In this document: positions 1 to 32,000 of the stretch, piece by piece | Position numbering within the stretch: position 1 is the first letter of the stretch | Layout of the letters: each line of letters opens with the position of its first letter | Source: Staphylothermus hellenicus DSM 12710 | GTDB lineage: Archaea > Thermoproteota > Thermoprotei_A > Sulfolobales > Desulfurococcaceae | Reading direction: 5' to 3' | Assembly (NCBI RefSeq): GCF_000092465.1 | Contig: NC_014205.1 | Coordinates: forward strand, 1,110,001-1,142,000 | DNA: 32,000 bases | The notes under the pieces: generated by a model | Database searches by the model: none | What the model was told of the DNA's origin: nothing | Seen by the model: only the letters and a program-made list of their open reading frames with translations | Program-made: the position numbers and the translations under genes

Positions 1-496
1 CTGTTATGACCCCGTAAACTCTACCATCTCGTAGAACTACTGGTACAATGCCTATCTCATTCATAACCATTTTCTCGAGTATATTCGATAGTTTCTCATC
101 AATATAAGCTACAATAGGGTTCTTTTCCATAATTGTCTCTACTGGTTCTTGAAGAGCAGAATATATGTTGTAGCCATATCTTTCCGCAACTATTTTGAAG
201 TATTCTCCCCCACCCAAATAGTTTATGACGTGCGTTAACAATAATAGCCCCGCGATCTTATTAGAAACAGTGATGATTAAGCTTCTATATCCTTTCGCCA
301 TTTCTTCAACCGCTTCGAGTAAGGGCGTTGAAGGACTTGCTTGTTTAACTGGTCTTTTAGCTATTATCTCCAGTTCCTCAGTACTCTTATAGATCCTGTC
401 CTCGAAATTCGGTGTACCATCACTTCTTAGCCAACGATGCTTTTCTATTCTTCTAGGAGCACCAATTGATCGTCTTACAGGACTCCTCCTAGCCAT
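1..496 (-). CDS. CBS-domain protein, N-terminal part (gene runs off the left edge)
   Basis: Not in the ORF track because there is no stop in the window. My own minus-strand translation from ATG 496-494 gives MARRSPVRRSIGAPRRIEKH...LLEAVEEMAKGYRSLIIT...NEIGIVPVVLRDGRVYGVIT and is open to position 1. The pattern is CBS-pair-like. Confidence 0.6.
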   Translation of the reverse strand, partial: MARRSPVRRSIGAPRRIEKHRWLRSDGTPNFEDRIYKSTEELEIIAKRPVKQASPSTPLLEAVEEMAKGYRSLIITVSNKIAGLLLLTHVINYLGGGEYFKIVAERYGYNIYSALQEPVETIMEKNPIVAYIDEKLSNILEKMVMNEIGIVPVVLRDGRVYGVIT

Positions 497-720
497 ATAG
501 TCCACCTTATACCTCAACTACTAAAAAATTCTTATAATTCTGTTTAAAATACATATTGATTCGACGAGAACCTAATAATATAAGAATATATCATACATGA
601 ATGATAATAGTAGATTTTATCATTCTATGCCTGTTCACTACTGGTGTGCTTGAATAAATAGTCTTCTATGCATTATATTAGCTTTATTTATGGATATTCC
701 GGATATAATGAATGATAATG

Positions 721-1164
721 TTATTTTTTAATCTTCCTAGCATTTACGATCTCTATAACGTCTCTGAAAACTTCTAATAGATCCGTATCACTTATCATAC
801 CTATTAGTTTATCACCTTCTCTGACAGGTAGGTGTGATATATTGTTTCTAATCATTAAATCCAGTATTTGGACTATGTCACTGTTAGAATCAATCATTAT
901 TAATGGAGTGCTCATTATTTTTTCAACAGGTTCTTTTTCGGGATCTCTTTTCTCGAATAGTACTCCCCATATAATGTCTCTCTTAGTTACAATTCCTATG
1001 GGTCCTTCTTGATCAACTACTATTAATGCCCCAATACCCTCATTTATCATTCTTAATGCAGCTTCTTTAATAGAGGAATTTTTATCTATGAATCTTATTT
1101 CCGGCGTCATTATATCATATGCTTTGAGCAAGTATTCCTCTGACAAAGCACTACACCTATCCAA
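721..1164 (-). CDS. CBS-domain pair protein
   Basis: 147-aa ORF with two CBS-like repeats (IMTPEIRFID...GIGALIVVDQEGPIGIVTKRDI; IMSTPLIMID...ISHLPVREGDKLIGMISDTDLL). Confidence 0.8.
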   Translation of the reverse strand: MDRCSALSEEYLLKAYDIMTPEIRFIDKNSSIKEAALRMINEGIGALIVVDQEGPIGIVTKRDIIWGVLFEKRDPEKEPVEKIMSTPLIMIDSNSDIVQILDLMIRNNISHLPVREGDKLIGMISDTDLLEVFRDVIEIVNARKIKK

Positions 1165-1432
1165 CAGCTATTTCTGGAGCTACTTGTCCATAGTTTATGC
1201 TTATAAATACTATGTGGCTTCCTCGAATAAGCACTTTTCCATATCTAGCAGTAGGTTTTCCATTGTCTCCGTATTCTTGACAATTACTTAATACAACGTT
1301 CATCGTGTGATCAACCATATCTAGTGTTCCTATATACTCGTGTCCATCCTTGATCTTGACTAGTACTATTTGGTTTATAGCACTCTTCAAGTATTTGAGC
1401 GGAGTAGCTGTCTTAGGTTTTGGCACTGACAT
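1157..1432 (-). CDS. Sm-like (LSm/SmAP) RNA-binding protein
   Basis: Sm1/Sm2-like sequence VLVKIKDGHEYIGTLDMVDHTMNVVLSNCQEY...KVLIRGSHIVFI. Start moved to the internal ATG at 1432 (MSVPKPK...); the 29-aa upstream extension in the track looks non-genic. Overlaps the downstream CBS gene by 8 nt. Confidence 0.8.
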   Translation of the reverse strand: MSVPKPKTATPLKYLKSAINQIVLVKIKDGHEYIGTLDMVDHTMNVVLSNCQEYGDNGKPTARYGKVLIRGSHIVFISINYGQVAPEIAVG

Positions 1433-1536
1433 GGTTATTCCCACGCCTAATACTGTGTTATTTTCTTTTCGTAAATCAATAACCAAATAGCTAATATAAA
1501 GACTTTGCTGAATAAACATTTTGACAAGTTCCAGCT

Positions 1537-2109
1537 TTAGCTACGTTTTTTATATATGTAGAAATCATCTATTTTGGAACCAACATATTTAAATTCATTA
1601 TTAAGATCGGGTGGTGAGCTCTGCCTATTATATGTCTTATTTCTAGGTATAGTTGTAATTATAGCATATCCATTCTTTGTAAGGAGATTCTTGATCTTAT
1701 CCAATATACTTTCTTTATTTGTTTCAGGTATATTATTCCATACTGTGAACATGAAGATCGAATTTATTGATTGATTTGTTAAAGCTAGATCTTCAGCATA
1801 TGATAGAACATATATTATTCTTGGATCACTATGTTTATCTATAGCGTTTTTCAACATTTCAATACTTGGATCAACACATAAGTATCTATGAAATAGATCT
1901 AGTTTTTTAGATAACAAGTATTCGATTAATAACCCAGTTCCACATCCTATATCGAGGACGTTTTTGCCTGGTATTAGTCTAAGCTCTTCAAAGACATAGT
2001 TATATTTGATATATTGTTCTTTTTTGTATAATGAATCATAGGTTCTAGCAGTGATATTATATAGTTTAACAGGATCTACATGTTTATTTCTCGTTTTTGA
2101 AGAAGTCAA
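1537..2109 (-). CDS. Class I SAM-dependent methyltransferase
   Basis: Motif I VLDIGCGTGLL, 190 aa. Overlaps the nucS stop region by 26 nt, consistent with an operon. Confidence 0.75.
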   Translation of the reverse strand: MTSSKTRNKHVDPVKLYNITARTYDSLYKKEQYIKYNYVFEELRLIPGKNVLDIGCGTGLLIEYLLSKKLDLFHRYLCVDPSIEMLKNAIDKHSDPRIIYVLSYAEDLALTNQSINSIFMFTVWNNIPETNKESILDKIKNLLTKNGYAIITTIPRNKTYNRQSSPPDLNNEFKYVGSKIDDFYIYKKRS

Positions 2110-2899
2110 ATAGCGTCCCGTGTTTCCTGTTTCTATCTTTTTTATATTTCCATATTTTCTGTAGATTTATTTCTTTCCATTCAAGACCTAGCTTGTAAGC
2201 TGATTCTATGGCGGAGGAGGTAATGGTTGGTGCAACTAGGATTCCTCTAGGCTTAACGCCTGTTTGCCTCTGATATGTTTGTACATAGTTATATAGTTGC
2301 AGTATAGCTTCTCTTGTCGCAGTAACTCTTTTGATCTCAATAATGACGGGGGTTTTTCTAGCATCAACACCGAATAGATCGGCGTAGCCTTCGCCTATTT
2401 TCTTCTCCTTTTCCATAATTTTTAAGCCATCCTCGATAAGCTCTGGATGCTCGTAGAGAATATCTCTTATTTCGTGTTCGTCCATATACATTATGAATTC
2501 GCCATTATCTATTAGTTTACCAGTTATAATAGCGTATATTCTCATTAGATATACCCAAATAGTTTCTCTAGGTTTTCTCCTGACAGCCATTATAATTAGT
2601 TTGTCTCTATCAAGACGGGTTTCAATAATGGATGTCGTGGGTTGCCAGTTGACTGGAGAATAACCTGTTGGTCTATGCACTAGAAAAGCGCCATCTTGTT
2701 TTATAATTATAACTCTTTCACCAGGTGTAAGCCTAGACTCGCTTCTACCTTGATAATCAACACTGCACTCCCCAACAATAATCGTTAATTCCTTATTAGA
2801 TACAGCCTTACTAATGATCTCTAATGCTTCACTAAGAGTTGGATTGAGATAAGTCTTTATCAACTTTACCATCAATAATTCGTTTTTGCTATATTTCAT
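2084..2899 (-). CDS. nucS: Endonuclease NucS / EndoMS (mismatch-specific)
   Basis: 271 aa. N-terminal beta-barrel-like part plus a C-terminal RecB-like nuclease region (GYADLFGVD...PVIIEIKR...A..QL..Y), typical of the NucS family. Confidence 0.8.
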   Translation of the reverse strand: MKYSKNELLMVKLIKTYLNPTLSEALEIISKAVSNKELTIIVGECSVDYQGRSESRLTPGERVIIIKQDGAFLVHRPTGYSPVNWQPTTSIIETRLDRDKLIIMAVRRKPRETIWVYLMRIYAIITGKLIDNGEFIMYMDEHEIRDILYEHPELIEDGLKIMEKEKKIGEGYADLFGVDARKTPVIIEIKRVTATREAILQLYNYVQTYQRQTGVKPRGILVAPTITSSAIESAYKLGLEWKEINLQKIWKYKKDRNRKHGTLFDFFKNEK

Positions 2900-3035
2900 T
2901 ATTTATGATTTATGTGGAATATAGGAAATATATCTGCAGTCCAAAACATTATGGAATAATATTGGAAAACAAGATAGGGGGTTCAACCTACGTTGGTTTT
3001 GATAGGCCTATATAGGTTTTCATTCCCTATATTGA

Positions 3036-3172
3036 TCCCCCTTGTCCCCGACCACGGGAGCCCGCATATGGTTTCTACAGACTCTCCTCATCGAGGACAA
3101 GGTTCATCCAAAAACTCATCCCCCTCCGCCACCCTCATCAAGGCCGATAACGTGGTCCAAGATACGCATTTA
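3036..3172. ncRNA. Unassigned GC-rich structured RNA island (strand uncertain; K-turn/C-box-like motifs read on the minus strand)
   Basis: About 56% GC by hand count over 3041-3160 against AT-rich flanks. Perfect 8-bp pairing 3040-3047/3095-3102 and perfect 7-bp pairing 3050-3056/3151-3157, interleaved. CTCATC occurs three times (3087, 3115, 3134). The only ORF here (2993..3310) is not protein-like. Confidence 0.5.
3084..3145 (-). ncRNA. C/D-box-like sRNA core inside the GC-rich island
   Basis: Minus strand reads CC-UUGAUGA-GGGUGGCGGAGG(12)-GGGA-UGAGUUUUU-UGGAUGA-ACCUUGUCCUCG(12)-AUGA-GG. Both spacers are exactly 12 nt and a CC/GG terminal pair is present, but both D-type boxes are degenerate (only the GA is kept). 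Confidence 0.35.
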
Positions 3173-3263
3173 CCCATGAAAAAATTAACAATTCCGACAG
3201 GCATAAATGGATGTAAAATCTTCATGAATATACTGAAAAATATAAATTGTAAACGTGGAGAAA

Positions 3264-3884
3264 ATGAAGAAACCAGTAATTATAATAGAACACTTAGAAA
3301 CCGAGTTTAGTATATGGCTGTTTCTAGAATACCGTCATTCATCGCTTATATATGGATCTGACTATGTATGGTATACTAATTTACCATTAAAATATCATAA
3401 GATAATGAAGAAATATGGAAAAACCTTTGCGGAAAGCATTGTAGATCTAGTTAGGAAAAGGTTCATCGATGAGGACCAAATAATAATTCTCGATCCAGCA
3501 GCTGAGAAGGAATTATCTTTCAAAGATCTAGTCGAGAACAATTATGTTGTAATAGGGGGGATATTGGGTGATCACCCGCCTCGTAGGAGAACTGAAACTC
3601 TTCTGTCTAACAAATTACGAAACGTTAAAAGAAGAAATATTGGTGATGGACAATACAGTATTGATGGAGCAGTAGGTTTTGTTAACTTATTATGGATCAA
3701 TAAATCAATTGAGAAAATACAGTATGTAGATGGAATTACTTTGGAAACAGATTATGGCTGTATTAGGTTACCGTTTAGATATCTTATAATAGATGGCAAA
3801 CCATTGATATCGCGTGAACTAGTTGAATATTTGAAAACAGGAAGAATACCTGAAAATATTAAGAAGGAATTAGGATTAACCTAG
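3264..3884 (+). CDS. SFM1-like SPOUT methyltransferase (DUF431 family)
   Basis: N-terminal IIIEHLE..FS.WLFLEY, GGILGDHPPRRRT and LPFRYL match my recollection of yeast Sfm1/DUF431. Start moved from GTG 3255 to ATG 3264, which lies about 22-26 nt downstream of an AAATATAAAT TATA-like box (3238-3247), so the transcript would be leaderless. Confidence 0.7.
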   Translation: MKKPVIIIEHLETEFSIWLFLEYRHSSLIYGSDYVWYTNLPLKYHKIMKKYGKTFAESIVDLVRKRFIDEDQIIILDPAAEKELSFKDLVENNYVVIGGILGDHPPRRRTETLLSNKLRNVKRRNIGDGQYSIDGAVGFVNLLWINKSIEKIQYVDGITLETDYGCIRLPFRYLIIDGKPLISRELVEYLKTGRIPENIKKELGLT

Positions 3885-4169
3885 GAGATCATATAGGGTA
3901 AGAAATATCGCTAGCCAAGTAGCATAAAAAGTAAGCAATCCCCTTATAAATACTAAGAATAAGCTTCTACTACGACTCCAATATTGAATATAGAATGCAG
4001 AACCAACATATACTATTCCAGCTAGAACCCATATGGTACTTGACAAATCAAGTGTTAGAAGAGCTATGTTCAGCTTATATATTAAGAAATAAGAAATAAA
4101 ACCATAAATAATTCCCAGCACTGCTCTCATAATAACAACTCTATCATCTAGCTTACTTGGTTTAAACAT
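3876..4169 (-). CDS. Small integral membrane protein (about 3 TM), unknown function
   Basis: 97-aa ORF with three long hydrophobic segments. No recognisable family. Confidence 0.45.
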   Translation of the reverse strand: MFKPSKLDDRVVIMRAVLGIIYGFISYFLIYKLNIALLTLDLSSTIWVLAGIVYVGSAFYIQYWSRSRSLFLVFIRGLLTFYATWLAIFLTLYDLLG

Positions 4170-4261
4170 ATCTATTCTCCAAACCCAACTTATTGAAACT
4201 CATTTTCCGATATATACATTAATATGGGCTTATCAATAAAACGGTTAGATGGTAGATTAAC

Positions 4262-6253
4262 ATGATTAAAAAATCAATGGATATACTAGACGTCTATAGT
4301 TGGACAAACAATTTTGGAAAACAGATCATTGGATGCTTTATCGAAAACATATATTTCACAGGTTTTTACTGGTTAATAAAAATTAGATGCTCTGGAAAAG
4401 GAAAAAGCTATTTAAAAATTGAGCCAAGCATACGTCTCCACATATCAAACATTGAGCCTTTAGAGAAAAAGATCGATAAATTCTCCTCATTTATGAGAAA
4501 ACATATTCGAGGAGCAAGGATTATAGATGTGAAACAACTTGGATGGGAGAGGATAATAGAATTACATGTTAAGAGTAGAAAAAATGAATACATACTTATT
4601 AATGAGATATTACCTCGAGGTTTCTTAGTATTAACAAATGAAAAATACAGTATTTTATATGCTAATAGATTCCAGGAACTTAGAGACCGTATTATCAAGC
4701 GTGGAAACAAATATACACCACCGCCTGGCAGAATAGATCTTTTAAAACTTGATGATACGAAACTATTGGAACTATTAAGAGAAGGAAAAGACTTAGTTAG
4801 AGGTATTGTTAAAGGATGGGGATTACCAGGATACATTGCAGAAGAACTAATATATCGTGCAGGACTCTACGAGAAAAAGAACTACAAGATCGATATGGTT
4901 GAGGAAACAGATCTATATACACTAATTCATATGTTAGAAAAAATAATTAATGAAGCACTCAATGGGAAAGGCTACCTAGTTAAACTGGACAATAAACCAC
5001 ACATTTACACTTCTTACGAACCCAAACTATACAAGGAATTATACGATGTAAGTGTGGAAAAATATGATAAACTAAACCATGTTCTAGATATTTACTATAG
5101 TGAATACGAAAAAAGAATATATTATGAACAAAGAACAATTAAGCAACGTATACTTATAGAGAAGATAAAGAAGAATATAGATAAGCAACAAAAAATTATT
5201 AAGAAATACATTGAAGAATCAGAGAAATATAAAGAATTTTCGAGAACACTAGTTACAAACTATAATTTACTGGAAAAAATACTTGAATGCGTGAATAAAA
5301 CTAGGAAAACTAGTGGTTGGGACAAGATCGTTGAGAATTGTCCAAATATTGTAAAATACTATAAAGATAAGGGAACAGTAATTGTTAAGTTCAATGAATA
5401 CGAAATACCGATCGATATACGTTTAAATGCATGGAACAATATTCTTAGATACAAAAAACTATCCGGTGAACTATTAAAAAAAGCTAAAAAAGCTGAGGAA
5501 GCACTTAGAGAACTCGAGAGATCACTTGAAGAGGCTGTAAACAAAAAACAACTAATTCAAAGGAGAACTGAGATAGGAATAAAGCCTCGTCTATGGTATG
5601 AACGATTCCATTGGATGATTACAAGTGAGGGATTCCTAGTTATAGCTGGAAGAGATATTGATCAGAATGAGCTAATAGTTAAAAAATATATGGAACCCCA
5701 CGACATATTTCTTCACGCAGATATACATGGAGCACCAGCCACAGTTATAAAAACACATAATAGGATGCCGAGCCAGAAAAGTATTAAGGAAGCAGCAGTC
5801 ATAGCAGCTTGTTATTCTAAGGCTTGGAAGGAAGGGTTCGGGGCAATAGATGTTTTCTGGGTATATGCAAACCAGGTCTCAAAGACTCCTCCAAGCGGAG
5901 AATACTTACCGAAAGGAGCATTCATGATATATGGGAAGAAAAACTATGTCAAGACAAAACTTGAACTAGCCATTGGTATAGAGGAGAACTGCGACCCTAT
6001 CTATGGATTATACCAGAAAATCATTGTAGGACCCGAAGAACTAGTAGCGAATAAAAGCATAGTATATGCTGTTATAGTTCCAGGAGACATAGGCATAGGC
6101 GAAGTAGCCGGTAAACTAATTAGATCCTTCCATAAAAAGCTCGAAGACCACGCTATAGGAATTACTAAGAATGAATTAATGTATAGATTACCTGGTAGAT
6201 CACGGATAATAGGGATAAAACGAGGTAAAACTCCTTTAATAACTGGGTGCTAG
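4262..6253 (+). CDS. NFACT-family protein (archaeal Rqc2/RqcH/FbpA homolog, ribosome quality control)
   Basis: 663 aa with an N-terminal NFACT-N-like region, a long central coiled coil, and a DUF814/NFACT-R segment (RFHWMITSEGFLVIAGRDIDQNELIVKKYMEPHDIFLHADIHGAPATVIK). Confidence 0.8.
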   Translation: MIKKSMDILDVYSWTNNFGKQIIGCFIENIYFTGFYWLIKIRCSGKGKSYLKIEPSIRLHISNIEPLEKKIDKFSSFMRKHIRGARIIDVKQLGWERIIELHVKSRKNEYILINEILPRGFLVLTNEKYSILYANRFQELRDRIIKRGNKYTPPPGRIDLLKLDDTKLLELLREGKDLVRGIVKGWGLPGYIAEELIYRAGLYEKKNYKIDMVEETDLYTLIHMLEKIINEALNGKGYLVKLDNKPHIYTSYEPKLYKELYDVSVEKYDKLNHVLDIYYSEYEKRIYYEQRTIKQRILIEKIKKNIDKQQKIIKKYIEESEKYKEFSRTLVTNYNLLEKILECVNKTRKTSGWDKIVENCPNIVKYYKDKGTVIVKFNEYEIPIDIRLNAWNNILRYKKLSGELLKKAKKAEEALRELERSLEEAVNKKQLIQRRTEIGIKPRLWYERFHWMITSEGFLVIAGRDIDQNELIVKKYMEPHDIFLHADIHGAPATVIKTHNRMPSQKSIKEAAVIAACYSKAWKEGFGAIDVFWVYANQVSKTPPSGEYLPKGAFMIYGKKNYVKTKLELAIGIEENCDPIYGLYQKIIVGPEELVANKSIVYAVIVPGDIGIGEVAGKLIRSFHKKLEDHAIGITKNELMYRLPGRSRIIGIKRGKTPLITGC

Positions 6254-6365
6254 TCTAGTTTTAGGGTTATTAGAGTGGGATATAAGATTTATATTGTCAC
6301 CAAAATATCTATATAGATAAGCTTATTTGATATTATCAATTAATACCTACGAGGTTGTCGCAAAA

Positions 6366-7595
6366 ATGACGAAAAGAAACATTGTCGTAGAGGCACTCAA
6401 GTATCAAAGCGTAAGAGACATGAAAGTAGAACTTGTAGAGAGAAAAGGAGTTGGGCATCCAGACTACATTGCTGACTCCGCTAGTGAATGGGCTTCAAGA
6501 GCTCTTAGCAAGTTTTATCTTAAAAAATTTGGAACAATTCTTCATCATAACCTTGATAAAACACTTTTAGTTGGTGGACAATCCCATCCCCGCTTCGGCG
6601 GAGGCTATCTTATTGAACCAATATATATTGTTGTAGCTGGTAGAGCTACAACCGAGGTAAAGACCGAGGATGGAGTAGTCAAGGTTCCTTTCGGCGCATT
6701 AATTGTTGAAGCTGTTCGTGAATGGATAAAAAAGAACATGAGGTATCTTGACCCAGATAAACACGTGATTATCGATTATAAAGTTAGGAAAGGAAGCGCT
6801 GATCTAGTCTCTGTATTTGAAGCTGGAAAGAAAACTGTTCCATTAGCGAACGATACGAGTATAGGGGTTGGATATGCTCCTCTATCAACACTTGAGAAAC
6901 TAGTTCTAGAGACGGAGAAAATGCTGAACTCGAGAGAATATAAATCCCGTAATCCAGCTGTTGGAGAAGATGTTAAGGTTATGGGTCTTAGACAAGATAG
7001 AAAAATCGTCTTAACAATTGCTGCAGCAATAATTGATAGTTTAGTTAGGGACTTAGATGAATACCTTAATATAAAAGAGCAGATTAAAGAAGATGTTCTT
7101 AATCTCGCATCTAAAATAGCTGGAGACTATGATGTAGAGATATTTATTAATACAGCTGATATGCCGAACAAGGAAGTTGTTTACTTAACAGTAACAGGTA
7201 CTTCTGCCGAACACGGTGATGATGGAGCAACTGGAAGAGGAAATAGAGCCAATGGATTAATACCTCCTATGAGGCCCATAAGTCTTGAAGCTACTGCTGG
7301 CAAAAACCCGGTGAACCATGTAGGTAAAATATATAATATAGTTGCAAAGAGAATAGCGGAGAAAGTATATGAGAGTATAGATGGGTTCAAAGACGTATAC
7401 GTAGAACTATTAAGCCAGATAGGAAAACCAATTGATCAACCACTTGTCGCCAGCATAAAAATAATACCGGACAACAAGCATCTCGAACTACCCGGTCATG
7501 TTGTTGAAGAAATAAAAGCAATAGCTGATGAAGAATTAGCTAATATAACCAAAATAACTATGGATATACTTGAGGGGAAAGAAATACTTTACTAG
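6366..7595 (+). CDS. mat: Archaeal-type S-adenosylmethionine synthetase
   Basis: [14 protein letters not shown] near the N-terminus, about 400 aa. Start moved from TTG 6327 to ATG 6366 (MTKRNIVVE...). Confidence 0.9.
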
Positions 7596-7616
7596 TCTAA
7601 TAGGGTGTGAGTTTTT

Positions 7617-9632
7617 CTATTCCGAGCTCTTTTTTCTCTTCTCCTGATATTCCGCAACTAACTTAATAACCCGTTCATATTGTTCCTCAGCAATGATTTC
7701 TTCTATTTCCCTCCATTGCTTCTCAACCAGCGACAATACATCTTTTTTGATGAAAGCGTATTTATCATAGAACTTCGCATCTTTAACTTTAATAACCGGA
7801 ACCTTTAAATCAACGTATAATTGACCATAGTCTTTTTCCGTAAGTATTGCTACTTTATATTTTCTTAGTATTTGAATCGTATCGTTATCTAAAGGCATAA
7901 TTTCATCTACATATATTATACTATGGTTGGTGTTCTTTGTTTTAGAAGTGTTAATAATTTTTCTAACAGAATTATAAGATAAATTAGGAATATGTGGAAC
8001 AGCTATTTCTTTATCCCTTATTATTTCTTCTAATAGTTTGCTGAGCTCTATATATTTTCTACGGGTTTCAACGAGTTTTTCTTCCATTTCTTCCAGTTTC
8101 TTTCTAAGATTCTTGTTTTCATAGATTAGCAAATTGATTTTTCTACTGTTTTCATCATTGTTAATGGTTGATTTCTTAACATATTTTAATTCCAATACTA
8201 AATCTTCAATTAATCGATCTTTTTCTTTAAGCTTGTTTTCCAACCTAGCAATGTAGGCTCTTAATCGTTTAATTTCGTTTATAAGTTTCTTAATCTTCCT
8301 ACTATGATCCTCCACGGTGTTTTGATTTTCTAAAGTTTTATCTTTAGTAATCTGATTCGATCTGTTCTTTTTGTTAAGAAGCTTTTCAATTTCCTCCTCG
8401 ATAGCTTCTGCTATACTTTTTCCTCTAACGATATTTATTTTTATATTCTCTTTATTGATGTATAGATCAATATCTTCTATTTTCAAGAGTGCTTGTTTGA
8501 TTTTTTCAGATATGGAGAGATATGCTTTGTATGCTGCTGCTAATGCGTCTCTTTCATGTGTATCTTGAATATCTAGCCATGGATATTTTTTCAATAATTT
8601 ATTTATTAAATCATGTTTTTCATCATTTGCCATATCTCTTGGAGGTAGATATAGTTGTGCATTGAGTATGGAGGCGGTTTTCTTAACTAGCTCTGGAGGA
8701 TGAGATACATCTGTTGCAACGATGACAGCTTCACCCATAGATGATACTATATTAAGTATTTCTCCTCGGTCAAAGTTTTTGGAACTATGTAGAAACAATG
8801 GAGTTCCATCAAGATCAATAACTGCTATACCGGTACTTATTCCTGGATCAATCCCTATTATTAATCCTTTTCTTGGCTTCTCAGCACCAGCATTCTCAAA
8901 TGATACCTTATTCGTATATACTGGTTTCACGATGAGCCGTACACTTTTATTTTTAAAAGGCTTTATTAAACCGTAAAGCTTATCTCGTGGAGCATATACT
9001 GTAAAGATGCTTTTTTCTAGTCCTCCATTACTTTTCCTGAATACTAGGTCATAATCGAAACCGTTTTGATCAAGGATCTTCTTAACGGTTTTAGTAACAT
9101 TAAGTATCCCTGCTCTTATGCTTCTCCTATATCTATCATAGCTCATTCCCCCATGTCCTACACTACGCCCGCGTGTGACGATTATTTTCGTTTTTTCTTC
9201 GAGAAGTTTAACTACAACACCTTCTCCTCTAGAAGCTATTAGAGCAGAAAGATACGCTGTCCTTAATGGTGATAGTTTTCCGTGAACTTCTAATCCTATT
9301 TTCCTAGCTATTGTTTTCACATTAACTGCTTCTGGCCCCCACCCCGTTACTTGTACCAGCTTGGTTTGAGGAGGCAACATGTCAACGATTTTTCTGAGTT
9401 CATCAACATTCTCAGCTAACTCGAAAACATTATCTATTGCCATTATTGATGGTTTATGCTCCCAAACAAGTCTCAAAAGACGGGCAAATGATACGTCTTC
9501 ATAACTATCAATTATGTTTCCATCTAAATCTACGAGTACGAGAGCGTAATGGGGCTGTCTATTACTTGATCGAATAGAATATCCTGGAAGTATATCGATT
9601 CCTGCTACAATATCTTTTCTAGTAGTGCTCAT
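7617..9632 (-). CDS. DUF460 / COG2433 protein (predicted RNase H-fold RuvC/YqgF-like nuclease with a long coiled coil)
   Basis: GIDPGISTGIAVIDLDG motif mid-protein, plus a second GID-type segment at the N-terminus (VAGIDILPGYS...ALVLVDLDGNII), then a 150+ aa K/E-rich coiled coil. Start set to ATG 9632, which follows GGGGAG; the track start is ATG 9647. Confidence 0.75.
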   Translation of the reverse strand: MSTTRKDIVAGIDILPGYSIRSSNRQPHYALVLVDLDGNIIDSYEDVSFARLLRLVWEHKPSIMAIDNVFELAENVDELRKIVDMLPPQTKLVQVTGWGPEAVNVKTIARKIGLEVHGKLSPLRTAYLSALIASRGEGVVVKLLEEKTKIIVTRGRSVGHGGMSYDRYRRSIRAGILNVTKTVKKILDQNGFDYDLVFRKSNGGLEKSIFTVYAPRDKLYGLIKPFKNKSVRLIVKPVYTNKVSFENAGAEKPRKGLIIGIDPGISTGIAVIDLDGTPLFLHSSKNFDRGEILNIVSSMGEAVIVATDVSHPPELVKKTASILNAQLYLPPRDMANDEKHDLINKLLKKYPWLDIQDTHERDALAAAYKAYLSISEKIKQALLKIEDIDLYINKENIKINIVRGKSIAEAIEEEIEKLLNKKNRSNQITKDKTLENQNTVEDHSRKIKKLINEIKRLRAYIARLENKLKEKDRLIEDLVLELKYVKKSTINNDENSRKINLLIYENKNLRKKLEEMEEKLVETRRKYIELSKLLEEIIRDKEIAVPHIPNLSYNSVRKIINTSKTKNTNHSIIYVDEIMPLDNDTIQILRKYKVAILTEKDYGQLYVDLKVPVIKVKDAKFYDKYAFIKKDVLSLVEKQWREIEEIIAEEQYERVIKLVAEYQEKRKKSSE

Positions 9633-10521
9633 ATTCTCCCCTAACATATAGGTAGGCTTTTTCTACGTCAACTCTAACCTTATAATGTTTATTGAAAAAC
9701 CTAACTATATATTCTACATCTCTCCTCAAAAGATGATCAGCCATAGGATCATCTCTGTAAACATATTGTGGCCAATCAATAATGTAGGGTTTATCCTTTT
9801 CAATATCAACTATAACATTATACTCACTTAAATCTCCATGAATAATGCCAACCTCCAAATATGCTTTCCTAAGAGTATTTAATATTCTATCAAGAGCACT
9901 TTCTGGATTATTTAATTGAGGTCTCCTGTATAGTTCGACGCCGCTAATGAACTCTGTAACAACAACGTGTCTATTAAATGCTAAAGGTCTAGGAACGTCT
10001 GCACCAACAAGAAATAATTCATGTGTCGCCTTAAATTCTCTTTCAGCGGCAGTTTTAGCTTGTTTAAACCAATCTAGCCTGGGATCAAATCCCCATGATC
10101 TAACGATTCTTGTCCTCCTAAAACTAGTTCTACCTATACGCATGAATTTTACAGCTACAAGAATATTGCCGGGAGCAATAGCTTTAAAGATCTCGCTCTC
10201 CTTCCCTACACCTATGCGGTCCCCTAATGCCTCGATAATATTTTTCTTAACTAAACTATTCAATGCTAACATGTCGAGCCCCAAATAGGTTAGACGAAAA
10301 GATTTGTACCCCGAAATAGACTTTCTCTTAACAAGGCTCAACCTATGAAGCTTAGACAAGGAAAGAACAATGTGTTGTTCAGGGAGTCTAGTATACTTCT
10401 CAATAATCTCCAAAGGAACATACTCATATTTAGAATGACCTCTCTCAATAGCTTCCAATACTTTAAAGTCTCTAGCAGTTAACTGTTTATATATAATCCC
10501 GATCTTTACCAATCCAAACAT
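9619..10521 (-). CDS. rio2: RIO-type serine/threonine protein kinase Rio2
   Basis: N-terminal winged-helix region (FKVLEAIERG...) followed by a RIO kinase core (GVGKESEIF..., IIHGDLSEYNVIV, IIDWPQ). Confidence 0.85.
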   Translation of the reverse strand: MFGLVKIGIIYKQLTARDFKVLEAIERGHSKYEYVPLEIIEKYTRLPEQHIVLSLSKLHRLSLVKRKSISGYKSFRLTYLGLDMLALNSLVKKNIIEALGDRIGVGKESEIFKAIAPGNILVAVKFMRIGRTSFRRTRIVRSWGFDPRLDWFKQAKTAAEREFKATHELFLVGADVPRPLAFNRHVVVTEFISGVELYRRPQLNNPESALDRILNTLRKAYLEVGIIHGDLSEYNVIVDIEKDKPYIIDWPQYVYRDDPMADHLLRRDVEYIVRFFNKHYKVRVDVEKAYLYVRGEYEHY

Positions 10522-10664
10522 TCACCATTACTTATAAACTAAAATACCATCCTATAAAACTAGGGGGCTAGAAATCCCAGTATATAAACATTTCTATAAT
10601 GGCCACAACTTATTTCATGAAACACATTTCAATAAACAATTTAATTTGTCAAAATAATATCTAG

Positions 10665-11018
10665 GTGAAGTTATTGTCCAAACAAATATTTACAAGTAAA
10701 GGTTCAGATAATATTAGATCGCTTAAATATATGATTAAAAATAATATTCTCATAATTAATGATCTAGATGGTTTAATGAAACTAGGAGATATATTATCGT
10801 CAAAAACTAGGCTACTTATCCTGTATAGCTTATCTAGGAATAATGGCTTAAGCATAAAGGAACTATCCAAAATTACTGGTTTACCCATATCTGTTATAAG
10901 TAAACATGTGAAAAAACTCGAAGAAGCAGGATTAGTTATATCAGGTTTAAAAAATGGCAATAGAGGATTGCGAAAGATCGTGATAAGACGGATCTCAAAG
11001 ATAATGGTGAATCTGTAA
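10665..11018 (+). CDS. ArsR-family HTH transcriptional regulator
   Basis: LGDILSSKTRLLILYSL...LSIKELSKITGLPISVISKHVKKLEEAGLV. GTG start lies about 23 nt downstream of an AT-rich TATA-like element (10636-10648). Confidence 0.7.
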   Translation: MKLLSKQIFTSKGSDNIRSLKYMIKNNILIINDLDGLMKLGDILSSKTRLLILYSLSRNNGLSIKELSKITGLPISVISKHVKKLEEAGLVISGLKNGNRGLRKIVIRRISKIMVNL

Positions 11019-11161
11019 TACTCTATTAATAATTAATTATTAACAAAAATCATCCTATAGTATTTACTTGTCCCTCCTTTATAAATAATCAGAAACGACT
11101 ATCTCCTATACAGGAGAGAATATTTAAGATTCAGATACGACGACAGTGTGGTGGTTAAGAA

Positions 11162-11425
11162 TTGATCGATCAAATATCATTAGCAATGATTGCCATATAT
11201 CTTACCTTGATCACAATACCATTGATATATAATAACAAATACATCAAGGAAAACAATGGAATGCCGAGAAACAAAAATAATAACCTTACTTATAGTCACG
11301 AAATAAAACCACTCACTAAAAGTGTAATAATTCTACTGAATAATCTGAACGAAAAACAGCTTGATACAATATTAAAAATCACCAAATCCACGCCAGCAAA
11401 GATAAATGATGAGAGGACAACCTAG
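11162..11425 (+). CDS. Hypothetical small protein with one N-terminal TM helix
   Basis: 87-aa ORF with a TTG start and no recognisable family. Lies between the ArsR gene and the membrane transporter-like gene. Confidence 0.3.
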   Translation: MIDQISLAMIAIYLTLITIPLIYNNKYIKENNGMPRNKNNNLTYSHEIKPLTKSVIILLNNLNEKQLDTILKITKSTPAKINDERTT

Positions 11426-11458
11426 TACTAACCAAGAATTATTGTGTGGTGAAACTTT

Positions 11459-12616
11459 TTGTCTAAGAATATGTGGGGGCCGGGACTAATAGCTGCCATA
11501 TCAGGTATTGAATTAACAAATATTGTTTTATACATGTTTTTCGGAGCAGTATATGGTTTCTATAGTATTATATTTATTTCAGTAATGTTCTTAGCCACGA
11601 TCTATATACAGCAAACAATAACTCTTCTATATGTAAGTTTAGGGAAAAGGTTAAGTTCCCTAATAAGATCCTTGTCAAAAGATCTCTTCAGCTTATATAG
11701 AATATTAATCTATATTTCCTCTAACCTGATCCTTCTAGTAAATATCCTTGTACTAACATATATCTATTATTTGATGTTTGGAGGATCATGGATTCCCTAC
11801 ATAATAGTTTTTATAACAATAATGTTCTCCCTAGCAAATACATATAGGTTTAAATCAGTAGAGAAGGTTCTAGGTATTTTATCTATACTGCTTCTCACAT
11901 ATTTGGCAGCATTAGTTTACTTAGTCATAAATAATGAGGCATCAACCATTATTAATCTAAGCAGTATAGGGGCAAGATACTCTCATTATGCTTTAATAGC
12001 TGCTCTCTGGGGCTCAATAGCATCTCCCTATTCATTAATGATTCAAGAAGATGCTAGGTCAACAAATGATTTACTGCCGGCATATATTTTTGGAGTACTT
12101 ATAGGTACTTCAATAGCTTATTATTCTTACTTATCTGGAATAAACCCGTCCGATATAAGAATGCTTATTTATCTACCACTCGATCCAGCGTTATCTTCAA
12201 AAATACTATTAGTAGGTATTACAGCAACCGTTATTCTAGCTTCGATTAGCATATTATTAACAAGCTCAGCAATAACTATGAATACTGGTAAAGTTCTTGT
12301 ATCAAGGTATAAATTTGGCTTATCGTTTACACTAATATTCATTGCATCCATTGTATTATTGGCTCCTTTTCTCAGAACTCTTCCAGAAATAGAGAAGATA
12401 CTAGTTGATATAACTATCTATGCATCGGATATTGTAGGTTTACTTTTCTCTCTAAGCATTCTCATATTATCATTTGTATTTTACTACTTATATAGATCAT
12501 CCGGTGACAAGCTATATAAACTAAATATGCTGGTCTTGTCAGCTATTGCAATTATTTCTTTAATTATTTCGTTTAAAGCATTAATTGATGAGATTATTGC
12601 ATTATTTCCCTTATAG
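11459..12616 (+). CDS. Polytopic membrane protein, distant Nramp-like fold with substituted metal-site motifs
   Basis: 385 aa, about 10-11 hydrophobic helices. GPGLIAAISGIELTN aligns by eye to Nramp TM1 GPGFLxAxxxxDPGN, and GSIASPYSLMIQ to TM6 GATVMPHNLYLH. TTG start; alternative ATG at 11471. Confidence 0.55.
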   Translation: MSKNMWGPGLIAAISGIELTNIVLYMFFGAVYGFYSIIFISVMFLATIYIQQTITLLYVSLGKRLSSLIRSLSKDLFSLYRILIYISSNLILLVNILVLTYIYYLMFGGSWIPYIIVFITIMFSLANTYRFKSVEKVLGILSILLLTYLAALVYLVINNEASTIINLSSIGARYSHYALIAALWGSIASPYSLMIQEDARSTNDLLPAYIFGVLIGTSIAYYSYLSGINPSDIRMLIYLPLDPALSSKILLVGITATVILASISILLTSSAITMNTGKVLVSRYKFGLSFTLIFIASIVLLAPFLRTLPEIEKILVDITIYASDIVGLLFSLSILILSFVFYYLYRSSGDKLYKLNMLVLSAIAIISLIISFKALIDEIIALFPL

Positions 12617-13751
12617 CATTCACAAAATCGTCTATATGAGACTTTTCCACATGAGGCATTATAACGATTCTTAGTGCTTCTAGACTTGGCGACTTATATA
12701 AAAAGTACCCCTTATTTAGTATCTCCCGTAATAGTTCAATATAATTTATATACTTATGCTTGAATACAACAATCGGCAAAATAGGCTTGAATACTTTTAG
12801 TTCTTCTAGCTCGGCTAATTTATGATACGCATACGTTGCTATATTGTATGTTTTTAATGCGATTTTCTCATATAGATCTAAACCATAATGTTTTAAGAGA
12901 ACCCATATAGAGGCAACCGATCCTCCGGGTCTAGTTCCAAGCAATCCACAATACTTACCATATAATGTATATTCTGCATTGTAACAGATTTTCTCCATGC
13001 ATCTCTTATTATTAAACAATAAAATTCCTGATGGAATAGGTGTTAAGCCGTTTTTATGGAAATCAACTGATATGCTTGATACACCGTCATAGAATCTAAG
13101 ATCTTCTCTTATAATTCCATGCCTATGTAGAAACGGTATAAGTAAGCCCCCATATGCTGCATCGACATGTAGGTAGACATTGTATTCATTGGCTAATTCA
13201 CTAGCATCTTTAACTGGATCAATTAATCCTCTTTCCGTTGTTCCCGCAGTAATCACTATTGCAAATGGATTATATTTACGAATATATTCTTCCAGTGTAG
13301 AAGCATCTACAGGGTTTCCATTAGTAGGTATTTTAACAAGTTTACAGCCTATTATATCACATGCTTTATCAACAGATACATGTACAGTATCTGGTGCTAT
13401 GACCGTGTTTGATTTGTTGCTAAAGACTTTCTTAGCCGCTAGAATAGCTACTATATTAGATTCTGTTCCGCCACTAGTTAATATTCCAGATTCTCCTCCA
13501 CGATATAGTTTTGCGAGTTCATATATTATTTCATTCATCATGTTTTCGATCTCTTTAAAAATAACAGGATCAGATGCATTTGTATGTATAAACATTAAAT
13601 ACGCATAAACCGCTAGAGGATGAGGAGTAGTAGTCATTGATCCCAGTATTTTTCCATCCTTGTGATGCGGAGTATTATTGTATTTCTTCAACAGCTCTAG
13701 AATAGCTTCCCAAAATTTTTTATCCAACAATGCTTCACCGAGGCAAAACAT
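12594..13751 (-). CDS. mfnA: PLP-dependent L-tyrosine/L-aspartate decarboxylase (MfnA family)
   Basis: Group II decarboxylase features: TSGGTESN, HVDAAYGG, and SVDFHKNG containing the PLP lysine. 385 aa. Confidence 0.8.
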   Translation of the reverse strand: MFCLGEALLDKKFWEAILELLKKYNNTPHHKDGKILGSMTTTPHPLAVYAYLMFIHTNASDPVIFKEIENMMNEIIYELAKLYRGGESGILTSGGTESNIVAILAAKKVFSNKSNTVIAPDTVHVSVDKACDIIGCKLVKIPTNGNPVDASTLEEYIRKYNPFAIVITAGTTERGLIDPVKDASELANEYNVYLHVDAAYGGLLIPFLHRHGIIREDLRFYDGVSSISVDFHKNGLTPIPSGILLFNNKRCMEKICYNAEYTLYGKYCGLLGTRPGGSVASIWVLLKHYGLDLYEKIALKTYNIATYAYHKLAELEELKVFKPILPIVVFKHKYINYIELLREILNKGYFLYKSPSLEALRIVIMPHVEKSHIDDFVNAIREIMQ

Positions 13752-13807
13752 ATTTTATATAGAGTTTTGTAAGTGAAGAGCTTATATTAAAAAGTTTTAT
13801 AACTAAT

Positions 13808-15163
13808 TTATTTCATGAATTTCTCTTCGAACTCTTTAAGGTACTTTACACTTCTACTTGTATCTATGAATATTTCTGCAGCTCTACGAACATCTTCAAT
13901 AGATACTTGTTCTCTTCCATTAATTGATGCTATTATTCGAGCTGGCTCCATTAATTGAACAGCATATCTTAGGCTGGTTTCAGCCCCGATCCTTACAAGT
14001 TCTCCGAGTGCTTCGTCTGATAGTTTTATATTTTCTTCTTCAGCCCTGATCTTTATGATTTCCCTTATCTCTTCGGGTTTATATGGTTTTGTAGGAATAA
14101 TTAATAACCTATCAAGGAGATCAAGTGGGATGCCATGTGGTGATTCAATATCAGTACCTCTTATCTTGGCGATTCCTCTATTAGTCGCCAATATAATTAT
14201 TGGCGATAAGTCGCTCTCCATGGCTCTAGATAGAAAACTATATGCTTCTATATCGAGCATATGTGCATCATCTATGAATAACACGCCAGGAATCATTTCT
14301 GCTTTCTTTTCATCAATCCATTTCTTAACCATATCATCAACTTCTTTCCTAACTTCTGGAGGTATTTCTCTTTCCACACCAATTGTGAAGAAACTTATTA
14401 ATGCTCGTTGACTAGCAACATATACATCTAAATCGTGCAGTGTAAATGTTCTAACTATTTCCTTCTCTTTCTTAACAGGCCCCCTAGGCATTTCTACAAT
14501 TTTATGTGTTTCTATATCATAAATTCTAGCTTTCTCAACACCCCTAACCTTACCTACTCTATAAACTCGACCTGTTTCAGCATCAATCCATATTAGATCT
14601 CCGCGTCGAATCCCTAGTTCGAGTAGTTGATGCGTAATCTCCTCTCCCACAGTCAGCGTTAATTCTTCGTCTTTTGTTGCTAGGGTTATTCTCGCCTCCT
14701 TTGGAACAGTCATGTATGGAACCATGGGGTGTCTAGCTCTACGTATCTTTAGTTCTTGTACAACACCTTCATATACTAGTCTTTTCTCTCTTAGTCTAAC
14801 GCCTAGTGCTCTTCTCATTGCCTCCATTAATATTTCTGTTTTCTTTTTCTCACTACTATATATTTCTGATCCGCTCATTGCTACGAAGGGCGTATCTTCT
14901 CCAAGCTCTCTTGCAATAGCTATAGCTATAGCTGTCTTTCCCGTTCCCGGTGGTCCAACCAATAAGATTCCTCTACCCGCTATTCTACCTTCTCTAATCA
15001 TATTAACAACTATGCCAGCTGCTTCTCTGGCTTCTAACTGGCCAACAAGACCGTCTGCTACAGGTAAAGCTTTACCTTTCTCATCCAGGCCCAGACCACG
15101 TATATGGCTATGAGCACCTATTCTTTTAGGTCTTGGTTTCTCAATTTTTATCTCAACACCCAT
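13808..15163 (-). CDS. TIP49 / RuvB-like AAA+ ATPase
   Basis: RIGAHSHIRGLGLD N-terminus, Walker A GPPGTGKTA, Walker B VLFIDDAH. Start moved to ATG 15163, preceded by GAGGTGGTG; the track uses GTG 15172. Confidence 0.85.
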   Translation of the reverse strand: MGVEIKIEKPRPKRIGAHSHIRGLGLDEKGKALPVADGLVGQLEAREAAGIVVNMIREGRIAGRGILLVGPPGTGKTAIAIAIARELGEDTPFVAMSGSEIYSSEKKKTEILMEAMRRALGVRLREKRLVYEGVVQELKIRRARHPMVPYMTVPKEARITLATKDEELTLTVGEEITHQLLELGIRRGDLIWIDAETGRVYRVGKVRGVEKARIYDIETHKIVEMPRGPVKKEKEIVRTFTLHDLDVYVASQRALISFFTIGVEREIPPEVRKEVDDMVKKWIDEKKAEMIPGVLFIDDAHMLDIEAYSFLSRAMESDLSPIIILATNRGIAKIRGTDIESPHGIPLDLLDRLLIIPTKPYKPEEIREIIKIRAEEENIKLSDEALGELVRIGAETSLRYAVQLMEPARIIASINGREQVSIEDVRRAAEIFIDTSRSVKYLKEFEEKFMK

Positions 15164-15282
15164 CAACACCACCTCTATATTATCGATTAAAACATGGGAA
15201 CATCCTCATCTATACTTATCTAATAAGGATACAAATTATTCTTTGAACCCCTATATGACTATTATATCATAGTTGAGATTTT

Positions 15283-15360
15283 TAATCAGTCGCCGCTGAA
15301 GTCATCATGGGCCCCAGCCCCTAAGGCCTCGGAGGTACAACCTAGTCATCACTTACCCTA
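15283..15360 (-). ncRNA. C/D-box sRNA (2'-O-methylation guide) candidate
   Basis: Minus strand: GUGAUGA (C, 15352-15346) - CUAGGUUGUACCU - CCGA (D') - GGCCUUAGGGGCUGGGGCCC - AUGAUGA (C') - CUUCAGCGGCGA (12 nt) - CUGA (D, 15289-15286). TATATATTT box (15390-15382) is centred about 34 nt upstream of the C box. Confidence 0.6.
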
Positions 15361-15455
15361 TTGGTTAAAGTGTGTAGAGGTAAATATATAGCTTGATTTA
15401 TAAATGCTATATAAAGTGATTTATCCTAATTAATGTCTTGCCAGGGTGTAATTGA

Positions 15456-16364
15456 TTGGAAATAAATAATAATAAGCTTCACCAAATGCTTAAGAAAAGA
15501 TTGCTTGAAGTATTAAAGATACTGCAAGACAAGTCACGTGAACAACCAATGTTCAACCAACTGGTTCAAAAACTTAAAAATGAATATGAAGAACTAAGCA
15601 AAGTAAGTCCTACACCTATAATTTCAAAGTATCAAGTCGATTTATTCATGCATATAATAAAGTATTTAGAAGAGCTTGTCAAGCTTGTTAATAATAAGGA
15701 AATATCTACTGAGGAAATCAATGTTGTTATCAGAGATCTTGATAGATCAATTAAGGATTATATCTCCGTATTGAAAAAGGACATGCTTCGCTCAAAAATA
15801 ATGTTTCATTCACCAATATATCTGGCATTCATAATTTACTTGATAAATCTTATAATTACAAGTAATACACAGGGCCAACTCATCATTAACACGATCATTA
15901 CACTTATTGGAGGTATAGCACTAGTATTATCAATGATCAGGCTGGACTACGCATATGTGGCGATATTAGCTTCTGCAATAATAGGTTTGTTCTCGCTATC
16001 ATACTTTATAAATAAATTAACCTCTCAGAACCTATATATTGCAATGATCTATATTTTAATAATAATTTCGGCAACAACATATTTCCAATTATTAAAAACA
16101 ACAAGATCAAAAACCTATCAAGATAGAATCCAAACAATAATTTCAAATATTATGGATCTAACAAAGAAACTCTCTGAAAACAAGAGTCAAACAATAACTG
16201 AGAAGACAAGCGAGCTAATGGATAAGCTACTAGAAAAATATAGAGAAATTTATGGAGTAGATGGAGAGGCTCTTCTAAAATATAAACTGAATGTGTTGAT
16301 CATGCATGGATACAGCAGGGAAGAAGCGATTAAGAAATTATTTAATGAACTTTCAGAAAAATAA
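15456..16364 (+). CDS. Membrane protein with helical N- and C-terminal soluble regions and about 4 central TM helices, unknown function
   Basis: 302-aa ORF with a TTG start (alternative ATG 15486). Hydrophobic core about aa 115-215, flanked by charged helical segments. Confidence 0.5.
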   Translation: MEINNNKLHQMLKKRLLEVLKILQDKSREQPMFNQLVQKLKNEYEELSKVSPTPIISKYQVDLFMHIIKYLEELVKLVNNKEISTEEINVVIRDLDRSIKDYISVLKKDMLRSKIMFHSPIYLAFIIYLINLIITSNTQGQLIINTIITLIGGIALVLSMIRLDYAYVAILASAIIGLFSLSYFINKLTSQNLYIAMIYILIIISATTYFQLLKTTRSKTYQDRIQTIISNIMDLTKKLSENKSQTITEKTSELMDKLLEKYREIYGVDGEALLKYKLNVLIMHGYSREEAIKKLFNELSEK

Positions 16365-16462
16365 TCATAATATAAAACAATAAATAGATTTCAAACAAAA
16401 TATTAAATAGACCAGCCTAATCTACCTAGAACAATAGATGTTTATATATTGAGGTGAGATAA

Positions 16463-16933
16463 ATGTCAAAACCCAGTACTGGTAGATCAAAAGAGCTCAA
16501 AATAATAACACGACATGTTATAACTATTAAAGATATAGAAAAAGATCATAGAAAAATCAAGCTGTTATATATAATTTCACAGCTTGGAAGTATTAGTGAA
16601 AAAGCACTACAATACTTATTATATTATATGAAGGAGAAAGGATATGATCTAGGCTATAATTATGTAATGCTTGGACAATTTCCATCAAGCAAGGAAATAC
16701 TCAATGACACGCTTGCATTAAGATATGTAGGATTATTAGAGACGAACCCAAGAAAGAAATTAGAAGCAACAAGCCTTGGAAAAGAATTCCTAGAAAAACA
16801 CAGCAGTATCATCAGTGACGAAGAAAAAGAAGAAATACGAAAACTAATCGAAGAACTAAGAGTAAAAATAGCACCAATAGATGCCGAAGTAGAAATGAGA
16901 ACAAGACCTAGGAGAAGAAGACGACTATTCTAA
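16463..16933 (+). CDS. Hypothetical protein, possible winged-helix/YwgA-like fold with an Arg-rich C-terminus
   Basis: GAGGTGAG SD upstream of the ATG. KIKLLYIISQLG...YVMLGQFPSSKEILNDTLALRYVGLLE resembles the KLxKLxY...GPYS.eL..dL..L...G pattern. C-terminal RPRRRRRLF. Confidence 0.5.
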   Translation: MSKPSTGRSKELKIITRHVITIKDIEKDHRKIKLLYIISQLGSISEKALQYLLYYMKEKGYDLGYNYVMLGQFPSSKEILNDTLALRYVGLLETNPRKKLEATSLGKEFLEKHSSIISDEEKEEIRKLIEELRVKIAPIDAEVEMRTRPRRRRRLF

Positions 16934-16981
16934 GATTTAAAAACCCTGTTATTTAAAAGATTTAAATGGGGGGCAGAAAAA

Positions 16982-16989
16982 TTTAAGTA
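16982..16989 (+). promoter_or_regulatory. Candidate TATA box (with purine-rich BRE-like GCAGAAAAA upstream) for the plus-strand GC-rich RNA
   Basis: TTTAAGTA preceded by AGAAAAA. The GC-rich island begins about 25-35 nt downstream. Confidence 0.4.
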
Positions 16990-17013
16990 TTTCAGATCAT
17001 ATCTTCTTGTATT

Positions 17014-17300
17014 GGTTTACGTCCCTAGGGGTTGATGGGAGCAATGCTCCAAGACCCCCAGGGCTGATCGTAGATGGGAGGCCCATGCCGTTGGCCTCGA
17101 CAGCCACCCATGACACCACAACCCTAAAAAGAGGATTGTGGGAGAGGTGGAAGTCCCTACCGTGGACACAAATAAACACAGAAATACACAGAATGACACG
17201 GTAGGGACAAACGGTCAGGGACCCGGGTAACAGGGCCGAGTGGCCCTTGGATGAGCCCGTGGACGAGTTGCACGGCCACAGTATCTTTACATATTCTTTA
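17014..17300 (+). ncRNA. Unassigned ~280-nt GC-rich highly structured RNA (strand tentatively plus)
   Basis: 150/260 = 58% GC over 17021-17280 by hand count. At least six helices: 17023-17063, 17074-17111, 17116-17141, 17153-17208, 17231-17249, 17257-17275. TATA upstream on plus, T-rich tract downstream (17284-17325). ORFs called here on both strands are not protein-like. Confidence 0.55.
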
Positions 17301-17350
17301 CAAGTTTTCTTCATGCCTATTTTGCTTAATTATAAATTATAACATGTTCT

Positions 17351-17752
17351 CTACATAGATGGGGTGATTTGGAACCGTCTTGTTTCTTTTTCTCGTTTAC
17401 CAATTGTTAATATAGGGTTTAATTTGCCTTCTTTTGCGAGTTTCTTTATGTATTCGTTAAATTTAGAAGTATGCTCTATATCTAGATCTAGTAATTGATA
17501 AAATATTGTTCTCAGCTTAGCCCAGAGATCTACTAGCATCTCTCTCGGCATATGACTTATAACCATGGGTTCTTTTAACCATTGATCAAAGGCTTCAATA
17601 GTTCTTAGCATATGTTGAAATGCTTGCCTCGATAACAATATAAGCTCTAAACGATCTAGTTTCTCATAGTTCTCTTCTGCCTTCATAAAGCTTTCCTTGA
17701 TCTCCTCTTGTCTTTTAACCCATGCTTCTAAGTTTGGAAAATATCCATCCAT
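17351..17752 (-). CDS. Conserved-looking hypothetical helical protein
   Basis: 133-aa all-helical ORF with no motif I can name. Confidence 0.5.
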   Translation of the reverse strand: MDGYFPNLEAWVKRQEEIKESFMKAEENYEKLDRLELILLSRQAFQHMLRTIEAFDQWLKEPMVISHMPREMLVDLWAKLRTIFYQLLDLDIEHTSKFNEYIKKLAKEGKLNPILTIGKREKETRRFQITPSM

Positions 17753-17825
17753 AACTAGTCAACCACCTTTTGTTAAACCTTGGTTTTCATTAAGTTTAAA
17801 TACTGCTAAATACTTTTTGTATGGT

Positions 17826-18227
17826 TTACTCGTTGCCTGCATCTGATAGATTATATGGTAAGCCTTCGTAAACTATTTCTTTCGGCAATTTATTCTTCCA
17901 TTTTTTAAGGAATTCTATATCTGATTCTTTTCTCCTCTTATTATCTCGGAGTAAATATACTATTCCATTTTTAATAGGATACCATCTCTTACATTTAGGA
18001 CAATAGAGTACGCCTTCTTTAATCCCTATTCTTAAGCATTTTTCACATGGATATTTTTCTCCTTGTTTAATGGGTTTATCTAGGTATGCACAATAGTTTC
18101 TGCAGAGTGGGAATTCTAAGCCGGATGTATCAACATCTTCCTCGACTGTCTCGAGAGGTATTAGTTTTAATGGATAATTTTTACAGTGCGGGCATCTGAT
18201 AAAATCTAATCCCCAATAACGCATCAT
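17826..18227 (-). CDS. Trm112-like zinc-ribbon protein (long form)
   Basis: IRCPHCKNYPLKL at the N-terminus and GVLYCPKCKRWYPIKNGIVYLL, the split Trm112 zinc-knuckle signature with an inserted Cys-rich segment. Its start overlaps the upstream mutase stop by 4 nt. Confidence 0.65.
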   Translation of the reverse strand: MMRYWGLDFIRCPHCKNYPLKLIPLETVEEDVDTSGLEFPLCRNYCAYLDKPIKQGEKYPCEKCLRIGIKEGVLYCPKCKRWYPIKNGIVYLLRDNKRRKESDIEFLKKWKNKLPKEIVYEGLPYNLSDAGNE

Positions 18228-19597
18228 TTCTTCCCTGCCACCTCTTCAGCGATTTTCCTAACTATTGATAATAGTTCTTCTGCTTTATCCTTAGTTTTTG
18301 CTTCTAACATTATTCTCAGCAAAGGCTCTGTGCCGCTGGGCCTTACCAGTAACCAAAAGTCATCAGATATAACTTTTACACCGTCAATTGTTATTTGCCT
18401 ATAGTTCTTAAAGTATTCTTTAACTCGTTCAACAACAAGTAATGCTTTATCTCTTGTCATTGGAATTTTTGTTTTTATCAAATGATATTGTGGGAGCTCA
18501 TCATATATTTCTGAGAGCTTTCTATTCTCTTTAGCAAGCATTTCCAGCATGAGGGCTAGAGTCATGCCTCCATCCCTAACTAGTTGATGCGGTGGATACA
18601 TGAATCCACCGTTCTCCTCGAATCCGCAAAGAGCATCATTGTTTCTCTGCATTGTTCTCGAAATATCAACACTTCCAACCTTTAACCATACTACTTCTAT
18701 GCCGAGTGGTTTCAGTATTTCTTCGATAACAGTGCTGGATGAAACTGCTGTATATACTTTTCTAGGTAGTTCAGGATGTTTTTCAACGAGATACCTGGCA
18801 AGAATCGTTGCTGTGCGATCACCCCATTGCACCCTACCCTTATCATCAATAAATATGGCTCGATCAGCATCTCCATCATGTGCAACTCCTAAAACCGCGC
18901 CAATGCTAACAACAGTTCTCGCTGTTTCACCTAGATGCTCAGGTACGGGTTCAGGCTCTCTCCCCGGAAACGTGGGATCTAAATGTCCATTGACTGTGTA
19001 AACTTTGACTCCGAGTTCTCTAGCTATCCTAGGCGATGTTAATGCTCCAACACTATTAGCGGGATCTATAACTATTTTGAACCCCTTACTACGTATTAGA
19101 TCCTTATCTACTTTTTCAATTACTCCTCTAACATATATATCGTTTACATAGGGGTAAGGTTTAGCATCATGTAATAATTGCCTCCATGGAACCCTCCTAA
19201 ACCTCTGACTAAAATATATCTCCTCGATCTCAAGCTCTTTTTCACGCGGAACCTCTATTCCATCAGCAGCTACAACTTTGATCCCATTATATTTAGAGGG
19301 ATTATGACTAGCAGTTATTATAACTCCACCATCAAAATCCTGTGTCTTAACAGCATATTGTAGAGCAGGTGTTGGAGCTAGTTCTCCATCATAAACTTTT
19401 ACACCAGTAGACAATAACCCAGCTATAACAGCTGATTTTATCATGTATCCGCCTGCACGAACATCTCTACCCACAAGAATCTTTGATCCCTCTCCAAAAA
19501 ATGTGCCTATAGCCATTCCAAGCTTTAATCCAAGCTCTGGGGTTAACTCCTCATTTACAATTCCTCTAACACCATCTGTACCAAATAATCTACCCAT
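18224..19597 (-). CDS. glmM: Phosphoglucosamine mutase / phosphomannomutase family (alpha-D-phosphohexomutase)
   Basis: FGTDGVRG, TASHNPSKYNGIK (active-site Ser), DGDADR, GEENGG-like FEENGG. Start set to ATG 19597 (MGRLFGTDG); the track uses GTG 19606. Confidence 0.85.
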   Translation of the reverse strand: MGRLFGTDGVRGIVNEELTPELGLKLGMAIGTFFGEGSKILVGRDVRAGGYMIKSAVIAGLLSTGVKVYDGELAPTPALQYAVKTQDFDGGVIITASHNPSKYNGIKVVAADGIEVPREKELEIEEIYFSQRFRRVPWRQLLHDAKPYPYVNDIYVRGVIEKVDKDLIRSKGFKIVIDPANSVGALTSPRIARELGVKVYTVNGHLDPTFPGREPEPVPEHLGETARTVVSIGAVLGVAHDGDADRAIFIDDKGRVQWGDRTATILARYLVEKHPELPRKVYTAVSSSTVIEEILKPLGIEVVWLKVGSVDISRTMQRNNDALCGFEENGGFMYPPHQLVRDGGMTLALMLEMLAKENRKLSEIYDELPQYHLIKTKIPMTRDKALLVVERVKEYFKNYRQITIDGVKVISDDFWLLVRPSGTEPLLRIMLEAKTKDKAEELLSIVRKIAEEVAGKK

Positions 19598-19760
19598 GAT
19601 AATCACCCAGTTAATTAATTACTCAGTAATCGTATTCAATTTAAGATTTATATCTCTAATAGTTAATGTATTTTTGTTGTAAAAATACCTCTTCAAAACA
19701 ATAAGTAATGGATCATACTGATAACTATGTGTTTTTAATAGATAAAATACTAGGAATAAG

Positions 19761-20141
19761 TCATTCCTCTTCGGATTCAGCATATTCCTCGATTATTTCT
19801 TCCATTGCATCTCTCACATCGTTTTCTCCCTCTCTTAATCTAAGCTCTACTTTAAATCCCTTATCACTAAGGAGCCTTGATACATCAACAGCGATATCTC
19901 TCATCTCGCTCAGTACATCTTCTACAATGGATTCTAGGTCTTCGCCTGACTCAACAAGATCGCTCATAACATCTTCTAGCTCTTCTCCTGCTTCCAATTC
20001 TATTATAGCTGTTGACCCACTTAATCTAACAATAAGTGAAACAGGTAGTTCTGAATGAGCGGCAATAATTCTTCCCTTCCTCTTCTTAACCTCAAGCTCG
20101 CGTTCTTTCAATAAATCTATTAATTCCTGAGGGATAGGCAT
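19761..20141 (-). CDS. Acidic hypothetical protein
   Basis: Truncated to the internal ATG 20141 (MPIPQELIDLL...). The 86-aa upstream extension in the track is low-complexity and overlaps the divergent gene at 20251. C-terminal half is very acidic. Confidence 0.45.
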   Translation of the reverse strand: MPIPQELIDLLKERELEVKKRKGRIIAAHSELPVSLIVRLSGSTAIIELEAGEELEDVMSDLVESGEDLESIVEDVLSEMRDIAVDVSRLLSDKGFKVELRLREGENDVRDAMEEIIEEYAESEEE

Positions 20142-20250
20142 TGAACCATCCCTTAATTGTTTCTCCTCATAATTAGCGGTAGTTTCCCCCAATTTTAAAA
20201 CGTTACGTTTTAATAAGTTATTATGTAAGTAGTGGGAGATGATTATATAG

Positions 20251-20574
20251 ATGAGAATAGCTTTTCTGATCAGCACTCGCCAGCTCACAGATGCTGTAAA
20301 CAATATTATTAAAAAATACCTGGATAATAATGAGTTATTTATAATTACTAGTAAAGAATTAGTTAAGGATTTAGCAAATGTTCTGGACAGAAAGATCATT
20401 GAGAAGGTAAATATTATTGTATTAAAGCTTCGAACAGAAGAAAATGCCCTAAGATTATTTTCGCAGACGTCGCCGGATATAGTTATAGATTGTGATCCAA
20501 TCGATTACTTCAAAGAGATTAAGCGAATAATTAAATTTAGTCATGCATTAGTTCAGAAATGTGTAATAGAGTGA
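20251..20574 (+). CDS. Hypothetical protein
   Basis: 107-aa ORF with an ATG start, ending 6 nt before the next gene, so operon-like. No family recognised. Confidence 0.45.
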   Translation: MRIAFLISTRQLTDAVNNIIKKYLDNNELFIITSKELVKDLANVLDRKIIEKVNIIVLKLRTEENALRLFSQTSPDIVIDCDPIDYFKEIKRIIKFSHALVQKCVIE

Positions 20575-20580
20575 TTATAT

Positions 20581-21447
20581 ATGAGTATTAAAATAGGTAT
20601 ACCTCTATGGATAGGTAATTTCACCGGCCACAGCATTGAAGAAGTAATAAATCTTATCTCAACCTATAGAATAGACCTTATTGAAATATCCATAGATTAT
20701 CCATGGCCATATAAAGAAGTAGACCTATTAAATAATCTAATACTTGAAGCTATTAATTATGATATAAAGATTAGTTTGCATGCACCATGGAGAGATATAC
20801 CATTTGCAACACCATATGATTATTTAGGAGAGCACATTATAAAATTGCTATCACAAATATTGAATCCAATACTCAATAAGTTACCATATGAAACATATAT
20901 AGTACTACACCCATTAACCATGCAGAGAATAGATATTCTAAACAATAGAAAAGACATAGTATCAAAAACTCGGAAGAGAATGTATCTTCTCAGAGAATTA
21001 ATCAATAAAAACACATCTATACTACTAGAGAATCTAAGTAGAGGATTCGGTTCTGAGCCAAGTTATTTGAGAGAAATAGTTCTTGGACTAGACAAGTATA
21101 ATGTGGGACTATGTCTTGATATTGGTCACCTGGCTACAAGATACTTTAGAGAACTCGATAATGTGTATAGTGATTTCTATGAGTATTTAAGAGAGGTTAT
21201 TACTATGTTGAACGACATATATATTCCAACAGTTCACCTACATGATACGGATGGGAAAACACATGAACACATCTTAATTGGAGAGGGAAAACTAGATTTT
21301 AAAAAAGTTCTCAAAACACTTAGTAAATTAAAGCCTAATCATATAATATATGAAATGTTTCGTTCAAGAAAAACCAAGCCTACCTTGGAGGAGATACTAA
21401 AGATAGTTGCTGGTCAGAGAACATGGGTAAGAATATACATGCACTAA
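20581..21447 (+). CDS. Sugar phosphate isomerase/epimerase (xylose isomerase-like TIM barrel / AP endonuclease 2 fold)
   Basis: 288 aa with LHAPW..., HPL, DIGH and HLHD metal-ligand-like motifs, typical of this TIM-barrel family. Confidence 0.6.
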   Translation: MSIKIGIPLWIGNFTGHSIEEVINLISTYRIDLIEISIDYPWPYKEVDLLNNLILEAINYDIKISLHAPWRDIPFATPYDYLGEHIIKLLSQILNPILNKLPYETYIVLHPLTMQRIDILNNRKDIVSKTRKRMYLLRELINKNTSILLENLSRGFGSEPSYLREIVLGLDKYNVGLCLDIGHLATRYFRELDNVYSDFYEYLREVITMLNDIYIPTVHLHDTDGKTHEHILIGEGKLDFKKVLKTLSKLKPNHIIYEMFRSRKTKPTLEEILKIVAGQRTWVRIYMH

Positions 21448-22157
21448 ATATAGGCGTTGACGAGGCTGGCCGAGGTCCTCTTATCGGAGATTTAGTTATC
21501 GCTATACTAATAATAAGTAGAAATAAAATAGAGAAACTAATTAGTATCGGTGTAAAGGATAGTAAACAATTAACAAGGCATACTAGATTATCTTTGGCAA
21601 AGAAAATACTTAAGCTAGCAGACAGTGCTTTAATCATTTATATATCGCCGGAAATAATTGATTCATATAATATCAATAGGATCATTGCTGAAAAAATAAT
21701 ACTAGCATTGAAACTATTTTCGCCAGTGATAAACCATTATAGAACAGCTAGTATTTACATTGATGAGATCAAAGGTTATAAAAACTATATTTTAGCTAAT
21801 TTGTCTAAATATATTAACAATATAGAAGAATATGTGATGGAGCCAAATGCTGATCAAAAATACCCCGTAGTTTCAGCCGCCAGTATTTTAGCAAAAACTA
21901 TTAGGGATAAAAATATCGATTTCCTCAAAAAAATATATGGAAACCTAGGCTCAGGATATCCCTCGGACAGGGTCACAATTAATTGGCTTATAAAAACATA
22001 TAATGGAGAAAAAGAGCCACCATTAATTATTAGAAGAACATGGTCAACTCTAAGAAAATATGCTCCTAAATGGTTCAGCAATTTGAAAAATAAGAGGACA
22101 CTAAGCATTCTAGACTATCTAGGTGATAGAGGAAATGGTGACGAATCTTCCGGCTGA
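21423..22157 (+). CDS. rnhB: Ribonuclease HII
   Basis: GVDEAGRGPLIGDLVIA N-terminal catalytic motif, then DSK and SAASILAK. Overlaps the upstream gene by 25 nt. Confidence 0.9.
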   Translation: MGKNIHALNIGVDEAGRGPLIGDLVIAILIISRNKIEKLISIGVKDSKQLTRHTRLSLAKKILKLADSALIIYISPEIIDSYNINRIIAEKIILALKLFSPVINHYRTASIYIDEIKGYKNYILANLSKYINNIEEYVMEPNADQKYPVVSAASILAKTIRDKNIDFLKKIYGNLGSGYPSDRVTINWLIKTYNGEKEPPLIIRRTWSTLRKYAPKWFSNLKNKRTLSILDYLGDRGNGDESSG

Positions 22158-23304
22158 AGCTAGAGCTAAATGGATAAAAGTTATGGAAGCTAGGACTATT
22201 GAGGAGAAAATAAAGGCTCTAGAAGAATTCTTATCTGCTGTACCTAAACATAAGGGAACAGCTAATCTACGCTTATGGGCTACTAGAAGACTAGCTGAGC
22301 TTAGGGAAGAATTAGAGGAGAGAAAGAGGAAGAAGGGAGGAAGAGGAATATCTTTTTTTGTTGAGAAGGAAGGAGCTGCTCAAATAGTTGTCATAGGGCT
22401 TCCTAACTCTGGTAAAAGCACATTGGTTAAGCAATTGACTGGTACAAGGACTAGAATAGCTAATTACCCCTTTTCAACAGATAGACCTGTCCCGGGGATG
22501 CTTAGGTATCAAGATATTTATTTCCAACTTGTTGACACTCCACCGCTTCGACCAGGAGGAGGGCCCTGGAATAATAGAGTTATAGGATTAGTGAGAAATA
22601 GTGATGCAGTAATTATTGTTTTGAACAATGAAGATGATCCCTTAAAAGAGTATTTATCAATAAAATCAGAACTTGAAAAATCAGGGATTCTCCTATATAA
22701 ACCACGCGGCAGAGTCGTTGTTGAGAAAGAAAGAGCGGGTAAGACAGGTGTTAGAGTAACACTTATGGGAAAAATAATCGATGGGACAATAGATGATGTT
22801 CGAAAAATAATGGAAAGCTATAGAATCTATAATGCCCACGTAAAAATCTATGGGGCAGTAACTCTTGACGATATTGAACAAGCATTATTTGAAAGCAAAG
22901 TATATAAGCCAAGTGTTATAGTGATAAACAAGGCTGATCTAGACATTGAAAAAGCACGTGTAAAAGCATATGAAATACATAAACAAGATCCCAATGCTCC
23001 AATAATAATTGGATCAGCCAAGCTGAATAAGGGTTTTGAAAAACTCGGCGAAATACTGTTTAAATTGCTAGGGATAATTCGAGTTTATACAAAACAACCA
23101 AACGGGCCTGTAGCTGATAAACCCTTAATACTTAGAGAAGGAGCGACAGTATATGATGTGGCATGTTCAATCCATAAGGATTTCATTAAAAAATTTAAAT
23201 ATGCTAAAATATGGGGTCCTTCTGCAAAGTATCCTGGTGAGAGAACAGGGCTAGATCATATAGTTATGGATGGGGATATTGTTGAGATTCATGTAAAAGG
23301 ATAA
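22135..23304 (+). CDS. DRG/Obg-family GTP-binding protein with a C-terminal TGS domain
   Basis: G1 GLPNSGKSTL, G3 DTPP, G4 NKAD, and a TGS-like C-terminus (IRVYTK...GDIVEI). ATG 22135 is used; the track GTG 22123 is also possible. Confidence 0.85.
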   Translation: MVTNLPAEARAKWIKVMEARTIEEKIKALEEFLSAVPKHKGTANLRLWATRRLAELREELEERKRKKGGRGISFFVEKEGAAQIVVIGLPNSGKSTLVKQLTGTRTRIANYPFSTDRPVPGMLRYQDIYFQLVDTPPLRPGGGPWNNRVIGLVRNSDAVIIVLNNEDDPLKEYLSIKSELEKSGILLYKPRGRVVVEKERAGKTGVRVTLMGKIIDGTIDDVRKIMESYRIYNAHVKIYGAVTLDDIEQALFESKVYKPSVIVINKADLDIEKARVKAYEIHKQDPNAPIIIGSAKLNKGFEKLGEILFKLLGIIRVYTKQPNGPVADKPLILREGATVYDVACSIHKDFIKKFKYAKIWGPSAKYPGERTGLDHIVMDGDIVEIHVKG

Positions 23305-23333
23305 AAAATGGATATTCTTATTAATGTACCCTA

Positions 23334-23744
23334 TTAGTAGCTAGTTGTTCTCGGAACTATTATTCTTATAATGCCTCTAGCAGGATCCTTTTCAACTTTT
23401 AGATTTGAGGGATCACTGTCATATGGTAGCTTAATGGATGTATGATATCTTCTAAATCTTACCTCTCTATATGTTGACCATCTATCGAATCTAATTTCAT
23501 TTTTCAATTCACACTCAATTGCTAATACGTGGTTCTTTATTTTGATGGAGAGAGCACTTAGATCAGCATATGGCAGATCAACCAATATCTCATATCTGTC
23601 AGGATATTTCTCCATAGTTATAAGAGGCTCAAGCATACCATTAGCAGACCACATTGATTCAGCAACTTCAAACTCCTTCTCAAACTCCTCAAATAATTCT
23701 TTCATCTTTTTACGAAACCTTTCAAATAAGTCTTCAGAATCCAT
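23334..23744 (-). CDS. hsp20: Small heat-shock protein (Hsp20/alpha-crystallin family)
   Basis: Alpha-crystallin-domain-like core (YEILVDLPYADLSALSIKIKNHVLAIECE...LKVEKDPARGIIRIIVPR). Start moved to ATG 23744, preceded by GGTGAT. Confidence 0.8.
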   Translation of the reverse strand: MDSEDLFERFRKKMKELFEEFEKEFEVAESMWSANGMLEPLITMEKYPDRYEILVDLPYADLSALSIKIKNHVLAIECELKNEIRFDRWSTYREVRFRRYHTSIKLPYDSDPSNLKVEKDPARGIIRIIVPRTTSY

Positions 23745-23755
23745 ATTTATCACCA

Positions 23756-24562
23756 CTACTGATACATAAGAGGCATTTGCATCTCGAACTTCTTCTGCAT
23801 CTCAGACATGGATCTCTTAGTTTGTCTCATCAGCTCTCTTGTCTGAAGCTTTATTAGTTCTGCTTCCTTTAACAGTTTACCTATGTCTATATCTATATTG
23901 ATGATCTGTGATAGGATCTTTAATGCTTCAGCAGCAGATTCGGGGTCAGGTAAGTCAAGGAAGGATTCTACAAATATTACAAGATTATTTATACTTCTTC
24001 TTCTAGCTTCCTTCAATATAGTAGCGTAGGGACCTACGATGAATCCCTCTCTAAGTTCTTCTAATCCCTTATCTTTAAGTAGTTCTGCTGAGCTAGCCGT
24101 GCTGGCAAGCCAATAGGAACGCGGCTTCTTTATTTGGAGCCTGTTAGGTGCAGCTATGCCGGATAAAGATATTATGTGTTTAATTCCTATTTCTCTCGAA
24201 TACTCCAGTATGGCTAGTGATAAAGGATATACTGCTGATGCTGGGATGGGTGCTTCTGATAACAGTACTAGATATCTGCGATCACTGGGCATATATATTT
24301 GTATAGGGCTCATAGGAGTAGATTTATGAATTACCGTAACCGGCGGAAAATATGTTGGCGAATCAATTTCTCCTACAAGCTTCAAATTCTTATTCATAAC
24401 CAAGTAACGTGATGCAATAGCACCTACAAGTCCTGCATCAGGTAAGCCTAGAACTAGATACTCAGGTGCCGGTTCCTCATACGGATCAAAATACTCATGT
24501 ATAATTAATCTTTCATATGTAAGCGTTCTTTTCGGCCGCTTAATTAATAGTTTAGGACCCAC
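23756..24562 (-). CDS. PAC2-family protein (proteasome assembly chaperone-like, COG1938)
   Basis: 268 aa. LVLGLPDAGLVGAIASRYLV N-terminal signature and overall PAC2-like layout. GTG start. Confidence 0.7.
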   Translation of the reverse strand: MGPKLLIKRPKRTLTYERLIIHEYFDPYEEPAPEYLVLGLPDAGLVGAIASRYLVMNKNLKLVGEIDSPTYFPPVTVIHKSTPMSPIQIYMPSDRRYLVLLSEAPIPASAVYPLSLAILEYSREIGIKHIISLSGIAAPNRLQIKKPRSYWLASTASSAELLKDKGLEELREGFIVGPYATILKEARRRSINNLVIFVESFLDLPDPESAAEALKILSQIINIDIDIGKLLKEAELIKLQTRELMRQTKRSMSEMQKKFEMQMPLMYQ

Positions 24563-24679
24563 TCATACCACCCTGAAACCAAAAATAGTATATGTGTTTT
24601 CCAGAATATAATCTATTGCTCTAATTATTTAATTTACAAAGAATACTGAATAAATGATTTATCTATATAGTTGAAGCAG

Positions 24680-24750
24680 GAGGGCTCAGCTACCCCGGAG
24701 CTATAATCATTCAAGCCTTTTCATGGGCATGACTGTCTTCATCGCCCCCC
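24680..24750 (-). ncRNA. C/D-box-like sRNA candidate in the cdvC-PAC2 spacer
   Basis: Minus strand: GCGAUGA (24744-24739) - 14 nt - AUGA - AAAGGCUUGA - AUGAUUA - UAGCUCCGGGGUAG (14 nt) - CUGA (24689-24686), with flanking GGGC/GCCC. An AT-rich GATAATAAT element is centred about 34 nt upstream. The 14-nt spacers and imperfect C/C' boxes lower confidence. Confidence 0.35.
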
Positions 24751-24821
24751 AGCACTCTATTAGTGTCTTGGAGCATTATTATCTTCACGGGGGGTGGAGA
24801 GCTTTAAATGTTTCAGATTGA

Positions 24822-25961
24822 TCAGTATGTTCCATGTTTTTCTTCCCAGACCTTATATGCTTGTAGCAAGTTTTTGTCTATGCTTGGTTTTCTAGACTTT
24901 ATTACTTCTATAAAGTCTTCTGTTGTAATAGGTCTAATTTTTTCGCCATTATGTTTTTCTAGGAATTCTTCAGCAAGATTTGATTGTGTCTCTTTAACTA
25001 TGGAGTATATATCTGCCGAACTATATCCTTCTGTTAGTTCTGCTAGTTCACCATAATCGATCTCTCCTATTTCATATGCTTCTTTCAATTGTTCTATGTA
25101 GAACTTGAAAAGTTGTTTACGTACACGTTTATCGGGTGGGGGAACATATATTCGTTTTTCAAATCTACGTATGAACCCTATATCTAGTTTCCACGGCTTA
25201 TTCGTTGTCCCCACAACGAATACTAGAAGCTTATTGTTTTCCTTTTCCTTTAAGCCATCCATCTCCATTAGAAACTGGTTTCTAACTCTCTTCTCGCCGC
25301 CAACCTCTTCACCATACTCCTGCAGCAACCCATCGACTTCATCGATAAATATTATTACTGGACTCCCCTTACCTGCTATCTCCCGGGCCTTACGAAAGAC
25401 TTTAGCAACATTCTTCTCAGCTTCGCCAAGCCATTTAGACATTATAGTTGCTGGACTAACATTTATGAGTGTAGCATTGATCTCATTAGCTAGAGCATAT
25501 GCTACCAGAGTCTTACCGCATCCAGGCGGGCCGAAGAGAAGAATTCCCTTAGGCCATCCTAAAGGATATAGTTTTGGATCCTTAACAGGATATATAACAG
25601 CTCTTTTCAATGCTCTTTTTACTTTCTCTAAGTCAACTATATCTTTAAAAGTCTTCCTATTAGCCCTTATATTTGGCGTTAATATTTCGATATCCTCTGC
25701 CCCAGATCTATTTCCATCTCCTCCTATACCGATCTTTTCTATATGTTTCTCCAATACTTTTATACGAGACTTATACTTAATTATTAATCCACGATAGAAT
25801 TCTGACATTGAGCTGTCCGGGTATAGTTTTAGATATTTTAGGAACAGATCTATAGCGGCCTTATAATACTTTATAGCAGTTTCATAGTCGCCTTTCTTAT
25901 CTGCGGCAACAGCTTTATGAGCGTACTCTGTGCCTTTTTCTATTAGATATTGTAGACTCAT
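24822..25961 (-). CDS. cdvC: Vps4-like AAA+ ATPase CdvC
   Basis: N-terminal MIT domain (AHKAVAADKKGDYETAIKYYKAAIDLFLKYLKLYP) and an AAA core (GILLFGPPGCGKTL, IIFIDEVD). Lies directly downstream of cdvB. Confidence 0.92.
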   Translation of the reverse strand: MSLQYLIEKGTEYAHKAVAADKKGDYETAIKYYKAAIDLFLKYLKLYPDSSMSEFYRGLIIKYKSRIKVLEKHIEKIGIGGDGNRSGAEDIEILTPNIRANRKTFKDIVDLEKVKRALKRAVIYPVKDPKLYPLGWPKGILLFGPPGCGKTLVAYALANEINATLINVSPATIMSKWLGEAEKNVAKVFRKAREIAGKGSPVIIFIDEVDGLLQEYGEEVGGEKRVRNQFLMEMDGLKEKENNKLLVFVVGTTNKPWKLDIGFIRRFEKRIYVPPPDKRVRKQLFKFYIEQLKEAYEIGEIDYGELAELTEGYSSADIYSIVKETQSNLAEEFLEKHNGEKIRPITTEDFIEVIKSRKPSIDKNLLQAYKVWEEKHGTY

Positions 25962-26010
25962 GGCTAAACCCCCTCCATAAAGGCCCGGGAGTTGAAAGAA
26001 AATCTTATGT

Positions 26011-26796
26011 TTAATGTCTTAGTCTAATATGGCCTTCTTCCTCCAGCTTTCTCAGAGCGTCATAGACTAGATGCTTTGGAACCTTATATTTCTTAGTGAA
26101 ATCCCTTACAACGAATACTCCTCCACTAGTTCTTATCTCGTCAAGTATCCATTTCTTCACAATTGCTAATGGTACTAGATTGTATTCCTGGACAGGGCTG
26201 GGTTCCGGCTGGTCTTCTGGCGGTAGAGGTGGAACAGGTAGTTTTTCACGCGTATTTTTATTATCTACTTGTTGTGTGTTATCCTTATATCCTACAGCAC
26301 CTGCAATATTGGAGATGTCTGATGAGGCAATTATGCTTGTAACTTTTCTTTCTACCTCCATTAGCATTGTCGACAGCTCTGGAGCGATCTTCTCAACTTC
26401 AGGCTTTAATGATTGAAGTTCTTGTATAACTTCGGGAAGTAGTCTGATCGGCTCCTCTACTAATGTTAGCGTCTCCAGCCTATACCTGACCCTCATTAGA
26501 TCATATTGAACCTTGTCAAACATAGATATTAATCCTGCAATGTGCTTAAGTTCTTCAATAAATATATTCTCGTATTGTTTCCTCCCCTCACTTGCAAACA
26601 ACTTAGCTCTGCGGCTATGATCCTCATGAACTGATTCAAGGCTCTTCTTAGTTGATTCTATAGAGTTTATCATTTTATCTAGAACAGCTATTGCTTCATA
26701 TATGCTCTTAGTAACGGGATCCTTGGATCTCTTAAGGAAACCAAATAAGCGCCCAAACCAGCCAATACCTCTTGAGCCAATACCTAATGTTGACAC
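26011..26796 (-). CDS. cdvB: ESCRT-III-like protein CdvB with a C-terminal winged helix
   Basis: Snf7-like helical core, a proline-rich MIM2-like tract LPVPPLPPEDQPEPSP, and a C-terminal wH (WILDEIRTSGGVFVVRDFTKKYKVPKHLVYDALRKLEEEGHI). GTG start. Confidence 0.88.
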   Translation of the reverse strand: MSTLGIGSRGIGWFGRLFGFLKRSKDPVTKSIYEAIAVLDKMINSIESTKKSLESVHEDHSRRAKLFASEGRKQYENIFIEELKHIAGLISMFDKVQYDLMRVRYRLETLTLVEEPIRLLPEVIQELQSLKPEVEKIAPELSTMLMEVERKVTSIIASSDISNIAGAVGYKDNTQQVDNKNTREKLPVPPLPPEDQPEPSPVQEYNLVPLAIVKKWILDEIRTSGGVFVVRDFTKKYKVPKHLVYDALRKLEEEGHIRLRH

Positions 26797-26826
26797 CTAT
26801 TCATCGCCCCATATCTTCCTTGATGA

Positions 26827-26837
26827 AATTTATATCC
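26827..26837 (-). promoter_or_regulatory. Candidate TATA box for cdvB-cdvC
   Basis: Minus strand GATATAAATTT, about 35 nt upstream of the cdvB GTG, inside the 116-bp cdvA-cdvB gap. Confidence 0.4.
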
Positions 26838-26912
26838 AACATATTATCGCCTTGAAAAATTCTTTTTAAATTCAGGAATTAGTAGTATCGGAGAAATACC
26901 CTGGTATTCCCT

Positions 26913-27605
26913 TTAGCTCTCTAAAACAACTACTGGTAATGCCTGATTCTGTTCAGGTATTTTCTCATTGGATGTACTCTCTGTAGTACCTATATCTACG
27001 GGCCGGTTTTCTAAAGACTCTATTTTCTCGAGATGCCTCTTAACGTTCTCCTTTTCAAGCTGTGCGTGTTCTAGATGCTTTCTTAACTGATCAGCTGCTG
27101 CCTTATATGCTTTATCTGGGACTTCCCCCGCTATATAGCTTATTTTTAGACTTGTTAATGCTTTTTCAAGCTCTACAATTATGTCCTCAAGCTCGTATTG
27201 TCTCTTCTTTAATAAGTCTTTAACCTTCTTAGACTCCTCCTTAGCTTCCATTAATGCTTCTTCAAGTTTCTTCTTAAACGCCTCATATGCATGGCGAGGA
27301 ACTTCTTTCTTAGCATATAGATCTTCTAGTGCAGCTGATCTCTTCTTTAATCTCTCAAGTCTGTTCTCAACCTTCCTAGCTTCATATTCCCATTCAGGTA
27401 CTAGAACTATTTCTCCATTCTCAAAACTAAACCTATCAATACCTTTCTCTATAAACTCGAAGTCCCCATAACTTATCTCTAGAGCCGTTACATTTCCATC
27501 TGGATCGCTATAGAAGCTTACCACATGGCCTATCCTACGACCATATGGGTCATTTACGGGTTTACCCAAGTATTTCTCGATCTCCTCAACTTTAAGGCTT
27601 GACAA
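26913..27605 (-). CDS. cdvA: Cell division protein CdvA (PRC-barrel plus coiled coil)
   Basis: PRC-barrel-like N-terminus (LGKPVNDPYGRRIGHVVSFYSDPDGNVTALEISYGDFEF), a long coiled coil, and a short hydrophobic C-terminal peptide (ALPVVVLES). TTG start preceded by GGAGGGGGG. Synteny with cdvB/cdvC. Confidence 0.88.
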   Translation of the reverse strand: MSSLKVEEIEKYLGKPVNDPYGRRIGHVVSFYSDPDGNVTALEISYGDFEFIEKGIDRFSFENGEIVLVPEWEYEARKVENRLERLKKRSAALEDLYAKKEVPRHAYEAFKKKLEEALMEAKEESKKVKDLLKKRQYELEDIIVELEKALTSLKISYIAGEVPDKAYKAAADQLRKHLEHAQLEKENVKRHLEKIESLENRPVDIGTTESTSNEKIPEQNQALPVVVLES

Positions 27606-27626
27606 TCAAACCCCCCTCCGAGACAT

Positions 27627-27645
27627 AGACTATTTTTCATAGTCT
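27627..27645. promoter_or_regulatory. Inverted repeat in the cdvA 5' region (AGACTAT-ttttc-ATAGTCT)
   Basis: 7-bp arms with a 5-nt spacer, 22-40 nt upstream of the cdvA start codon and just upstream of the SD-like GGAGGGGGG. Confidence 0.4.
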
Positions 27646-27854
27646 TTATTGTCTAGGATTTAGTTAAAAAGAAAAAGACTATTTGTTATTTTTAAGCATT
27701 CATACCGATTTCATCATAGAAGCATAGGATTGTATTTGGTTAGAAAAGAGTCTTGATTCTCCCCGTGATACATGAACAGGAATAAGAAACCAGCTGAGAA
27801 GGTGAAGCTTGTGTAAAGCAATACATGGATAATCAAGCTTTGAAAGAATAAGAA

Positions 27855-27940
27855 TAGATCAGCAGCCTGGCATATGGCATCCCTCCACGGCTTAATTAAG
27901 CCGTGGAGGCTAACCACGCTTTTAACCCTCATCATTAACT
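27855..27940 (-). ncRNA. C/D-box-like sRNA candidate with a 12-bp central hairpin
   Basis: Minus strand: AAUGAUGA (C box 27935-27929) ... CCUCCACGGCUUAAUUAAGCCGUGGAGG ... CUGA (D box 27862-27859). TTGATAAAA element (27972-27964) is centred about 33 nt upstream of the C box. Internal D'/C' boxes are not canonical. Confidence 0.35.
27882..27909. repeat. Perfect 28-nt palindrome CCTCCACGGCTTAATTAAGCCGTGGAGG
   Basis: Read directly: the two 14-nt halves are exact reverse complements. GC-rich arms flank an AT centre. Confidence 0.95.
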
Positions 27941-28008
27941 ATAAACTAGTAATGAGTCTTTGGTTTTATCAACTTATCTTATTAGAGATTATATGATGGG
28001 TGAAAACG

Positions 28009-28254
28009 ATGGGGCTCGATGCATTATTGCAGGCAGGTAATGCAATAACGAGTTTCTTCGCCGGGCTTAACGGTGTTGGCGCAACATTGGTAGTTATCGG
28101 GTTAGGAATGCTGTTAGCTATAGGTGCAGGAATAGGATTATATATGTTAGTACAGCTAGTAAAGCAAATACCTAGAATGACTCCATGGGAGTTCCTAAAA
28201 TTCGTAGTGATCAGTGCAGTAATACTGATAGTAATAGGTGTTATATTACCTTAA
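28009..28254 (+). CDS. Small hydrophobic membrane protein (about 2-3 TM), unknown function
   Basis: Gly/Ala/Ile-rich TM segments. ATG 28009 is preferred over the track GTG 28000. AT-rich promoter-like sequence lies upstream. Confidence 0.5.
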   Translation: MGLDALLQAGNAITSFFAGLNGVGATLVVIGLGMLLAIGAGIGLYMLVQLVKQIPRMTPWEFLKFVVISAVILIVIGVILP

Positions 28255-28289
28255 CTCTGGAATTATGAGGTTAAAAATATTTTTAATAA

Positions 28290-29609
28290 CTATGGTTTAC
28301 GGGGGAATAATTTAAATCCTAAATACATAGGCTTTTCAAGCTCTTCCTCTATTTCAAGCAGCCTATTATATTTAGCTGTTCTCTCCCCTCTAGCAGGCGC
28401 ACCCGTCTTTATTAATCCAGCATTAAATCCTACTGCTAGATCAGCTATTGTAGTATCTTCTGTTTCTCCGCTACGATGACTTATGATTGTCCTATAATTA
28501 TGAATATGTGCTAATCTAACAACTTCCATTGTTTCAGTAAGTGTTCCTATCTGGTTAACCTTTACAAGTATAGCGTTTCCAGCCCCCACTTCTATTCCTT
28601 TGCTAAGCCTCTTAGGATTAGTTGTAAATAGATCATCTCCTACAATTAATACCTTGTCACCCAATCTCCTCGTTATCTCGGCGAAGCCCTCGTAGTCTTC
28701 TTCATATAATGGATCCTCTATACTCACTATTGGATAATCTCCAACTAGTTCCTCATATAACTCAATCATTTGATCCCTTGTCAACTCATTGCCTTCAACA
28801 ACATATACTTTCTTTTCTTTATTGTAGAACTGCGAACTAGCAGCATCCAATGCTAGAGCGATTTCTTCTCCGGGAGAATAACCAGCAGCTTTTATCGCCT
28901 CAACTAATAAGTCTAGCGCATCACGAATCTTCTCTAGAGGAGGAGCGTATCCTCCTTCATCACCCACATTAATGGCGGAGGGACCATATTTTTCTTTAAG
29001 TATTCTTTTGAGCTCATGATATGTTTCAACTGCAGCTCTTAATGCTTCGTGGAAACTATTAAATCCCGCTGGTACAATCATGAATTCCTGGAAATCTAGT
29101 TTGTTGCCAGCATGAACTCCTCCATTAATTATGTTTAGCATTGGAACAGGCAGTATGTTTGCTTGTTTTCCGCCAATGTAGTAGTATAGTGGTATCTTCA
29201 TTGTTGAAGCAGCAGCTTTTGCAACTGCTAGGCTGGTTGCTATAATCGCGTTTCCTCCTAGCCTGCTCTTATTCTCTGTTCCATCTATCTCGATCATTTT
29301 ATAATCTATTTCTACCTGATGCCTTGAATCCATACCAGTAATAGCTGGTGCGATAATCGTGTTTACATTTTCAACTGCTTTTCTAACACCTTTTCCATGA
29401 TATTCCTTCCCCCCATCTCTAACCTCAACTGCTTCGTGAATACCTGTAGATGCACCACTAGGTGCTGCAGCTACTCCTACACCAAGTCCTTCAGTAACTA
29501 TTTTTACTTGAACCGTTGGATTTCCTCGGGAATCTAATATGTATCTGCCGCGAACAGTTTTTATCTTATATATATCATCTAATACAGTCGTATATGTAGT
29601 ATATATCAT
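28290..29609 (-). CDS. eno: Enolase (phosphopyruvate hydratase)
   Basis: ILDSRGNPTV, SHRSGETEDTTIADLAV and the overall 439-aa enolase layout. Confidence 0.93.
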   Translation of the reverse strand: MIYTTYTTVLDDIYKIKTVRGRYILDSRGNPTVQVKIVTEGLGVGVAAAPSGASTGIHEAVEVRDGGKEYHGKGVRKAVENVNTIIAPAITGMDSRHQVEIDYKMIEIDGTENKSRLGGNAIIATSLAVAKAAASTMKIPLYYYIGGKQANILPVPMLNIINGGVHAGNKLDFQEFMIVPAGFNSFHEALRAAVETYHELKRILKEKYGPSAINVGDEGGYAPPLEKIRDALDLLVEAIKAAGYSPGEEIALALDAASSQFYNKEKKVYVVEGNELTRDQMIELYEELVGDYPIVSIEDPLYEEDYEGFAEITRRLGDKVLIVGDDLFTTNPKRLSKGIEVGAGNAILVKVNQIGTLTETMEVVRLAHIHNYRTIISHRSGETEDTTIADLAVGFNAGLIKTGAPARGERTAKYNRLLEIEEELEKPMYLGFKLFPRKP

Positions 29610-29611
29610 GG

Positions 29612-29640
29612 CTTATACACCTATTATACGGTGTATATAA
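29612..29640. promoter_or_regulatory. Compact bidirectional promoter: two TATA boxes arranged as an 8-bp inverted repeat
   Basis: TATACACC (29614-29621) / GGTGTATA (29630-29637). TTATACA is centred about 26 nt from ATG 29642 (plus strand), and TTATATA about 28 nt from the eno ATG 29609 (minus strand). The whole intergenic gap is 32 bp, so both transcripts would be leaderless. Confidence 0.55.
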
Positions 29641-29641
29641 T

Positions 29642-29980
29642 ATGTTCAAAATATACCTTGGCCCAGTGCAAACCGCATTGTTTATATCAATAATTGTGTG
29701 GAGTTTAACAATTTTGTTTATACATAAAAATATAAAAAAGAAATGGTTATTCCTATTATTTCCATTAACATTATTGAGCCTACCCATATACTATATTTCA
29801 CTATGTGTCCTTGATGAATCAATTATTATTCTAAATACCATTATTATCGCTTATTACACTTGGAAAACGTGGAGAAATAAGGTTAATATAATGGATATAG
29901 AAATAATACCTGTTATCCAAATGATTGAGTTATTGTATTTAACAAACATGGATAGGGGGACATGTATAGTTGCCGCGTAA
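29642..29980 (+). CDS. Hypothetical membrane protein
   Basis: 112-aa ORF with 3 hydrophobic segments and correct promoter geometry, but no family recognised. Confidence 0.4.
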   Translation: MFKIYLGPVQTALFISIIVWSLTILFIHKNIKKKWLFLLFPLTLLSLPIYYISLCVLDESIIILNTIIIAYYTWKTWRNKVNIMDIEIIPVIQMIELLYLTNMDRGTCIVAA

Positions 29981-30290
29981 GTCTTCGAAACAAAATAAAC
30001 TTGTATGTCCGAGATGCGGTTCAGAAGATATAGAAATCGTTAAGCAATGGCAGCTCGTATCGCCGTTACCAGACAAATACGGAAGAATAACAATAACAAT
30101 AATGGGTGTAATGCAGTGTAGGCGATGCGGATACAGGTGGAGAGGCGTGATTAGCAAGATTAAAGTTGGCGGGTCCGGAGTAGAAATTGAGGGGAAAAAA
30201 GGAAAGAAGATTGTTGGAGAAAAAGAAAAACCGAGAAGAGTTAAGGAAATAGTATTGGACCTAGAGGATCTAGATCTTGAAGAGGAGTGA
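29970..30290 (+). CDS. Zinc-ribbon protein with a K/E-rich tail
   Basis: CPRCGS...CRRCG (C4 ribbon). TTG start. Overlaps both neighbours (11 and 14 nt), suggesting translational coupling. Confidence 0.55.
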   Translation: MPRKSSKQNKLVCPRCGSEDIEIVKQWQLVSPLPDKYGRITITIMGVMQCRRCGYRWRGVISKIKVGGSGVEIEGKKGKKIVGEKEKPRRVKEIVLDLEDLDLEEE

Positions 30291-30768
30291 AGAAAAAAGC
30301 AATAAACATTTTTCAATAAAGAATAAGAAGGTAGAGATCATCAAGTATGTTTTATTGATTCTAGTTATTATTCTAGCATTAAATACTAAAACAATACTTT
30401 ACAGCGTAACCGGTTCAACCACGCCTATTGCTGTTGTTAAAGGATATAGCATGTTTCCTATACTTAGAGAAGGGGACATAGTATTTGCATATAGGCCTAG
30501 CCCAAACGAGATCCGTGTAGGAGACATCATTATCTATAAGGGTTTAAATGGAGAATTAATAATACACAGAGTCATCAAAGTAATCATTAACGGGAACAAA
30601 TACTACTATGTTACTAAAGGAGATAATAATCCATTTCCCGATTACCCGGAATTCCGAGGCCCCGGTATCCCTTATGAACGAGTTGAAGGTGTTGTTTTAG
30701 AAATTAACGGCTCCATATTTAAAATACAATATCTAGGATACTTGTCGATATGGTTTCATGGTGGATGA
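30277..30768 (+). CDS. Signal peptidase I, archaeal/eukaryal Sec11 type (S26B)
   Basis: N-terminal TM, GYSMFPILREGDIV (catalytic Ser), IIHRV (His), and a GDNN box. Confidence 0.8.
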   Translation: MKRSEEKSNKHFSIKNKKVEIIKYVLLILVIILALNTKTILYSVTGSTTPIAVVKGYSMFPILREGDIVFAYRPSPNEIRVGDIIIYKGLNGELIIHRVIKVIINGNKYYYVTKGDNNPFPDYPEFRGPGIPYERVEGVVLEINGSIFKIQYLGYLSIWFHGG

Positions 30769-30775
30769 TCCATAA

Positions 30776-32000
30776 TTATTTGCTGTGTGAATATTTTATT
30801 TTCTCAAAGTTTTGAATAACCTCAACTATCCATTTCCCCGTCGACTTTAGTTTCTTAATACTTGATAAGTATTTATCCCAATCAACACCTTCTCTTCTTT
30901 TCCATTCCTCATAGGTTTTAACTATAGTATTTAATGCTTGGTAATGATATTTGCAAAGATTATTCTTATATGCTTCACGATTACACAGCATACATTTATT
31001 TGTAGGTGTTAAATAGCCGAGCCGGTAAGATAATGTTTTTCCGATCTGATACTTTTTCTTATCAAAAGACACAATTAATTTTATCAATGTATTCTTTGCA
31101 TCTCTTACTACCTCATCTCTCCTCCTAATACCTAATCTAATCTTTTCCATTTCACCCTCGAAATACCGTGTTAAGCTAACGCTTGTGATTTCGGGGAAAT
31201 ATTCCATTAATACCTCTATTATGCCCAGACCTAGATCGGTAGCTTCAACTCTGCCGCCAACACTTCTTAAATATTTTCTATTAAACAGTATCTCTATGAT
31301 TCTAGCCCTAGTTGCTTCTGTTCCTATGCCTACGTTCTCCATCCATCTAAGAATCTTTATCCTACTTATTTTCTCCGGGGGCTTTGTATATGTTTTTCTA
31401 ATTGATGCTTTTGTTATCTTAACTTTTTCTCCATGTTGAAACCTGGGCAGAAATCTTTCTTCAGGCATACTAAATGGATAATAACGTAGCCAACCTAGCT
31501 CGAGTATTTTTCGTCCACTCGCCATGAAAACCATGCTAGGATCTTTAGGATACTCTAAATAAACTATTCTATGAGAAATCCTTGCTCTAGAGGCAAATGC
31601 TGCTAGAAATCTTCTAACGATTAAATCATATATTTTCCACTCATCCTTACCTAGATCCTTGGGTTTTACACCTGTTGGATAAATTGCTGGATGAGCAGGG
31701 TCATCCTTGGGTCCTTGAACTGGTTTTAAAACACCTCTTGTTTCAACTAGTAGATTAGATATTAGTTCTTTGTAGTTATTTATTCTACTAAGCTTATTCA
31801 TTATTCCCTTATAGTTTAATGTTGGTGGTAGTTTCTGACTATTTGTTCGGGGATAACTAATTAATGCATCTAGATACAGTTTTTCAGCTATACTCTGTGT
31901 CTTATATGGGCTGAACCTATATATTCTAGCTGCTTCCTCTTGTAGATCGCCTAGATTGAATGCGGGAGGAGGATTTAACCAGTATTTTTTCTCCTCATAC
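30776..32000 (-). CDS. DNA topoisomerase type IA (Topo I/III-like), C-terminal part; gene continues past the right edge
   Basis: The track starts at Met 31801, but my translation of 32000-31802 stays open in the same frame (...LDALISYPRTNSQKLPPTLNYKGIMNKL...). ISYPRTNS is the type IA active-site tyrosine motif. C-terminal Cys cluster CMLCNREAYKNNLCKYH. Confidence 0.8.
   Translation of the reverse strand, partial: YEEKKYWLNPPPAFNLGDLQEEAARIYRFSPYKTQSIAEKLYLDALISYPRTNSQKLPPTLNYKGIMNKLSRINNYKELISNLLVETRGVLKPVQGPKDDPAHPAIYPTGVKPKDLGKDEWKIYDLIVRRFLAAFASRARISHRIVYLEYPKDPSMVFMASGRKILELGWLRYYPFSMPEERFLPRFQHGEKVKITKASIRKTYTKPPEKISRIKILRWMENVGIGTEATRARIIEILFNRKYLRSVGGRVEATDLGLGIIEVLMEYFPEITSVSLTRYFEGEMEKIRLGIRRRDEVVRDAKNTLIKLIVSFDKKKYQIGKTLSYRLGYLTPTNKCMLCNREAYKNNLCKYHYQALNTIVKTYEEWKRREGVDWDKYLSSIKKLKSTGKWIVEVIQNFEKIKYSHSK

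Follow-up and report, generated by a model that had tools for sequence, protein, structure and literature searches.

The window analysed here, a stretch of 32,000 nucleotides of the Staphylothermus hellenicus DSM 12710 chromosome, has a mean GC content of 35.4%, and a GC profile places its highest-GC stretch of 260 nt at 17021-17280, in the gap between the gene for a DUF2153 protein and the gene for a 156-aa protein. What is this GC-rich island? An earlier inspection of the letters alone (the sequence-only reading) had taken it for one large structured RNA, which would be either a strongly divergent form of a major stable RNA such as RNase P RNA or SRP RNA, or an RNA of an undescribed class. 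Recounting gave the same GC content over 17021-17280 as that reading had (57.7%, 150/260), and the helices that it had paired by eye were all recovered at their positions: the stem 17023-17032/17054-17063, with one A-C mismatch and the enclosed GGAGC-AAU-GCUCC; GAGGCC/GGCCUC at 17078-83/17093-98; CCACAA/UUGUGG at 17116-21/17136-41; and a perfect 12-bp helix at 17153-64/17197-208. The BRE/TATA-like element that it had pointed out (TTTAAGTA at 16982-89) and the T-rich tracts 3' of 17284 were likewise seen. The MFE of the island was better than that of 200 dinucleotide shuffles on both strands, with z scores of -4.4 (plus) and -4.2 (minus).

The proposed comparison with known RNA families was performed with cmscan, and nothing reached the gathering score across the whole window, in agreement with the view that the island belongs to no known Rfam family. 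When the search (Rfam 15) was relaxed to E<=10 over 16900-17400, only two weak and unrelated matches were returned, neither of them RNase P or SRP, and a full-length relative and the copy at locus L040 (both described below) gave nothing relevant in Rfam. Archaeal RNase P RNA (RNaseP_arch, type-T) and archaeal SRP RNA (Archaea_SRP) were rejected, as both gave no match at the gathering score in the window or at E<=10 in 16900-17400. A tRNA or split tRNA was also rejected, since ARAGORN finds none in the window. A 105-aa ORF on the minus strand (16997-17314) had no Pfam match and is not called as a gene in the collection.

An insertion relative to Staphylothermus marinus

The gene order around the locus is the same in S. 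marinus, the DUF2153 protein (17351-17752, minus strand) shows 100% identity to the recorded S. hellenicus protein and 96% to that of S. marinus, and the neighbours of the island are ordinary chromosomal genes (TIP49, Trm112 and phosphoglucomutase). The gap between the DUF2153 gene and the gene for the 156-aa protein is 162 nt in S. marinus versus 417 nt in S. hellenicus, and alignment with the S. marinus loci (L082 and L083) showed that 16974-17214, a segment of 241 bp, is exactly missing from S. marinus. There, the homologue of the AT-rich stretch 16934-16973 directly abuts the homologue of 17215-17283, before which it sits in a promoter-like position, its sequence being TATA-like. The two species thus differ by the presence or absence of one segment, and because S. 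marinus lacks 16974-17214 and has both flanking pieces joined, the island is composite: what had been read as one "RNA" of 260 nt consists of two unrelated pieces, brought together by the insertion of a transposon. The proposed structured RNA island stands as regards its structure, with covarying helices that extend to 17208, but not as a single RNA, as 17215-17283 is a separate flank.

In a more distant relative (L086), neither the insert nor the flanking pieces were present. No such RNA lies beside the DUF2153 gene in any of 80 such loci taken from the genomes of GTDB species, and L040 is the only one of these loci with a diverged copy of the RNA, which is located about 5 kb from the DUF2153 gene. 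The conservation in related genomes on which the sequence-only reading had made its proposal depend is found in about 115 metagenome relatives (see below) and is missing at the S. marinus locus and at the 80 DUF2153 loci. These data bear on the explanation that 17014-17283 is a single housekeeping RNA of ~270 nt, be it a divergent RNase P RNA, a divergent SRP RNA or another. The high GC content within an AT-rich hyperthermophile genome, the strong folding, a string resembling RNase P CR-I (GGAAGUCC) and the lack of a match to a known family are what such an RNA has in its favour; however, two thirds of it are missing at the sister-species locus, which already refutes it, and it does not accompany DUF2153 in the 80 related genomes. 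In addition, RNase P and SRP were unmatched even at E<=10, the relatives described below occupy unrelated loci (with two copies on several contigs) and overlap tnpB coding sequence, and conservation stops at 17214, in the middle of the supposed RNA. We regard this explanation as scarcely credible.

The junctions show how the two pieces came together. The empty site of S. marinus reads ...AAATAGGGGG followed immediately by TCAGGG... (right side, TCAGGGCCCCGGGTAACGGGG), and the occupied site of S. hellenicus reads ...AAATGGGGGG, then the insert CAGAAA...CAAACGG, then TCAGGG.... A GG core is found at 16972-73 on the left and at 17213-14 on the right. The ends of the element, CAGAAAAAT... and ...GACAAACGG, bear no inverted repeat relation to each other, and a target duplication is absent. 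GGG(G) was present at 11/11 left-end junctions found. IS607 elements are known to target (G)GG or TGGG; their insertions carry a GG core at either end, do not duplicate the target and lack inverted repeats (PMC6188088, PMC10690162). The junctions at this locus carry this IS607 signature, with GG at both, no duplication and no terminal inverted repeats. The G-run 16968-16973 is the insertion target, and, to judge from the G-runs at the left-end junctions, it is probably also the TAM. S. marinus and S. hellenicus constitute a natural empty-site/occupied-site pair for a mini element of the IS607 type.

The parent transposon and the parts of the 241-bp element

A motif common to the window copy and the L040 copy, in which the helix sequences differ and the pairings are the same, was scanned against metagenomes and retrieved at least 120 stretches, of which about 115 were true relatives from hot-spring and vent metagenomes and six were chance matches in high-GC contigs. 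The order of parts was the same in all relatives: hairpin 1/2, a linker, GAUGGGAG, hairpin 3, CUCGAC..CACCCAUGA, helix 4 around hairpin 5, GAGGUGGAAG, the long stem 6 with a variable loop, and ACAAACGG, after which the sequences are unrelated. Two copies were found on a single contig in L156, L174 and L189. The closest relatives of the window copy are 73-81% identical to it, among the matches listed.

Copies were classed as full when at least 250 in-frame codons lay upstream, and as solo when an in-frame stop was reached within fewer than 150 codons; among the matches listed, 119 copies comprised 34 with a full tnpB, 74 solo and 11 ambiguous ones. In the full copies (34 relatives), the final ~60 codons of tnpB run through the scaffold, and the stop codon lies 10 nt short of the right end. 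The tnpB ORF is ~430 aa in most full copies and is preceded by an overlapping ORF of ~215 aa on the same strand. The ~430-aa ORF matches Pfam Cas12f1-like_TNB and NCBIfam TIGR01766 'TnpB-related' (65.7 bits, cutoff 32), it scores 79.6 bits against guided_TnpB, under the cutoff of 100, and its homologues are named 'RNA-guided endonuclease InsQ/TnpB' in the source databases. The ~215-aa ORF matches Resolvase and HTH_17/MerR, and gave 231 bits (cutoff 110) against the NCBIfam equivalog 'IS607 family transposase' (transpos_IS607). The parents are IS607-family elements of ~2.0 kb that encode TnpA, a serine recombinase, and TnpB, an RNA-guided nuclease. A TnpB-related gene on the Pyrococcus abyssi plasmid pGE2 (57% identity) has the same 3' sequence, ending in ...GGTAGGGAGAAACGG. 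Since the island is homologous to the 3' ends of IS607 elements, has no Rfam match and is missing from the S. marinus locus, the suggestion of a major stable RNA (divergent RNase P or SRP RNA) falls; that of an undescribed RNA class falls with it, as the sequence is that of the 3' ends of IS607-family TnpA+TnpB elements, where the omega RNA scaffold sits.

The right-hand part of the insert was delimited by an HMM built from 56 relatives with the window sequence left out. This model had a sole match in the window, at 17023-17214 on the plus strand, over its full length and with E 7e-43, and it had no match in the S. marinus loci. The left-hand part has its counterpart at the left ends of full-length copies: window positions 16970-17015 (GGGGCAGAAAAATTTAAGTATTTCAGATCATATCTTCTTGTATTGG) match them, L135 reading GGGGCAGAAACTCTTAAATATTTCAAATTATATCTTTCTATATCGGAG and then the tnpA ATG, which in full-length copies comes about 55 nt further on. 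The insert consists of a left end of ~49 bp fused straight to the last 192 bp (17023-17214) of an IS607-family element. Within it, 17016-17180 is coding sequence for the last 56 residues of TnpB (tblastn: 57% identity, E 2e-12 to the TnpB of L093). No tnpA and no further tnpB were found in the 32-kb window. Taken together, we conclude that 16974-17214 (plus strand) is very probably a MITE/PATE-like unit of 241 bp that derives from an IS607-family element, is protein-less and bears a TnpB omega RNA scaffold. The features of the locus are as follows.

16934..16973, plus strand: pre-existing AT-rich stretch common to S. marinus; contains TTATTTAAAA and ends in the G-run 16968-16973
16974..17022, plus strand: left end (LE), beginning CAGAAAAATTTAAGTATTTCAGATCATATCTTCTTGTATTGG; aligns with solo copies L130 and L142 and with full-length copies L135, L143, L125 and L183
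16979-16989, plus strand: TATA-like box AAATTTAAGTA within the LE; tnpA promoter region in full-length relatives
17007..17204, plus strand: open tnpB remnant of 65 codons in frame +3, with stop TAG at 17202-17204 (the family's usual UAG)
17024-33/17053-62, plus strand: helix 1, extendable by 17023/17063; 10/10 pairs compensatory across 57 sequences
17038-42/17046-50, plus strand: helix 2 (apical), GGAGC/GCUCC; 100% paired, almost invariant
17078..17098, plus strand: helix 3, GAGGCC/GGCCUC with a 9-nt loop; 3/6 pairs covary (CG, GC, UA, AU), 98% paired
17104-08/17146-50, plus strand: helix 4, CC.CC/GG.GG, enclosing helix 5; invariant in the main type
17116-22/17135-41, plus strand: helix 5, with CCACAAC as its 5' strand; compensatory changes in 5/7 pairs
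17153-64/17197-208, plus strand: helix 6, 12 bp; 9/10 consensus pairs covary, 96% paired
17209..17214, plus strand: right-end terminus AAACGG; the element ends ...GGGACAAACGG, which is also where the insert specific to S. hellenicus stops
17215..17234, plus strand: predicted guide UCAGGGACCCGGGUAACAGG, the first ~20 nt of the flank, by analogy with TnpB omega RNA architecture
17215..17283, plus strand: GC-rich (65%) element of ~70 nt, 92% identical in S. marinus, ending ...GGCCACA; holds the two 3' hairpins of the sequence-only reading
17284..17325, plus strand: T-rich tracts; plausible archaeal termination region (putative function)

The distance from the left end to the motif was 91-102 nt in four solo copies and ~1851-1863 nt in full-length copies. 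The window copy (102 nt), L130 (101 nt) and L142 (102 nt) have near-equal spacing in unlike genomic contexts. This spacing is relevant to the explanation that a full-length IS was inserted at the locus and then suffered a deletion in situ, as one-off decay, so that the product was never mobile as a miniature. That both termini are exactly those of a full-length IS and that the tnpB frame has stayed open are compatible with this course, and internal deletions of IS copies are common. However, L130 and L142 share the LE type and the spacing of 101-102 nt elsewhere, as independent deletions rarely do, and there are many solo copies in other subfamilies too, so that we hold deletion in situ to be quite improbable.

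Further searches concerned the wider distribution of the element. Viral contigs and a phage collection contained no match to the element, a search of PDB sequences with a TnpB of the family returned nothing at E<=0.001, and the best 120 of 950 matches in a TnpB search included none named Staphylothermus. A contig of a public short-read assembly ends inside the element, at about window position 17186, which is a weak hint at multi-copy status.

RNA structure and coding constraint

Because the scaffold overlaps the end of tnpB, conservation of its sequence has to be weighed against the protein that it encodes. The segment GAUGGGAGC...CACCCAUGAC (GAUGGGAGCCCCGUGCCGUUGGGCUCGACAGCCACCCAUGAC) codes for DGSPVPLGSTATHDP, and GGUGGAAGUCC codes for RWKS; the likeness of GGAAGUCC to RNase P CR-I arises because these are codons for the conserved ...RWKS... 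peptide. Primary-sequence conservation in full-length copies is largely confounded by this coding constraint. The helices covary despite it. RNAalifold on 57 sequences gave 42 consensus pairs, 27 of which have compensatory changes, on both sides of the pair. Paired cells amounted to 95.7% versus 82.9% in column shuffles, with 0/500 shuffles reaching the observed value; when partners were slid by 1-3 columns, 34-47% were paired. The covariation score was 0.365 versus 0.139. In the L040 subtype, helix 4 is formed by GCACC/GGUGC. The loop of helix 6 is 32 nt long, A/C-rich and variable in sequence. At the right end, A209, A210, A211 and C212 are invariant and G213 is nearly so (alignments A5 and A6), and beyond it the sequences are unrelated. 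These data indicate that the RNA structure is real and has a sharp boundary at the right end.

The strand of the RNA had been left in conflict, as the A-C mismatch of the first stem becomes G-U on the minus strand and a G-U pair elsewhere favours plus. At paired positions read on the plus strand, G-U occurs 132 times versus 66 for A-C. This excess, the orientation of tnpB and the left-end TATA box together settle the plus strand; support for plus is thus upheld and support for minus is not. A minus-strand RNA was rejected, since on the plus strand G-U is twice A-C, and the orientations of tnpB and of the left-end promoter agree with plus. Two further structural candidates were set aside. A K-turn (L7Ae site) in helix 1 would have the internal loop GAUG/AA, in which position 2b is G, not A, and which is non-canonical; the codons for DGS also dictate the sequence GAUGGGAGC. 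A long-range pairing of 17063-70 with 17211-18 (CUGAUCGU/ACGGUCAG), seen in the MFE structure, would have a 3' strand that is half right end and half variable guide, and since the guide varies between copies, this pairing is no feature of the family.

How far the window copy itself has decayed can be judged from the same alignment. The possibility to be considered is that it is an inert relic, i.e., a dead fragment derived from an IS607/tnpB element, with no guide transcription and no cognate TnpB or TnpA, and too recent for decay to show. The 32-kb window is without transposon genes; the search with the remnant peptide gave one weak match and retrieved no close full-length TnpB; 2/42 pairs are broken; and with only 73-81% identity to any relative found, the insertion is old and the copy could be inert. 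On the other side, 40/42 pairs are intact in a copy that differs by ~20-27% from all relatives retrieved. As a group, solo copies have 94% of the pairs intact while a third of them have lost the frame (premature stops in 11/31), and pairs kept where the reading frame is lost argue for selection on the RNA. The equal distance from LE to scaffold on three unrelated contigs (window, L130 and L142) suggests that the lineage transposed after the deletion, and solo copies outnumber full ones by 74 to 34 among the matches listed. Overall, we consider an inert relic to be less likely than not.

Predicted function and comparison with known systems

What the IS607-derived element may do at this locus depends in part on the sequence into which it was inserted. 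Among the loci examined, homologues of 17215-17283 were found in S. marinus and in no other. The S. marinus copy had a sub-threshold match to the H/ACA-like Pyrobaculum sRNA family PyrR205 (18.1 bits, E 0.086; gathering 35.6), and the S. hellenicus copy had no Rfam match at E<=10. Compared with shuffles, the fold of 17215-17283 was no better in S. hellenicus (z -0.25) and had z -1.87 in S. marinus, and S. hellenicus carries two non-compensated substitutions in a 7-bp GGCCCCG/CGGGGCC hairpin. It is plausible, as a lead and not as a finding, that 17215-17283 is the gene of an H/ACA-like sRNA which the insertion has separated from its promoter.

From established TnpB and IS607 biology, we infer the following course of events. 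The left-end promoter would fire at about 17012-17017, a start predicted from its sequence to lie a few nt before helix 1, and the scaffold would be transcribed. The transcript would cross the right end, so that the next ~16-20 nt (17215-17234) could serve as the guide, and the T-tracts past 17284 would end transcription. TnpB supplied in trans from a full-length copy elsewhere would bind the RNA and cut an unoccupied allele that has the G-rich TAM and a target matching the guide, and the break at that allele would trigger recombinational re-copying of the element. TnpA, likewise provided in trans, could excise the unit or relocate it. More speculatively, and with rather little confidence, a mini element that carries a promoter and makes guide RNA only may dominate the IS607/TnpB lineage in hyperthermophilic archaea, parasitising the TnpA and TnpB of rarer autonomous copies; the S. 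hellenicus copy would perhaps be active and would have landed exactly behind the promoter of an H/ACA-like sRNA and ahead of its body, giving a chimeric omega-RNA/sRNA transcript in which the guide is the 5' end of the sRNA.

These results remove a false lead, in that an orphan GC-rich "housekeeping RNA" of a hyperthermophile is derived from a transposon. They also bring to light an uncurated family of archaeal TnpB guide-RNA scaffolds, with about 115 copies listed, strong covariation and no Rfam model; as there is no Rfam model, genome annotation leaves such islands unexplained. The excess of solo elements, protein-less and promoter-bearing, over autonomous copies, ~2:1 among the metagenome matches listed, bears on the maintenance of RNA-guided transposons in trans. 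Thermostable pairs of TnpB and omega RNA can be drawn from the family.

Compared with the RNase P and SRP RNAs for which it could be mistaken, the island is of similar size and is GC-rich and multi-helix in an AT-rich thermophile genome; unlike them, the element is multi-copy, linked to a transposon and not conserved in the sister species. Its true counterparts are the TnpB omega RNAs or reRNAs of ISDra2, Sulfolobus islandicus SisTnpB1 and the Clostridium botulinum IStron, which likewise are found at the 3' end of tnpB, overlap its ORF and reach to the right end, with a structured scaffold followed by variable flank as guide (the guide being predicted here). Archaeal TnpB is known to use omega RNA derived from the right end. 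In contrast to the known TnpB omega RNAs, the sequence and fold of the present family are unrepresented in Rfam 15, and it occurs in hyperthermophilic archaea (MAGs of the Desulfurococcales type and a plasmid of Pyrococcus abyssi). In contrast to known TnpB elements, the window copy is without tnpA, and its tnpB is reduced to 65 codons. RAGATH-18-derived reRNAs belong to bacterial IS607 TnpBs (PMC11061315) and, like the scaffold described here, are guide-RNA scaffolds that go with TnpBs of the IS607 family. Assuming that the RAGATH-18 model was included in the copy of Rfam 15 used, it had no match at E<=10 in the window copy or at E<=5 in a full-length relative, and the family described here is therefore a different RNA family.

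With IS607 elements, the present element shares the serine recombinase partner, the GG core and the lack of a target duplication. A close parallel in organization is found in the PATE-like or MITE-like minimal IS605 elements, whose omega RNAs are employed by TnpB in trans (Meers et al. 2023, PMC10055086). Both are protein-less, both retain the two element ends together with the omega RNA, and both are presumed to rely on TnpA and TnpB supplied in trans. The element described here differs from them in being derived from IS607 (serine recombinase, dsDNA circle, GG core) rather than from a Y1-transposase element with hairpin ends, in being archaeal, and in having kept a left end that brings a TATA box, which would drive the omega RNA. 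The window copy is not a new class of RNA; it adds to a known type, the non-autonomous IS607 derivative with an omega RNA scaffold.

GC-rich segments of the window

Two GC-rich segments lie outside the IS607-family derivative of Staphylothermus hellenicus:
window ~3030-3165, minus strand: second GC-rich island (~48% GC per 200 nt), within intergenic 2900-3254
window 17215-17283, plus strand: ~70-nt GC-rich element directly 3' of the insertion; S. marinus counterpart at L082 6459-6522, minus strand

On its minus strand, the first segment forms a long, almost perfect hairpin with several GAUGA-type boxes, and its minimum free energy z-score was -3.3 on this strand versus -0.45 on the plus strand. 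Comparison with Rfam gave nothing better than E 0.5, and the minus-strand island is a candidate unannotated sRNA.

The ~70-nt element, whose 3' end is GGCCACA, is common to S. hellenicus and S. marinus only. The S. marinus copy showed a weak, sub-threshold match to PyrR205, an H/ACA-like sRNA family of Rfam. In the S. hellenicus copy, two substitutions break the stem, and the insertion now stands between this copy and its putative promoter.

Repeated copies of the scaffold

Several contigs (L189, L156, L174, and the one contig that carries both L162 and L164) harbor two copies of the omega RNA scaffold family. The L189 copies, at 45 (plus) and 5347 (minus), are inverted relative to each other; since their identity starts 12 nt before the motif and extends through it, while the downstream sequences differ, the pair suggests recombination or modular exchange between elements. 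In a public short-read assembly of S. hellenicus (Logan SRR3925462), the contig L001 breaks inside the element at ~window 17186, in the helix 6 loop, which could mean that the scaffold is repeated elsewhere in this genome.

A plasmid relative and scaffold variants

The following loci are concerned:
Pyrococcus abyssi plasmid pGE2 (L207, NZ_MN477947), ~900-1465: IS607-type recombinase frame
the same plasmid, 2568-2761: omega RNA scaffold and right end
L040 9630-9850, minus strand: separate scaffold subfamily (further members L092, L095, L096, L107, L124, L141, L147, L165, L174, L185)
L089, L103, L156 (minus), L163, L186, L188, L189 (minus): longer hairpin containing GGGAUGAGCC...GUGAGCCC in place of helix 5

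In pGE2, an unannotated, apparently 5'-truncated serine-recombinase frame lies upstream of the annotated "TnpB-related" gene. Because this gene precedes the same scaffold and right end as in the window, the scaffold family reaches a euryarchaeal plasmid.

The L040-type subfamily carries the signature UCA-GAUGGGAG..GUGGCGUU..GGGCACCC and the terminus GGGGAAACGC; in some of its copies, a GTTTAAATAC box of their own lies upstream together with a hairpin, GGAUGAUCCGC...GCGGUGAC. In its member L096, the scaffold forms the end of an open frame that measures 341 aa from stop to stop; this frame shows TnpB-like motifs but gave no match in Pfam. In the helix 5 variant, GGGAUGAGCC...GUGAGCCC, a hairpin motif missing from the main type, looks like a K-turn-type motif.
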